From NCBI GenBank assembly GCA_965660855.1, contig CBFIBM010000001.1, forward strand, positions 63,615 to 127,614: a stretch of 64,000 nucleotides of DNA, in the 5' to 3' direction. This document shows, piece after piece, positions 1 through 64,000 of this stretch. A program made the translations under genes and the position numbers. Positions within the stretch are counted from its first letter, which is position 1. The number at the start of each line of letters is the position of its first letter. The stretch comes from an uncultured bacterium (GTDB taxonomy: Bacteria; Fidelibacterota; Marinisomatia; Marinisomatales; UBA1611). The notes beneath the pieces were generated by a model. It saw nothing but the letters and a program-made list of their open reading frames with translations. It made no database searches and was not told the DNA's origin.

Positions 1-552
1 CATCCTTTTGTAAAAATTGATTTAAACTCTATTGCAAAAGGGTATGGTGTGGATAAAATATTTAATTATCTAGTTGAACAAAACTTTAAAGATGTATTTG
101 TTGAAATTGGTGGTGAAGTCAGAGCAAGAGGATACAACCCTAAAGGATCATTTTGGAAAATTGGAATAGAATCTCCTTATGAAGATGTTAAAACAAAAGA
201 GCCATTTATTGGAATAATTGAACTAAATAATAAATCAATGGCAACTTCAGGTAATTACAGAAATTTTATAAAATATAAAAACAAAGTACTAGGTCACACC
301 ATTGACCCAAGAAAAGGTTACCCCGTAAACTCAAATATTTTATCCGTAACCGTAATTTCGGATTTTGGAATTGTATCAGATGCTTGGGCAACAGCTATTA
401 TGGCTATGGAATATGAGAGTGCATTAAATATTTTAGAAAATACTGATAATATCAATGTTATATGGGTTTTAAATTTAGAAGGGAAAAATTATATAAGAGT
501 ATATGGAGATGTTACTTTATCAAATGAAAAATATGAAATATTAAAAAATTAA
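1..552 (+). CDS. apbE: FAD:protein FMN transferase ApbE (5'-truncated by window edge)
   Basis: Frame open from base 1: IDLNSIAKGYGVD, EIGGE, MATSGNYRNF, HTIDPRKGYP, SDAWATA are ApbE motifs. Confidence 0.93.
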   Translation, partial: HPFVKIDLNSIAKGYGVDKIFNYLVEQNFKDVFVEIGGEVRARGYNPKGSFWKIGIESPYEDVKTKEPFIGIIELNNKSMATSGNYRNFIKYKNKVLGHTIDPRKGYPVNSNILSVTVISDFGIVSDAWATAIMAMEYESALNILENTDNINVIWVLNLEGKNYIRVYGDVTLSNEKYEILKN

Positions 553-554
553 TA

Positions 555-725
555 TCATGTTTCAACTAAATCACAATTTTCTTTGACTCCACCACATAAG
601 GAACAATTTCCACTTTCATTTAAGCCTCCGCATGATCCAGAGAGAGGCTTTTTACCAAATATGACACCAACTGCCATTCCTAAAATTGCCAAACACAAAA
701 TAAAAATTCCTAACAATAAATCCAT
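555..725 (-). CDS. nqrM: NqrM (DUF539) Na+-NQR maturation protein, 56 aa; not in ORF track
   Basis: Manual translation MDLLLGIFILCLAILGMAVGVIFGKKPLSGSCGGLNESGNCSLCGGVKENCDLVET*: N-terminal TM helix, MAVGVIFG..P..GSCGGL motif, 4 C-terminal Cys; adjacent to apbE. Confidence 0.85.
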   Translation of the reverse strand: MDLLLGIFILCLAILGMAVGVIFGKKPLSGSCGGLNESGNCSLCGGVKENCDLVET

Positions 726-836
726 AGATAAACTTAAGATTAATTACCTAAATCCAATAAATAAAAAAAACGATCGTAGTTCCATTTTTAGTATTTATAT
801 ATGTAATTTATTGCAACAAATATTAAAATAAATTAA

Positions 837-2258
837 ATGAAAAATAAAATTATCTTTTTATCTACAATAGTTTCACAATCATTAATTTTTGGTGCAGATG
901 GTTCACATGGAAGTGCACCGCATCTCGCTGGTGAAAATTTAGCAATATTTTGGATTATACCATTTGTTGGTATACTATTATCTATTGCCATCTTTCCGTT
1001 AGTTGCTTCAGATTTTTGGCATCATAACTTTGGTAAGATCTCGCTATTCTGGGGATTAAGTTTAATTTTACCATTCCTTTTTACCTTTGGATTTCAAATT
1101 ACTTTGTATGAATTACTACATGTCGGATTACTTGAATATGTACCATTTATCATACTTCTTTTATCTTTATTTACTATTTCAGGTGGAGTTTGTTTAAAGG
1201 GAGCATTAGTTGGTACTCCAATATTAAATACGGGTATTATTTTCATTGGTACTCTTCTCGCAAGTTGGATGGGAACTACTGGTGCGGCTATGTTGCTAAT
1301 TAGACCTCTAATCAGAGCAAATTCTTTTAGAAAAAAAAAAGTGCACATAATTGTTTTCTTTATATTTTTAGTAGCTAATATTGGAGGTTCATTGACCCCT
1401 CTGGGTGATCCACCTCTTTTCTTGGGTTTCTTAAAAGGTGTTAACTTTTTTTGGACAACCACAGCAATGTTTTATCCGATGTTATTTATGGCAAGCTCTT
1501 TGTTAATAATTTTTTACTTTTTAGATAATTATTTTTATAATAAGGAAAAATTAAAAGAGCCTAATGAGAAAAATGATGAAAAATTAAGCATCGAAGGAGC
1601 CTTTAATTTATTCCTTTTATTTGGTGTAATCTTAGGTGTTTTGATGTCTGGTTTTTGGAAGCCAGGTATTCAAATTAGTATTTATCACGTTGACGTAGAA
1701 ATTCAAAACATATTTCGAGACATATTACTTTTAACGCTTACATACATAAGTTGGATATATACCTCCAAAAATATTAGAGATTCTAATGAGTATACGTGGT
1801 TTCCAATTGTAGAAGTTGGGAAACTATTTGCAGGAATTTTTGTTACAATTATACCTGCTATAGCAATATTGAAAGCCGGAACTAATGGAGCTTTATCAAC
1901 GGTTGTTTCATCAGTATCCAATGATTCTGGTGAACCAATAAATTACATGTATTTCTGGCTGACAGGTATTTTATCAAGCTTCCTTGATAACGCCCCCACT
2001 TATCTTGTTTTTTTTAATACTGCTGGTGGAGATCCATCTGTTTTAATGACAGACCTTTATAATACACTCTTAGCTATTTCAGCAGGAGCAGTTTTCATGG
2101 GTGCTAATACTTACATAGGAAATGCACCTAATTTTATGGTGAAATCAATATCAGAATCGTCTGGAATTGAGATGCCAAGTTTTTTTGGGTATTTCATAAA
2201 GTGGTCAATACCCATTTTACTACCATTATTTATTATTGTTTCTTACCTATTTTTTTAA
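837..2258 (+). CDS. Putative Na+/H+ antiporter / ion-transporter superfamily membrane protein
   Basis: Many TM segments; ANIGGSLTPLGDPPLFLGF, SSFLDNAPTY and GANTYIGNAPNFMVK motifs. Confidence 0.75.
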   Translation: MKNKIIFLSTIVSQSLIFGADGSHGSAPHLAGENLAIFWIIPFVGILLSIAIFPLVASDFWHHNFGKISLFWGLSLILPFLFTFGFQITLYELLHVGLLEYVPFIILLLSLFTISGGVCLKGALVGTPILNTGIIFIGTLLASWMGTTGAAMLLIRPLIRANSFRKKKVHIIVFFIFLVANIGGSLTPLGDPPLFLGFLKGVNFFWTTTAMFYPMLFMASSLLIIFYFLDNYFYNKEKLKEPNEKNDEKLSIEGAFNLFLLFGVILGVLMSGFWKPGIQISIYHVDVEIQNIFRDILLLTLTYISWIYTSKNIRDSNEYTWFPIVEVGKLFAGIFVTIIPAIAILKAGTNGALSTVVSSVSNDSGEPINYMYFWLTGILSSFLDNAPTYLVFFNTAGGDPSVLMTDLYNTLLAISAGAVFMGANTYIGNAPNFMVKSISESSGIEMPSFFGYFIKWSIPILLPLFIIVSYLFF

Positions 2259-2800
2259 TGCGAATTACTAAAGTAACTACAAAAACAGGGGATTCAGGCC
2301 ATACAGGTTTAGGGAATGGTGAACGTATTTCTAAAAGTAGTATTAGAATTAATGCGATAGGCTCAATAGACAAATTAAACTCTGTAATTGGTTGGGTAAT
2401 TAATGCAGTTGATTCAAAATTAGCGAAAGATTTAGAAAGTATTCAGCAAGATTTATTTAACCTTGGTGGAGAACTAGCAGTTCCTGATGTCGAGATTAAT
2501 TTATTGAAAAATGATCGGCTACTGTGGCTAGAAAAAAATATTGATTTGATAAATAGTCAGTTGCCTCCACTTACGGAGTTTATTCTCCCAGGTGGCTCTG
2601 AAGAGTGCTCTAGAATTCATATTGCAAGAGCTGAATGTAGAGAGTCTGAACGAATAATCGTAAGTCTTAGTGAGGTTGAAGCAGTACTCGAAATACATAA
2701 ACAATATTTAAACAGACTTTCAGATTACCTTTTTATTGTAGCTAGAAAGTTAAAGTTAGATCAGGGTAAAGTTGAGAAATCCTGGAGTTATAAAAAATAA
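2258..2800 (+). CDS. pduO: ATP:cob(I)alamin adenosyltransferase, PduO type
   Basis: TKTGDSGHTGL, IQQDLFNLG, EFILPGG, YLNRLSDYLF; ATG at 2258 overlaps the upstream stop (TAATG). Confidence 0.9.
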   Translation: MRITKVTTKTGDSGHTGLGNGERISKSSIRINAIGSIDKLNSVIGWVINAVDSKLAKDLESIQQDLFNLGGELAVPDVEINLLKNDRLLWLEKNIDLINSQLPPLTEFILPGGSEECSRIHIARAECRESERIIVSLSEVEAVLEIHKQYLNRLSDYLFIVARKLKLDQGKVEKSWSYKK

Positions 2801-2801
2801 T

Positions 2802-3827
2802 ATGGATTTCAATAATATTGGCATTGACTGGAAGAAAGTAAATAATGTCATTTTAAAAGCAGATAAAATTATGCTGACTACTCACGAAAATCCAGACGGA
2901 GATGGTTTAGGATCTGAGTGTGGAATTTATTACCACTTAAAAGAAATGGGTAAAGATGTAAAAATACTTAATTATTCAGACCTTCCAGCTCAATATCAAT
3001 TTCTAAATACAGATAATATCTTTGAAACTTTTGATCTAAATGAACATAAGAATTGGATGATCGATTTAGATTTATTAATTGTTTTTGACGTTGGGGATTT
3101 TTCTCGAACTCGGACGGTAGCTGATTTCGTTTTAAAAAATAAAATAAAGGTATTAAACATTGATCATCATCCCCATCCAGAAAGTCATAATTTTTCTTAT
3201 AATTGTGTTGATTTAAAAGCTGCGGCTACCGGTTGTATGGTCTACGATTATTTAAAGATAAACAGGGTGAGCCCGATAAATAAGAAAAGTTTAGAAGGAA
3301 TATATACAGCTGTTATGACTGATACCGGAAGTTTTAGATATAGTAATACAACGGGGAAATGTCATAAAATCGCTATAGAATGCTTGGAGAATAATATTGA
3401 AACACATAGAATTTTTCAAAGTATTTACGAAAATAATCCAAAATCTCGAGTAGAATTAATGGGCAAATTTCTTTCTAATATTCAATATGAATTAGATGAA
3501 AAGCTTGCCTGGTTCGTTATTACTCAAGATATGTTAATTAAAGCGAATGCAACGCATTCAGATGTCGAAGGATTTTCTGATCTTGTAAGAAGTATCAAAG
3601 GCGTTGAAGTTTCGATAATGATTTTTGAACAAGAAAATTCAACTTGCAGAATAAATTTCAGATCTAAAGGCTCTATTGTAATTAATGATATAGCTAAAGA
3701 GTTAGGAGGAGGTGGACACCCTTTTGCGGCTGGTGCTAAGGTCGAAGGAAATTTAAGAGAAGTAAAAGATTTAGTAATTACCACATCAAAAAAATTTTTG
3801 AAAAATAAATTAAAATCAATCAAATGA
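2802..3827 (+). CDS. nrnA: DHH/DHHA1 phosphoesterase (NrnA-like oligoribonuclease/pAp phosphatase)
   Basis: THENPDGDG, IDHH, TDTGSFRY, GGGGHPFAAG motifs; ATG at 2802 chosen. Confidence 0.85.
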   Translation: MDFNNIGIDWKKVNNVILKADKIMLTTHENPDGDGLGSECGIYYHLKEMGKDVKILNYSDLPAQYQFLNTDNIFETFDLNEHKNWMIDLDLLIVFDVGDFSRTRTVADFVLKNKIKVLNIDHHPHPESHNFSYNCVDLKAAATGCMVYDYLKINRVSPINKKSLEGIYTAVMTDTGSFRYSNTTGKCHKIAIECLENNIETHRIFQSIYENNPKSRVELMGKFLSNIQYELDEKLAWFVITQDMLIKANATHSDVEGFSDLVRSIKGVEVSIMIFEQENSTCRINFRSKGSIVINDIAKELGGGGHPFAAGAKVEGNLREVKDLVITTSKKFLKNKLKSIK

Positions 3828-4687
3828 AAATTTATGTAGCAAAAGACGCAGGATATTGTTTTGGAGTTAGAGATGCTGTCAATCTTGCATATGATACTGC
3901 TGATACGCATGGAGAAGTATATATGTTAGGTACAATTGTTCATAATGAACGTGTTATTGACAATTTAGAAAAAGTAGGAACAAAAGTTGTTTCATCTCTT
4001 GAAGATGTACCAGAAAATAAACCCGTATTATTTCGTGCACATGGTACTCCTCCAGAAATTTGGAAAAAAGCAAAAGAGAGAAAATTAAACCTTATAGATG
4101 CTACATGTCCTCTAGTAGTAGACATACATAATGAAATAAAAAAACTTGAAGATGAAGGAAGGAGAACAATAATAATTGGAGATCATGGGCATGATGAAGT
4201 TTCAGCAATTGCAGCTCAAGTAGAAAAACCGATTATTATTGCTAACCCAGATGAAGCGATGAATTTAAGAAAAATGAAAAAAGCAGGTGTAGTTAGTCAG
4301 TCTACACAGATGATTGAAAATGTTCAAGATATCATGAATATATTAATGGAAAAAGTTTTTGATTTGAGGTTTGTTAATACGATTTGTTTTCCCACCAGAA
4401 GGAATCATAGTCAAATCAAAGATTTAGCAGATAGTTGTGATACCATGATTGTGATTGGATCATTTACTAGTGCAAACTCCAAAAGACTCACACAGCTTTC
4501 ATTGGAAAAAAATAAAAACACATATCAAGTAACTAGTGCAGGTGAACTTAACGATAGTTGGTTCAAAAACTGTGAAAAAGTGGGAATATCAGCAGGTGCT
4601 AGTACACCAGATGAAATTATAAAAGAAGTTGTTAATAAAATTAAGAAGATCGGTAAGGTAACCGAGGAGGAAATAGTTTATGAATAA
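3824..4687 (+). CDS. ispH: 4-hydroxy-3-methylbut-2-enyl diphosphate reductase
   Basis: [40 protein letters not shown]. Confidence 0.95.
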
Positions 4688-5561
4688 AGATTCTTTTGCT
4701 ATAAAAGTTGGCTTAGCTGAAATGCTGAAAGGTGGCGTGATCATGGACGTTACCAATAAGGAACAAGCAAAAATTGCAGAAGATGCTGGGGCTTGTGCAG
4801 TAATGGCTCTGGAGAGAATTCCTGCCGACATACGAAGGGATGGTGGAATTGCAAGGATGAGTGACCCTGAAATGATACAGGGTATTCAAAATTCTGTATC
4901 TATTCCAGTTATGGCAAAATGCCGAATTGGTCATTTTGCAGAGGCTCAAGTACTAGAATCATTAGAAGTTGATTTCATTGATGAAAGTGAAGTCCTAACA
5001 CCTGCTGATGAGCATAATCATGTTTGGAAACATGATTATAAAATTCCATTTGTATGTGGATGTAGAAATCTTGGAGAAGCTCTTCGCCGTATAAGCGAAG
5101 GAGCAGCTATGATTAGAACAAAAGGTGAAGCTGGAAGTGGGAATATTGTTGAAGCAGTGCGTCACATGAGGACAGTTATGACGGAAATAAAAAGAGTAAC
5201 TCGATTAGATATAGAAGAATTAGTTGCAGAGTCAAAACATTTAGGCGCTCCTTTATCTCTACTTCAAGAGGTTGCAAAAACTGGTAAATTACCTGTTCCT
5301 AATTTTGCTGCAGGTGGTATAGCAACCCCAGCGGATGCATCTTTAATGATGCAGCTAGGTGCTGAAACAGTTTTTGTTGGGTCTGGAATTTTTAAAAGTG
5401 ATGACCCTATCTCAAGAGCAAAAGCAGTTGTGAAGGCAACTACACACTATAAAGATGCTAAAATAGTTGCTACTGCAAGCACTGGACTTAAAAAAGCTAT
5501 GAAAGGTCTTGACATTTCTGAAATTCCTGAAGATGAAAGAATGCAAGAGAGGGGCTGGTAG
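4680..5561 (+). CDS. pdxS: Pyridoxal 5'-phosphate synthase lyase subunit
   Basis: [29 protein letters not shown]-terminal MQERGW. Confidence 0.97.
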
Positions 5562-5563
5562 CC

Positions 5564-6169
5564 ATTATTGGAGTATTAGAACTTCAAGGTGGTTTTGATT
5601 TACATCATGAGATATTAGATAAATTAGGTTTACCTTCTAGCTCTGTAAAAAGTAAAAATGACCTTGATTTAGTAGATGGATTAATTATCCCAGGAGGTGA
5701 ATCAACCACAATGTCTTTATTGATTAATGATAATGATCTATTTATTCCATTAAAAACATTTGGTGAAAATAAACCGGTTTTAGGTACTTGTGCTGGTTTA
5801 ATATTGATGTCGAAGAGTTGTAATGATACAAAAATTAACCCACTTGGATTTTTAGATATAGATGTTTCAAGAAATGCATATGGTAGCCAAGTATACTCAA
5901 AAGAAGAAATAGTGGATTATAATTTTGGTGATGGTAACCCTATTAAGATATCGACAACCTTGATTCGTGCTCCAAAAATCATTAAATACAGTAAAGATTC
6001 TATTATTCTAGGTAAGCTTAAATCTGATCCTGTTGCAATCTTATCAAATCACTTTTTAGGGCTTACATTTCATCCTGAATTAAATGGGATTAAAATATTT
6101 CATGAAGTACTTTTTGATACAAAAAGTAAGTACTTTTATAAAAATATAATTAATAATTATGAAACTTAA
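5564..6169 (+). CDS. pdxT: PLP synthase glutaminase subunit; start probably non-canonical (ATT 5564/5567 or CTG 5555)
   Basis: In-frame sequence upstream of ATG 5711 reads IIGVLELQGGF...DGLIIPGGESTTM; GTCAGLI and FHPEL catalytic motifs; start coordinate inferred. Confidence 0.88.
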   Translation: MIGVLELQGGFDLHHEILDKLGLPSSSVKSKNDLDLVDGLIIPGGESTTMSLLINDNDLFIPLKTFGENKPVLGTCAGLILMSKSCNDTKINPLGFLDIDVSRNAYGSQVYSKEEIVDYNFGDGNPIKISTTLIRAPKIIKYSKDSIILGKLKSDPVAILSNHFLGLTFHPELNGIKIFHEVLFDTKSKYFYKNIINNYET

Positions 6170-8096
6170 ATATTTAAATAAAATTAATGAGCCTCAGGAC
6201 ATAAGAGGTTTTAATGATAATCAACTTTTAGAACTCTGCGATGAAATAAGGTCGCATACAATTGAAACTATTACTCAGATTGGTGGACATCTCGCACCAA
6301 CGTTAGGAGTTGTAGAATTGACAGTTGCTCTTCACTATGTTTTCAATACTCCTGAAGATAAATTAGTTTGGGATGTTGGCCATCAAGGCTATGCGCACAA
6401 ATTACTAACAGGTAGATATAATGATTTCTCAACAATTAGACAGTATGAGGGGCTAAGTGGTTTTTTAAAAAGATCAGAAAGTAAATTTGATGTAATTGGA
6501 GCAGGTCACGCGTCAACATCTATTTCTGCTGCCTTGGGTCTTGCTGAAGCTAGAAGACAAAAAAATAAAAATTTTAGAGTTGGAGCAATTATAGGTGATG
6601 GGTCAATGACTGGTGGATTAGCATATGAGGCAATAAACAATGCAGGACATCTTGGTAACCAATTTTTAGTTATCCTCAATGATAATGAAATGTCTATTAG
6701 CCCGAATGTTGGTGCAATTTCACGATACTTCACAAGATTGATTTCAAATCCTCTTTATAATAGAGTAAGAAATGAATTTTGGGATTTAACTGGAAAATTA
6801 CCTATTGCAAGTCAAAAGACTAGATCTCTTATAAAGAAGATAGAAGAAAGCCTAAAAAGTTTATTGGTTCCAGGAATCCTTTTCGATGAACTAGGTTTCC
6901 GTTATTTTGGTCCTATTGATGGACACGATATAAAAGAAGTGATTAAAACACTCGAAAACATAAAAGACATACAAAACCCTGTTTTATTACATATACTGAC
7001 AAAAAAAGGTAAAGGAATGGTTTCCACAAATTTTCAGAATCAAGAGTACCATGATGATGCTGTAAAATTTCATGCAGTAAAACCAGAAAAAAAAGATAGT
7101 CAAATAAATAACAAAGAAATAATAAACGGTAATATTCCTAGCTTTCAGGATGTATTTGGGAAACTTACTATAGAAATAGCAAAAAACAGAAAAGATACTG
7201 TATGCATTACTGCTGCAATGCGTGAAGGAACTGGATTAGTTCCTTATTCAAAAGAATTTCCCGATAGGTACTATGATGTAGGCATTGCTGAAGGGCATGG
7301 TGTGACTTTTGCCTCAGGCTTAGCCGCCGAAGGGATTAGACCTATTGCTGCAATTTATTCAACATTTCTTCAAAGAGCATATGATCATATTATTCATGAT
7401 TGTGCCATACAACACCTTCCTGTTATTTTTTGTATGGATAGAGCGGGTATAGCTGGTGAAGATGGTCCAACTCATCATGGTGCACTTGATATAGCATATT
7501 TAAGGTGTATACAAGATTTGATTGTAACTGCGCCAAAAAATGGGAACGAATTTAGAGCATTGTTGTACACTGCATTAAACATTAAAGATAAACCATTTAC
7601 AATAAGATATCCGAAGTCTAGCTCTGTAGAATTCGAAGAGTTAGGCCAAAGTGAATTGATTCCTGTTGGTTCATGGGAAACATGTATGAAAGGAGAAGAC
7701 GTAGCAATTCTTGCTGTAGGGCCAATGGTTTATGATGCTATAAATGCAGCTAAAAGATTAATAACAAAAGGTATTTCTTGTGAAATAGTTAATTGTCGAT
7801 TTATCAAACCAATGGACATCTCTAAACTTAAATCTATAAAAAATAAATTCAATAAAATTATAACCATTGAGGAAGGCGTAATAACTGGAGGCTTTGGAGA
7901 TGGTGTTGCAAGCTGGTTGCTAGAGGAAGAGTTTAGTGGTAAGCTAAAAAGACTTGGGCTTCCTGATCAATTTGTTGAACATGGACCTAGAGATACATTA
8001 TTGAAAAATCTAGGATTAGATTCTGTTGGAATTGAGAATACTATATGTAAAATACTAGATACCTCAAATAAAGAAAATAATGAAAAAACAGCTTGA
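6159..8096 (+). CDS. dxs: 1-deoxy-D-xylulose-5-phosphate synthase
   Basis: GGHLAPTLG, WDVGHQ, GDGSMTGG...NDN, DVGIAEGH, DRAGIAGEDGPTHHG. Confidence 0.97.
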   Translation: MKLKYLNKINEPQDIRGFNDNQLLELCDEIRSHTIETITQIGGHLAPTLGVVELTVALHYVFNTPEDKLVWDVGHQGYAHKLLTGRYNDFSTIRQYEGLSGFLKRSESKFDVIGAGHASTSISAALGLAEARRQKNKNFRVGAIIGDGSMTGGLAYEAINNAGHLGNQFLVILNDNEMSISPNVGAISRYFTRLISNPLYNRVRNEFWDLTGKLPIASQKTRSLIKKIEESLKSLLVPGILFDELGFRYFGPIDGHDIKEVIKTLENIKDIQNPVLLHILTKKGKGMVSTNFQNQEYHDDAVKFHAVKPEKKDSQINNKEIINGNIPSFQDVFGKLTIEIAKNRKDTVCITAAMREGTGLVPYSKEFPDRYYDVGIAEGHGVTFASGLAAEGIRPIAAIYSTFLQRAYDHIIHDCAIQHLPVIFCMDRAGIAGEDGPTHHGALDIAYLRCIQDLIVTAPKNGNEFRALLYTALNIKDKPFTIRYPKSSSVEFEELGQSELIPVGSWETCMKGEDVAILAVGPMVYDAINAAKRLITKGISCEIVNCRFIKPMDISKLKSIKNKFNKIITIEEGVITGGFGDGVASWLLEEEFSGKLKRLGLPDQFVEHGPRDTLLKNLGLDSVGIENTICKILDTSNKENNEKTA

Positions 8097-9738
8097 TCTA
8101 TTTTCTAAATCTCATTTAGAATGGAAAAATCAATTAAATAAATCTGCAGAAAGAAAAATTGATTTTGAAACCCTTTCAGGTGAACCATTAAAAGCTTGTT
8201 ATTTTCCTAAATCTCCTAATGATGATTATAATGAAAAATTGGGATTCCCAGGCCAATTTCCATTCACTAGAGGAGTACATGCTAATCTCTATCGAGGTAA
8301 ATTATGGACTATGAGACAGTTTGCTGGGTTTGGCAGTCCAGAAGAAACAAATAAAAGATTTAAACAACTTTTAAAAAAAGGGCAAACAGGATTATCAGTA
8401 GCATATGATATGCCTACTTTAATGGGATATGATCCTGACCATTTATTTTCAGATGGTGAAGTCGGAAAATGTGGCGTTAGTGTTTTCTCATTAGATGAAA
8501 TGAAAAAACTATTCAAAGATATTTCATTAAGTGAAATTTCAGTCTCTCAAACTATTAACGGACCAGCAATTATCCTTTTGGCATTTTACATCGCAGTTGC
8601 TGAAGAACAGGGAGTCGATTTAAAAAAGATTCAAGGTACATTACAAAATGATATATTAAAAGAGTTTACAGCTCAAAAAGAATGGATTTTCCCACCTAAA
8701 CCATCAATGAGAATTATAACGGATATGATATCTTATTGTGCAAAAAATATGCCCAAATATAATACAATTTCAATTAGTGGATATCATATTAGAGAAGCAG
8801 GTTCTACAGCTGCACAAGAGTTGGCATTTACACTGGCGGACGGATTCTCATATATTGAGCATGCATTAAAGATAGGTCTTGATATTGATCAATTTGCTCC
8901 AAGACTTTCATTCTTCTTTAATTCTCATTTAGATTTCTTTGAAGAAATTGCAAAATTTCGAGCTGCAAGGAGAATTTGGGCTAAAAAACTAAAAAATAAA
9001 TATAATGCTAAAAATGAAAAATCATGGAAGTTACGTTTTCATACTCAGACTGCGGGATGTAGTTTGACCGCTCAACAGCCTGAATTAAACATAGCTAGAA
9101 CAGGTTTTCAAGCGTTAGCAGGTGTTCTCGGTGGTACTCAAAGTTTACATACAAATTCTATGGATGAGACTCTAGCATTACCCTCTGAAAAAGCGGCTGA
9201 AATAGCCTTGAGAACACAACAGCTGATAGCTTATGAAACTGGAGTAACAAATGTAGTAGACCCTTTAGGTGGATCATTCTTTATTGAAAATCTAACTGAT
9301 AGGATGGAAGAAAAGGCAGAAAATTATTTTTCCACAATTGATGATTTAGGTGGTGTAGTAAATGCAATTGAAGAGGGTTATTTTCAAAGAGAAATTTCTA
9401 TTTCGGCCTCTGAATATCAGCAAAAAGTTGATTCGAAAAAAAGAATTGTTGTTGGCGTTAATGAATTTATTAACAAAGATGAGGATCTTGACATTCCTAT
9501 CTTAGAGATAAGTTCATCAATAGAGAAAAAACAAAAAAAAATAATCAAAAATTTTAAAAAAAATCGTAATTCACATGAAGTAAATCATGCTTTAGAATTA
9601 ATTACAGAAGCCTGTAAAAAAGATGTTAATCTTCTAGTGCCAATTATTGATGCTTCAAAAAAAGGAGCAACCCTTGGCGAAATTGTAATTGCTATGAAAA
9701 AAGTATTTGGAGAGTGGCAAGAATCATCTGTTTTTTAA
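8080..9738 (+). CDS. AdoCbl-dependent acyl-CoA mutase large (substrate-binding) subunit, isobutyryl-CoA mutase-like
   Basis: PGQFPFTRG, WTMRQFAGFG, QNDILKEFTAQKEW, SISGYHIREAG, GGTQSLHTN; no C-terminal B12-binding DxHxxG domain. Confidence 0.85.
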   Translation: MKKQLDLFSKSHLEWKNQLNKSAERKIDFETLSGEPLKACYFPKSPNDDYNEKLGFPGQFPFTRGVHANLYRGKLWTMRQFAGFGSPEETNKRFKQLLKKGQTGLSVAYDMPTLMGYDPDHLFSDGEVGKCGVSVFSLDEMKKLFKDISLSEISVSQTINGPAIILLAFYIAVAEEQGVDLKKIQGTLQNDILKEFTAQKEWIFPPKPSMRIITDMISYCAKNMPKYNTISISGYHIREAGSTAAQELAFTLADGFSYIEHALKIGLDIDQFAPRLSFFFNSHLDFFEEIAKFRAARRIWAKKLKNKYNAKNEKSWKLRFHTQTAGCSLTAQQPELNIARTGFQALAGVLGGTQSLHTNSMDETLALPSEKAAEIALRTQQLIAYETGVTNVVDPLGGSFFIENLTDRMEEKAENYFSTIDDLGGVVNAIEEGYFQREISISASEYQQKVDSKKRIVVGVNEFINKDEDLDIPILEISSSIEKKQKKIIKNFKKNRNSHEVNHALELITEACKKDVNLLVPIIDASKKGATLGEIVIAMKKVFGEWQESSVF

Positions 9739-9770
9739 AATTCAATCTTTCTCAAAGGAGTTAAATAATT

Positions 9771-10835
9771 ATGGAAAGGAAAATAGTCCATGTTATTGGA
9801 ACTGGTACAATTGGAGAGCCCCTAATAGGTTTACTATGTGATTACAAAGATAGGTTGGGCATTGATGAAGTGACCTTCCATAAAAATACTGCTCTCAAGG
9901 ATGATCGATCAAAAATTATTGATTTATTAAATAGAGGAGCACGTCTTTCAGTAGATGATGGTAAACAAAAAGAATTTAAAAAATTAGGAATAGATCCAGA
10001 TTTTGAAAGTACAGAATCTATAAAAAGGGCGTCTGTTGTAATTGATTGCACACCTAAAGGTGTTGGCCATTCAAACAAATTAAAATATTATGATAACTTT
10101 AAAAATGATGTAAAAGGATTTCTTGCTCAAGGTAGTGAAGATGGATTTGGTAAAAAGTATGCTAGAGGTATCAATGACTCTGCCCTTAATGGATCTGATC
10201 AATTTATCCAAATAGTCTCATGTAATACTCATAATATTTCTTGTATCACTAAAACATTGACCCTTCATGAAGACCCAGATAACTTAATCGAAGGAAAGTA
10301 TTTATGTGTTAGAAGAGCTAATGATTTGAGCCAAGCAAATAGCTTTATCCCATCTCCCCAAGTTGGTGTTCATGATGATCTTATATATGGTTCTCATCAT
10401 GCAGCAGATGCTGCTGGTCTTTTTTCAACAATTGGAATGGACCTCAACCTTTTTTCATCTGCAATGAAAGTAAATAGTCAGTATATGCATATATTGTGGT
10501 TTAATTTGAAAGTAAAAGAACCGACTACTCTCACGGCTGTAAAAGAAAAGCTACATAATAATGATCATGTGGCTATAACTAATAAAGATTTAACAAGTAC
10601 AGTCTTTTCCTTTGGGCGTGATCATGGACATTATGGAAGAATAATGAATCAAACCGTTGTTGTTGAGCAGTCATTACATATAAGAAACGAGCACGAGATT
10701 TATGGTTTTTGTTTTACACCACAAGATGGTAACTCAATACTTAGCTCAATATCTGCAGCGGAGTGGTTTTTATATCCTCACTCATATGAGGATAAAATTC
10801 AATGTTTATCTAAGCTATTTTTTAATATAATTTAA
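9771..10835 (+). CDS. Archaeal-type (class II) glyceraldehyde-3-phosphate dehydrogenase homolog
   Basis: VIGTGTIG Rossmann motif, VIDCTPKGVG, catalytic VSCNT, VRRA.D, SHHA.D. Confidence 0.7.
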   Translation: MERKIVHVIGTGTIGEPLIGLLCDYKDRLGIDEVTFHKNTALKDDRSKIIDLLNRGARLSVDDGKQKEFKKLGIDPDFESTESIKRASVVIDCTPKGVGHSNKLKYYDNFKNDVKGFLAQGSEDGFGKKYARGINDSALNGSDQFIQIVSCNTHNISCITKTLTLHEDPDNLIEGKYLCVRRANDLSQANSFIPSPQVGVHDDLIYGSHHAADAAGLFSTIGMDLNLFSSAMKVNSQYMHILWFNLKVKEPTTLTAVKEKLHNNDHVAITNKDLTSTVFSFGRDHGHYGRIMNQTVVVEQSLHIRNEHEIYGFCFTPQDGNSILSSISAAEWFLYPHSYEDKIQCLSKLFFNII

Positions 10836-10849
10836 TTTCAAAAAAATGA

Positions 10850-12232
10850 ATGAAAGTAGAGTTATCAATTAAGAAGGATCCTTTCTACAAAACATTTATA
10901 AATACTTTATCGCAAATAAGTGATATCAAAGAAGGTCATAAAATTCTAATTGGAGTTTCTGGTGGTCTTGATTCTGTAGCTTTAACCTATTTACTACACT
11001 CTACTAAAAAATTCAACTTAATTATTGCGCACGTCAATCATAAATTGCGAAAGGAATGTGACGATGATCAAACATTTGTTAAGGATTTTGCTTCAAATCT
11101 AAATATCCCCTCTCATTTTAATATACTGGACCCATTAAAAAGAAAAAAAAAGATGAGTATTGAAGAGTGGGGAAGAAAAGAGAGATATTCTTTCTTTAAC
11201 GATATTTTTATCAAAACAGATGCTGATTTTATAATGACTGCACATCATGGTAATGATCAGATTGAAACTCTTCTTTTAAATTTAAGTAGAAAAACTGGTA
11301 ATGCTGGGCTTCGGGGAATTGCACATAAAAGGAAAAATTTATTAAGACCATTACTTAATTTTAGCAAAAAAGAAATTCTGAATTTTGTTAAAAGAAATAA
11401 AATCAATTACATAAATGATTCTTCAAATCAGGACTCTTCATTTACTAGAAATTTTATTAGGAATCGAGTCGTTAAACCATGGGAAAAAAAAGATATAGAT
11501 ATTGTATACAAAGTTTCTCAATCTATCAAGTTATTTAGCCAGTGGCATTTATCATTAGATTTTTTAATAAATAAATTTGTAATACCTGAAATAGTAAAAT
11601 CAAAAGATAATTTTAAAATTGAATTAAGTTTGATTGTTGAAATGCCACTCACTCTACAAGTTAGATTACTAGAAATTTTAATGGGGAATAAAAATATTAA
11701 TTTTTCTAAACATCATTATAATATGATTCATCAGTTCATAAATAAACCGAAAATTGGTACAGTGTTTGATATATTTAATTTGTGGGAGTTAAGACATGAA
11801 AGAAAATTTTTAGTTGGTTACAAAATAAAAGATATTATGAATTGTTCTTCTTATAATCTTTTATTCAATGTACCTATATTTGTTAACAACCACATATTTG
11901 AAGTTGGTTTAGAAAATAGTATAAAATACAAAAAAGAAAATGTCCTAAGTGAAGAATTTGTTGATTTTGATAAATTAAAAGATAAAAATCTGATACTCAG
12001 GTTATGGGAAAAAGGTGATAAGTTCATTCCTTTAGGAATGAATGGTCACCAGAAAGTGAGTGACTTTTTAATAAATCAAAAAGTAGAACAGAAAAATAAA
12101 GAGAAACAATACGTTATGACAGCTGATAATGAAATTATCTGGATTTGTGGAATGAGATTATCAGATTCATTTAAAATTGATGAACATACAAAACAGAAAG
12201 CATGCCTTATCCAATTAAAGTCAAATGATTAA
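10850..12232 (+). CDS. tilS: tRNA(Ile)-lysidine synthetase
   Basis: SGGLDS PP-loop, HVNHKLR, TAHHGNDQIET, RPLL, RNFIR; tilS-hpt-ftsH order. Confidence 0.95.
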   Translation: MKVELSIKKDPFYKTFINTLSQISDIKEGHKILIGVSGGLDSVALTYLLHSTKKFNLIIAHVNHKLRKECDDDQTFVKDFASNLNIPSHFNILDPLKRKKKMSIEEWGRKERYSFFNDIFIKTDADFIMTAHHGNDQIETLLLNLSRKTGNAGLRGIAHKRKNLLRPLLNFSKKEILNFVKRNKINYINDSSNQDSSFTRNFIRNRVVKPWEKKDIDIVYKVSQSIKLFSQWHLSLDFLINKFVIPEIVKSKDNFKIELSLIVEMPLTLQVRLLEILMGNKNINFSKHHYNMIHQFINKPKIGTVFDIFNLWELRHERKFLVGYKIKDIMNCSSYNLLFNVPIFVNNHIFEVGLENSIKYKKENVLSEEFVDFDKLKDKNLILRLWEKGDKFIPLGMNGHQKVSDFLINQKVEQKNKEKQYVMTADNEIIWICGMRLSDSFKIDEHTKQKACLIQLKSND

Positions 12233-12779
12233 ATTACCAAAAAATTTTAAGCTTATTTATAGCGCTGAGGAAATCGATAATAAAGTAAATCAAATTGCAA
12301 AATTAATATCAAATGATTTTGAGGATTCAACTCCAGTACTAATTGGTGTGCTGAATGGTAGTTTTATTTTTCTTGCTGACTTAGTGCGTAAAATCAAAAT
12401 TAAAACAGAAATTGAATTTGTAAGACTAAAAAGCTATGAAGGATTCAAATCTAAAGAAGATGTAAAATTAGTTTATAATATTAGAAAAGATTTAAAAGAT
12501 AGAGATGTCTTAATTGTTGAAGATATTATTGATACTGGTAAGACATTAACTTTTTTGTACGATAAAATTCAAAAAATGAAACCAAAATCAATTTCTGTAG
12601 TTTCATTTTTATTAAAACCTGGAAGTAATAATTTTAATAGGAAAATAAAATATGTTGGTTTTGAAATACCATCTGATTTTGTTGTAGGATATGGTATGGA
12701 TTTTGATGAAAAATTTAGGAATTTAGATTCTTTATATAAAATAAGTGATGAAACAGAATATAAAGACAATTTGTCATGA
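12225..12779 (+). CDS. hpt: Hypoxanthine phosphoribosyltransferase
   Basis: VLIVEDIIDTGKTL PRPP motif, FVVGYGMD. Confidence 0.95.
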   Translation: MIKLPKNFKLIYSAEEIDNKVNQIAKLISNDFEDSTPVLIGVLNGSFIFLADLVRKIKIKTEIEFVRLKSYEGFKSKEDVKLVYNIRKDLKDRDVLIVEDIIDTGKTLTFLYDKIQKMKPKSISVVSFLLKPGSNNFNRKIKYVGFEIPSDFVVGYGMDFDEKFRNLDSLYKISDETEYKDNLS

Positions 12780-12818
12780 ATCACGTTGAAAGAATAGTTA
12801 TTTTCCTGAATGAAACGT

Positions 12819-12834
12819 TGGTACAATATTTGCT
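12819..12834 (+). promoter_or_regulatory. Putative sigma54 (-24/-12) promoter of ftsH
   Basis: TGGTAC-AATAT-TTGCT, GG-N10-GC spacing, close to consensus TGGCAC-N5-TTGCW; 42 bp before the ftsH ATG. Confidence 0.6.
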
Positions 12835-12876
12835 ACCATAATGTGTTAATTGCTTTAAAACATTTAAGGGTAAGGT

Positions 12877-14937
12877 ATGATAGATAACAAACAAAAATTA
12901 AAAAATGACAATAATAAAGATAAAGATAGAAAAAAGAAGGATGATTTTGATTGGAAAAAAGCAGGAAGAACAAGTTTTGTTTGGCTTTCAATAATTTTTG
13001 GAGCTATCTACATATCTGGATTATTGACTGATGTTGGTAAAAAAGAAATAGAGATTGAATATACACAATACAAAAGTTTTCTTGAAAATGGTGAAATTGA
13101 AAAAGCCGTTATTATGGGAGAAAAATTTTATGGTGAATTTAAAACACCTAAATCTCTGCCCAATAGGTTGGGAGGGCAATTAGATGGCATTACACATTTT
13201 AAACTTACTCTACCGTTTATTGATAGAGAAAATACTGAAGAATGGGACTCAGCAGGTCTTCAATATACTTTTAAAGAACAAAAAATTGATTGGACTGGTT
13301 ATCTTTTAAATATGTTACCATGGATTCTTCTATTAGGATTTTGGTTTTTTATGATTAAGAGAATGCAAGGTGGGGCTGGTGGTGTAGGTGGAATATTTAA
13401 GTTCGGTAAGAGCAAGGCTTCCTTGTGGACTTCAGATCAACCAAGAGTTACATTTAAGCAGGTTGCTGGCTGTGAAGAGGCAAAAGAAGAATTAAAAGAA
13501 GTTATCGATTTTTTAAAAAGTCCAAAACGTTTTCAGAAACTTGGCGCAAAAGTTCCAAAAGGAGCCCTGCTAGTAGGCCCTCCTGGTACCGGGAAAACTC
13601 TTCTTGCAAGAGCAGTTGCAGGTGAAGCTGGAGTCCCGTTTTATAGTTTAAGTGGAGCAGATTTTGTAGAAATGTTTGTTGGAGTTGGAGCTTCAAGAGT
13701 AAGAGACTTGTTTGAACAAGCAAAGAAGAGCTCACCTGGAATAGTTTTTATTGATGAGATGGATGCTGTTGGTAGACAACGTGGAGCAGGAATAGGTGGT
13801 GGCCACGATGAAAGAGAACAAACTTTGAATGCACTACTAGTAGAAATGGATGGCTTTGATAATACACATAATGTTATTGTGATTGCTGCAACTAATAGAC
13901 CTGATGTCCTTGATCCAGCATTATTAAGACCAGGACGTTTTGATAGGCAGATTGTGGTGGATGCTCCTGATGTAAAAGGAAGATTAGGCATTTTAAAAGT
14001 CCATACAAAAAATGTTGTAATAAACCACAGAAAAGTTGACCTGGAGTCGATTGCTAAAGGAACACCTGGAATGGTTGGAGCTGATTTAGCAAATATTGTA
14101 AATGAAGCTGCATTACTTGCTGCGCGAAAAAGAAAAAGATCCATTGATATGGATGATTTTGAAGAAGCAAAAGATAAAGTTATCATGGGTGTCCAAAGAA
14201 AAAGTATGATTCTTTCTGATGAAGAGAAAAAAGTGACAGCTTACCATGAGGCTGGACATGCTCTTGTTGCAATAAAAACTAAAGGCGCTGATCCAGTTCA
14301 CAAAATAACAATTATTCCAAGAGGTCGAGCTTTGGGAGTTACTATGCAGCTTCCAATGGATGAAAGACATGGATACACCAGAGATTATGTTGAAGGTCGT
14401 CTAGGAATATTGATGGGTGGAAGAAGTGCAGAAATGCTAATTTTTAATGAAATGACCACTGGTGCTGGAAATGATATTGAACAAGCGACTCAAATTGCAA
14501 AAAAAATGGTAACTGAGTGGGGAATGAGTGATTTACTAGGGCCTATGACTTTTGGTAAAAAAAGTGAAGAAGTCTTCTTAGGACGGGATATGGGAAGTAG
14601 TCGAGATTATAGTGAAACCACTGCCAGGATGATTGATGAAGAGGTGAGTAGAATAGTTAGGGATGCTCAAAGACTTGCTGACGAAATTTTAAGGAAAGAA
14701 ATAGATATTCTACATCATCTCGCTAAAGAATTACTAAAATATGAAACAATTGATACAAAAGATCTTAAAATAATACTCGAAGGGAAAAAATTAACAAGGC
14801 CTCTTAATGGTAAGAAAACATTTAGATCAAAGAGAAAGGTTAATTACACTTCAAAGAGTAATAACTTAAAAAATAAACAGGTAAGAGATAAAAAAGAAAC
14901 TCAAGTAAAAATAGATCGTAAAGCAGAAAAAATTTAG
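12877..14937 (+). CDS. ftsH: ATP-dependent zinc metalloprotease FtsH
   Basis: Two TM helices, [28 protein letters not shown]. Confidence 0.98.
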
Positions 14938-14965
14938 AATTTTCTTATACAATTAGGAGGGTAAA

Positions 14966-15799
14966 ATCGACAATTTTGATAAATTAATCAAATTAAAAAA
15001 CCGAACTCTCTTAATGGGGATATTGAATGTAACTCCCGATTCGTTTAGTGATGGTGGGAAGTATCAATCCACAAATGTTGCTGTTGAAAAAGGAATCCAA
15101 TTAGTCAAAGATGGTGCCGATGTTTTGGATATCGGAGGTGAATCCACGCGGCCAGAATCCGATGCTGTAACAACAAGCCAAGAATTAGAAAGAGTGATCC
15201 CAGTTATTAGGGAATTACGCGATAAAAAAATTAATATTCCAATTTCGATTGACACAAACAAATCAGAAGTTGCTAAAATTGCGATAGAATCCGGTGCAAA
15301 TATTGTAAATGATGTCAGTGGACTAACTATGGATAAGAGAATGGTTGAAGTAGTTGCCTCCAAAAATGTTCCTGTAGTACTAATGCACATGAAAGGTCTT
15401 CCCAAAACTATGCAAAGAAAACCTCTTTATGATAATATAATTTTAGAAATATATAATTTTTTAAAATCTCAAGCAAATTTTGCAATAAACAATGGTGTTA
15501 AATCTAAAAATATTATAATTGACCCAGGTATTGGATTTGGAAAAACAGTCAATGACAATTATGAATTATTAGCTAAATTAAAAGAGTTTACTAAAATGAA
15601 CTATCCTATATTAATTGGTACCAGTAGGAAATCATTTATTGGGGAAATATTAAAAGACTCTGTAGACAAAAGATTAGAAGGAACTGCAGCGTCTATAGCT
15701 ATCTCTATCTTAAATGGAGCAAAAATAGTTAGAGTTCATGATGTTCTAGAAATGAAAAAGGTATGTAAAATTGTAGATAAAACAATGGAGATGTGTTGA
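14966..15799 (+). CDS. folP: Dihydropteroate synthase (probable ATC start at 14966; first ATG at 15014)
   Basis: RTLLMGILNVTPDSFSDGG, DIGGESTRP, DPGIGFGK, SRKSF, VRVHDV; AGGAGG at 14955-14960. Confidence 0.93.
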   Translation: MDNFDKLIKLKNRTLLMGILNVTPDSFSDGGKYQSTNVAVEKGIQLVKDGADVLDIGGESTRPESDAVTTSQELERVIPVIRELRDKKINIPISIDTNKSEVAKIAIESGANIVNDVSGLTMDKRMVEVVASKNVPVVLMHMKGLPKTMQRKPLYDNIILEIYNFLKSQANFAINNGVKSKNIIIDPGIGFGKTVNDNYELLAKLKEFTKMNYPILIGTSRKSFIGEILKDSVDKRLEGTAASIAISILNGAKIVRVHDVLEMKKVCKIVDKTMEMC

Positions 15800-16575
15800 C
15801 ATTATTTAAATTAGGTTTTTTAACAATTACACTCATCGACGTACTTGATTTGCTTCTTGTCACCTGGATATTTTATAAAGTTTATCAATATTTTCATGAA
15901 ACTCGCGCTGGTCAAATGTTAGTTGGACTAGTCATATTATTAATTTCTTCATTTGTTTTTAATTCTTTTGGTCTGAGTGCCATGTCATGGTTAGTAAACC
16001 AATTTCAAACAGTATGGGTTGTTGCTTTTGTAATTCTTTTTCAACCTGAAATAAGAAGACTTTTAATATATATAGGTCAAACAAGATTTTTTCAAAAAAT
16101 TTTTAGAATGAGCACTTCTAGATCACTTGAATCAATAGTGGAATCATCTCTAAAATTATCTGAAAAAAAATGGGGAGCAATCATTGTAATTCAAAGAGAG
16201 ACTGGCCTTAGATCTTATAAAGATGCTGCATTACAGTTAAAAGCTGAAGTTTCAACTCCATTGTTATTATCAATATTTAACCCATCATCACCAATGCACG
16301 ATGGCGCTGTCATTATACAAAATACACTTCTTGAAGCAGCTGGTTGTATACTGCCACTCACTGAGAGTCAAATGGTTTTACCAGAGATGGGCACTAGACA
16401 TAGAGCCGCTCTTGGTATAACAGAAGAGTCAGACTCAATTGTAATTGTTGTGTCAGAAGAAAGGGGAACAATTGCAACTGCTGAGAATGGTAGGTTTACA
16501 AATTTAGATATGGATGAAATGAAGCTAAGACGTTACTTGAATGAACGATTATTTATCAGTTCAGGTGATTTATAA
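15796..16575 (+). CDS. cdaA: Diadenylate cyclase CdaA (c-di-AMP synthase)
   Basis: 3 N-terminal TM helices, FQPEIRR, HDGAV and GTRHRAA motifs; TTG 15796 with GGAG SD (GTG 15793 is the alternative). Confidence 0.9.
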   Translation: MTLFKLGFLTITLIDVLDLLLVTWIFYKVYQYFHETRAGQMLVGLVILLISSFVFNSFGLSAMSWLVNQFQTVWVVAFVILFQPEIRRLLIYIGQTRFFQKIFRMSTSRSLESIVESSLKLSEKKWGAIIVIQRETGLRSYKDAALQLKAEVSTPLLLSIFNPSSPMHDGAVIIQNTLLEAAGCILPLTESQMVLPEMGTRHRAALGITEESDSIVIVVSEERGTIATAENGRFTNLDMDEMKLRRYLNERLFISSGDL

Positions 16576-16625
16576 AGTTTTAATTCAGTTCTATAAACAC
16601 AAATGGTACTGTTGTAAATTTTCTT

Positions 16626-17718
16626 ATGGAATTTTCTGATTTAAAAGAACAATTTAGTCAAATACAAAAAAGAGACAAAAAAATAAGGGGGTACCTTTGA
16701 CTTTGATAGAACTTTTAATAAATTAGAAAATCTAAAAAAAGAATCCTTAGATACATCTTTTTGGGATAATAAAGAATATGCTTCAAAAATTTTAAGAAAA
16801 ATCTCTAGAATTGAAAAAGAGATCACTACCTGGAATGATTTAAAGAGAAAACATGATGATATTGAGGTTTTATTTGAGTTTGTAGAAATTGGAGAGGTTG
16901 AAGCACAGGAGATTCAAAATGAACTAACCCACTATAAGAAAACATTAGATGATGTAGAAGTTAAATTGATATTAGGTAAATCTGAAGATCTGCAAAATGC
17001 AATCATTACAATTCATCCAGGTGCCGGAGGTACAGAAAGCCAAGATTGGGCACAAATGTTATATAGAATGTATACAAAATGGGCAGAGAAAGAAGGCTTT
17101 AAAATAGAAGTTATTGACTTTCAACCAGGAGAAGAGGCTGGATTAAAAGATATAACATTTGAAATAAAAGGAGATTATGCTTTTGGGTTTTCAAAAGCGG
17201 AAGCGGGGGTACATCGAATGGTTCGAATTTCTCCATTTGACTCCGCAAGTAGAAGACATACATCTTTTGCTTCAGTATTTGTTTATCCATCTATTGACGA
17301 AGATATAGAAGTTGATATAAATCCTACTGACTTAAGGATAGACACATACAGAGCTAGTGGGGCAGGAGGTCAACATGTAAATAAAACAGATTCAGCCGTA
17401 AGAATAACGCATTTACCAAGTGGCATAGTTGCACAGTGCCAAAATCAAAGATCTCAACATAAAAATAAAAACCAAGCCATGAAAATCCTTAATGCAAGAC
17501 TTTATCAATTAGAGCTAGAGAAAGAGAAAGAGAAAAATAAAGAATTAGAAGACCAAAAGATGGATATCGGCTGGGGTAGTCAAATTAGAAGTTATGTGTT
17601 TCACCCATATCAAATGGTGAAAGATCATCGTACTAAAGAGGAAAATGGAAATACTCAAGCAGTGATGGACGGGAATATAAATAAATTCATTCGTGCCTAT
17701 TTATTATCTAATATTTAG
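16626..17718 (+). CDS. prfB: Peptide chain release factor 2 with programmed +1 frameshift
   Basis: ATG 16626 frame MEFSDL...RGYL ends at AGGGGG-TAC-CTT-TGA-C (16686-16701); the +1 frame carries SPF and GGQ motifs. Confidence 0.95.
16686..16701 (+). promoter_or_regulatory. RF2 +1 ribosomal frameshift site
   Basis: Internal SD AGGGGG 3 nt before CTT TGA C. Confidence 0.93.
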
Positions 17719-17732
17719 AATAAAGGAATAAG

Positions 17733-19226
17733 ATGTCAGAAGATCAAAAAAGTCTTAAGCAAATCATAGATTTTAGAATTCAAAAATTAAATAAATTAAA
17801 AGAATATGGAGTTAACCCATACCCCTCAAAGTTTAATTCAACAAATAATAGTTCAAATATTAAAAATAATTATGAAGCTCTTGAAAATACAAATGTGAGT
17901 ATTGCAGGTAGAATAATGGCAATTAGAAAAATGGGAAAGGCATCATTTGCTCAGATAATGGATTCAGATTCTAAAATTCAGATATTTGTTAAGAGGGATA
18001 ATATTGGAGATGAATTTTATGATCATTTTAAACTTTTAGATATTGGGGATCATATTGGTGTAAATGGTAAAGTATTTAAAACAAAAACAGGTGAAATATC
18101 AATTAATGTGATGCAAATTTCGATCCTTTCGAAGAGTATTAGACCATTACCAATTGTAAAAGAAAAAGATGGTCAACTATATGATGCCTTTATTGATAAA
18201 GAGCAACGTTATAGAAATAGACATTTAGATCTAATATTGAATCCATCTGTGAAAAAAACTTTTATTAAAAGATCAAAAATTCTTAAAGAAATTCGATTAT
18301 ATCTCGATCAAAAAGAATTCTTGGAAGTAGAGACTCCAATTTTGCAACCAATATATGGTGGAGCAAATGCTAAGCCTTTTACCACTCATCATAATTCATT
18401 AAATCAGAATTTATTTTTAAGAATTGCAGACGAACTGTACTTGAAAAGATTAATAATTGGTGGCTTTGATAAGGTATATGAGATGTCTAAAGATTTTAGA
18501 AATGAGGGAATGGATCGTAGCCATAATCCTGAATTTACAATGCTTGAATTTTATTGGGCTTATGCAGATTATAACGACTGTATGGATTTAGTGGAAGATA
18601 TGATTAGAGTTATTGCAGATAATATTGGTTCATTAATTATAAAATGGGATGGGAAAAAATTTGATTTGTCTGAACCATTTCAAAGAATTCCTTTTTTTGA
18701 ACTATTAGAAAATGAAATTGGACATGATTTGAAAAATAAGAATGAGAGTGAATTAAAAGAAGTTTGCATTGAGAAAGGCTTGGAGGTAAACCCGAATGCA
18801 AACATTGGGCAACTTTTAGATACATTAATGAGTGAATTTGTTGAACCTAAATTGATTAAGCCAACATTTGTTATTGATTACCCGAAGGCAATATCTCCTT
18901 TGGCAAAAATGCATCGTAACGGTGATGATAAAATTGTTGAAAGATTTGAATTGTTTATTGGTGGCTCTGAATTTGCAAATAGTTTCTCAGAATTAAATGA
19001 TCCTGTAGACCAAAGGAATAGACTCGAAGAACAAGCAGAGAGAAAAATTAAAGGGGATGAAGAAGCTCACCCAATAGATGAAAACTTTTTACAGGCAATG
19101 GAATGTGGTATGCCTCCAACCGGTGGAGTGGGTATTGGAATTGATAGGCTTACTATGCTCTTAACTGGGAACCGCTGGATAAAAGATGTTATTCTTTTCC
19201 CTGCTTTAAGGCCAGAGTCAGAATAA
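17733..19226 (+). CDS. lysS: Lysine--tRNA ligase (class II)
   Basis: GGANAKPF, FRNEGMDRSHNPEFT, GMPPTGGVGIGIDRL. Confidence 0.97.
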   Translation: MSEDQKSLKQIIDFRIQKLNKLKEYGVNPYPSKFNSTNNSSNIKNNYEALENTNVSIAGRIMAIRKMGKASFAQIMDSDSKIQIFVKRDNIGDEFYDHFKLLDIGDHIGVNGKVFKTKTGEISINVMQISILSKSIRPLPIVKEKDGQLYDAFIDKEQRYRNRHLDLILNPSVKKTFIKRSKILKEIRLYLDQKEFLEVETPILQPIYGGANAKPFTTHHNSLNQNLFLRIADELYLKRLIIGGFDKVYEMSKDFRNEGMDRSHNPEFTMLEFYWAYADYNDCMDLVEDMIRVIADNIGSLIIKWDGKKFDLSEPFQRIPFFELLENEIGHDLKNKNESELKEVCIEKGLEVNPNANIGQLLDTLMSEFVEPKLIKPTFVIDYPKAISPLAKMHRNGDDKIVERFELFIGGSEFANSFSELNDPVDQRNRLEEQAERKIKGDEEAHPIDENFLQAMECGMPPTGGVGIGIDRLTMLLTGNRWIKDVILFPALRPESE

Positions 19227-19233
19227 AAGTATT

Positions 19234-20391
19234 TTGCGAAAAACTTTTTTTTTTGCTTTCAGATTAGTTTTTTCAAAAGAAATAGGTAGCTTTTCTAGGT
19301 TTGCAAGTCTCCTTTCTATCGGTGGTCTTAGTATCGGAGTTACTGCTTTAATATTAACAGTGAGTATCATCCAAGGTTTTCAAGATGTTATTTCTATTAA
19401 ACTTTCCTCATTTGAGGGAACTGGAAGAATAAAGCATATTCTCTCAAAACCTATAAATTTAAATAGCAAAGAATTTGCACAATTCTCCTCAAAAATAGAT
19501 TCGAAAACAATCACTCCTTATTTTAGAGATATCGCTTTGATAAGAAAAGGAAGAATAGCTGATGGAATCATTATTGAAGGTTCGTCTCTCATTCCAACAT
19601 TTATAAAAAGTGATAGTTTAAATTTATTATTAAATAATGAAATTATTATTGGGAAAATATTAGCTAAGAATTTGAAGGTAAAAAAAGGGGACAAGGTTTT
19701 TGTACAATCGCTTAATATAAAAAATGAATCAATAATTAAGCCATTATCAATTAAAGGTGTCTTTTATTCAGGACTACAAGAATTTGATAAATCAATGACC
19801 TATACAAATCTCTCTACTGCACAGGAAATTTTTGAAATGAATCAGAATCAGATTTCTGGATTAATTTTTAAAAATAAGATAGAGCAAGAATTAATACAAA
19901 ATATTACCTATCCATTAATTTATGAAGATTGGAAAAGTAGGCATTCACTTTTATTTGAATGGATTAAATTACAAAGGTGGCCTGCTTATATAATGTTTGG
20001 ATTGATAACGCTAGTGGGTTTAGTCAATCTGGTAGCATCATTAAATATGATTATCCAAGAAAAAAAAGCTCAAATTGCAATTCTATTTTCACAGGGAATA
20101 AATATAAATGATTTAAAGTTTATATTCATGCTTCAAGGTGGTATTATTGGTCTATTTGGAGCAGTGATCGGAGGTTTTTTTTCTGTCTTTTTAATAATAT
20201 TAGAAAAAAAAATAAATATTTTTAAAATACCTTCCGATGTTTATTTTATGGACAGAGTTCCGCTTTCATTTGATATGGCTACTTTTTTATCTATAGTAAT
20301 AATAATTTTTTTTATATCTCTACTTTTCTCATTAATTCCATTGAAGTATATAAAAAAAATAAATGTAGCTAAAACTTTAAAATACGAATGA
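19234..20391 (+). CDS. Lipoprotein-releasing ABC permease (LolC/E family)
   Basis: MacB/FtsX topology (1 TM, periplasmic domain, 3 TM); upstream of lolD. Confidence 0.8.
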   Translation: MRKTFFFAFRLVFSKEIGSFSRFASLLSIGGLSIGVTALILTVSIIQGFQDVISIKLSSFEGTGRIKHILSKPINLNSKEFAQFSSKIDSKTITPYFRDIALIRKGRIADGIIIEGSSLIPTFIKSDSLNLLLNNEIIIGKILAKNLKVKKGDKVFVQSLNIKNESIIKPLSIKGVFYSGLQEFDKSMTYTNLSTAQEIFEMNQNQISGLIFKNKIEQELIQNITYPLIYEDWKSRHSLLFEWIKLQRWPAYIMFGLITLVGLVNLVASLNMIIQEKKAQIAILFSQGININDLKFIFMLQGGIIGLFGAVIGGFFSVFLIILEKKINIFKIPSDVYFMDRVPLSFDMATFLSIVIIIFFISLLFSLIPLKYIKKINVAKTLKYE

Positions 20392-21554
20392 ACTGGGAAA
20401 AAGTAATATCTGAAAGATTTCACATTAATACAGGAAATCAAAATAAGTACTCAAATATTTTATCATTATTTGGAATGAGTTTAGGTTGCTTTGCAATGGT
20501 GATTTCACTTTCCGTAATGAATGGTTTTGAAGTTTCGGTTCATAAAAAATTAATTGATTTTGATGGAGATTATCGTATCTATGGATTAAATGATTTATCC
20601 CAAATAAGTCAGATAAAAGATGTAAAGTATGTAATGCCTTTTATGGAGAGAAGAGGTGTTGCTGAAACCAACTCCAGTAGAAAAGTTGTTACATTAAAAG
20701 CAGTTAATGAAAGTTTATTTGAGCAATTTTACAACCTAAATATTAATGGCTCAAAAATAAAAAAAAATAACGTTGTTATCGGAAATGATTTAGCGATTAG
20801 ACTCGGGAAAAATATTGGAGATAAGTTGATCCTTTATAGCCCTATAGATCAAAGTTTTGGTTTAGGACTTCCGCACAAAGAAGAATTTATAATCAGTGGT
20901 CTTTTTTCTACAAAGATTCTTGACTATGATGACCGCTTTATTTTTATGTCTTTGGTAGATGGAGAGAATCTTTTTAAAAGGAAAAAAAATATTGATGGTG
21001 TTGATATAAGAATAAACAAGAACAGTTATTTAGATTCTTTTAAAGATGATATAAAAAAAGGTTTTCTTGAAGATATTGAAATATTTTCATGGAAAGATTT
21101 AAACAGATCATTGGTAGATGCCATGAAAATAGAGCGAATTGCAACGATATTAATATTAAGTTTAATATTTGTGGTTTCAGGGTTTCATTTAGCATCATAT
21201 TTAACACTAGTTTCATATCAAAAAATTAAAGAATTAGGCATTTTGAAAGTTGTTGGTGTATCGAATCAGTCAATTATTAAAATAGTAATAGGGTATGGAT
21301 TAAAAAAATCTATAAAAGGCGCATTCTATGGAATAATTTTTGGACTACTAATTATTGTAATTCAAAATAATTTTTCAATAATTAAAATTCCATCTCAAAT
21401 TTATTTTATTCAAGCACTTCCAATGATTATTTCATTAAATGATGTTTTAGTAATTACAATGTTATCGTTTACATTTATATTTTCAGCCTCTTTTTTGACA
21501 GGAGTCAAAATTTCAAGAATAAATATTATTAAGGCATTAAAATGGAACAAATAA
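20388..21554 (+). CDS. Lipoprotein-releasing ABC permease (LolC/E family)
   Basis: SLSVMNGFE, KELGILKVVG; same topology. Confidence 0.8.
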   Translation: MNWEKVISERFHINTGNQNKYSNILSLFGMSLGCFAMVISLSVMNGFEVSVHKKLIDFDGDYRIYGLNDLSQISQIKDVKYVMPFMERRGVAETNSSRKVVTLKAVNESLFEQFYNLNINGSKIKKNNVVIGNDLAIRLGKNIGDKLILYSPIDQSFGLGLPHKEEFIISGLFSTKILDYDDRFIFMSLVDGENLFKRKKNIDGVDIRINKNSYLDSFKDDIKKGFLEDIEIFSWKDLNRSLVDAMKIERIATILILSLIFVVSGFHLASYLTLVSYQKIKELGILKVVGVSNQSIIKIVIGYGLKKSIKGAFYGIIFGLLIIVIQNNFSIIKIPSQIYFIQALPMIISLNDVLVITMLSFTFIFSASFLTGVKISRINIIKALKWNK

Positions 21555-22210
21555 TTTTAAAAGCAGAAAATATATATAAATCATTTTTTAATGGCGATGA
21601 AAAATTAAATGTTTTAAAGGGCTTTAATTTTTATTTAAAGGAAAAAGAGATTATCTCAATAATGGGAGATTCAGGTTGCGGTAAGTCTACAGCATTAAAT
21701 ATACTTGGTACTTTAGATAAACCAGACTCGGGTGATTTAATTTTTAAAGGCGAAAAAATTGATGATTTTAATAATCAAGAATTATCTAAAATTAGAAATG
21801 AAGAAATTGGATTTGTTTTTCAATTTCATTTTCTTTTACCTGAATTCACTGCTTTGGAGAATGTTTTAATACCAACATGGATTAAGGGTGTCAAAAATAA
21901 AGAGAATTATGCAGAAGATTTATTTTTTGATTTAGGTTTGATTAATAAAATTAACTCATATCCTAGTCAATTAAGTGGAGGTGAAAGATCAAGGGTTGCT
22001 TTGATTAGAGGTATTATTAATAAACCTAAAATACTTTTTGCAGATGAGCCCACGGGTAATCTTGATAAAGAAAATTCAGATAAACTTATTGAACTTTTAA
22101 TAAAAATTAATAAAAATTACAGTCACTCAATTGTGCTCACAACGCATAATCCAGAGGTCGCTGATGTTGGTGATAAAAAATTTAAATTAGAAAATGGCAT
22201 ACTAAAATAG
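21542..22210 (+). CDS. lolD: Lipoprotein-releasing ABC ATPase
   Basis: GDSGCGKS, GFVFQFHFLLPEFTALENV, LSGGE, ADEPTGNLD. Confidence 0.9.
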   Translation: MEQIILKAENIYKSFFNGDEKLNVLKGFNFYLKEKEIISIMGDSGCGKSTALNILGTLDKPDSGDLIFKGEKIDDFNNQELSKIRNEEIGFVFQFHFLLPEFTALENVLIPTWIKGVKNKENYAEDLFFDLGLINKINSYPSQLSGGERSRVALIRGIINKPKILFADEPTGNLDKENSDKLIELLIKINKNYSHSIVLTTHNPEVADVGDKKFKLENGILK

Positions 22211-22213
22211 ATT

Positions 22214-24682
22214 ATGAAAGAAAACTTTTCAAAAAGAATACAAGCAATAATAAAGATTTCAAAAGAAGAAGCTATTAGATTAGGACATAGTTATGTTGGC
22301 TCAGAGCATTTGTTACTTGGTCTTATTAAATGCGGAACAGGCCTATCTCAAAAAATATTTGAAATATATGATTTAGACTCAAAAAAGATTATATCTAGCA
22401 TTGAAGACCTAATCAAAACATCTGGTGGCTCAATGACTTTAGGCCATCTTCCTTTAACTAGGAGAGCCGAAAGAATTTTAAGAAATTCTTTTAAAGAATC
22501 GATGAAGTTAGATGCCTCTTATGCGGATGATGAGCATTTATTATTAGCAATTTTATCAGAATCAGATGGTATTGCCATTGAAATATTAAGATCGCTATCA
22601 TTTGATTATGACACGGTAAAAGATTTAGTATGTACAAACAATAGTAATTTAATTGATCGTGATGATAGTGAAGCTCAAGTAGATCAAAGGTTAGGTAGTT
22701 CAAAAACTCCAACTTTAAACCATTTTTCTAGAGATTTGACCCTATTGGCAACTAAGGGTAAACTTGATCCAGTCTTAGGTCGAGAAATTGAGATTGAGAG
22801 ATTAGTTCAAATTCTTTCAAGAAGAAAAAAGAATAATCCAGTACTAATTGGCGAACCAGGAGTTGGGAAGACATCAATAATTGAAGGTTTAGCTCAAAGA
22901 ATTATTCACAAAACATTACCCAGAGTACTTCATAATCAAAGAATTTTATCTTTAGACATCGCTTCCATAGTTGCTGGAACCAAATACAGAGGGCAATTTG
23001 AGGAGAGACTCAAAAGCTTAATGCGTGAGATTGAAAATAGTAAAAATATCATTATTTTTATTGATGAATTACATACAATTGTTGGAGCAGGAGGAGCCGG
23101 AGGCTCTTTAGATGCATCAAATATGTTCAAGCCATCTTTAGCAAGAGGTGATATAAATTGTATAGGTGCAACTACTTTAGATGAATATAAGAAAGTTATT
23201 GAGAAAGATGGTGCACTTGATCGTAGATTTCAAAAAATTATTATTAACCCACCAACCCTAAAAGAATCCATTGATATCCTAGATGGCCTTAAATCTAAGT
23301 ATGAGGAATATCATTTTGTTAAATACACCAAGGAAGCAATTAGTGCATGTGTTTATCTTTCAGATAGATATATTTCGGATATGTTTTTACCTGATAAAGC
23401 AATTGATGTTCTTGATGAGTCAGGTGCTAGGGCACATATGTACAATCATAAAGTCCCTAAAGGTATTATTGCAATTGAAAATAAATTAACCAATATAAGA
23501 GAGCAGAAAGAAATCAAAGTAAATAACCAGCAATTTGAAGAGGCTGCCATTTTAAGGGATAATGAAAAAAAAATATTAACTAAATTAAAAAAAGCTCAAA
23601 AAAAATGGAATGAAGATGAAAAAAGAGTTATCACTGAAATAACTGCAGATGACGTTGCAGATGTGGTCTCTTCCATAACAGGAATACCTTTATCAAAAAT
23701 ATCTGAATCAGAAAATAATAACTTGATTAATTTAGAAGCAGATTTAGGAAAATACATAATTGGGCAAGGTAAAGCAATATTTACTCTTTCTAAAGCAATC
23801 AGAAGATCAAGAGTTGGCTTGAGTAACCCTAATAAACCTAATGGGGTATTCCTCTTCTTAGGGCCCACAGGCGTAGGTAAAACAGAGTTGGCTAAATCTC
23901 TTGCAAAACATTTATTTCCTCATAAGCACTCACTTGTGAAAATTGATATGTCAGAATATAAAGAGCAATTCTCTCTATCAAGGTTAATTGGTGCTCCTCC
24001 AGGGTATGTTGGGTATGAAGAAGGTGGAGAGCTCACTGAAAAAGTAAGAAAAAGTCCTCATTCATTAATATTGCTAGATGAAATTGAAAAAGGACATGAG
24101 TCAATATATAACATATTGCTTCAAGTTTTCGATGAGGGTATCCTAACGGATGGACTTGGAAGGAAGATAGATTTTAAAAATACAATTATCATTATGACCT
24201 CAAATATAGGTACTAGATATCTAGAAAATAATGAATATGGCTTTGGAGATGATATCGATTTAAATAAAAAAAATAAGATTAGACAAACAATTAAAAAAGA
24301 AGTTATGGAGATATTTTCGCCAGAATTGCTCAATAGGATAGACGAATCAATAATTTTTGATTCATTAAACCAAGATGATGTTTTTAAAATTATTGACATT
24401 CAATTACAGGATCTAGTACTTAACTTAGAAAAACACGGAATAAAGATTAAAATCTACAAAACAGCAAAGAAGTTTTTGGCTACAAAAGGATATAATACTA
24501 AATATGGTGTTCGCTCATTGAAAAGAAAAATTCAACAATATTTGGAAGATCCAATCTCTGACATGTTTTTAAAAAAAATAATTAATAGTGGTACTACTAT
24601 TTCTGTAAAATATCAAAAAAATAAAATACAAATTGATACTGTTTTACCAAAAATCAATGAAAATGTAAAAACCTCAAATTAG
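22214..24682 (+). CDS. clpC: ATP-dependent Clp protease ATPase, ClpC type
   Basis: Double Clp-N domain, GEPGVGKT, UVR-type middle domain (FEEAAILRD), GPTGVGKT. Confidence 0.92.
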   Translation: MKENFSKRIQAIIKISKEEAIRLGHSYVGSEHLLLGLIKCGTGLSQKIFEIYDLDSKKIISSIEDLIKTSGGSMTLGHLPLTRRAERILRNSFKESMKLDASYADDEHLLLAILSESDGIAIEILRSLSFDYDTVKDLVCTNNSNLIDRDDSEAQVDQRLGSSKTPTLNHFSRDLTLLATKGKLDPVLGREIEIERLVQILSRRKKNNPVLIGEPGVGKTSIIEGLAQRIIHKTLPRVLHNQRILSLDIASIVAGTKYRGQFEERLKSLMREIENSKNIIIFIDELHTIVGAGGAGGSLDASNMFKPSLARGDINCIGATTLDEYKKVIEKDGALDRRFQKIIINPPTLKESIDILDGLKSKYEEYHFVKYTKEAISACVYLSDRYISDMFLPDKAIDVLDESGARAHMYNHKVPKGIIAIENKLTNIREQKEIKVNNQQFEEAAILRDNEKKILTKLKKAQKKWNEDEKRVITEITADDVADVVSSITGIPLSKISESENNNLINLEADLGKYIIGQGKAIFTLSKAIRRSRVGLSNPNKPNGVFLFLGPTGVGKTELAKSLAKHLFPHKHSLVKIDMSEYKEQFSLSRLIGAPPGYVGYEEGGELTEKVRKSPHSLILLDEIEKGHESIYNILLQVFDEGILTDGLGRKIDFKNTIIIMTSNIGTRYLENNEYGFGDDIDLNKKNKIRQTIKKEVMEIFSPELLNRIDESIIFDSLNQDDVFKIIDIQLQDLVLNLEKHGIKIKIYKTAKKFLATKGYNTKYGVRSLKRKIQQYLEDPISDMFLKKIINSGTTISVKYQKNKIQIDTVLPKINENVKTSN

Positions 24683-24687
24683 GAGTA

Positions 24688-24758
24688 TGACAAAAAGTCT
24701 TTTAAACTTACTAAGTATGACTCAATGGCTTTTCCAATAATTTGGTATACTACTTGTT
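24688..24758 (+). promoter_or_regulatory. dnaK upstream region: two TGAC-N5-G(T/G)C boxes and a sigma54-like element
   Basis: AGTATGAC repeated 30 bp apart (TGACAaaaAGTCT 24688-24700; TGACTcaaTGGCT 24718-24730); TGGTAT-ACTAC-TTGTT at 24743-24758. Confidence 0.45.
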
Positions 24759-24797
24759 TAATTGTGTTATAAATATTTTTGTAGTAAAGGAGTACTA

Positions 24798-26705
24798 ATG
24801 AGTAAAATTATTGGAATTGATTTGGGAACAACTAATTCTTGTGTGGCTGTTTTGGAAGGTGGTGAGCCAACTGTAATTACTAGCCCTGAAGGTGGTAGAA
24901 CTACCCCATCAATCGTCGGCTTTGCAAAAGAAGGTGAAAGATTAGTTGGGCAAGCAGCAAAACGACAGGCAGTTACGAATCCTGAAAATACCGTATTTTC
25001 GATAAAAAGATTTATGGGAAGAATGCAACATGAGGTTAGCAATGAAATTAATGAAGTCCCTTATTCAGTTATTAAAAATTCAAGTGGTGCATGCGTTGTA
25101 AATGCTGGTGGAAAAGAATATACTCCTCCTGAAGTTTCTGCAATGGTACTTCAAAAATTAAAGCAGCAAGCTGAAGAGTACCTAGGTACTAAAGTTACAG
25201 ATGCGGTAATCACGGTACCCGCATATTTTAATGATTCTCAAAGGCAAGCTACTAAAGATGCGGGAAAGATTGCTGGATTAAATGTTAGAAGAATAATTAA
25301 CGAGCCAACTGCAGCTTCCCTAGCTTATGGACTGGATAAAAAGAAAGATGAAAAAATAGCTGTTTTTGACTTAGGAGGTGGTACTTTCGATGTCTCAATT
25401 CTTGAATTAGGTGATGGCGTCTTTGAAGTTAAATCTTCAAATGGGGATGGACACCTTGGTGGAGATGATTTTGACCAAAAACTAATTGATTGGATAGCCG
25501 ATGAGTTTAATAAAACCGATGGAATTGACCTAAGAAAAGATCCCATGGCCCTACAGAGGCTAAAAGAAGCGGCAGAAACTGCCAAAAAAGAACTATCTTC
25601 TTCAAAAAAAACAGATATTAATTTACCTTTTGTTACTGCTGATGCATCAGGTCCTAAGCACCTTAACATGTCATTATCCCAAGCTAAATTTGAAGATTTA
25701 GTTAGTGATTTAGTCGAAAGAACTATTCAGCCATGTGTTCAAGCAATAAAAGATGCTGGTATGTCGACCTCTGAAATAGACGAAGTTATACTGGTAGGTG
25801 GTTCTACTAGAATCCCTAAAATTCAAGAAAAGGTGAAAGAGATTTTTGGAAAAGAACCAAACAAAAGTGTAAACCCTGATGAAGTTGTAGCATTAGGAGC
25901 TGCTATTCAAGGTGGTGTCTTGTCTGGAGATGTTGATGATATTTTACTATTAGATGTCACGCCCTTATCTTTAGGAATAGAAACTCTTGGAGGCGTTTCA
26001 ACGCCTCTAATTGAACGCAATACAACAATACCGACAAAAAAATCACAGGTTTTTAGTACAGCTGCAGATAATCAGACAACCGTTGAAATCCATGTTCTAC
26101 AGGGAGAAAGAGAAATGGCCAATGATAATAAAACTATTGGCAGATTTAATCTTGCAGATATACCTTCTGCACCAAGAGGAACACCGCAGATTGAAGTAAC
26201 TTTTGATATAGATGCTAATGGAATTCTAAATGTAAATGCAAAAGATAAAACAACAGGAAAAGAACAAAGTATTAGAATTGAGGCTTCTAGCGGTTTATCA
26301 GATTCTGAAATTGAAAAAATGGTTAACGATGCAAAAAAACATGAGTCTGAAGATAAACTCAAAAGAGAGAAGATTGATTTAATTAATCAAGCAGAACTAG
26401 TTATTTACGAAACTGAAAAAAATATTTCGGAAAATGGAGACAAGTTAGATGAGACTGAAAAAAATAATTTATCAGAAAAATTAAATGCTACCAAAAAAGC
26501 TAAAGACTCTGGGAATATCGAAGATTTAAAATCCACGATGAATGAATTAAATACTCTTTACAGTACATTAGCACCTAAGATGACATCTTCAACTAATTCT
26601 GAAGGTCCTGATAATACTAGTAAGTCATCTGCCGAAAGCCAGAATAAATCAAAATCTAGTAAGAAGGATGAGGTTGAAGATGCTGATTTTGAAGTTGTAG
26701 AATAG
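24798..26705 (+). CDS. dnaK: Chaperone DnaK
   Basis: [25 protein letters not shown]; AAGGAG SD before ATG 24798. Confidence 0.98.
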
Positions 26706-26716
26706 TACATTTTTTA

Positions 26717-26745
26717 AAAAAGGGATGGTGAAATAATACCTTTTT
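26717..26745 (+). terminator. Possible weak intrinsic terminator after dnaK
   Basis: AAAAAGG...CCTTTTT inverted repeat within longer TTTTTAAAAA flanks; AT-rich stem. Confidence 0.35.
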
Positions 26746-26797
26746 AAAAAACCAAAGAGACTTTCTTAATATCAATTGCTTATGTAAGCTTTATATA

Positions 26798-29700
26798 ATG
26801 ATTTTAAGAAAATTTAAATACTATGCTCTGGGAATAATAGCATCAATATTTATCCTAGTTGGATATTTTTCCCGTACTGAATTACATAAGAACTTAATAA
26901 CTAGAGTCTTAAATCAAAAATTAGAACCCATAGGACTGCATCTTACATACGAGAATGCTTCTGGGTTTATATTTTCTACTTTATATTTTGAGAATATCTC
27001 TATTGTGAATAAAAAAAACAATGCTATTTTAATTGAAGAAATTGCATTTAATATAAATTATTTTTCTACATTTTTTGATTTACTGACTTTTGATTTAGTA
27101 GTGATTGAAGGTTTACAAGGGGAGATATTTAATCCTGAAAGTAATAATACAAAAGAATATACTGATTTTTTTTTTTTAGAGATTCCTGTTAATATTAAAT
27201 CTCTCTTCATTGATGGAAGATTTAATCATACGTTCAATAAAAAATTAAATGAAATGAAATTTTTCGTTAGTGGGTCGTTTAATTCGGATAAAGAAAAAAA
27301 GTTAGATTGTGATATTTTAAAAGTAAAAATAAATGAAGATAATAATTTATCATGTGATTTAAAAAATATCATTATTCAAAGTGATTCAGAAAAAATCTTT
27401 TTTAGAAATATAAAAGGGGAGTTTCTTACTTTACCAGTTAAAGGACAAATAAATTATGACACAAAAAAATCTAGATTAAATGGTGAATTAGAATTAGTTG
27501 AATTTAGTTTTCCAGAAGATTTTTTTCAAAAAACTCCATTAAAAGATAAATTTTCAAATTTTAGAGGAAGTTTATCATTTGAATCAAATTTTAAAAATTT
27601 TACAGGAAAAATAAAAATTGAAAATAATCTTGACCTAAATGCAATAGGCGAGTTCCATATTTTAAAAGAAGAAGATATATGGTTTTTGAAAAAATTAAAA
27701 TTGAATGGTGAGAATTCTGAATTAACGATAAATGGTTTATTAGAAAATAGAGAAAGAATCAATAGTTATATAAATTTGAAAAATTTAGATTTGAGCAGGT
27801 GGATGAATGATCAAAAAGAGACAAACCTTTCTGGACTATTAATATTAGATGCTTCTTTGGCAAACTACAAAACCTTAGACCAAATTGATTTAACTCTAGA
27901 AATATTAGAGGAAAAACTTTTTAATGAAGGCGAAATTTCAATTAATGGACAAATAAGCTACAAAGATAGTTTAATTAATACGGCTGACCCAGTTTTAATC
28001 TTTGTTGGAGATAGTTATCTTACGATAGACGGAGAAGGAAACCTTAAGAATAATCATGTTAATTTATCAATTGAACTTGAAAAAGCTGATATTGATCTTA
28101 TAAACAACTTTATGCCTGGCGATTTCATTTCAGGTGTTGCTACTGGTAAAATGAATGTTAACGGGAACATAAATAACCCTATAGTTAACTCAGAATTATT
28201 ATGTGAAAATGTCAAGGTAGACGATTTTTTATTACAAACATTAAACTTAAGTTCAAAAATAGAATGGGATAATAATTTACCATTCGGTTTTTTAGATATA
28301 AAAGCAGGTATTGGTACATGGAGGACCTTCTCTTTTGAAAATGGTACCTTTGAAGCAGCATTTAATAAAAAAGAAATGATTATAGAGAATTGCCATTTTA
28401 AGTCTGGTGGTGATTTTTTTCAAACATCTGGAAGTGTGCAAAATTTTAGAAATTATAATATTGATAGACTGCAAATTGCTTACCAAGATAACTATCTTGT
28501 GAATTCAAAAGAACTTTCGTTCTCTCTTAGTGATTCGACGTTCAGGTTTAAACCATTTGAACTACATATTAATGATGGAACATTGGAAGGTATATTAGAA
28601 AAAGATATTATCACAGAGGGGCATTTTAAAATGTCAAATTTTAATGCAAAAATTTTTACACAATTTATAAATGACAAACGTTTACAGGTCTCTGGACTAA
28701 TTTTTGGTGAAATTTATGTAAAATCAAGTTTGGGATCAGATAATTTAGATTTTGATATTTCATTGAAAAACGGATTTTATATGGACCAAGAATTTGATGA
28801 AATGATTATTTCTTGTTTATTTAGAAATGGAGTTATCCATATAGATGATATTTCAATGACTAAAAAAGGGAAGTCAGGTTTTAATATAACAGGTATATAT
28901 CCTTATGATGTTAAAAAAAGTAGAATGCCTTCTATATCACTCTCATCCAATTTTTCAAATTTCCCCTTATCAATTATTAATCAATATTTTCCTAAATTTT
29001 TTGATATAAATGGTGATGCAACTGGAACAATTACTATTAGTGGAAACCCAAAAAAAAGTAATTATTCTTATCAAATTGAAGTAGAAAATATGATTTTTGA
29101 TTTAGTAGAATTAGGAAAAGTCTATTTAGAAGGATCTTATAAAGATAATAGTCTTTTCATCGAAAAGCTTTTTTCAAAATCCATAAATGGTGAAATTATT
29201 GTAAGTGGTTATATTCCATATAATTTAAATATTGGTTCAAGTAATTTAGGTAAATATTTCTCTGACGATACATTTGATTTATCAATTCATTCAAAGTTAA
29301 ATAATTTATATTTATTAACCCCTTATATAACTGATCTTGATTCAATTATTGGTGATTTTGATGTAATACTAGAATTAACTGGAAAGCCCGACGAAATCAA
29401 ACGCAATGGTAAAATAAATTTAATTAATGGTCAATTATATACTATTCAACTTGGTGATGATATAAATAGAATAAATGGTGAGGCAATAGTTAGAGACAAT
29501 ATTTTAAGTATTACTTCCTTAAAAGCCAATATTTTTCATCAAAATTCAAAATATTTAAATAAAGCAAATACAAATACCAAAATAAGTGGTGAGATAGACA
29601 TAAGCCAGTTCTTTAAACCTGATTATAATTTAAGAATTGAAGCTATTGAGGCTTCTTATCGGCTATTATTTATCGATATAACTGGCCAAGCTAATCTAAA

Positions 29701-30574
29701 TCTAGAAATTTCTGGAAGAGATACAATTGAAATATCTGGTGTGATTGAATCTTTAGATGCCAACGTATTTTATGAATTTAATCAGGAAGATATTGGTTCT
29801 GCGATAGATGAGGAAAATAATATAGTAATGTCATACAACTTAAATATTCCATTGAGATCATCAGCTTTTTTTCAAAATTCACAAATTGATGCTGAGATAT
29901 TAGGTGAGATAAGTTTATCTCAAAAGGGACATCAAGAAGTTGATTTTGGTGGACAAATTATTGTTGAAGATGGTAACATTTTCTCCTATAAAGATAACTT
30001 TGATGGATTACAAGGTATTGTAAATTTTGACAATAAAGGTTTTAATCCTTTTATTGATGTTAATGCTAACACTTTTATTGATGATGAGAGAATTAGCCTA
30101 AGAATTTCAGGTGGAATTGATGATCTTGATATAATTTTAGAATCTGGAAGTGGATTCTCTGAGAGTGATATTTTAGAACTTTTAACATGGGGTAAACGTT
30201 TTGAAGATCAAGAAATGACCTCAACCGGATTTGGTAATCAAACAGTTTCAATACTTGGGGCATTACTTGAGAATCAATTAGAGAAAAATTTAAAAGAATC
30301 AAGTTTAGGTATGATGAATTATGTTGATGATATTGATATAAAAGGGGCAGCAGGCCTTCTGCAAGGTGCTGATGAAGATTTCGAATTGACTGCAAAAAGG
30401 CAAATTGGAAATAAAACATATCTAAATCTTTCATATAAACGCTCATTCTCTTTGAATCAAGATCAATCTCAAATTGGAGTAGAATATAAGCTTAATAGAC
30501 ATTTTTCAGTTGTAGGGAATATGGATAAAGAAGGAAATCTAAATTTAAAATATAGATATAGATATGCATATTGA
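26798..30574 (+). CDS. tamB: Translocation/assembly module TamB-family protein
   Basis: N-terminal anchor, long beta-rich body, C-terminal DUF490-like region (SESDILELL, VEYKLNR); precedes an Omp85 gene. Confidence 0.75.
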   Translation: MILRKFKYYALGIIASIFILVGYFSRTELHKNLITRVLNQKLEPIGLHLTYENASGFIFSTLYFENISIVNKKNNAILIEEIAFNINYFSTFFDLLTFDLVVIEGLQGEIFNPESNNTKEYTDFFFLEIPVNIKSLFIDGRFNHTFNKKLNEMKFFVSGSFNSDKEKKLDCDILKVKINEDNNLSCDLKNIIIQSDSEKIFFRNIKGEFLTLPVKGQINYDTKKSRLNGELELVEFSFPEDFFQKTPLKDKFSNFRGSLSFESNFKNFTGKIKIENNLDLNAIGEFHILKEEDIWFLKKLKLNGENSELTINGLLENRERINSYINLKNLDLSRWMNDQKETNLSGLLILDASLANYKTLDQIDLTLEILEEKLFNEGEISINGQISYKDSLINTADPVLIFVGDSYLTIDGEGNLKNNHVNLSIELEKADIDLINNFMPGDFISGVATGKMNVNGNINNPIVNSELLCENVKVDDFLLQTLNLSSKIEWDNNLPFGFLDIKAGIGTWRTFSFENGTFEAAFNKKEMIIENCHFKSGGDFFQTSGSVQNFRNYNIDRLQIAYQDNYLVNSKELSFSLSDSTFRFKPFELHINDGTLEGILEKDIITEGHFKMSNFNAKIFTQFINDKRLQVSGLIFGEIYVKSSLGSDNLDFDISLKNGFYMDQEFDEMIISCLFRNGVIHIDDISMTKKGKSGFNITGIYPYDVKKSRMPSISLSSNFSNFPLSIINQYFPKFFDINGDATGTITISGNPKKSNYSYQIEVENMIFDLVELGKVYLEGSYKDNSLFIEKLFSKSINGEIIVSGYIPYNLNIGSSNLGKYFSDDTFDLSIHSKLNNLYLLTPYITDLDSIIGDFDVILELTGKPDEIKRNGKINLINGQLYTIQLGDDINRINGEAIVRDNILSITSLKANIFHQNSKYLNKANTNTKISGEIDISQFFKPDYNLRIEAIEASYRLLFIDITGQANLNLEISGRDTIEISGVIESLDANVFYEFNQEDIGSAIDEENNIVMSYNLNIPLRSSAFFQNSQIDAEILGEISLSQKGHQEVDFGGQIIVEDGNIFSYKDNFDGLQGIVNFDNKGFNPFIDVNANTFIDDERISLRISGGIDDLDIILESGSGFSESDILELLTWGKRFEDQEMTSTGFGNQTVSILGALLENQLEKNLKESSLGMMNYVDDIDIKGAAGLLQGADEDFELTAKRQIGNKTYLNLSYKRSFSLNQDQSQIGVEYKLNRHFSVVGNMDKEGNLNLKYRYRYAY

Positions 30575-32357
30575 CATTTATTGTAAAATTAGAAGACTTA
30601 TCTTTACGTTATTATTTTTTAGTTATCTTTATTCTGAAAAAGAAGTCTCCAAAATAAGAAACTTAACGATTGTTGGTAATGATAATATATCAAAAAACGC
30701 TATACTTTTTTTATTGAGGCAAAAGCCGCCAAATCTCTTTTTTAAAAAACCAAAATTTGAACCAAGACTTGTAAAACTTGATGCTTTAACTATTAAGAAT
30801 TTTTATCATTCTAGAGGCTTCCTAGATGTAAAGATAATTGATACTTTTAAAACAAGCTCAGGATACACCGATATTAATTTTGAAATTAATGAAGGGAAAC
30901 AATATTTTCTTTCCGATATTAAAATTAAGGGAAATAAAATTATCTCAGATGATGAAATTTCTAGACTTTTGGGTTTAATTAAGGGGAAGCCATATGACCC
31001 TGTCGGTGTCAATGATAATATTTATAAAATAGAAAATTTGTATCATGATGAAGCTAAATTATTCTTCAAGATAAAAATTAATGATCAAATAAATGATTCT
31101 GTTAAAGTAAATATTGTTTTGGATGAGGGTGAAGATGTTTTTATAAAGGATGTATTTTTAGAAAAGAATGGGAAGATAGATAGTTCTTTAATAAATAGGG
31201 AAATTTTATTTAAAAAAAGTGATCTATACTCAAAAAATATTATTGATAGAACTTCAAAAAGACTCCGGGAAATGGGTGTTTTTTCATCTGTGAATATTAT
31301 CCCCGTAAAAGTTTCTGAATCTGATTCTTTGGTTAATATTGTAATTGAATTCCGTAAATATAAACAAAGAGAATGGAATTCGTCTGGGGGATATGACCCT
31401 ATAAGTTTTGCAGAAGGCGCGCCTGAATTGCCTGCTATAAGTGGTACAATTGAATGGAGAAATAGGTCTTTTTTTAATACGCCAAAACAGTTTTCAACAA
31501 AATTACTTGCTGGTATTCCTGTAAATGCAAATTATTTAACACCTCGTATTAGATACGATACAAGTTTATCAGGTAATTGGTTCCTTGGTATAAGATTTCC
31601 AACAAAATTTACTGGCTATTATGAACGATTTATTTTATATAACACGAATAAATATGAAGGGGACATTAACAGATTTGGTGCAAATATGTCTCAACGAATT
31701 GAATTTCAAAAAAGATCATTTATTGAAATGAAAGCCGTATGGGAGTCCTTCAGTGATGAAACTGCAAAAAAAGTTGAAGAAAAATCTATTTCCCTTAAAA
31801 TGAATATAGATAAAAGGAATAACCCGCTTTACACAACTAAAGGTTATTTTTTAAAGTTTTTATCTAAATTTGCGGGATTTGGTGGTGAAAGAGAATATCA
31901 AAAAGTTGACTTGTCAACTCATGTTTATTTTCCTTTATATAAAAAATCAATTTTTGCAATTCGTCTTCAAAATGGAAAAATTTGGGGATGGGATGATAGC
32001 AAGAATACTGATTATTCGTATGAGAAATTTTATTTAGGTGGTAGTACCTCAATGAGAGCATGGGATGTTTTAAGATTTAAAGAAAATCAGGGAAATCCCT
32101 CAGGTTCCCTGATTAGAATTATGACAAATATTGAATTAAGAATGAGTTTATATAAAAATTTTGGTATAACATTTTTTACTGACGGTGGGTTGCTTGAAGA
32201 TAATTACAAATATATCAGTATAGATAATATGAAATGGGATGCAGGAGCAGGAATTACGATAAAAACTCCTTTAGGCCCTGCGAGATTAGACTATGCATTT
32301 CAAATTTCTGAAAATTATATGGGTAAAATTCAATTAGGCGTACAAAGTTTATTCTAA
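30564..32357 (+). CDS. Omp85 family (TamA/BamA-like) outer-membrane protein
   Basis: POTRA-like repeats, FYLGGSTSMRAW (VRGY-equivalent), TPLGPARLDYA, terminal Phe. Confidence 0.85.
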   Translation: MHIDIYCKIRRLIFTLLFFSYLYSEKEVSKIRNLTIVGNDNISKNAILFLLRQKPPNLFFKKPKFEPRLVKLDALTIKNFYHSRGFLDVKIIDTFKTSSGYTDINFEINEGKQYFLSDIKIKGNKIISDDEISRLLGLIKGKPYDPVGVNDNIYKIENLYHDEAKLFFKIKINDQINDSVKVNIVLDEGEDVFIKDVFLEKNGKIDSSLINREILFKKSDLYSKNIIDRTSKRLREMGVFSSVNIIPVKVSESDSLVNIVIEFRKYKQREWNSSGGYDPISFAEGAPELPAISGTIEWRNRSFFNTPKQFSTKLLAGIPVNANYLTPRIRYDTSLSGNWFLGIRFPTKFTGYYERFILYNTNKYEGDINRFGANMSQRIEFQKRSFIEMKAVWESFSDETAKKVEEKSISLKMNIDKRNNPLYTTKGYFLKFLSKFAGFGGEREYQKVDLSTHVYFPLYKKSIFAIRLQNGKIWGWDDSKNTDYSYEKFYLGGSTSMRAWDVLRFKENQGNPSGSLIRIMTNIELRMSLYKNFGITFFTDGGLLEDNYKYISIDNMKWDAGAGITIKTPLGPARLDYAFQISENYMGKIQLGVQSLF

Positions 32358-32467
32358 CTTTATTGAAACATTATTCACAATAGAATGTTACACATAATAA
32401 TATTTCAATACTTTTAATTAAGATATAATTTTCTGTAATTTAATATGCTATTTATAAGAGGAAAAAA

Positions 32468-33202
32468 ATGAAAAATAAATTTGTTCCAATATTAATCTGT
32501 TTAGTATTTCTAGTAAGCTGCACAAAAACACCAAGTGAGTTGTTTGAATCATCTAATACAAACCTAGAAAATGATAATATTGAGCTAGCAATCGAAAGTC
32601 TAGATAAATTAGTGAACAATTATCCTAATGATAGTCTTGCTTCAAAAGCACAATATAAACTGGCTTCAATATATCTTAATTGGAAAAATGATTTAAATAA
32701 TGGTTTACTCCATTTGGAAAATACAGCAAAAAATTATGGTGACTCAAAACAAGGACTACAGGCACAAGATGAAATAAGTAACTTTCCAGCTTTTATTATA
32801 AATAAAACCGAATCACTACGAAAAAGAAAAATGCTTAAAGAATCAGTGGATCACTTAATGTTTATGATTAAAGAGTATTCATCAAATGACTTGACACCAA
32901 AAGCTCAGTATATGCTTGGTGATATATATATGAACGACTTTAGGGATTTTACTACTGCAATACAAGAATATAGGAAAGTCATAAAAAATTATGGGGGCTC
33001 GCCTCAAGAGCCACATGCTTTATTTATGATAGGTTATATATATGCAAATATAATTAATGATAATAAAAGTGCAGAAATTGAATATAAATCATTTTTAAAT
33101 CAGTTTCCTGATCATGAATTGTATCCATCTGTTAAATTTGAATTAGATTTCTTAGGAAAGAGTATTGAAGAAATACCTGCATTAAAACATATAACGAGTT
33201 AG
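32468..33202 (+). CDS. TPR-repeat lipoprotein (BamD/CpoB-like)
   Basis: Lipobox LVSC; repeated AQYxLxxIY TPR helices. Confidence 0.7.
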   Translation: MKNKFVPILICLVFLVSCTKTPSELFESSNTNLENDNIELAIESLDKLVNNYPNDSLASKAQYKLASIYLNWKNDLNNGLLHLENTAKNYGDSKQGLQAQDEISNFPAFIINKTESLRKRKMLKESVDHLMFMIKEYSSNDLTPKAQYMLGDIYMNDFRDFTTAIQEYRKVIKNYGGSPQEPHALFMIGYIYANIINDNKSAEIEYKSFLNQFPDHELYPSVKFELDFLGKSIEEIPALKHITS

Positions 33203-33210
33203 AGACTACC

Positions 33211-34206
33211 ATGACAGATTTTAGTTTAACTCAGATTAATGAAAAAATATCTGAATCTTCTAAATTCATTGATGAATTATTTACTTCAATGAATCAAGTA
33301 ATTATTGGCCAAGAAAAACTGATTGATAAAATAATTATTTCGATGCTCGCAAATGGACATGTTCTCCTCGAGGGTGTTCCTGGATTAGCAAAAACAATGA
33401 TGGTTAAGGAATTGTCTAATTGTATCAATACCAATTTTCAGAGAATTCAATTTACACCTGATATGCTTCCGGCCGATTTATTAGGAACATTGATTTACAA
33501 TCAAAAAACTGGTGAATTTGAAACAAGAAAAGGGCCAATCTTTTCAAATATAATTTTAGCTGATGAAATTAATAGATCTCCTGCAAAAGTACAAAGTGCA
33601 CTTTTAGAAGCAATGCAAGAAAGGCAAATCACAATAGGTGAAACTACATACGCTTTAGATTCTCCTTTTTTGGTAATGGCAACACAAAACCCAGTAGAGC
33701 AGGAAGGCACTTATCCTTTACCTGAAGCTCAGGTTGATAGGTTTATGTTTAAATTGCTGGTTGATTATCCAAATTTAGAATCTGAAAGATTAGTTTTGAG
33801 GCAAAACACAAATTCAAAAACCTCAGGCAATAAATCCGCTATCGTAAACCCTGATGAGATTTTAGAAGCCCAGAAAAATATAGAAGAAATCTATGTTGAT
33901 GAAAAAGTTGAAGATTATGTGCTAAATTTAATTTTTGCCACTCGAAATCCTGAAAAGTATAACTTAGAAGACCTTACTAGAATAATTGATATTGGAGCAT
34001 CTCCAAGAGCCACAATAAACCTCATAAAAGCCGCAAAAGCTAGAGCATTCGTAAAACATAGAGGTTTTATTACTCCTGAAGATATAAGGTATATTGGAAG
34101 AGATGTACTCAGGCATAGGATTATTTTATCTTATGAAGCAGAAGCTGAAGAATTAACCTCAGAGGATGTAATCCAAAGATTATTTGAGGTTGTTGAGGTA
34201 CCCTAG
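33211..34206 (+). CDS. moxR: MoxR family AAA+ ATPase
   Basis: EGVPGLAKT, RIQFTPD, LADEINR, ATQNPVEQEGTYPLPEAQ.DRF. Confidence 0.95.
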   Translation: MTDFSLTQINEKISESSKFIDELFTSMNQVIIGQEKLIDKIIISMLANGHVLLEGVPGLAKTMMVKELSNCINTNFQRIQFTPDMLPADLLGTLIYNQKTGEFETRKGPIFSNIILADEINRSPAKVQSALLEAMQERQITIGETTYALDSPFLVMATQNPVEQEGTYPLPEAQVDRFMFKLLVDYPNLESERLVLRQNTNSKTSGNKSAIVNPDEILEAQKNIEEIYVDEKVEDYVLNLIFATRNPEKYNLEDLTRIIDIGASPRATINLIKAAKARAFVKHRGFITPEDIRYIGRDVLRHRIILSYEAEAEELTSEDVIQRLFEVVEVP

Positions 34207-34212
34207 CTATAT

Positions 34213-35088
34213 ATGATTCCTAAAGAGATCCTTCAAAAAGTCAAAAGGATTGAATTAAAGACTCGGGGATTAGTAAATGATCTCTTCGGAGGGGAGTACC
34301 ATTCTGCATTTAAAGGTCGAGGTATGACTTTTTCTGAAGTTAGAGAATACCAACCAGGAGATGATATAAAACTCATTGATTGGAATGTAACTGCTAGATC
34401 AAATTCACCATTCATAAAAATTTTTGAGGAAGAAAGAGAATTGACTGTTTATTTGATAGTTGACATATCTGGATCAGGCCAGTTTGGGTCTAAAAATAAA
34501 TTAAAACAAGAAATTGGTGCTGAAATCGCAGCAGTATTAGGATTTTCTGCTATTAAAAATAATGATAAAGTCGGACTACTTCTTTTTTCAGGGGTTATTG
34601 AAAAATACTTAGTACCTAAAAAAGGTAAAAGTCATGTTTTTAGATTGATAAAAGATGTTCTTAATTATAGTTCTAAAAATAATAAAACATCAATTAAAGT
34701 TGCTTTCGATTATTTATTGAAAATAGCCAAAAGGAAAAGCGTTGTATTTTTTATTTCAGATTTTATTGATAAAGGATATTGGGATTCATTAAAAATTGTC
34801 AACCGCAAGCATGATTTGATAGGTATTCATCTTTATGATGAAGCTGAGTATGATCTACCAAATATGGGTCTCGTAAAAGTTATAGATCCTGAAAGTCAAG
34901 AAACGGCTTGGATTGATACTTCAAATCCTTTTTATCGATCTGATCTAGCTAATAAATCTAAAAAAAATAAAAATGATTTTATAAAAAAATCAAAAAAGAT
35001 AGGCCTTGATATGATATCCATATCTACAAATGAAGATTATGTTGACCCATTATTAGCATTATTTAAAAAAAGAGAAAAAAGAATTTAA
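34213..35088 (+). CDS. DUF58 (vWA-like) protein
   Basis: EVREYQPGDD..IDWNVTAR, EEERE, ISDF; follows moxR. Confidence 0.9.
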   Translation: MIPKEILQKVKRIELKTRGLVNDLFGGEYHSAFKGRGMTFSEVREYQPGDDIKLIDWNVTARSNSPFIKIFEEERELTVYLIVDISGSGQFGSKNKLKQEIGAEIAAVLGFSAIKNNDKVGLLLFSGVIEKYLVPKKGKSHVFRLIKDVLNYSSKNNKTSIKVAFDYLLKIAKRKSVVFFISDFIDKGYWDSLKIVNRKHDLIGIHLYDEAEYDLPNMGLVKVIDPESQETAWIDTSNPFYRSDLANKSKKNKNDFIKKSKKIGLDMISISTNEDYVDPLLALFKKREKRI

Positions 35089-35091
35089 CTA

Positions 35092-35949
35092 ATGAGATTT
35101 ATTTCATTTGTAATTTTTTCGTTTGCATTTTCAAATAATTTAATTATAGAATCTAGTATTGACACAAATGTTGCTTATGTTGGAGATGTCTTTGTATGGA
35201 GTATAAAAGCTAAAGGTGATTCTTTACAGAATATTAATTTCCCAAAATTAGAAATCAAATCAGACTCAATTACCATTAAAGAGCAAGGTTTTTACAAAAG
35301 CAATAATATTATTGATGGTACTTATTTTTATTTAACTGCATGGGAAACAGGAGATTTTTTAACTCCTGATTATTACGTAACAATGGTTGATAAGGATAGT
35401 ATTATAAAATCTAGTGTGGAGGCTGATAAATTAAATTTCACTGTGAAATCTATTCTATCTGAAGAAAACTATGATGATTTTAGACCAATCAAGGGGCCAG
35501 TTCCAGTAACAGATTTCATTAGATTAAAGTTAGTATTTTTAAGCTTTATAATTTTAATAATTCTATTTCTGTTTTATAGAATTATTAAGAAAAGAGAAAA
35601 GTATATTTATCAAAAAAGAAATTATGTTAAAAATAAGGATCCAAAAAAAATAGTTTTAGAACGATTAGAAAGTCTAAAAGCTAATAAACTAGTAAAAGAT
35701 TTTTATACTGAGTTATCACACATTTCAAGACAGTATGTAGAAGATAAGTATTTTATTAGGACATTAGAAATGACTGCAATTGAAATAAAAAAAAACAGAG
35801 ATCTATTCAATTTTAATGATGAAGATTTTTTATTCTGGGTTAGTTTTTTAGATAAGGCTGATAGGGTAAAATATTCAAAGGAGATATTTTCAATAAAAGA
35901 AATGGAAAATGATAAAAAAAATATGGCTACTTGGTTAGAGAAAAATTAG
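35092..35949 (+). CDS. Membrane protein typical of moxR-DUF58-bat operons
   Basis: Signal peptide, single TM, ELSHISRQYVE...TLEMT...ADRVKYS pattern. Confidence 0.6.
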   Translation: MRFISFVIFSFAFSNNLIIESSIDTNVAYVGDVFVWSIKAKGDSLQNINFPKLEIKSDSITIKEQGFYKSNNIIDGTYFYLTAWETGDFLTPDYYVTMVDKDSIIKSSVEADKLNFTVKSILSEENYDDFRPIKGPVPVTDFIRLKLVFLSFIILIILFLFYRIIKKREKYIYQKRNYVKNKDPKKIVLERLESLKANKLVKDFYTELSHISRQYVEDKYFIRTLEMTAIEIKKNRDLFNFNDEDFLFWVSFLDKADRVKYSKEIFSIKEMENDKKNMATWLEKN

Positions 35950-36038
35950 TCATTGAGTTTTTTTGACCAACTAATTTGAACATAAATATTGTAGATGTAA
36001 ATTTTAATGTAAATTAACAAAAAATAATTGGGGCTTTG

Positions 36039-36602
36039 ATGGCCAATACATCTGATATTAGAAATGGAGCAGTAATACTTCATAAAAACAAACGAATGAA
36101 AGTAATTGAATTTCAACATGTTAAGCCTGGGAAAGGTGGTGCCTTTGTGAGAACTAAACTTAAAGATATTCAATCTGGAAAAGTAATTGATGAGACATTT
36201 AATTCTGGACATAAAATTGAACTTGTAAGAGTTGAGGCAAAAGCAATGCAGTTTTTATATGTTGATGGAGATGCATATGTTTTTATGGATAATGAAACAT
36301 TTGATCAAATAAATGTAGCAAGTATATCCATTGGTGATGGAGTTAACTTCTTAACTGCAGGGCTGAATGTTGATTTATTATTTGATGGTGATGAAATTCT
36401 TGATGTAAGACTGCCCTCACATGTAATACTTGAGGTAGTTGAAACTGAACCTGGGTTCAAAGGAAACACCGCTACAGGAGCATCTAAACCTGCTACACTA
36501 GAAACCGGTTACACACTCAACGTACCTTTATTTATTGATGAAAATGATAAGCTTCGAGTCGATACGCGTACAGGTGATTATGTTGAACGTTCAAAAGATT
36601 AA
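36039..36602 (+). CDS. efp: Elongation factor P
   Basis: HVKPGKGGAFVR, PGFKGNTA, VPLFI, DTRTG. Confidence 0.97.
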   Translation: MANTSDIRNGAVILHKNKRMKVIEFQHVKPGKGGAFVRTKLKDIQSGKVIDETFNSGHKIELVRVEAKAMQFLYVDGDAYVFMDNETFDQINVASISIGDGVNFLTAGLNVDLLFDGDEILDVRLPSHVILEVVETEPGFKGNTATGASKPATLETGYTLNVPLFIDENDKLRVDTRTGDYVERSKD

Positions 36603-36622
36603 AATCATATAGGAGCAAAAAG

Positions 36623-37087
36623 ATGTGGCAAGAAAAATTAAAAGAGATTATTTACATTCTTGAAAATTCGAACGTAAATGAAATTGAAGTTAGTTTTTGG
36701 GGCAAAAAATTTAGAGTGGTTAAATCCGGACATTCTATCATAAATGATACTCCAGAATCAGTCAAAATCCAAAACCCTCATGAAAAAAATCAGTCTACTA
36801 ATGAAGAGAAATCCTTTGATGAAGAGATAGCTAAAACGTCAAGTGAAGGGGAAGATCTTTTATCACCAATGCCTGGCACATTTTATACATCTCCAACTCC
36901 TGATGATCCACCTTTTACTAAAGTTGGTTCAAAGGTAACAAAAGGTCAAACACTGTGTATTATTGAAGCCATGAAGATAATGAATGAAATAGAATCAGAA
37001 ATTAATGGTATCGTAACAGAGGTTTATATAGATGATGGTAACCCTGTTGAATACAATCAACCTTTATTCAAAATTAAATCAGCTTAA
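36623..37087 (+). CDS. accB: Acetyl-CoA carboxylase biotin carboxyl carrier protein
   Basis: SPMPGTFY, EAMKIMNEI. Confidence 0.95.
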   Translation: MWQEKLKEIIYILENSNVNEIEVSFWGKKFRVVKSGHSIINDTPESVKIQNPHEKNQSTNEEKSFDEEIAKTSSEGEDLLSPMPGTFYTSPTPDDPPFTKVGSKVTKGQTLCIIEAMKIMNEIESEINGIVTEVYIDDGNPVEYNQPLFKIKSA

Positions 37088-37093
37088 GATAAT

Positions 37094-38458
37094 ATGTTTA
37101 AAAAAGTACTTATCGCAAATAGGGGAGAGATTGCCTTACGTGTAATTCGTGCGTGCCATGAGCTAAATCTCCAAACTGTTGCAGTTTATTCTACTGCTGA
37201 TGAGCTATCTTTACATGTGAAATTTGCAGATGAAGCTGTTTGTATTGGACCACCAATAAGTAAGGATAGTTATTTAAATATTCCAAGAATTATCGCTGCA
37301 GCAGAAATCACAGGAGCTGATGCAATTCATCCTGGATATGGTTTTTTATCAGAATCTGCACAGTTTTCAAAAATTTGTCAAGAAAATGGTTTTTCTTTTT
37401 TAGGTCCAACACCTGAGATAATTGATTCTATGGGAAATAAAGCTAAAGCAAAACAAACTATGAAAGCCGCGGGAGTTCCTGTTGTCCCTGGTGGAGATGG
37501 TATACTAAATGGCCCTGAAGATGCTTTACAAAAAGCAAATAAAATGGGATACCCCGTTATGTTAAAAGCCTCCGCGGGTGGTGGCGGAAGGGGGATGAGA
37601 TTGGTTAAATCTGAAAAAGATGTTGTTTCATCCTATAAGTCAGCTAACCAAGAATCTTTAACTGCATTTGGGAATGGTGATATTTATATAGAAAAATTCA
37701 TTGAAAATCCCAGACATATCGAAGTTCAAATACTAGCAGATTCACATGGGAATTGTATTCATTTAGGTGAGAGGGAATGCTCTATTCAAAGGAGGCATCA
37801 AAAGTTGATTGAGGAGTCACCTTCTCCGCTGGTTGATGAGCTTACACGAGAGAAAATTGGTGAATCAGCTGTGAAAGGTGCAAAATCTGTTGGCTATGTT
37901 GGCGTTGGTACAATCGAATTTTTAATGGATAAAAATAAAAACTTTTATTTTATGGAGATGAATACAAGAATTCAAGTTGAGCATCCTGTTACAGAAATGG
38001 TTACCGGAGTAGATTTAATAAAGCAGCAAATTAAAATGCATGCTGGCGAAAAATGTCTCATTGATTCAACTAAATTTAGATTGCGGGGACATTCGATTGA
38101 ATGTAGAATTAACGCAGAAGATCCTTCTAATAACTTTTTACCCTTTCCTGGCAAAATTACGAGCTTCCATATGCCTGGAGGTAAGGGTGTTAGAGTAGAT
38201 TCACATGCCTATGCAGGATATGTCATTCCTACCAATTATGATTCAATGATTGGGAAAATTATTGTTCATGCAAAAAATAGAGAAAGAGCAATAATTAGAA
38301 TGCAAAGAGCATTAGAAGAAACAATAATTGATGGACCTAAAACTACTATTCCTTATCAAATGGCAATTATGAAGAATGAAAAATTTAAATCAGGAAGTTT
38401 TGACACTAGCTTTTTAGAAAAATTTGAATATAAAAACGATTCAAATAAAGGGGATTAA
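37094..38458 (+). CDS. accC: Biotin carboxylase
   Basis: [33 protein letters not shown]. Confidence 0.97.
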
Positions 38459-38464
38459 ACTATA

Positions 38465-38842
38465 ATGACTACACCAGAAAATTTATTTTACACTAAAGAA
38501 CATGAATGGGCAGATTTTAAGGGTAAGGAGATTGTTATTGGTATAACTGATTTTGCACAAAGTCAATTGGGTGATGTAATATTTATTGAATTCCCAAATG
38601 TAGGTGATGAGTTTAACTCTGGTGATGTTTTTGGGGAGATTGAGGCTGTTAAGACAGTATCTGAATTATACATACCATTATCGGGAACTATAACTGCAGT
38701 TAATGAAGATTTAGAAGAGACTCCCGATAATGTCAATTCAGATCCATATGGTAAAGGTTGGTTGATAAAAGTATCTCCCAAAGATATAAATGACAAAAAA
38801 GAATTATTAAATTCAGAAGAATATAAAAAAATGATTAGTTAG
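38465..38842 (+). CDS. gcvH: Glycine cleavage system H protein
   Basis: HEW, GITDFAQSQLGD, EAVK lipoyl motif, NSDPYGKGW. Confidence 0.95.
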   Translation: MTTPENLFYTKEHEWADFKGKEIVIGITDFAQSQLGDVIFIEFPNVGDEFNSGDVFGEIEAVKTVSELYIPLSGTITAVNEDLEETPDNVNSDPYGKGWLIKVSPKDINDKKELLNSEEYKKMIS

Positions 38843-39586
38843 ATGTCTGTTTTCTCTGATTTAGAAAAAAAAATAAACAACCAAGGTGCAGCTTATATTG
38901 TTTTAATTGACCCAGATAAAAAAAATAAAGATTTAATTAGTGAATTTGTTAATGAAGGTAATAAATCAGATGTAGATGCTTTTTTTATTGGCGGAAGTTT
39001 GATGATGGATAGTAATAGTATTCACCGAGTAAAGGTAATAAAAGATAATTCTAAAATACCATTGATATTATTTCCGGGTGGAGTTGGTCAGTTGAATAAA
39101 CATTTTGATGCAATGCTATTTATGTCAGTGATATCAGGTAGGAACTCTCATTATTTAATTGGCGAACAAGTAATTGCTGCACCTGTTGTAAAAGATCTTG
39201 GCCTTGAAACTATTTCAACTGGATATATTTTAGTAGATGGAGGTGCATGTTCTACTGTTGAGTTTATGAGTGGAACTAGACCAATCCCGCTTAATAGAGT
39301 AGATATCATTATCGCTCACGCTTTAGCAGGACAATATTTGGGCATGGATTGGATTTATTTAGAATCAGGGAGTGGTGCAGAAACATCTATTACTGCAGAG
39401 GTAGTATCTGCTGTAAGTGATTCCGTTGATATTCCTATAATTGTTGGTGGAGGTATAAAATCTCCTGATAAAGCTTCGGAATTAGTAAAAGCTGGAGCTT
39501 CGATTATTGTCACAGGTACAATTACAGAAGAGAAATCAAAATTGATGTCTGAAATGGCAGACGCAGTTCATTGGAAAAAAACATGA
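38843..39586 (+). CDS. Geranylgeranylglyceryl/heptaprenylglyceryl phosphate synthase (PcrB family, group II-like)
   Basis: LIDPDK, IGGS, LFPG, MSVISGRN..YLIGEQ, YLESGSGA, VGGGI, VTGT. Confidence 0.9.
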   Translation: MSVFSDLEKKINNQGAAYIVLIDPDKKNKDLISEFVNEGNKSDVDAFFIGGSLMMDSNSIHRVKVIKDNSKIPLILFPGGVGQLNKHFDAMLFMSVISGRNSHYLIGEQVIAAPVVKDLGLETISTGYILVDGGACSTVEFMSGTRPIPLNRVDIIIAHALAGQYLGMDWIYLESGSGAETSITAEVVSAVSDSVDIPIIVGGGIKSPDKASELVKAGASIIVTGTITEEKSKLMSEMADAVHWKKT

Positions 39587-40155
39587 TTAAAAAAATTGAA
39601 AAACAAATTATAGAAAGTATTGAAGTTAAAAAACAAATAATTAAAAGCTGTTTACCTGAAATAAATAATGCTGCAAAATTAATGATCACGTCAATAAGGA
39701 ATGGTGGTAAAATATTATGGTGTGGGAATGGGGGAAGCGCCTCGGATGCTCAGCATTTATCTACCGAATTGATGGGAGGTATGTCAGATCATGATAGAAA
39801 ACCAATTCCCTCCATTTCTTTAACAACAGATACCTCATTCCTCACAGCATGGTCAAATGATGCTGATTTTGAGTCTGTCTTCTCTAGACAAATTCAGGGC
39901 TTGGGAAATTCAGGGGATGTTTTAATTGGTATATCGACAAGTGGTAATTCAGAGAATATAATTTCTGCTATCAAACAAGCAAAATATAAAGATTTAAAAA
40001 CAATTGCTTTGACTGGATATAATTCAAATAAATTAAAAAATTTATCTGATCTTACAATTAATGTACCAAGCAAAGATACACAGAGAATTCAAGAAAGTCA
40101 TATTATGATTGGTCAAATATTATGTGATCTATTAGAAGAAAATCTTTTGTCTTAA
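39583..40155 (+). CDS. gmhA: Phosphoheptose isomerase (SIS domain)
   Basis: CGNGGSASDAQH, ISTSGNS, TQRIQESH; ATGA overlap with the upstream stop. Confidence 0.92.
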   Translation: MIKKIEKQIIESIEVKKQIIKSCLPEINNAAKLMITSIRNGGKILWCGNGGSASDAQHLSTELMGGMSDHDRKPIPSISLTTDTSFLTAWSNDADFESVFSRQIQGLGNSGDVLIGISTSGNSENIISAIKQAKYKDLKTIALTGYNSNKLKNLSDLTINVPSKDTQRIQESHIMIGQILCDLLEENLLS

Positions 40156-40156
40156 T

Positions 40157-41044
40157 TTGAATAGCTTTTTAAAAGAATATTTAATTATGCTTAAAGTTGA
40201 AAAAAACTTATCTAAAGAAACAATTATTGCATATGAAAGTGATAATATTAAATATTTAGAGTTTTTAAAAAAAACAATGATTACAGATTTAAAAGATGTA
40301 AAACAAAAAAATATTAGGCAATATATTCATAGCCTTTATGATAAAAATTATTCAACAGCAACTATAGCTAGGACGTTTTCATCAATAAGATCTTTTCACC
40401 AGTTTTTATTTTCAGAGGATATCTTAGATGAAAACCCAGCATTAACTATTTTGAATCCCAAAGTATCAAAAAAGCTTCCGGAAATTTTAGAAGAAACTGA
40501 AATTTCTTTAATAATTAATTCTGTGCATGAATCTTCTCCATTTTTTTTTAGAGATCAAGCGATAATAGAGACTTTATATTCATGTGGCCTTAGAGTTTCT
40601 GAGCTATGTGAATTAAGTATTTCTAATATATTTTTAGATGATGATCTAATTAGAATTTTTGGTAAAGGGTCGAAAGAAAGATTAATACCGATATCCCAGA
40701 GAGCAAAAAATCTCATTAACAAATATATGATACATAATAGACCCAAATTATTAAAAGGAAAGTCAATTGATTATTTATTTCTTAGTAAAAATGGGAAAAT
40801 TTTGACTCGATCAATGATCAATAAAATTTTAAAAAAATATGCTGATCTTGCGGGAGTTACAAAAAAAATATCCCCTCATACTTTGAGACATTCATTTGCA
40901 ACTCATCTACTAGATGGAGGTGCGGACCTTCGCTTCGTTCAAGCTCTTTTAGGTCATAGCGATATCTCTACAACTCAAATATACACACATCTAGATAAAC
41001 ACCTCTTGAAAGAGGTCTATAAAACCCATCACCCGAGGAGCTAA
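40157..41044 (+). CDS. xerD: Site-specific tyrosine recombinase XerD
   Basis: LYSCGLRVSEL, GKGSKER, SPHTLRHSFATHLL, LLGHSDISTTQIYTH. Confidence 0.9.
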   Translation: MNSFLKEYLIMLKVEKNLSKETIIAYESDNIKYLEFLKKTMITDLKDVKQKNIRQYIHSLYDKNYSTATIARTFSSIRSFHQFLFSEDILDENPALTILNPKVSKKLPEILEETEISLIINSVHESSPFFFRDQAIIETLYSCGLRVSELCELSISNIFLDDDLIRIFGKGSKERLIPISQRAKNLINKYMIHNRPKLLKGKSIDYLFLSKNGKILTRSMINKILKKYADLAGVTKKISPHTLRHSFATHLLDGGADLRFVQALLGHSDISTTQIYTHLDKHLLKEVYKTHHPRS

Positions 41045-41046
41045 TT

Positions 41047-41682
41047 ATTCTTTTTCGCCTTTCTCCAGAAGCACTAGTATTATTAATACCTACTCTAATG
41101 TTTGCACTTTCATTCCATGAATACGCTCATGCCTGGATGGCATCTAAGTGCGGAGACCAAACAGCTGCAAGAATGGGACGTTTAACGTTGAATCCAACTG
41201 CTCATCTTGATCCAATAGGTTCTATAATGATTCTTTTTGTTGGATTTGGATGGGCGAAACCTGTTCCTGTTGATGGTAGAAATTTAAAAAACCCAAGGAT
41301 AGATATGATGAAGGTTGCAGCTGCAGGTCCTTTATCAAATTTACTTCTAGCTATGATTTCAGGAATTTTACTCAGATCATTTAATAATTTCCAGATTTTA
41401 AATGATTCTCTTTTTTTAATACTAATTTATTTTACTCGAATAAATATTTCATTAGCTATTTTTAATCTTATTCCTGTTGCCCCATTAGATGGATCCCAAA
41501 TTTTTTCTGGATATCTTATGAAAAAAAATCCTTCACTTGCATGGAAAATTCAATCTTATGGTCCTCAGGTTTTATTTGGTATTATTCTTTTTAGTTATGT
41601 TACTGGATTTTCTATTTTATGGTTAATAATGGAGCCTTTTGTATCTTTTTTTATGTTTTTATTTACAGGTACAGGGTTTTAA
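41047..41682 (+). CDS. Site-2 protease (peptidase M50); start possibly ATT 41044/41047, first ATG at 41098
   Basis: HEYAH, GRLTLNP, AAAGP, FNLIPVAPLDG; start coordinate inferred. Confidence 0.88.
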   Translation: MLFRLSPEALVLLIPTLMFALSFHEYAHAWMASKCGDQTAARMGRLTLNPTAHLDPIGSIMILFVGFGWAKPVPVDGRNLKNPRIDMMKVAAAGPLSNLLLAMISGILLRSFNNFQILNDSLFLILIYFTRINISLAIFNLIPVAPLDGSQIFSGYLMKKNPSLAWKIQSYGPQVLFGIILFSYVTGFSILWLIMEPFVSFFMFLFTGTGF

Positions 41683-41683
41683 A

Positions 41684-41809
41684 ATGATTAATTTTAAAAG
41701 ACTATTGAACAGGACTTCTACAGAAAAATGGCGAATATGGCGAATTTTTTTCTTACTTGTTGTCGTTGTTTATGCAATTTTATATTTTGAAAAAATTAAA
41801 TTTAATTAA
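41684..41809 (+). CDS. Putative 41-aa single-pass membrane protein; not in ORF track
   Basis: MINFKRLLNRTSTEKWRIWRIFFLLVVVVYAILYFEKIKFN*; starts 1 nt after the S2P stop and ends 2 nt before the ftcd ATG. Confidence 0.55.
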   Translation: MINFKRLLNRTSTEKWRIWRIFFLLVVVVYAILYFEKIKFN

Positions 41810-41811
41810 AT

Positions 41812-43506
41812 ATGCCTAAAATAATAGAATGCGTGCCAAATTTTTCTGAAGGTAAAGATCAGATTAAAATAAATAAAATTATAGATTCAATAAAATCTAT
41901 AAAAGAGGTCATTATTTTAGATGTTGATCCTGGAAAAGATACAAATAGGACAGTTCTTACAATGGTTGGAGATCCAGATTCCATTTTAGAAGCTGCTTAT
42001 ATGGGAATAAAGACTGCATCAGAAATTATAGATATGACAACTCATTCTGGAACACATCCAAGAATTGGTGCAACAGACGTATGTCCTTTTATTCCTATTC
42101 AAGATGTGACAATTGAAGAATGCATTGAACTGACAAATAAATTAGCAAAAAGAGTCAGTGATGAGTTAAATATTCCAGTTTATTTATATGAAAAATCAGC
42201 AAAGCTAAAAGAGAGAATTAAATTACCTAATATTAGAACTGGCGAGTATGAAGGCTTATCAGAAAAACTTTTAGATCCTGAATGGAAACCTGATTATGGT
42301 CCAAATGAACTAATCAATAAAGCAGGTGCAACTATTATTGGTTGTAGGGACTTTTTAATTGCTTATAATATTAACTTGAATACAAAAGATCACCGAATTG
42401 CAACGGATATTGCATTTGAGTTAAGAGAAGCTGGTAGAAGTAAGAGAATTCCTAATCCAAGATCAAAAAATTTATTGGATGGAGAGATTGTAAGAAATGA
42501 TGAAGGTAAGGCAGTTAAAATACCTGGATTATTTAAAGATGTCAAAGCAATTGGCTGGTATGTAGATTCATATAAAAGAGCTCAAATTTCTATTAATTTT
42601 AATAATTATAAGGAATCATCGATTCATCACGTGTATGAAAAAGCTTGTGAATTAGCCATAGAGAGAGATGTCAGAGTGACAGGGAGCGAGTTAGTTGGAC
42701 TGGTTCCTTTGGATGCAATTTTAAGTGCTGGCATGTATTTTTTAAGTAAACAAGGAAGAAGCTTAGGAGTTCCAGAAGAAGATATAATCGAATGTGCTGT
42801 TCAAACCCTTGGTCTAAATGATGTAGCAAAATTTCATCCAAGAGAGAAAATAATAGATTATGTAGTTATTAAGGATAAAAATAAATTAATTGATTATGAC
42901 TTTTTTAATGAATTATCAAGAAATAGTCCTGCGCCCGGAGGTGGAAGTGTTTCGGCGCTTGTGGGAGCTTTGGGTGCATCTTTATCATCAATGGTTGCAT
43001 GCTTAACTCATGAAAAAAAAGGTAATATAGATCTCAAACCAGAAATGGATCAAATAGGGATGGATGCTCAAAATTTTCTAAGAAGATTATTATTTCTTAT
43101 TGATGAGGATACACATGCTTTTAATAGTGTAATTACATCAAATAGATTGCCATCGGAAAATAAAGATGAGAAGAAACATAAAATAAAAGAAGTTGAAAGT
43201 TCAAACAAATATGCTGCTGAGGTCCCACTCGAGACGGCAAAGTTGTGTTTACAAGTTATTCTATTATCTAATAAACTTATTAAATTAGGTAATCCAAATT
43301 CAGTTACAGATGCAAGCGTGGCAATTGAGGTTGCAGCTGCTGGAGTAAGAGGAGCATGTTTAAATGTAATGATTAATCTAAAAGAGATTAAGGATAATTC
43401 ATTTAAATTAGAAAAATCAAAAGAAGTTGCAAAAATCTTAAATGAAGTTGATAGAATAAAAAAAGAATCTTTTGATCAGACAATTAGAGTGATAAATAAA
43501 TTATAA
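41812..43506 (+). CDS. ftcd: Glutamate formimidoyltransferase / formiminotetrahydrofolate cyclodeaminase (bifunctional)
   Basis: IECVPNFSEG, HPRIGATDVCPF, SELVGLVP, SPAPGGGSVSA. Confidence 0.93.
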   Translation: MPKIIECVPNFSEGKDQIKINKIIDSIKSIKEVIILDVDPGKDTNRTVLTMVGDPDSILEAAYMGIKTASEIIDMTTHSGTHPRIGATDVCPFIPIQDVTIEECIELTNKLAKRVSDELNIPVYLYEKSAKLKERIKLPNIRTGEYEGLSEKLLDPEWKPDYGPNELINKAGATIIGCRDFLIAYNINLNTKDHRIATDIAFELREAGRSKRIPNPRSKNLLDGEIVRNDEGKAVKIPGLFKDVKAIGWYVDSYKRAQISINFNNYKESSIHHVYEKACELAIERDVRVTGSELVGLVPLDAILSAGMYFLSKQGRSLGVPEEDIIECAVQTLGLNDVAKFHPREKIIDYVVIKDKNKLIDYDFFNELSRNSPAPGGGSVSALVGALGASLSSMVACLTHEKKGNIDLKPEMDQIGMDAQNFLRRLLFLIDEDTHAFNSVITSNRLPSENKDEKKHKIKEVESSNKYAAEVPLETAKLCLQVILLSNKLIKLGNPNSVTDASVAIEVAAAGVRGACLNVMINLKEIKDNSFKLEKSKEVAKILNEVDRIKKESFDQTIRVINKL

Positions 43507-43511
43507 TTTAT

Positions 43512-45293
43512 ATGATTCAACCTTTATCAGAAGACTTAAGAAATAAAATAGCTGCTGGTGAAGTAGTTGAAAATCCATCTTCGGTAGTTAAAGAATTAAT
43601 AGAAAATAGCTTGGATGCTAAATCCTCTAAGATTTATGTAGTAATTGAAAAAGGCGGACAGGCTTTGATTCAGCTAAGGGATAATGGCAAAGGAATCCCA
43701 GGAGAAGAACTTCCCTCCGCTATTCTAAGATTTCATACAAGTAAAATTTCAACATTGGAAAATCTATTTTCAATCGAGACTCTTGGATTTAGGGGCGAAG
43801 CGCTTTCTAGTATTGCATCAGTATCTGAGATGACTATTGTTTCAAGTTGTGGAGATAATTCTGGCTCTGAACTTAAAATCCAAAATGGAAAAGCATCAGA
43901 AATCAAGCCAGCAGCAACCATAGATGGAACAGAAATAACAATAAAAAACCTTTTCTATAATACTCCAGCGAGGAGAAAATTTTTAAAAACACCCAGAACA
44001 GAATTGAGAAAAATAGTTGATGTTGTGCGAAGATATGGTCTTTCATTTCCAGATGTTGAATTTAGGTTGATTGCAGATAATAGGATTGTTTTTCATGTCA
44101 AGTCAGAAACCCTTGAAGAGCGGATTGATCACTTGCTTGATCCAACTTATTCGAGAAATCTTTTACCTGTCAATATCATTAAAGGAGATTATTCCTTTTC
44201 AGGTTTTGTTGGAAACTTAAATCTCGTACGTACACGCCCAGGTGAACAATATATATTCTTAAATGGACGTTTTATTAAAGATAGACTTCTCAATAGGGCA
44301 GTTTATAATGCTTATGAATCATTGGTAAAAAGGGGAGAATATCCTTTTTTTATAATTAATTTATCTATTCCACCAGAAGAGGCAGATGTAAATGTTCACC
44401 CTATGAAAACAGAGGTTCGTTTTAAAGATGAATGGAGGATATTTAATATCTTAAAATCCGGTGTAATGGGTTCATTGAATAATATTTTAAATACCACACC
44501 TGAGTTTGATTCAACATTTCAGAATAAAGAATATCGAAAAAATAAGGATAATATTTTTGGTAAATTTGACTCAAATAAGAACTTTCAAAATTCTAGAAAC
44601 CCAGATCAAAAAGCATTTGCGCTTAAAGTATCTGATTCAGTATATCCTGTTTACACAAATTTAGAAAGAGCAAAATCTTACGCTTCAAAGTTAGCTGAAT
44701 CACCAATCGATGAATCAAATGAAATTGCAACTGAGAATATTTGGCAGATTCATAAAAAATATATTATTTCTGAAATTAATAGCGGCTTAGTAATAATTGA
44801 TCAACATGTCGCGCACGAACGTATTTTATATGAGGAGGCAATCAAGGCATTTGAATCAACTTCAATGGCTTCTCAAACTATGTTGTTTCCAGAGGTTCTA
44901 GATTTTTCACCTGATGATTTTGATGCTCTTTTAGATGTATTACCTTATTTGCAAAAAATTGGTTTTAAAATAAAGAAAGAAGGTACCTCTTCTGTAAAAA
45001 TAGAAGCAATTCCATCAGAAATGTCTTTGGGAAATGAAAAAGATGTCATCCGTGAAATATTAGATAACTTCTTAAAAGAAAGGAAGCAATATAGCTCATT
45101 TCAGGAAGGACTCGCGGCAATGTTTGCTTGTAAGGCAGCAATTAAAGCTGGTGATTCACTAATGAAAGAAGAAATGCGAGAACTAGTCAATAGATTATTC
45201 GCAACAAAACATCCGTATTATTGTCCGCATGGAAGACCAATTATTGTTCAAATGTCACTGGATGAATTAGATGGACGATTTGAAAGGCATTAA
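43512..45293 (+). CDS. mutL: DNA mismatch repair endonuclease MutL
   Basis: IAAGEVVE, GFRGEAL, DVNVHP, DQHVAHERILYE, ACK, CPHGRP. Confidence 0.97.
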   Translation: MIQPLSEDLRNKIAAGEVVENPSSVVKELIENSLDAKSSKIYVVIEKGGQALIQLRDNGKGIPGEELPSAILRFHTSKISTLENLFSIETLGFRGEALSSIASVSEMTIVSSCGDNSGSELKIQNGKASEIKPAATIDGTEITIKNLFYNTPARRKFLKTPRTELRKIVDVVRRYGLSFPDVEFRLIADNRIVFHVKSETLEERIDHLLDPTYSRNLLPVNIIKGDYSFSGFVGNLNLVRTRPGEQYIFLNGRFIKDRLLNRAVYNAYESLVKRGEYPFFIINLSIPPEEADVNVHPMKTEVRFKDEWRIFNILKSGVMGSLNNILNTTPEFDSTFQNKEYRKNKDNIFGKFDSNKNFQNSRNPDQKAFALKVSDSVYPVYTNLERAKSYASKLAESPIDESNEIATENIWQIHKKYIISEINSGLVIIDQHVAHERILYEEAIKAFESTSMASQTMLFPEVLDFSPDDFDALLDVLPYLQKIGFKIKKEGTSSVKIEAIPSEMSLGNEKDVIREILDNFLKERKQYSSFQEGLAAMFACKAAIKAGDSLMKEEMRELVNRLFATKHPYYCPHGRPIIVQMSLDELDGRFERH

Positions 45294-45328
45294 GACACTA
45301 TCTAATTATTATTAAAAGATGATTTTTT

Positions 45329-46282
45329 ATGATTCCAATAGAACAAATTCGATTAGATCATAATAGAATAAAACCATTTATCCATGATACGATTGTATTA
45401 AAAAGTAATACCTTAAATAATCTTTCTGATTCATCATTATTTTTTAAATGTGAAAATTTTCAAAAATCAGGCTCATTTAAAATAAGAGGTGCTTCAAACA
45501 CAATACTCCAAATAAAAAAAGAAAAGCTAAAAAGGGGTATAGTTACAGCCTCATCAGGTAATCATGGTGCAGCTATTGCTTTAATCTCAACAAAATTAGG
45601 TCTGAAATCAACTATTGTAATGCCAGAAAACACATCAAAAGTTAAAGTGAGTAATGTTATCAGAAATGGTGGAGAAATTGTTTGGTGTGATCCAAACCAA
45701 GATTCTAGAGATAAAGTATTGAATGATCTTATTCTTAAAACTAGAAAGATTCTTGTTCATCCTTATAATGATGAAAGAGTTATATCTGGTCAGGCAACAG
45801 TAGCTTTAGAATTTTTAGAAATGTATAAGGATTTAGATATATTAATCACACCTGTCAGTGGAGGTGGATTATTGAGTGGTACTATATCTGCAGCAAAGCA
45901 ATTAAATCATAATGTAAAAATTTATGGAGCTGAGCCATGGAATGCTGATGATGCTTTTCGGTCTTTGTTATCTGGAAAAATAGAAGGGAACATAGAGGCA
46001 AGCACAATTTGTGATGGATTAAGAGCAAAGCTAGGTGATAGAACATTCCCAATAATTAAGAAACATGTTGAATCTATTATTAGAGTTAAAGAAATTGATA
46101 TTATTAAAGCGATGAAGCTTTCATGGCAATGTCTTAAAATTTTAATTGAACCTTCATGTGCGATTGCTTTAGCAGCTGTACTAAAAAACAAGAGTATATT
46201 TAAAAATAAAAAGGTAGGTATTATTATATCTGGAGGTAATGTTGATTTGGATAATCTACCGTGGATAAAAAGTAATGATTAG
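45329..46282 (+). CDS. PLP-dependent serine/threonine dehydratase or serine racemase family
   Basis: KCENFQKSGSFKIRGA, SSGNHG, VSGGGL, SGGNVD; no regulatory domain. Confidence 0.85.
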   Translation: MIPIEQIRLDHNRIKPFIHDTIVLKSNTLNNLSDSSLFFKCENFQKSGSFKIRGASNTILQIKKEKLKRGIVTASSGNHGAAIALISTKLGLKSTIVMPENTSKVKVSNVIRNGGEIVWCDPNQDSRDKVLNDLILKTRKILVHPYNDERVISGQATVALEFLEMYKDLDILITPVSGGGLLSGTISAAKQLNHNVKIYGAEPWNADDAFRSLLSGKIEGNIEASTICDGLRAKLGDRTFPIIKKHVESIIRVKEIDIIKAMKLSWQCLKILIEPSCAIALAAVLKNKSIFKNKKVGIIISGGNVDLDNLPWIKSND

Positions 46283-47198
46283 AGAGTATGATTGTTTTGC
46301 TTTAGTGGGACCTACTGCAAGTGGTAAAACATCAATATCTATAAAGATAGCAAAAAAAATAAATGGAGAAGTAATAGGTCTTGATTCTAGGCAAATATTT
46401 AAAGGAATGGAAATAGGAACAGCTCAACCAAGCATAGAAGAAATGGATGGAATAACACATCATTTAATTGGTTCATTAGATCCATGGATGAGAGTATCAG
46501 CTGGAGAATATGCAAGAAAGGTTTTTGAAAAGATTAAGATTATTAAAAATAAGGGAAAAGTTCCAATAATTTGTGGAGGAGCAGGGCTTTATTTTAGAGC
46601 GGTTGTAAAAGGCTTATTTGATGAAAGTAGTACAGACCTTTTGTTGAGAGAAAAACTTGAGATTGAATATGATTTTAACCCTCAAGTTTTATTAGAAAAA
46701 TTAAATAAAATTGACCCTGAATATTCAAAAATAGTTCATATTAATAATAAAAAGAGGTTAGTTCGTGCTTTAGAAATTTATAAAATTACAGGGAAGACAC
46801 CCTCTGAACACTATAAAAATCAAAAAATAAATAATAAATTAAATATTTTTACGATTTATCTAGATTGGAATAGGGAAGAATTGAACCATCGAATAATCAA
46901 AAGAACTAAAAATATGATCTCTGAAGGTTGGTTTGATGAAGTAAATAAACTTAACCTAATGAAAAAGGATATTACTGGTTTGGATTCAATAGGTTACCAT
47001 GAAATAAACCTTTTTTTAAAGGGTGAAATTGATAAAAATCAATTAGAGGAAAAAATTATTATTGGAACTAGGCAATTTGCTAAGAGACAAATGCAATGGT
47101 TCGCAAAAGAGAAGCTTGACTTAGTAATTTCAATGAACCAATTAAAAGAAAGTGAAATAATAAAAATATTACATTGCATTATGGTCTCAAATAAATAA
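46275..47198 (+). CDS. miaA: tRNA dimethylallyltransferase
   Basis: GPTASGKT, DSRQIF, RLVRALE, TRQFAKRQ. Confidence 0.96.
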   Translation: MIREYDCFALVGPTASGKTSISIKIAKKINGEVIGLDSRQIFKGMEIGTAQPSIEEMDGITHHLIGSLDPWMRVSAGEYARKVFEKIKIIKNKGKVPIICGGAGLYFRAVVKGLFDESSTDLLLREKLEIEYDFNPQVLLEKLNKIDPEYSKIVHINNKKRLVRALEIYKITGKTPSEHYKNQKINNKLNIFTIYLDWNREELNHRIIKRTKNMISEGWFDEVNKLNLMKKDITGLDSIGYHEINLFLKGEIDKNQLEEKIIIGTRQFAKRQMQWFAKEKLDLVISMNQLKESEIIKILHCIMVSNK

Positions 47199-47257
47199 TT
47201 TTTAATATAATATTTACCTTTAAATTTGTACAGTGATACAAAAAAGGCAAAATTTCT

Positions 47258-47298
47258 AACCTTCAACAGAGTAGGGGCTTTGCTGAAGGTTTTTTTTT
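47258..47298 (+). terminator. Hairpin plus U-tract in the pyrR leader (candidate attenuator terminator)
   Basis: AACCTTCAACAGAG / CTTTGCTGAAGGTT stem with one mismatch and one G-U pair, running into a T-tract just before pyrR. Confidence 0.6.
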
Positions 47299-47308
47299 GA
47301 GGAATAAT

Positions 47309-47842
47309 TTGAAAGAAAAAATAATACTAGAATCAAGTTCAATAGATAAAACGCTCAATAGGCTTAGTCATGAAATTTTAGAAAACTCTATGGATCTTGA
47401 TCAACTTGTACTAATTGGAATACATAATCGAGGGGTTCCTTTAGCTAAAAGATTAAAAGATAAGATTGAAAAAATAAGTGGAAGTACATACAAAAATGGT
47501 GCTATTGATATATCATTTCACCGTGACGACTATAGGGAAAGATTAAGTGTCCCTGAAGTTCGAGGATCAGATATATCTTTTAATTTAGATGGTAAAGTTG
47601 TTATTCTAATTGATGATGTACTATATACGGGTCGTACCATAAGAGCGGCTATTGAAGAATTAAATAGTTTTGGTAGAGCTCTTAAAATTCAATTAGCCGT
47701 ACTAGTTGATAGAGGACATAGAGAATTACCCATAAAAGCTGATTACGTTGGGAAAAATATACCGACTCATGAAGGAGAGCATGTGAATGTTTTTTTAAAT
47801 GAGGTGGATGGCAAGGAATATGTCTCATTGATAAAAGGTTAA
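47309..47842 (+). CDS. pyrR: Pyrimidine operon regulator / uracil phosphoribosyltransferase PyrR
   Basis: DISFHRDD, LIDDVLYTGRTIRAA, DRGHRELPIKADYVGKN; TTG 47309 with GAGGA SD (TTG 47297 is the alternative). Confidence 0.93.
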   Translation: MKEKIILESSSIDKTLNRLSHEILENSMDLDQLVLIGIHNRGVPLAKRLKDKIEKISGSTYKNGAIDISFHRDDYRERLSVPEVRGSDISFNLDGKVVILIDDVLYTGRTIRAAIEELNSFGRALKIQLAVLVDRGHRELPIKADYVGKNIPTHEGEHVNVFLNEVDGKEYVSLIKG

Positions 47843-47854
47843 AAATTAAAAAGA

Positions 47855-48790
47855 ATGCTTAAAAACAAACATTTACTAGGTTTAAAGGATTATCCAGGCG
47901 AGGATATCCAAAAAATAATAGATACAGCCTATCACTTTAAAACTGTATTGCAGAGACCTATTAAAAAAGTACCCTCTCTTCAAGGTATTACAATTGTTAA
48001 TTTATTTTTTGAAAATTCTACTAGAACTAAAATAAGTTTTGAATTAGCTCAAAAAAGATTGAGTGCTGATACAGTTAATTTTTCGGCGTCATCTAGTAGT
48101 CTAAAAAAAGGTGAGAGTTTTAAAGATACAGCACAAAATATTGAGGCAATGAAAATTGATGCGGTTGTAATGCGTCATCCAACACCTGGTGCCCCAATTC
48201 ATCTTACAAAATTTATTGATTCAATCATAATTAATGCTGGTGATGGAACTCATGAACACCCAACTCAAGCAATATTGGATATGATGAGTCTTCATGAAAA
48301 ATTTGGAAAAATAAAGGGTCTTAAGGTTGCAATTATTGGCGATATATTACATAGCAGAGTTGCATTGAGTAATATCTATGGTTTATTGACAATGGGAGCA
48401 GAAGTTACACTTTGTGGTCCTTCTAACTTGATTCCACAAAAACTGTTAGAGTTAGGTGTTAAAATTAGTTATAAAATTGATGAAGTACTTGATTGGGCTG
48501 ATGCGATAAATGTACTTAGAATACAAAGAGAGCGAATGGGGAAAAGTTTAGTGCCATCTGTTAGAGAGTATCGAAAAATGTTTGGTATAACAACAAGTAA
48601 AATAGAATCTTTAAAAAAAGAAATTGTAATTATGCATCCTGGCCCCATGAATAGGGGAGTGGAGATAGATAGTAGTGTAGCTGATAGTGACCAAGCAATT
48701 ATTCTAGATCAAGTCTTAAATGGTGTTGCTTCAAGAATGTCAATTTTATATCTTCTTTGTGGTGGTAAAAATTCAGATGGGGAAAGCTAA
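47855..48790 (+). CDS. pyrB: Aspartate carbamoyltransferase catalytic subunit
   Basis: FENSTRT, NAGDGTHEHPTQ, HPGP. Confidence 0.97.
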   Translation: MLKNKHLLGLKDYPGEDIQKIIDTAYHFKTVLQRPIKKVPSLQGITIVNLFFENSTRTKISFELAQKRLSADTVNFSASSSSLKKGESFKDTAQNIEAMKIDAVVMRHPTPGAPIHLTKFIDSIIINAGDGTHEHPTQAILDMMSLHEKFGKIKGLKVAIIGDILHSRVALSNIYGLLTMGAEVTLCGPSNLIPQKLLELGVKISYKIDEVLDWADAINVLRIQRERMGKSLVPSVREYRKMFGITTSKIESLKKEIVIMHPGPMNRGVEIDSSVADSDQAIILDQVLNGVASRMSILYLLCGGKNSDGES

Positions 48791-50082
48791 TGTCATTGAA
48801 AAAGCTTGGGGAAAATGTTTTATTAGAAAATGGACTAATAATAGATCCATTTAATGAGAGAGAATTTTTTGGAAGTATTTTAATCAAAAATGGTAAGATA
48901 AATCAAATTGGAAAAGTTTTAAATAATGAAAAGGTTCAAAAAATAGATTGCTCTGGAAAGATAATTACTCATGGATTTTGTGATGTACATGTCCATTTTA
49001 GGGAACCAGGAAGAGAGGATAAAGAGACACTTAAAACTGGTACTGGTTCAGCTTTAGCTGGAGGGTTCACAAGGGTTTGTGTTATGCCAAACACAAATCC
49101 ACCTCTTGACTCTCCTGAATCAATAAACTTTATTTTAGAAAAATCAAAAAGTTTACCAATATACATACATCCTATTGGAGCTGTTTCAGCAAATCAAAAT
49201 GGGAAAGAATTGACCGAGATGGCTCTAATGAAAGAAGAGGGCGCGGTTGCATTTAGTGATGATGGATTACCAATCCAAGATGGTTCTTTAATGAGGACTG
49301 CATTGGAATATTCTAATTTAATTGAGGTGCCAATTATAAATCATGCTGAAGATGAATGTTTAAGGTCAAAAGGGCTAATGAATGAGGGAATTGTTTCTGC
49401 TGAATTAGGACTTGATGGGAATATAGATCTAGCAGAATCTACTATGGTTCATAGGGATATTGAGCTAGCAACATATACAAAAGCAAGGCTCCATGTACCC
49501 CATGTTAGCTCATCTAAGTCTCTAGAGCATATTAGAAAAATTAAATTATCAAATAAAAAAATAACGGCAGAAGTGACTCCTCATCATTTATATTTTAACG
49601 AAGAAGCAATACGTAATTTTGATACAAACTTTAAAGTAGGCCCCCCAATCAGAACTGAGGAAGATAGACTCGATTTAATTGCTGCGATAAAAGATGGAAC
49701 AATTGATTGCATTGCTACAGATCATGCACCTCATACGGTTGAAGATAAAGAAACAACATTTGATTTAGCTTCTTTTGGGATGATTGGATTAGAATCATGT
49801 TTTGGAGCAGTAAATAAAGTTTTAGTAAAACAAAATAATTTACCGTTAATAGATTTAATTAAGCTTCTTACCATCAATCCACGAAATGTGATGAATTTTA
49901 ATTCTGACTTATTTAAAATTGGAACCGAAGCAGAAATAACAATTTTAGACCCTGATAAAGTATGTGTTTTTGGGAAGGAGCACATTAAATCTCGCTCTTC
50001 AAATACACCATTTATTGGAGAAGAATTGGTAGGTGAAGTTCTTTATACTATTTCCAAAAACAGAATCTATGAATCTATTTAA
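48790..50082 (+). CDS. pyrC: Dihydroorotase (type I)
   Basis: DVHVHFREPG, MPNTNP, EVTPHH, ATDHAPH. Confidence 0.95.
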   Translation: MSLKKLGENVLLENGLIIDPFNEREFFGSILIKNGKINQIGKVLNNEKVQKIDCSGKIITHGFCDVHVHFREPGREDKETLKTGTGSALAGGFTRVCVMPNTNPPLDSPESINFILEKSKSLPIYIHPIGAVSANQNGKELTEMALMKEEGAVAFSDDGLPIQDGSLMRTALEYSNLIEVPIINHAEDECLRSKGLMNEGIVSAELGLDGNIDLAESTMVHRDIELATYTKARLHVPHVSSSKSLEHIRKIKLSNKKITAEVTPHHLYFNEEAIRNFDTNFKVGPPIRTEEDRLDLIAAIKDGTIDCIATDHAPHTVEDKETTFDLASFGMIGLESCFGAVNKVLVKQNNLPLIDLIKLLTINPRNVMNFNSDLFKIGTEAEITILDPDKVCVFGKEHIKSRSSNTPFIGEELVGEVLYTISKNRIYESI

Positions 50083-50103
50083 ATTTTTATTGCGTAATAT
50101 CAG

Positions 50104-50133
50104 TTGACATAGTCAATGTCGGAAGAGTAATAT
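50104..50133 (+). promoter_or_regulatory. Putative sigma70 promoter of the rplM operon
   Basis: TTGACA-N18-TAATAT about 30 bp before the rplM ATG. Confidence 0.5.
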
Positions 50134-50164
50134 TCGAGGCTTTATTCGATTTGAAAAATTAAAA

Positions 50165-50593
50165 ATGAAAACTATATCTTTAAAAAAATCTGAAATTCAA
50201 AAAAATTGGTGGATTGTTGACGCCAAAGGTGCAGTCCTTGGTAGGCTTGCTTCCGAAGTAGCACAAATACTTAGAGGAAAGCACAAGACGAATTTTACAC
50301 CGCATTTAGACATGGGTGATTGTGTAATCGTAATAAATGCAGAGAAAATAGAAGTAACTGGAAACAAGGAAAAAGATAAAAAATACTTTTCACACACAGG
50401 TTATCCTGGAGGTGGTAAAGAGACGAGTCTTGAAGATCTTAGACAATCAAAACCAGAAGAAATTATACAAAAAGCAGTCAAGGGTATGTTACCGCACAAC
50501 AAGCTGGGTAGATCAATATTATCTCATCTGAAAATTTATGTTGGATCTGAACACCCTCATCTAGCTCAAAACCCTCAAGATTTAAAAATATAA
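50165..50593 (+). CDS. rplM: 50S ribosomal protein L13
   Basis: LGRLASEVA, GKHK..FTPH.D.GD, HTGYPGG. Confidence 0.98.
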   Translation: MKTISLKKSEIQKNWWIVDAKGAVLGRLASEVAQILRGKHKTNFTPHLDMGDCVIVINAEKIEVTGNKEKDKKYFSHTGYPGGGKETSLEDLRQSKPEEIIQKAVKGMLPHNKLGRSILSHLKIYVGSEHPHLAQNPQDLKI

Positions 50594-50607
50594 AGAAAAA
50601 TATATAT

Positions 50608-51000
50608 ATGTCTGAAAATAAATATTATGGTACAGGTAGAAGAAAACGATCAATTGCTCGTGTTTTTATGGTAGCAGGAAAAGGAAACATCATTATTAAT
50701 GGTCAACCATTCAAAGACTATCTATGCAGAGATACACTGGGGACAATAGTAATGCAGCCGCTCAATGCTACAGAACAAGAAAAATCCTTTGATATAGATA
50801 TTAATGTGAATGGTGGTGGACTAACTGGTCAAGCTGGTGCAATTAGATTAGGAATAGCAAGAGCTCTACTAAAGGTTAATGACGATTATAGGACAATTTT
50901 AAAATCACGTGGATTCCTTACGCGAGACGCAAGAAAAGTCGAACGTAAAAAGCCAGGACAGCCTGGAGCACGTAAAAACTTTCAATTTTCAAAAAGATAA
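50608..51000 (+). CDS. rpsI: 30S ribosomal protein S9
   Basis: GTGRRK, GGGLTGQAGAIR, QFSKR C-terminus. Confidence 0.98.
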   Translation: MSENKYYGTGRRKRSIARVFMVAGKGNIIINGQPFKDYLCRDTLGTIVMQPLNATEQEKSFDIDINVNGGGLTGQAGAIRLGIARALLKVNDDYRTILKSRGFLTRDARKVERKKPGQPGARKNFQFSKR

Positions 51001-51007
51001 AAACATT

Positions 51008-51793
51008 ATGCCAGAAGTAAAATTTGATGATTTATTAGGAACAGGGGCTCACTTTGGACATGTAACAAGGAAGTGGAACCCTAATTTTAAACCATACATT
51101 CTGCTAGAAAAAAATGGTGTTCATATTATCAATCTAGAAGAAACGATAAAATCAATTCATGAAGCAAAAAATTATGTAAAAAATATCGTTAGCAAGAATG
51201 GTGAAATCTTATTTGTAGGAACAAAAAAACAAGCTCAAGATATTGTGCAGCAAGAAGCAGATAGGTGCTCTATGTTTTACATAGTAGAGCGTTGGCTAGG
51301 CGGTACACTTACAAATTTTTCTACAATTAAAAAAAGTATCAAACGTCTCAAACAATTAGAGAAAGAAGGTTCTAACCTATACGAAAACATGACAAAGAAA
51401 GAGATGCAGATGTTAAATCGTGAAAAAGTTAAATTATCTGATCAACATCGCGGTATCAAAGATATGCGTCGATTACCTGACGCACTTGTTGTTGTAGATG
51501 CGCAATATGAAGATACGGCAATTAAAGAGGCAAAAAGACTTGATATTCCTGTAATAGCAATTGTAGATAGCAATACTGATCCAAATAAAGTTGACTTCGC
51601 AATACCCGCTAACGATGATTCTATGAGAACTATTCAACTCATTATTGCTTCTCTTGCAGACACAATCATTGAGGCTAAATCATCTGGAAAAGATGTAGAA
51701 AAAAGCAAAGATGAATCTGCAAAAGATGTAAAGCAAAGTACAGGTAAAGAGTCAGAAAATTCTAAAATTATTTCAGAAAAGGATAAAGTTTAA
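51008..51793 (+). CDS. rpsB: 30S ribosomal protein S2
   Basis: GAHFGH...WNP, RWLGGTLTN, IPANDD; ATG at 51008. Confidence 0.97.
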   Translation: MPEVKFDDLLGTGAHFGHVTRKWNPNFKPYILLEKNGVHIINLEETIKSIHEAKNYVKNIVSKNGEILFVGTKKQAQDIVQQEADRCSMFYIVERWLGGTLTNFSTIKKSIKRLKQLEKEGSNLYENMTKKEMQMLNREKVKLSDQHRGIKDMRRLPDALVVVDAQYEDTAIKEAKRLDIPVIAIVDSNTDPNKVDFAIPANDDSMRTIQLIIASLADTIIEAKSSGKDVEKSKDESAKDVKQSTGKESENSKIISEKDKV

Positions 51794-51795
51794 CA

Positions 51796-52389
51796 ATGAG
51801 TGTTGATGCAAAACTTGTAAAATCTCTTCGTGATAGAACTGGTGCTGGAATGATGGATTGTAAGAAAGCATTAGTTGAGTCCAATGGTAATATTGATAAT
51901 GCAGTTGATTTTCTAAGAAAAACAGGCATAGCGAAAGCTGAAAAGAAAGGATCTAGAGAAACAAAAGAAGGTTTAATTTATCCATATATACATTCTGGGG
52001 GTAGGTTGGGCGTACTTGTTGAAATCAATTGTGAAACAGACTTTGTTGCAAAAACTGATGGATTTAAAGAGCTTGCTCATAACTTAGCAATGCAAATTGC
52101 AGCTACTAACCCAGTATCGCTTGATCGCGATTCTGTAGATGAAAGCATAATAAATAAAGAAAAAGAAATATACCTAGATCAGGCTAAAAAAGAAGGGAAA
52201 CCTGATAATATCGTTGAAAAAATGGTTGAAGGTCGTATAAATAAATTTTTTCAAGAATCTTGTCTTATGGAACAGGTTTATATTAAGGATCCTGATAAAA
52301 AAGTATCCGATCTACTAGCACAAACAATCTCTACATTAGGGGAAAATATAAGTGTAAATAGGTTCTCTCGATTTTCTATTGGAGATTGA
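51796..52389 (+). CDS. tsf: Elongation factor Ts (short form)
   Basis: LRDRTGAGMMDCKKAL, NCETDFVA. Confidence 0.97.
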   Translation: MSVDAKLVKSLRDRTGAGMMDCKKALVESNGNIDNAVDFLRKTGIAKAEKKGSRETKEGLIYPYIHSGGRLGVLVEINCETDFVAKTDGFKELAHNLAMQIAATNPVSLDRDSVDESIINKEKEIYLDQAKKEGKPDNIVEKMVEGRINKFFQESCLMEQVYIKDPDKKVSDLLAQTISTLGENISVNRFSRFSIGD

Positions 52390-52414
52390 GTACCTTTGTA
52401 CTTTTTAAAGTATA

Positions 52415-53128
52415 ATGAAATTGCGTTATAAACGCATTCTTTTAAAATTATCTGGTGAGATACTAGCAGGTGCTGATGGATTTGGTATAGATCCATCTAA
52501 AGCATCATATCTTGCAAATGAAATTAAATCAATTCATGATTTAAAAATAGACATTGGTTTAATCATAGGAGCTGGAAATATATTTAGAGGAATGGAAGCA
52601 GCTAGCAGAGGCATGGATCGAGTGACTGGCGACTATTTAGGAATGCTAGCTACTATAATGAACGCTATTTCAGTCCAAGATGCGTTGGAAAAAGTTGGAT
52701 GTGAAACAAGAACTTTATCAGCAATAGATGTAAAGCAAATCTCTGAACCTTACATTAGAAGAAGAGCAATAAGACACATTGAAAAAGGAAGGATTGTAAT
52801 TGTAGCAGGCGGAACTGGTAATCCTTTTTTTACAACTGACTCTGCCGCGGCATTACGTGCCACTGAATTAGGTGCTGAAATTGTTATTAAAGGAACAAAA
52901 GTAAATGGGATCTACGATAAAGATCCTGTGAAATATAATAATGCAAAAAAATATACTAAAATTTCATTTGATAAGGTTTTAAAAGATAACTTAAGGGTAA
53001 TGGATCTTACCGCAATAACATTATGTAAAGAAAATAACTTACCAATTCAAGTTTTTGATATTAAAATACCCGGTGCATTAAAAGAGATTATATCAGGTGA
53101 ACACATTGGTACATTAGTTTCTGATTAG
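52415..53128 (+). CDS. pyrH: UMP kinase
   Basis: LLKLSGE, GAGNIFRG, GNPFFTTD. Confidence 0.97.
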   Translation: MKLRYKRILLKLSGEILAGADGFGIDPSKASYLANEIKSIHDLKIDIGLIIGAGNIFRGMEAASRGMDRVTGDYLGMLATIMNAISVQDALEKVGCETRTLSAIDVKQISEPYIRRRAIRHIEKGRIVIVAGGTGNPFFTTDSAAALRATELGAEIVIKGTKVNGIYDKDPVKYNNAKKYTKISFDKVLKDNLRVMDLTAITLCKENNLPIQVFDIKIPGALKEIISGEHIGTLVSD

Positions 53129-53136
53129 GGAGTTTA

Positions 53137-53697
53137 ATGATGATTGATGATATTTTAAAAGAATTAAAATCTAGAATGAACTCTTCTGTGACTCATTCTA
53201 AAGAAGAGTTAAATAAAGTTCGTACGGGAAGAGCAAACCCAGATATGTTTAGCTCACTTCTGGTTGATTATTATGGTTCAAAAACTCCATTAAACCAAGT
53301 CTGTACAATATCTGTTCCTGAAAGTAGACTTATAACATTATCTCCATTTGAAAAAACACTGCTACCAAACATTGAAAAAGCTATCTCGGATGCTAATATG
53401 GGATTTACACCAGGAAATAATGGAACCTCTGTCCTAGTACCAATTCCATCTTTAAGTGAAGAACGTAGAAAGGAATTGATTAAGTTTGTTCACAATCTAA
53501 TTGAAGAGGGTAAAATTGCTATAAGAAATATTAGAAGAGATGGTATCCAGCAATTGAATAATATTGGTAAGGAGGAGAGTATATCTGAAGATATAATTAA
53601 GGATAATGAACAGGAGATTCAAATAATAACTGATTCATTTATTTCAAACCTTAGTACTCTTCAAAAAGAAAAAGAAAAAGAATTGTTAGAAGTATAG
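53137..53697 (+). CDS. frr: Ribosome recycling factor
   Basis: RTGRANP, YYGS.TPL, LSEERRKEL, IRNIRR. Confidence 0.97.
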   Translation: MMIDDILKELKSRMNSSVTHSKEELNKVRTGRANPDMFSSLLVDYYGSKTPLNQVCTISVPESRLITLSPFEKTLLPNIEKAISDANMGFTPGNNGTSVLVPIPSLSEERRKELIKFVHNLIEEGKIAIRNIRRDGIQQLNNIGKEESISEDIIKDNEQEIQIITDSFISNLSTLQKEKEKELLEV

Positions 53698-53745
53698 AAG
53701 TATTTTGTTAGAAATCGATAAAGTTTTTAGGTATTACTAATTGCT

Positions 53746-56142
53746 TTAATCACATTTTGACCAGCCACATTCCCGACAAGTCAAACAACCTCCTTCATTT
53801 ACTACACTATGGTTATGACATTCATGACAATTTATCATCCCATCATTTTTATTTTCTTCTTCCTGAGCAAGAGTAATCTTGGGGAGGCTATTACCTTCTT
53901 TAACTACTTCTTCTTTTGGACTATTACTTCTTTCATTTAAATAGTCATCTAAAGCTTTACCTATCGCATCAGGTGTTGATAAAATAAGTCTTCCATCTTC
54001 CCATGTTGGATTTGGACCTGAAATACCCTTTAATTGTCTAACAATTGCCTTAGGATCTAAACCTGATCTAAGTGATAGGGAGATGAGTCTACTAATTGCC
54101 TCTGATTGAGCCGCTGCGTTACCACCAGCTTTTCCTATGGTGGTAAATACCTCACACAATCCATTCTCATCTTCATTAATGGTAATATATAGAGTACCTT
54201 CACCAGTACGAATTCTTCTAGTAACACCTGCAGTTTGATTTGGTCTAACCCTGGGCTTTTTATCGACGGATATCTTAAGTGAATTTTCAGTGTTATTAGC
54301 TGTCTCTTTATTAGTTTCTACTTTCTTATCCTGCTCGTCAGATACAAGTATACCCTCTCGACTACCTTCTCTGTATACAGTGATTCCCTTAAGGCCTGAT
54401 TCATAGGCTTTCATGTATATGTCAGCTACGGTCTCTTCAGTTGTCTCTTCAGAAAGATTTACTGTTGATGATATTGATGAATCAATATATTTCTGAACCT
54501 CACCTTGCATCCTAACTCTAAAATAGGGATCTATTGCGTGCGCAGTAGTAACATGGTCAGGAAGATTCTCATCTGTTCCAAATAATTTCTCAATGATGGG
54601 GTGATATACCTTGTACTCCTTAAAAGATTTTCCATAGCCATCATTTTCTTTCACACGTCTTTTATATGAGGTTGCAAAAATAGGTTCTAGGCCCGAAGTG
54701 ACTCTTGCTACGATAGCCCCACTTCCTGTTGGTGCTACAGTAGTTAGAGTACAATTACGAACACCTGTTTTCTTAATTTTATTCTGGATATTTTTTGGCA
54801 AGTTTTTCACGAATTTACTTTTTGAGTAGCCTGACCATTTAAAATTGGGAAATTGTCCTTTTTCAATTGATAAATCTGCGCTTGTTTCATAAGCAGTATC
54901 TCTAAAAATTTGCATCACTTGTCCAATAGTCTGGAGAGCATCCTCACTGTCATATTTAACACCCATTTTTACCAACATGTCTCCAAGACCTAAAATTCCA
55001 AGTCCTACTCTTCGGTCATTTGTAGCATTTTTCTTTTGGTCTTCTAAAGCATGTCTTTCCATATTATAATCCACGACGTTGTCTAAAAATCGAGTACCAA
55101 TTGCTACTGTATCTTTAAACTCATCTATCATGAAATTACCTTTCACATCAACGAACCTTTCAAGATTAACAGCTCCTAGATTACAACAACCTCCATCAGG
55201 GAGTGGTTGCTCTGCACAAGGGTTTGTAGAGACTAAAGGTGAACAGTACTCTGCATTATGATAATCGGTCATAGTATCCCAAAATAATAGACCTGGTTCT
55301 GCACTGGAGTGCGCATGGGTTATAATATTATCCCATAAATCTTTAGCTTTAATTGTTTCATATACTTCACCTTCATATTTTAAATCGAAATCACTGTTAT
55401 TTTTTACAGCATCCATAAAATCGTGGGTGAGTAATACGGATATGTTTGAATATTTTACCATATCTATATCGCCTGTTTTGATGCTTATAAACTTTTGGAT
55501 ATCAGGATGATCGATTCTTAAAGTTTGCATGTTTGCGCCTCTTCTACCATGTTGAGCAATTGTATTTGTATTTTCGCTAAAGAGGTTCATAAAACCTGTT
55601 GGTCCACAAGATTCTCCTCCAGTACCGTTAATAGATTTTCCGGATGGTCTTAAAACAGAGAGGTCATGCCCACAACCACCACCATATTTATAGGTGAGAG
55701 CTTCATTAATAATAGTTTCATAGATCGATTTTATAGAATCTTTTCTTACAGCTACAACATAGCAATTATTCAGAGTAGTTGTAATATCTTCTCTTCCTGC
55801 ACCATGCATTATACGACCACCAGGAACAAATTTGAAGTCTTCGAGTATGTTAAAAAATTTATGTTCCCATTCATCTCTCATTTTTTTATTCTTCTCTACG
55901 GAGGCTAGGGCTGATGCTTGTCTCTTCCACATTTCATATGGATGTTTTTCCCATGGTGCGAGATATTTTTGTTTGAGTACATCGGAACCAAGATCATCAT
56001 TTTTGTAATATTCGTCTATGCTAAACTTTTTAGGAACTGATAAAACTTTTTTTTCTTTTTCTAAATGTTTTAAGATAGGGTTCTTTAGTGATTTTCCATC
56101 TGAATCATTTAATGTTAGATCGAGTTCCATTGCTTCTGCCAT
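53746..56142 (-). CDS. nrdJ: Adenosylcobalamin-dependent (class II) ribonucleotide reductase with C-terminal TSCPD-like domain and Zn-ribbon
   Basis: NNCYV, GRRGANM, TNPCAEQPL, CNLG, TVAPTGS, KGITVYREGSR, CHEC..EGGCLTCRECGWSKC; AAGGA SD before ATG 56142. Confidence 0.92.
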   Translation of the reverse strand: MAEAMELDLTLNDSDGKSLKNPILKHLEKEKKVLSVPKKFSIDEYYKNDDLGSDVLKQKYLAPWEKHPYEMWKRQASALASVEKNKKMRDEWEHKFFNILEDFKFVPGGRIMHGAGREDITTTLNNCYVVAVRKDSIKSIYETIINEALTYKYGGGCGHDLSVLRPSGKSINGTGGESCGPTGFMNLFSENTNTIAQHGRRGANMQTLRIDHPDIQKFISIKTGDIDMVKYSNISVLLTHDFMDAVKNNSDFDLKYEGEVYETIKAKDLWDNIITHAHSSAEPGLLFWDTMTDYHNAEYCSPLVSTNPCAEQPLPDGGCCNLGAVNLERFVDVKGNFMIDEFKDTVAIGTRFLDNVVDYNMERHALEDQKKNATNDRRVGLGILGLGDMLVKMGVKYDSEDALQTIGQVMQIFRDTAYETSADLSIEKGQFPNFKWSGYSKSKFVKNLPKNIQNKIKKTGVRNCTLTTVAPTGSGAIVARVTSGLEPIFATSYKRRVKENDGYGKSFKEYKVYHPIIEKLFGTDENLPDHVTTAHAIDPYFRVRMQGEVQKYIDSSISSTVNLSEETTEETVADIYMKAYESGLKGITVYREGSREGILVSDEQDKKVETNKETANNTENSLKISVDKKPRVRPNQTAGVTRRIRTGEGTLYITINEDENGLCEVFTTIGKAGGNAAAQSEAISRLISLSLRSGLDPKAIVRQLKGISGPNPTWEDGRLILSTPDAIGKALDDYLNERSNSPKEEVVKEGNSLPKITLAQEEENKNDGMINCHECHNHSVVNEGGCLTCRECGWSKCD

Positions 56143-56496
56143 ATTGCGTTCCTTGGTTTGGTATCTCATATTATTACGAGAATATGTATTTATAAGTATT
56201 TAAAAAAGGATGACAATTGAAACAAATGATAATCCCTAGGTTGGCACTTATAAAATATAGAAAATAGACTATAAATAATACAAGTAATAAAGAGTTACTA
56301 TGTCTGTTTCTCGACGGTAAATATTTTTTTTATAATGATTTATATATATTTTTTTTTAAGACAAAAAATTCTTATAATTCTTGTAAATATCGTAATATCA
56401 TTAATTAAATAATTTTGTTAATTTTATATCTTAAAAAGATTTTTTTTTATCATTTTAAAAAGAAAGTTGATAATCAGAAATTAATGGATCTAGAAA

Positions 56497-57813
56497 ATGA
56501 AAATACCGCTAGTAGCAATTGTTGGTAGACCCAATGTAGGAAAATCAACATTTTTTAATAGAGTTCTAAGTCAACGACAATCAATCGTAGACTCAGAAGA
56601 GGGGATTACTAGAGATAGAATATATGCCGAAATGGATTGGTCAGGTAATTTATTGAAATTTATTGATACTGGAGGCTATATACCGGAGGATATTGATGTT
56701 TTTAATAAAGCTGTAAGGGAACAGGCTGTCGAAGCAATAGAAGAGGCTGACTTAGTTTTATTTCTTGTTGATGGCAAGCAAGAACCTACTTCTAGTGACA
56801 AAGATTTAGCCCATTCTATTAGAAGAAGTAATAAACCATATATTATGGTTGTAAATAAATGTGATACATTGAAATCAGACATCCTGAAAAATCGATTCTA
56901 TGAATTAGGATTGGATAATATTGCAGCAATATCAGCATTAAATGGACGAAATATTGGCGATTTATTAGATAAAATTATTGAACAGATAGACTTCGATATT
57001 GAATTAGATGGTAAAAAAAATAATGAGCATTTAAGGCTAGCAATTGTTGGAATGCCAAACGTTGGTAAATCTTCACTAACAAATGCTTTACTGCAAAAAA
57101 ATAGAATCATCGTTACGCCCATCGCCGGAACAACAAGGGATGCGATAGATGCTAACCTGAGGTGGCACGGTAATGAGATTACTCTTGTGGATACTGCAGG
57201 GCTAAGAAAATTAGCTAAGATTAAAGATAAAATAGAATTTTATTCCACAATTAGAACAAAGAGTGCAATTGAAGATTCTAATGTTGTTGCAGTTTTAATT
57301 GATGCATCAAAAGGTTTTGGTAAGCAAGACAAAGCTATACTGGATGAAGTTATTAAATCAGGCAAAGGATTGGTAATTGTTGTAAATAAATGGGATTTAT
57401 TAGAAAAAGATACAGATACTATGAAATCATTTGAAGAGGGTATCAGGAGCTATTTTAAATCACTTGATCATTATCCCATGATTTTTATTTCGACCGTAAC
57501 CAAACAAAGAATACATCAAGTTTTAGAGCATGCATGGAAGCTTTTTGAAAAAGGTAAAAAATCTGTATCAACTAAAAAGTTAAATGATTGTTTAATTAAT
57601 ATTATCGCAAAAAATCCGCCACCTTCTGACGCAGGGAGAACTGTGAAAATTAAATATGCAACTCAAGTAAGTTGTGAGCCTTCAGTTATCGCTTTATATA
57701 GCAATTTTCCAGATAAAATAAAGGTCCCCTATACAAGATACTTAGAAAATCAAATAAGAAAGTTTTTTGATTTCAATGGTATTCCACTATTTTTATCATT
57801 TCGGAAAAAATAA
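56497..57813 (+). CDS. der: Ribosome biogenesis GTPase Der
   Basis: Two GTPase domains (GRPNVGKS, GMPNVGKS), NKWD, KH-like C-terminus. Confidence 0.97.
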   Translation: MKIPLVAIVGRPNVGKSTFFNRVLSQRQSIVDSEEGITRDRIYAEMDWSGNLLKFIDTGGYIPEDIDVFNKAVREQAVEAIEEADLVLFLVDGKQEPTSSDKDLAHSIRRSNKPYIMVVNKCDTLKSDILKNRFYELGLDNIAAISALNGRNIGDLLDKIIEQIDFDIELDGKKNNEHLRLAIVGMPNVGKSSLTNALLQKNRIIVTPIAGTTRDAIDANLRWHGNEITLVDTAGLRKLAKIKDKIEFYSTIRTKSAIEDSNVVAVLIDASKGFGKQDKAILDEVIKSGKGLVIVVNKWDLLEKDTDTMKSFEEGIRSYFKSLDHYPMIFISTVTKQRIHQVLEHAWKLFEKGKKSVSTKKLNDCLINIIAKNPPPSDAGRTVKIKYATQVSCEPSVIALYSNFPDKIKVPYTRYLENQIRKFFDFNGIPLFLSFRKK

Positions 57814-57863
57814 GAGAGACTATCTAAGCTAATATTTATTCAATATTAGGATAAAAAAAATAT

Positions 57864-58400
57864 TTACTGGAAATTAATAATGGATATCTTATTCCATTCT
57901 TTTAAATTTTCAGAAATATATACTTCGCCTATTATGTTCACAGCTGTAAAAAATTGCTTAATATCTTCACCAAAAGCTGATTTTTGTATAGAAATAAAGT
58001 CATGATCACTTTCAATTACAGAAAAATACTCCAGCTCATTCCCTAGAGTTTGCGGGTTTCTATTTTCTAATTTATAAATTTCCCCATTAGACAATAAATA
58101 TGCAAATCCTGTTACTTTTGGTGCAAATCCAAAACTATATGCTGTTATACCGACTATTTTTTGATCTAATATTTTAGACCCTTGTGAGATAATTTGATTC
58201 AATTTTTTTAATTTATCTGGAGATATACTCTCACCTTTTTCACCTCTTTCACCCTTTTCACCTCTTTCACCTTGGATACCTTGTTTTCCTATTGGGCCCT
58301 TAGGACCGATAGGCCCAGCAGGACCAGGGTTGGAACTAGATGCACAAGAAATAAATATAATTGGTAATATGGATAGGATAACCTTCATTTCAATTCTCAT
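57864..58400 (-). CDS. Lipoprotein with collagen-like (Gly-X-Y)11 segment
   Basis: Lipobox FISC; GPA GPI GPK GPI GKQ GIQ GER GEK GER GEK GES. Confidence 0.75.
   Translation of the reverse strand: MRIEMKVILSILPIIFISCASSSNPGPAGPIGPKGPIGKQGIQGERGEKGERGEKGESISPDKLKKLNQIISQGSKILDQKIVGITAYSFGFAPKVTGFAYLLSNGEIYKLENRNPQTLGNELEYFSVIESDHDFISIQKSAFGEDIKQFFTAVNIIGEVYISENLKEWNKISIINFQ
58231..58271 (-). repeat. Imperfect 9-bp tandem repeat encoding GER/GEK triplets
   Basis: tcaccttttt cacctctttc acccttttca cctctttcac on the + strand. Confidence 0.7.
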
Positions 58401-58957
58401 TAGTTTGAAAATAAATAGGGCAGTGCTCTACCATAAGCCATAGACATGATGATCAAAAGTTCAGATAAAAGAGCTGAAATAAAAAAGAAAGTAGACTTTC
58501 TAATATTGTTATTTTTTACATTATTAATATTTCCAAGTGCAAAAACCTGAGATGCAAACATTTCATAAAGTTGGTCATCATTTTTTACTATTGATTTGAG
58601 ATAAAAAGCATATTCTTCAGAGGATTTGAATTGACTAATCCCTGCAAAAAAAGTAGGGTTAATAACTTCTGACCTATCTGCACCTTCTTCCTCAATTTTT
58701 GTTTTGTGGGGTGCAATCCTAGGAATAATAACACGTACTAAGTAATATATTGTACCCATAGCTGATGTAAAATAAATCATCATTAAGGTGAAAACAAAAA
58801 AGGTGATTTGAATTTTTTGAAAATGAACGATGAAGAACACCATAAAAACACCAAGTATAGATAATAATGTGAATGCTTTTTGGTCTGTTCTTTGAATTAC
58901 CTGCTGTTCTCCAGATAATACTTGGAGAAGGGCATTAAATTGTTTTGTAGAATCCAT
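58400..58957 (-). CDS. Pycsar-effector-like (PycTM/DUF5706) 3-TM membrane protein
   Basis: TDQKAFTLL + TM1/TM2, IIPR, NPTFFAGI, QVFALGNINNVKNNNIRKS + TM3: layout recognised by eye as PycTM/DUF5706. Confidence 0.65.
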   Translation of the reverse strand: MDSTKQFNALLQVLSGEQQVIQRTDQKAFTLLSILGVFMVFFIVHFQKIQITFFVFTLMMIYFTSAMGTIYYLVRVIIPRIAPHKTKIEEEGADRSEVINPTFFAGISQFKSSEEYAFYLKSIVKNDDQLYEMFASQVFALGNINNVKNNNIRKSTFFFISALLSELLIIMSMAYGRALPYLFSN

Positions 58958-59121
58958 TATTTATGTTATTATTTTTTAAAATATATTGAGAATATAACCA
59001 TTGATCAAAAAATGACATAGGATTTTATAGTGCATTAGAAAAGATAACTAATGTTATCTTGTTATAAGAAAAAATATGATCTAATTTTGAAGTGTCTTTT
59101 ATATTAAAATTTAAATATGAT

Positions 59122-59195
<74 letters not shown>

Positions 59196-59221
59196 CTACC
59201 GAGAAAACCAGAATCTCGACG

Positions 59222-59249
59222 AAAAGCTCTCTTAGTTGAGAGCTTTTTT
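59222..59249. terminator. Intrinsic terminator, probably bidirectional
   Basis: AAAAGCTCTC-ttagtt-GAGAGCTTTT-TT between the tRNA and the convergent gene. Confidence 0.85.
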
Positions 59250-59287
59250 GTTTTATGTTTAGTATTATTTGTTTTGTTCGAATTCAA

Positions 59288-60208
59288 TTACTTCAATAAA
59301 ATCATTTTTTTTGTTTGGCTAAAATCACCTGTATGAATTTTATACAAGTAAACACCTGCGGGCACTGGTAAACCTTGATTGTTTGTAGCATCCCACTGAA
59401 TTGAATTTGAACCATATTTTTGATTTTGACTTAGAAGCTTATTTACAGGATTACCTAAAATGTCGTAGATAATAATATTTACATAGGAATCTTCAGATAA
59501 ATCATACTTTATAGTAGTGATTGGATTAAATGGATTAGGATAATTTTCATGTAGATAATAATTGACGGGAAATGATGTGTTATGATCATTTTTTAAAGAA
59601 ATACAGATCTGCTGACATTCATCCATGGAAGTAAAAAAAGCGTCTGTGTAATCAATATTATTCACAACCCAATCACATCCTGATATGTATTCACAATTAT
59701 TATTTTTCCAACCAATGCCCAATGGCATATCACATAGACCAAAATTAACAAATGATAAGTCTGTACAACCGTTTTGTGTTTCACATATAATTAGATTTTC
59801 ATTTAAATAATAATCTGACCAACAACCTCCACAGTAATTTGGAATACATTGTGCGTCTAAATCTGAATGACAATAACTTGATAGACAAGGATTTGAAAAG
59901 CAATTAACAGGTGATTGACAATTAGAAGAAATTTTAATTTGAGTTATATTTACGGAGTTACACTCTGTACAAGATGTGGAATCTCCTTCAATTTCAACAA
60001 ATCTATTTATGAAATAAGAAAGATTAAATGAATCATTATCAGTAGAAATATAGCTTAAAAAATTCCCAAATTCATCTTCAAGTGAGTGAGACACACAATT
60101 TTCCTCCATGCAAACAGATGCATTTATAGCTCTAACATATCCATGAAAGGTAAAATCTTGACACCATATTAAAGCAGGAAAAATGATCGTTAGAATTAAT
60201 ACCAGCAT
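59288..60208 (-). CDS. Secreted Cys-rich protein with C-terminal T9SS type A / FlgD-Ig sorting domain
   Basis: Signal peptide; 19 Cys in the N-terminal ~205 aa; NYPNPFNP.TTI.Y...IYDILG...WDATN..G..VPAGVYLY...TKKMILLK tail. Confidence 0.85.
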   Translation of the reverse strand: MLVLILTIIFPALIWCQDFTFHGYVRAINASVCMEENCVSHSLEDEFGNFLSYISTDNDSFNLSYFINRFVEIEGDSTSCTECNSVNITQIKISSNCQSPVNCFSNPCLSSYCHSDLDAQCIPNYCGGCWSDYYLNENLIICETQNGCTDLSFVNFGLCDMPLGIGWKNNNCEYISGCDWVVNNIDYTDAFFTSMDECQQICISLKNDHNTSFPVNYYLHENYPNPFNPITTIKYDLSEDSYVNIIIYDILGNPVNKLLSQNQKYGSNSIQWDATNNQGLPVPAGVYLYKIHTGDFSQTKKMILLK

Positions 60209-60311
60209 GTCTAAGCATACAAAAATTTATTGTAGAATCGATATACCTATTTTCTTATATATAAAAGTAAAAAAAATAAAAATATATTATTATTTTTTTG
60301 TATTTTAAGAT

Positions 60312-61145
60312 ATGTTGTTAACTAAATACTTGACTAAAGTTCTTTTATTTTTTTCTCTATTGAGTTCACAATATTATGAAGTTGGTGACCAAGTTGAAAA
60401 TTTTGGAGCTTCTATATGCATGAATGGCAATGCTAACGACACTTGGAGTTTTGAGGAGCACGGAATAAATAAAGTTATATTTTTAAGTATTTTTGCAACT
60501 TGGTGAGGAGGATGTCAGGCGGAGGCTCCGCAATTAGAGGCAGTTAAACAACAATTTATAAACGAAGAAGTTATAATAATTACAGCAGGTAAAAGTTGGG
60601 GCCAACCATATACCTGCGAACAATGGGCAACAAATTTTGGATTAACTATACCCATTTTAGATGATGAAATTGATTCGCTATCAAGCTTATTTGGTAACTC
60701 AATTCCTCACAATGTAGTTATAGATGGTAATGGTCAAATAGTATACACATCTAATGGTCATAATCTTACAGGTATTATTAGTGTCATGGAAAATTCATTA
60801 AGTACTATTATCGAAGACTATGACGGCGATGGAATTTTGGATGATCAAGATAACTGCACTGAAATACAAAACCCGTCACAAAATGATACTGATTTAGATG
60901 GAATTGGAGATGCCTGTGATTTTTGTGATAATTTGAACATCTTTATCGATGGTAATATCTATGGAGAGATTGATAATCAAATGAATTATGACATTGATAT
61001 TTTTGACTTAATAACTTTACTTGATATTATTGCAAGTAATGATATTACTAATTGTGGTTATGAAATTGGAGATATTACAAATGATGGAAATGTAAATATC
61101 ATTGATGCAATTGCACTGCTTCAAAGAATTCTTAATCCAATTTAA
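60312..61145 (+). CDS. Putative selenoprotein: signal peptide + TlpA/AhpC-like thioredoxin fold (UxxC) + TSP3 repeats + dockerin-like domain, 277 aa
   Basis: Track ORFs 60312-60506 and 60786-61145 share a frame and are separated only by TGA 60504-60506 in FATW-U-GGCQAEAP; no other stop; IPHNVVIDGNG cis-Pro motif; SECIS-like hairpin downstream. Confidence 0.8.
60513..60542 (+). promoter_or_regulatory. Candidate bacterial SECIS element
   Basis: GCGGA-GGC-TCCGC hairpin (60519-60531) starting 12 nt after the UGA, G first in loop; possible lower stem UGUC/GGCA. Confidence 0.65.
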
Positions 61146-61259
61146 ATTTATCATTAGTTACTTAACCTGGTATGAAGTACAATAAATATTATATTTGATA
61201 AAAAATTCTAAGTACTAATTAAATATATTATTATGGTTTGTTTCTTAAAAAAAATGTAA

Positions 61260-63584
61260 ATGAATAATAAACCTCTGCTAACCTTATTTTTTATCTATTT
61301 GAGTTGTTCAACTCAAGAAAAGGACTATACACAGTATGTTAACCCTCTAATAGGGTCAGATTCATCTTTTTTATTATCTAACGGAAATACTTACCCAGCG
61401 ATTGCATTACCCTGGGGAATGAATTTTTGGACTCCTCAAACAGGGGAGATGGGAAATGGATGGATTTATACTGAAAAAAATTCTGGTTTAGTAGGAATAC
61501 GCCAGACTCATCAACCAAGCCCTTGGATAAATGATTATGGAGCTTTTTCTATTATGCCAATCAGAGGGGAATTAAGAGTCTTAGAAAATGATCGTAAATC
61601 GCAATATAAAAATATCAAGGTATTACCTCATTATTACAAAGTTGAATTGTTAGAATCCAAGACAATAGTAGAGCTAGCTCCAACTAAAAGGTCAGCACAT
61701 TTTAAAATACAATTTTCAGGTGAAGCTAAATCTCATATAATTATAGATGCTTTTTTTAAAGAATCGAAAATTAAAATAATACCAGAAGAAAACAAAGTTA
61801 TTGGTGTAGCAAAAAATAATTCGGGTGGTGTACCGAAAAATTTTGCAAATTATTTTATAATTGAATTTGACACACCTTTTAATGACTATGGAACATGGAA
61901 TGGTGATGCGGAAATATTTTCAAATAATGAACTTTCAGGATCTCATGTAGGAAGTTTTGTCAGTTTTTCAAATATTAAAAGTAATATTATTCAAGTTAGA
62001 ATATCTTCATCTTTTATTAGCCATGATCAGGCCCAAATTAATTTAGCTAGGGAGATACCTAAATCACAATCTTTTGAAAAAACAAAAGAACTTGCAAGAA
62101 TTTGCTGGAACAACGAGTTATCGAGGATAAAAATAAAACCTTCAAAAAAACAAAATATCTTGCATAATAAAGAATCTTCTAGTACGGTTGATAAATCTAA
62201 ATCAGACGTTATTAAATTTTACTCTAGTTTGTATAGAACACTTCTATTCCCAAGAGAATTTCATGAATATAATGCACAAGGCGACCAAATTCACTATAGC
62301 CCATATAATGGAAAAATTGAGAAGGGTCCACTGTACACGGACAATGGATTTTGGGATACTTTTAGAGCGGTATTTCCTTTTTATACATTATTGTATCCTG
62401 AAAAATTAGGTGGAATTCTACAAGGTATTATGGTTAATCCGTATAAAGAAAGTGGATGGTTACCTGAATGGTCAAGTCCAGGACATCGAGATTGCATGAT
62501 CGGATCAAATTCAGCTTCAATTATTTCAGAAGCATATCTCAAAGGGGTTTCTAATTTTGATATTGAAACTGCATATAAAGGAATAATAAACAGTTCTAAA
62601 AATGAAGGGCCATTAAGCTCTGTTGGTAGAAGAGGAGCAAAAGAGTATGACAGATTAGGTTTTATTCCTTATGATACTCAAATTAATGAAAGTGTTGCTA
62701 GGACCTTGGAATACTCTTATAACGATTACTGTATATGGAAATTAGCTGAGAAATTAGGAAAGCCAGATAACGAAATAAACTTATTCAAAAGTAGATCTTT
62801 TAATTACATGAATGTCTTTGATTCTACTACAAATTTTATGAGAGGTAGATCTTCACTTGGAGAGTTTGAAAGCCCTTTTAGACCAGATAAATGGGGAGGA
62901 GTTTTCACTGAGGGAAGTGCATGGCACTATACATGGTCTGTTCTACATGACCCACAAGGATTAATCAATTTGATGGGTGGTAAAAAGAATTTTATAAAAA
63001 AAATGGATATGATATTTACTTCTAAACCAACTTCAGATTATAGTTATTATGGCTTTAAAATTCATGAAATACTAGAAATGGAATTAGCAGGAATGGGTCA
63101 ATATGCACACGGAAATCAACCAATTCAGCATGCAATATACCTCTATAATTACGCTCAGCAGCCATGGAAAACACAAGAGAAAGTAAGATATGTTATGGAT
63201 AACTTATATGGTGCAGGGGCAGATGGATATTGTGGGGATGAAGATAACGGGCAAACGTCAGCATGGTTTGTTTTCTCATCTCTAGGCTTTTATCCAGTGG
63301 CACCTGTAACTGGTCAATATGTCATAGGTAGCCCACTATTTGAAGAGGTAACCATAGAGCTAAGCGATGGGAAAAAGTTGAAAATTAAGGCCCCAAATAA
63401 TAGTGAGAAAAATATTTATATAAAAAGCTTGAAGTTTAATAAGACTTTATCTAACCAGAGTTGGGTCGATCATAATGATTTAAAAAATGGAGGAATCATC
63501 GAATTTGATATGTCCAGTGTTCCCAATTTTCAATGGGGTTCAAGTGAAGACTCTACGCCATACTCAATGACAAAAAAAGAGTGA
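61260..63584 (+). CDS. GH92 alpha-mannosidase (probable lipoprotein)
   Basis: YVNPLIGS, GNTYPA..LPWGM, THQPSPWINDYG, GFWDTFRA, TEGSAWHY, HGNQP, GDEDNGQTSAW. Confidence 0.93.
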   Translation: MNNKPLLTLFFIYLSCSTQEKDYTQYVNPLIGSDSSFLLSNGNTYPAIALPWGMNFWTPQTGEMGNGWIYTEKNSGLVGIRQTHQPSPWINDYGAFSIMPIRGELRVLENDRKSQYKNIKVLPHYYKVELLESKTIVELAPTKRSAHFKIQFSGEAKSHIIIDAFFKESKIKIIPEENKVIGVAKNNSGGVPKNFANYFIIEFDTPFNDYGTWNGDAEIFSNNELSGSHVGSFVSFSNIKSNIIQVRISSSFISHDQAQINLAREIPKSQSFEKTKELARICWNNELSRIKIKPSKKQNILHNKESSSTVDKSKSDVIKFYSSLYRTLLFPREFHEYNAQGDQIHYSPYNGKIEKGPLYTDNGFWDTFRAVFPFYTLLYPEKLGGILQGIMVNPYKESGWLPEWSSPGHRDCMIGSNSASIISEAYLKGVSNFDIETAYKGIINSSKNEGPLSSVGRRGAKEYDRLGFIPYDTQINESVARTLEYSYNDYCIWKLAEKLGKPDNEINLFKSRSFNYMNVFDSTTNFMRGRSSLGEFESPFRPDKWGGVFTEGSAWHYTWSVLHDPQGLINLMGGKKNFIKKMDMIFTSKPTSDYSYYGFKIHEILEMELAGMGQYAHGNQPIQHAIYLYNYAQQPWKTQEKVRYVMDNLYGAGADGYCGDEDNGQTSAWFVFSSLGFYPVAPVTGQYVIGSPLFEEVTIELSDGKKLKIKAPNNSEKNIYIKSLKFNKTLSNQSWVDHNDLKNGGIIEFDMSSVPNFQWGSSEDSTPYSMTKKE

Positions 63585-63588
63585 AGTT

Positions 63589-63999
63589 TTATTTTTTACT
63601 ATTTATTCTTCCAAAATTAGCAATGTATAAATAACAGAGGGTTAAAATTATCAGAGCAATTTTAAATCCCATGAGGTCTGTTAATAATCCGTAAAGAGGA
63701 GGGATAATAGCTCCCCCGACTATACCTGTGCATAAAAGTCCAGACCCTTTTGGTTTTAGATCGCCCAAACCATTCAAAGACAGGGTGAAAATGGTGGGAA
63801 ACATAATTGAATTGAATAATCCAACAGCTAAAATACTACACATTGATAATAATCCATTTGTAATTGCTGAAATAAGTATCATGGCAACAGCTGAAATGGC
63901 AAAAATACTAAGAACTTTTCCTGCATTGAAAATTTTTGTAAGGTAACTACCTGCAAATCTTCCAATCATTGCTCCAGACCAGTAAAAAGTAACAAATAA
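63589..63999 (-). CDS. Glucose/galactose (FucP/GluP-family) MFS transporter, C-terminal part (runs off window)
   Basis: FYWSGAMIGRF, GLFNSIMFPTIF, IVGGAIIP. Confidence 0.88.
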   Translation of the reverse strand, partial: LFVTFYWSGAMIGRFAGSYLTKIFNAGKVLSIFAISAVAMILISAITNGLLSMCSILAVGLFNSIMFPTIFTLSLNGLGDLKPKGSGLLCTGIVGGAIIPPLYGLLTDLMGFKIALIILTLCYLYIANFGRINSKK

Positions 64000-64000
64000 T

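Follow-up and report, generated by a model that had tools for sequence, protein, structure and literature searches.

A probable exported selenocysteine-containing thiol-disulfide oxidoreductase with a thrombospondin type 3 and dockerin-fold tail in a marine Neomarinimicrobiota genome

The stretch of DNA that we analysed (64,000 nucleotides, hereafter the window) contains on its forward strand a single reading frame of 277 codons that runs from ATG 60312 to TAA 61143-61145 and includes a sole TGA, here read as U (Table 1). Under translation table 11 the same frame falls into two ORFs, 60312-60506 (64 aa, ending at the TGA) and 60786-61145 (119 aa when started at its first ATG); a sequence-only reading of this DNA had proposed that the two were one gene split by the TGA at 60504-60506 and that the 93 codons after it were without a stop, and when we re-read the frame we found one TGA only and codons 60507-60785 to be open. 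The TGA occupies the first position of a W-U-G-G-C redox motif (FATW-U-GGC-QAEAP), and the segments IPHNVVIDGNGQIVY, DYDGDGILDDQDNC...NPSQNDTDLDGIGDACD, DIDIFDL and GDITNDGNVNIIDAI were all found in the translated frame. The gene is flanked by those for a T9SS cargo protein and a GH92 protein. A scan of 60150-61300 for promoters and terminators returned no more sites than shuffled sequences did, and no terminator.

Table 1. Features of the selenoprotein gene, in window coordinates.
Feature	Position	Strand	Residues	Basis
Whole selenoprotein gene	60312..61145	+	1-277	277 codons plus TAA, one in-frame TGA; full-length one-TGA orthologues in 19 genomes
Probable Sec-type signal peptide, MLLTKYLTKVLLFFSLLSSQ	60312..60371	+	1-20	Two Lys then a hydrophobic run; read by eye
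Thioredoxin-fold domain, ResA/TlpA/CcmG (Redoxin) type	60381..60785	+	24-158	Pfam, PDB profile search, Foldseek
UGA selenocysteine codon	60504..60506	+	65	First position of W-U-G-G-C redox motif; homologue alignment, contig checks
SECIS-type hairpin GCGGA-GGC-UCCGC	60519..60531	+		5 bp stem, 3-nt loop; conserved, covarying
Thrombospondin type 3 repeat (one), with Cys182, Cys202, Cys205 (CDFC)	60816..60929	+	169-206	Family profile
Dockerin-fold module, with Cys248	60930..61142	+	207-277	Two loop-helix segments; type I dockerin repeat recognisable in the second

An in-frame TGA might simply mark a pseudogene, i.e., a nonsense mutation in an ordinary Cys redoxin gene, or an error of sequencing or assembly; such damage would leave two separate ORFs under table 11, as seen here, and public gene calls for this gene are indeed mostly a 208-214 aa 'hypothetical protein' fragment that starts past the TGA, the others being full-length with Trp at the Sec position. 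However, an independent DNA contig was identical to the assembly over 60200-60644 (0 differences), and three studies supplied RNA-library contigs that span the TGA with an identical base; as these contigs bridge the codon without change it is not an assembly error. All three RNA-library contigs begin at 60328/60329, downstream of the proposed ATG, and RNA-library contigs are not proof of transcription. Moreover, the TGA lies directly 3' of TGG in all 22 TGA-bearing genes (19 genomes; 33-66% identity) and again in L040, i.e., in 23 of 23, and the frame downstream of it is open and conserved in the homologues. By hand count, 39 of the 45 matches with E-values of 5.4e-17 or less that span residue 65 carried one TGA, and six carried none. 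The three Cys homologues (L031 and two genes of L035) all have TGT or TGC in the TGA column, and P0064 and P0086 have WCGYC and WCGPC with the Cys aligned to the UGA, which places the TGA at the first Cys position of the redox motif as first proposed; the TGA/Cys alternation that had been expected was thus found, with the TGA kept down to ~33% identity. Nine of nine close full-length database relatives that we fetched also carry the codon, there as W. With the homologues' TGAs standing in one aligned column, the comparative data refute the pseudogene reading, to which we assign virtually no probability. The host genome, a Ca. Neomarinimicrobiota/SAR406-type MAG of 2.09 Mb and 31% GC, also holds the Sec machinery that was to be looked for: selA (422.9 bits), selB (a frame of 629 aa adjoining selA, with 68.2 bits for the wing domain), selD (388.9 bits, its frame carrying one TGA too) and a tRNA-Sec with anticodon tca (ARAGORN; 63.3 bits against an Rfam gathering score of 47), all scoring over curated cut-offs. 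The AT-richness of the genome, and the fact that several public gene callers render close relatives as ...FATWWGGCQ... under code 4, could instead be taken to mean that TGA encodes Trp or Gly in this organism (code 4 or 25) and that residue 65 is an ordinary amino acid. Yet TGA is an ordinary stop in this genome, ending 148 of the 897 frames of at least 300 codons, and frames of this length under table 11 cover 1.46 of the 2.09 Mb; in addition, no TGA is met in reading selA, selB or most homologues belonging to other families, the TGA-free homologues of the window protein align Cys at this position rather than Trp or Gly, and the Sec system is complete. We consider an altered genetic code to be extremely improbable, and conclude that the TGA specifies selenocysteine and is not the result of damage.

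The hairpin that had been proposed 12 nt after the UGA was located at that distance, with 17 nt (60507-60523) between the UGA and the loop in all 22 sequences. Its core, GGAGGCTCC, is invariant in the 22 aligned sequences, and the pairs flanking it vary: pair 26-36 is C-G in 17 sequences, U-A in five and broken in none, and pair 25-37 is GC in seven, UA in six, GU in two and otherwise in seven. Over the alignment 81.8% of cells were paired, compared with 30-45% when the partners were slid, and the covariation score was reached by 0 of 500 shuffles, a control that overstates the significance because the 22 sequences are related. The conservation and covariation that the sequence-only reading had set as a check were therefore both seen. 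All three Cys homologues lack the hairpin; they keep the residues E-A(-P) with codons GAA GCC CCA and similar. The core 9-mer occurs six times in the 2.09 Mb, three of these being 17 nt after the in-frame TGA of three Sec paralogues, and the codons of which the hairpin is built, described from the outset as atypical, are indeed rare in the long frames of the genome (GCG, 7.7% of Ala; GAG, 23.4% of Glu; CCG, 6.7% of Pro). As the core encodes the conserved E-A-P, part of its conservation is at the protein level, which leaves the synonymous sites and the covarying pair as the grounds for a SECIS. The bSECIS model, as summarized in one figure legend (PMC13188914, Fig. 2 legend), has an apical loop of 3-9 nt, an upper stem of 4-16 bp, a G at loop position 1 or 2, usually followed by G or U, and an MFE of -7.5 kcal/mol or less. 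The stem and loop lengths of the window hairpin fit this model, as do the G of its GGC loop (invariant, 22/22) and its UGA-to-loop distance; its energy, calculated with software other than the published program, was -7.0 kcal/mol for the 29-nt core and -7.4 for 39 nt from the UGA, and 10 of the 22 family cores were at or below -7.5 kcal/mol. A 73-nt fold was no more stable than shuffled sequence (z = +0.87; 161 of 200 shuffles folded as well or better), and an Rfam scan of 60400-60700 (E ≤ 10) matched no family, with only a chance lncRNA match. The significance of the hairpin thus comes from the comparative data and not from its energy.

Searches with the N-terminal domain refined the thioredoxin fold of the sequence-only reading to the ResA/TlpA type. 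Pfam matched it to Redoxin (PF08534; 42.2 bits, cut-off 26.6) and AhpC-TSA (PF00578; 42.6 bits, cut-off 26, E-value 7e-11), and a PDB profile search identified ResA (4nmu, 1e-13), the top sequence matches being ResA, DsbE, DipZ and PDI. The AF2 model (pLDDT 85) gave top Foldseek matches to ResA, CcmG, DsbE/F and Etrx (7e-11 to 6e-8, target TM 0.7-0.85), including 4nmu at 7e-11 and 1su9 with a target TM of 0.84 and an rmsd of 2.0. With the ResA/TlpA/CcmG (DsbE) proteins (PF08534; cd02966 'TlpA-like') the window protein shares the thioredoxin fold with a central insertion, the W-C-x-x-C centre with a conserved Glu and Pro after it, and probably the site outside the cytoplasm; it differs from them in having Sec for the first Cys, a cleavable-looking signal peptide and no membrane anchor, two additional Cys (Cys36 and Cys102) that are invariant in the homologue alignment, and a TSP3-dockerin tail, and no cytochrome c maturation genes were seen adjoining its gene. 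NCBIfam NF041054 ('ResA-like WAxxUGC motif-containing protein') likewise describes a ResA-like selenoprotein, but its WAxxUGC motif differs from the W-U-G-G-C of the window protein, which is not a member (29.9 bits against a cut-off of 300).

The tail begins with a thrombospondin type 3 (TSP3) repeat, as had been noted from the sequence; a family profile of it matched COMP (3fby, 7e-33) and thrombospondin-2 (9e-32) with the whole repeat aligned, while the single sequence scored 22.4 bits to Pfam TSP_3 (PF02412), below the cut-off of 25. It shares with thrombospondin and COMP the DxDxDGxxDxxDNC...NPxQxDxDxDGxGDxCD repeat; however, the window protein has a single repeat rather than a wire of many. 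For the dockerin-like pair that had also been proposed, the sequence score was below cut-off (Pfam Dockerin_1, PF00404, 15.8 bits against 22.9) and the fold was recovered: the AF2 model of the tail, with pLDDT 85-94 over the dockerin part, gave dockerins at all of Foldseek ranks 1-37 (probability ~1.0, target TM 0.6-0.77, with a best E-value of 0.03, which is weak), and 10 of 12 weak matches in a PDB sequence search were cellulosomal dockerins (best E-value 0.017). The three-helix, two-loop fold is that of cellulosomal type I dockerins, and the second segment, GDITNDGNVNIIDAIALLQRIL, fits the dockerin repeat; by comparison with these dockerins the first loop is long and divergent and there is an extra disulfide-capable Cys pair. 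Cellulosomal dockerins are carried by glycoside hydrolases in Firmicutes, whereas here the bearer is a redox enzyme and the organism a Gram-negative one with T9SS, and no cohesin partner is known for the window tail. The TSP3-dockerin module terminates at least six secreted proteins of the genome, an Omp28-related selenoprotein among them. The corresponding family, NF045500 ('Omp28-related selenoprotein'), shares with the window protein the TSP3-dockerin C-terminus, the UxxC and the signal peptide, its positions 258-377 matching window residues 153-275 (1e-29), and differs in having an Omp28-like N-terminal domain in place of Redoxin. As the match is limited to those positions and amounts to 103.9 bits, where the cut-off is 200, the window protein is not a member; a true member in the genome scored 556 bits and has one TGA. 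NF045500 proteins occur in the same genomes as the window family and often adjoin its members.

The N-terminus of the window protein is modelled by AF2 as a helix at residues 3-17 and is of the same kind in all 25 aligned homologues; together with the T9SS sorting domains of orthologues, this N-terminal sequence suggests that the window protein is exported. In L018 and L032 the sorting domain was identified as Por_Secre_tail (PF18962; 36.1 and 31 bits, respectively), and by hand count YPNPFN...K sorting tails are present in 15 of the 25 aligned homologues. Most orthologues have, after the tail, a domain of ~120 aa and then the T9SS sorting domain. No such sorting domain is present in the window protein, the C-terminus of which comes directly after the dockerin. 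The genome encodes an SprA translocon and a DsbD_TM protein.

Based on the above, we consider it very probable that this is a true selenoprotein, namely a ResA/TlpA/CcmG-type thiol-disulfide oxidoreductase with a W-U-G-G-C centre that is probably exported and whose tail may serve for calcium-dependent attachment, and two other views of it as a real selenoprotein were weighed against this. One is that it is a peroxiredoxin-like peroxidase, with a peroxidatic Sec, Cys68 as the resolving residue, and a role in detoxifying peroxide in the envelope, for which it could be said that the nominal best Pfam match is to AhpC-TSA. The W-C-x-x-C-x-x-E-x-P pattern, which we take to be TlpA/ResA-like, and all of the top sequence and fold matches argue instead for thiol-disulfide oxidoreductases. 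Marine UxxC proteins of this kind are called 'Prx-like' in the literature (PMC2398784 Table 2; PMC13188914 Table 1), and Sec is, according to review text, well suited to reducing peroxide. The peroxiredoxin signature is given in PMC13188914 as PxxxTxxC/U, and it is missing from the window protein, in which U65 is preceded by S-I-F-A-T-W, a stretch that lacks Pro and has its Thr at -2; we regard a peroxidase as distinctly unlikely. The other view concerns the tail, which may be merely a calcium-stabilised spacer, or bind matrix or glycan, and not be a dockerin that binds cohesin. We found a single cohesin-type match in the genome, a weak one (22.2 bits; 25.1 with neighbours), so that of the cohesin-like partners the sequence-only reading wished to see sought, one candidate emerged and an established partner did not. 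A T9SS protein of 1281 aa carries the cohesin-like part, at 68962-69288 of contig C2 of the genome. Used as a query against the genome this cohesin-like domain found only itself, and a predicted complex of the dockerin part (A3, residues 44-112) with it (L058:1441-1860) scored 0.30 against a mark of 0.32, which speaks neither for binding nor against it. Nor did the ~120-aa domain of the long orthologues match a cohesin: a PDB profile search gave chance-level matches only (0.08-1.9), hhalign yielded no significant match to the cohesin-like domain of the genome (E-value 0.055, probability ~1%), and as a single-sequence query against its own genome the domain had no match. The single weak cohesin-type match, the lack of a cohesin match for the ~120-aa domain, the divergence of the first dockerin segment and the sub-threshold Pfam score of the module all favour a spacer, and to our knowledge dockerin-like modules outside cellulosomes are common, most of them being without a known partner. 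On the other hand, the fold search returned only dockerins in its first 37 ranks and, as attachment modules do, the module recurs as the C-terminal domain in several secreted proteins that are otherwise unrelated. We therefore find the spacer somewhat unlikely, if quite conceivable, and scaffold docking of the window protein is suggested rather than established.

In the preferred reading, the in-gene hairpin would recruit SelB with Sec-tRNA(Sec), whereby the UGA is read as Sec, and Sec would replace the N-terminal, nucleophilic Cys of the WCxxC centre. After export the U-x-x-C pair would presumably cycle between the selenol/thiol and selenenylsulfide states, probably acting in the direction of a reductase, and it would be expected to react with the disulfides of substrates more quickly than a Cys enzyme does, and at a lower pH. 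The TSP3 repeat and the dockerin fold, tied together by the four conserved Cys, may constitute one attachment module dependent on calcium, which it is predicted to bind. Because in most orthologues the tail leads into the ~120-aa domain and then a T9SS sorting domain, the general destination of the family appears to be the cell surface; the short form in the window could be periplasmic, with a supply of reductant of the DsbD type, or held on another protein through its dockerin. We can also imagine, though we think it rather unlikely, that one family of Neomarinimicrobiota displays Sec-redoxins, Omp28-related selenoproteins and Cys paralogues outside the cytoplasm on a common TSP3-dockerin handle, the long forms being fixed by T9SS and the short forms docked, as an extracellular 'redox cellulosome'. 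Were this true, the short forms would be docked on surface proteins, and perhaps carried out with them, and selenium chemistry would be brought to bear on disulfide-rich or sulfur-containing material in sea water.

The enzyme type itself is known, UxxC redoxin-type marine selenoproteins having been catalogued since 2005-2008, and it is the TSP3-dockerin tail on such an enzyme that is the unusual part. The 'Prx-like 3/Unknown_3' proteins (PMC2398784) resemble the window protein, by their description, in being marine and in combining a Redoxin-type domain with UxxC, and the three conserved Cys, including a CxxC, reported there for 'Unknown_3' fit Cys182/Cys202-x-x-Cys205/Cys248. The account given of these proteins in PMC2398784 names the fused domain no further than 'Unknown_3' and proposes that its CxxC has a redox function, whereas in the window protein the tail is a TSP3 repeat and a dockerin fold. 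The sequence-only reading knew of no characterised protein of this architecture, and in our literature searches we came across no account of a selenoenzyme with a TSP3-dockerin tail, or of selenium redox chemistry on or outside the outer membrane. The architecture has nevertheless probably been recorded in some form: 'Prx-like 3/Unknown_3' may be this family, and NF045500 has the same tail on another selenoprotein. That standard annotation would split the gene has proved correct, the public calls being either the post-TGA fragment or a W misreading, and this is a clear case of a selenoprotein mishandled by annotation pipelines. In addition, a SECIS of 13 nt with one cleanly covarying pair offers a convenient natural system in which to ask how little SelB needs for recognition.

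The family is narrowly distributed in our phylum-wide sample of 151 genomes, with seven matching at E-values of 1e-28 or less, only one of them outside the order and that one without a TGA. In one family of marine Neomarinimicrobiota its members occur in multi-copy clusters together with their Cys paralogues and the Omp28-related selenoproteins, and a crude scan of the 2-Mb genome suggests that it holds about ten candidate selenoproteins with a thioredoxin fold. The presence of this tail on a selenoenzyme and the T9SS domains of its orthologues point to selenium-based redox chemistry that would take place at or beyond the outer membrane and, based on the multi-copy clusters and the ~ten candidates, selenium use may be a substantial and under-annotated trait of an abundant ocean lineage.

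Under translation table 11, the gene at 60312–61145 (+) is split into two ORFs in the same frame (60312–60506, 64 residues ending at a TGA, and 60786–61145, 119 residues counted from the first ATG). When TGA was read as selenocysteine (Sec, U) we recovered what the sequence-only reading had claimed, a single 277-codon frame running from the ATG at 60312 to the TAA at 61143–61145 with its sole TGA at 60504–60506, and all sequence strings quoted in that reading were present. As this TGA follows a Trp codon and precedes GGA GGA TGT, the protein reads ...FLSIFATW-U-GGC-QAEAP.... TGA is an ordinary stop codon in the window's own genome, G000 (2.09 Mb, 81 contigs, 84% complete, 31.1% GC); the 897 stop-to-stop frames with 300 or more codons, which make up 1.46 of the 2.09 Mb, are terminated by TAA (600), TAG (149), or TGA (148). 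The stretch was found in 20 public runs from 12 studies, and in the four runs compared with it base by base the TGA was confirmed: an independent DNA contig over 60200–60644 showed no differences from the window, and contigs from three metatranscriptome libraries (60329–60627, 60329–60782, and 60328–60543), which are no proof of transcription and were used solely to confirm this base, likewise left 60504–60506 unchanged. All three of these RNA-library contigs, from three studies, start at 60328 or 60329, 17 nt 3' of the ATG, near an in-frame TTG at 60330; in one, Illumina adapter sequence lies directly 5' of the start, and the DNA contig extends farther upstream. The contigs alone hint weakly at an RNA 5' end near 60328–60330, and perhaps also at a start near 60330 that is leaderless or shortens the signal peptide.

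The conservation of the TGA and the alternation of Sec and Cys are what is classically seen in selenoprotein families, and they exclude a nonsense mutation. When G000 and 40 relatives (41 genomes in all) were searched in six frames, a hand count gave 45 matches (E ≤ 5.4e-17) spanning residue 65, 39 with exactly one TGA and 6 with none. At the nucleotide level we examined 22 TGA genes from 19 genomes (the window's gene, two G000 paralogs, and 19 genes of relatives), and in all 22 there was a single in-frame TGA, directly after TGG, and no second stop; the gene is arranged in this way on a further MAG contig as well (L040, 69% identity). The aligned homologs ranged from 66% down to 33% identity to the window protein. 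The alternation with Cys that the sequence-only reading had expected was also found, with TGT or TGC in the TGA column of three TGA-free homologs (L031 and two adjacent L035 genes, the latter belonging to the window's own genome). A distant subfamily (27–34% identity, motif SATW-x-GPC, likewise with a TSP3-dockerin tail) has TGA in three loci and TGT/TGC in five. Invariant in the 25-protein alignment were G25, C36, N38, W64, U/C65, C68, E71, A72, G93, Y100, C102, W105, and P132. The protein family is narrow in distribution: within the taxonomic family of G000, 23 of the 24 genomes sampled have it, but across the phylum only 7 of 151 do (E ≤ 1e-28). The machinery for Sec insertion is complete in G000, where all four of selA, selB, selD, and tRNA-Sec were identified (see the table).

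Shortly after the TGA lies the predicted GC-rich hairpin. When the 22 TGA genes were aligned as DNA over 72 columns, columns 27–35 read GGAGGCTCC in every one; this 9-mer starts 17 nt from the first TGA base, and the flanking pairs covaried as had been anticipated: pair 26-36 was C-G in 17 sequences, U-A in five, and broken in none, and pair 25-37 was G-C in seven, U-A in six, G-U in two, and unpaired in seven. Column 36, at the third position of a Pro codon (CCG/CCA), tracks the second base of the codon three codons upstream (xCG/GTG). An 11-pair model had 81.8% of its cells paired, versus 30–45% when the 3' partners were slid by 1–3 columns. None of 500 shuffles reached the observed covariation score; however, related sequences can outdo every shuffle even without structure, so we place more weight on the 17:5:0 pair and the slid controls. 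The hairpin is absent from all three Cys homologs examined, which retain E-A(-P) but with the codons GAT GAA GCC CCA, ACT GAA GCT ACA, or ACT GAA GCG TTC, and its codons are, as had been claimed, atypical for this genome (GAG 23.4% of Glu, GCG 7.7% of Ala, CCG 6.7% of Pro); the different codons of the Cys forms and the rare codons of the hairpin both indicate that selection acts on the RNA and not on the protein. Of the six copies of the 9-mer GGAGGCTCC in G000, three belong to the three Sec paralogs, in each case 17 nt past the TGA. Compared with the consensus bacterial SECIS model in the Fig. 2 legend of a 2026 review (PMC13188914), the hairpin agrees in its 3-nt loop, 5-bp stem, GG in the first loop positions, and 17-nt spacing (model 16–37 nt), and its energy (−7.0 to −7.4 kcal/mol) falls narrowly short of the −7.5 kcal/mol limit, a value attained by 10 of the 22 family cores. 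Folded alone it is unremarkable versus shuffles (z = +0.87), and an Rfam search of the region gave no family match. A similar hairpin, UGCGA-GUU-UCGCA (5 bp, 3-nt loop), lies at nearly equal distance in the G000 Omp28-related selenoprotein gene, and a different one, CAUCG-GUU/GUC-CGAUG, at equal distance in the TGA forms of the distant subfamily; based on these three different hairpins, very small SECIS elements appear to be typical of these organisms. Taken with the conserved UGA and the complete Sec system, the covarying hairpin at SECIS distance supports the selenoprotein interpretation, and we are close to certain that this gene encodes one.

Coordinates and scores of features in the window and in G000 (C1, C2, C5, C6, and C17 are G000 contigs; L0nn are loci in contigs of relatives or of G000; residues refer to the 277-residue product)
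Feature	Location	Strand	Details
Hairpin GCGGA-GGC-TCCGC	60519–60531	+	5-bp stem, 3-nt loop
Thioredoxin-fold domain	residues 24–158		Redoxin 42.2 bits (cut-off 26.6); AhpC-TSA 42.6 bits (cut-off 26)
TSP3 repeat, one copy	residues 169–206		Pfam, single sequence, 22.4, slightly under cut-off of 25
Dockerin fold	residues 207–277		Pfam 15.8, below cut-off of 22.9
Flanking gene	59288–60208	-	divergent Cys-rich secreted T9SS cargo; Por_Secre_tail 37.6 bits
Flanking gene	61260–63584	+	GH92 alpha-mannosidase-family glycosidase; 541 bits
Tail-gene cluster	C1:258113–271900		outside window; Sec paralog TGAs at C1:261992 and C1:269226
Cohesin-type match (L058)	C2:68962–69288		in 1281-aa T9SS cargo; Pfam 22.2 bits, 25.1 with neighbors
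selA	G000		422.9 bits; 457-aa frame
selB	G000, directly adjoining selA		wing-3 domain 68.2 bits; 629-aa frame
selD	G000		388.9 bits; one TGA within the frame
tRNA-Sec	G000		ARAGORN anticodon tca; Rfam RF01852 63.3 bits (gathering score 47)
Candidate selenoproteins, crude scan	C1:180529(-), C1:179393(-), C5:43173(-), C1:355800(+), C6:59769(-), C17:11572(+)		outside window
Distant subfamily, TGA forms	L044, L046, L048
Distant subfamily, Cys forms	L041, L042, L043, L045, L047

The proposed UxxC thioredoxin fold was borne out by Pfam scores above the cut-offs, by matches of the family profile to solved structures (ResA 4nmu, 1e-13; also DsbE, DipZ, and PDI domains), and by an AlphaFold2 model from the 25-sequence alignment (mean pLDDT 85), whose best Foldseek matches were ResA, CcmG, Geobacter and Chlorobium thioredoxin-family proteins, pneumococcal Etrx, and mycobacterial DsbE/F (E-values 7e-11 to 6e-8, target TM 0.7–0.85). 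The peroxiredoxin signature PxxxTxxC/U, as given in PMC13188914, is not present in the window protein. A helix at residues 3–17 of the model belongs to an N-terminus that looks like a putative Sec signal peptide. The TSP3 repeat, under the Pfam cut-off as a single sequence, was upheld by the family profile, which aligned over the whole repeat to COMP (7e-33) and thrombospondin-2 (9e-32). The dockerin-like part also scored below its Pfam cut-off, yet its fold was recovered: in a separate tail model (pLDDT 85–94 here, just 53–65 in the TSP3 part) Foldseek ranks 1–37 were all dockerins, with weak E-values (≥0.03), probability ~1, and target TM of at most 0.77, and cellulosomal dockerins made up 10 of its 12 weak PDB sequence matches (best E-value 0.017). 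The conserved tail Cys are 182, 202, 205, and 248; three are invariant and two form C-D-x-C.

The 25-protein alignment revealed three architectures: redoxin-TSP3-dockerin (271–319 residues), the short form to which the window protein belongs, without a T9SS sorting domain; that arrangement extended by a ~120-residue domain plus a C-terminal T9SS sorting domain (487–527 residues); and redoxin followed directly by the sorting domain (276–280 residues). Pfam confirmed Por_Secre_tail in one example of each T9SS form (36.1 and 31 bits), and these forms are predicted to be aimed at the cell surface; besides the T9SS translocon SprA, G000 encodes a membrane reductase of the DsbD type (79.2 bits). The ~120-residue domain between dockerin and sorting domain (e.g., L018:2347-2709) is conserved, with the motif ...ISGFQF..., and had no Pfam match; neither a PDB sequence search nor hhalign against the G000 cohesin-like domain gave anything significant. 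This cohesin-like domain, the product of our search for the cohesin-like partner suggested by the sequence-only reading, is the sole and weak cohesin-type match in G000; it lies directly after a dockerin-like segment in a 1281-residue protein that also has a sorting domain and is a candidate docking platform; the search established no docking partner.

The TSP3-dockerin tail is not confined to this family: positions 258–377 of the NCBIfam model NF045500 ('Omp28-related selenoprotein') match residues 153–275 of the window protein (1e-29). G000 has a true NF045500 member (556 bits, one TGA, motif U-P-Y-C), and in one relative a gene of this type is directly upstream of the ortholog. The cluster at 258–272 kb of contig C1 contains two Sec and two Cys paralogs and an Omp28-related gene, with the tail in common; the window's gene stands alone ~135 kb away on the same contig, and neither of its two flanking genes is a redox or cytochrome-maturation gene. 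A crude scan of G000 for in-frame TGAs in redox motifs with frames open on both sides gave 118 raw matches, mostly noise; six loci (three W-U-x-x-C thioredoxin-like, one Y-U-G-T-C, and two peroxiredoxin-type P-x-x-x-T-P-G-U) are plausible further selenoprotein candidates.

Bacteria decode Sec through SelB-GTP-Sec-tRNA(Sec), which binds the hairpin when the ribosome arrives at the UGA, and on this basis we propose that Sec would be inserted at residue 65. By analogy to the ResA/TlpA/CcmG family, Sec65 would be an exposed nucleophile attacking a substrate disulfide, Cys68 would resolve the mixed selenenylsulfide, and DsbD would re-reduce the enzyme if it stays periplasmic. Based on their folds, the TSP3 repeat and dockerin may bind calcium and act as an attachment handle. 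We consider the statement as a whole, that of an exported selenoprotein with reductase chemistry whose tail serves in attachment, to be likely.

Catalogued prokaryotic selenoproteins include UxxC 'Prx-like', 'Trx-like', and 'thiol-disulfide isomerase-like (cd02966)' proteins (PMC13188914, Table 1; PMC5029168), and the GOS study (PMC2398784) has a marine-enriched 'Prx-like 3' (pfam08534, UxxC, 68 sequences), whose description, compared as a description only, fits the tail of the window protein. Full-text literature searches yielded no relevant description of a selenoprotein with a dockerin, or in Marinimicrobia/SAR406, and no NCBIfam model claims the window protein. Public collections contained 155 proteins at E ≤ 1e-10; the 12 examined comprised nine full-length proteins with W in the Sec column, one 208-residue fragment, and two Cys homologs, one named 'redoxin domain-containing protein' by NCBI. 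The Trp at the Sec position in public entries P0002–P0025 was the consequence of a gene caller applying a TGA=Trp code to short contigs; entries of 208–214 residues are fragments beginning just past the TGA, some apparently at a GTG within the hairpin, and close relatives are mostly nameless or 'hypothetical protein'. The window protein belongs to the UxxC thioredoxin-fold selenoproteins of marine bacteria and is at present mis-annotated, and its tail, with a putative function in surface attachment, is unusual and probably lineage-specific.
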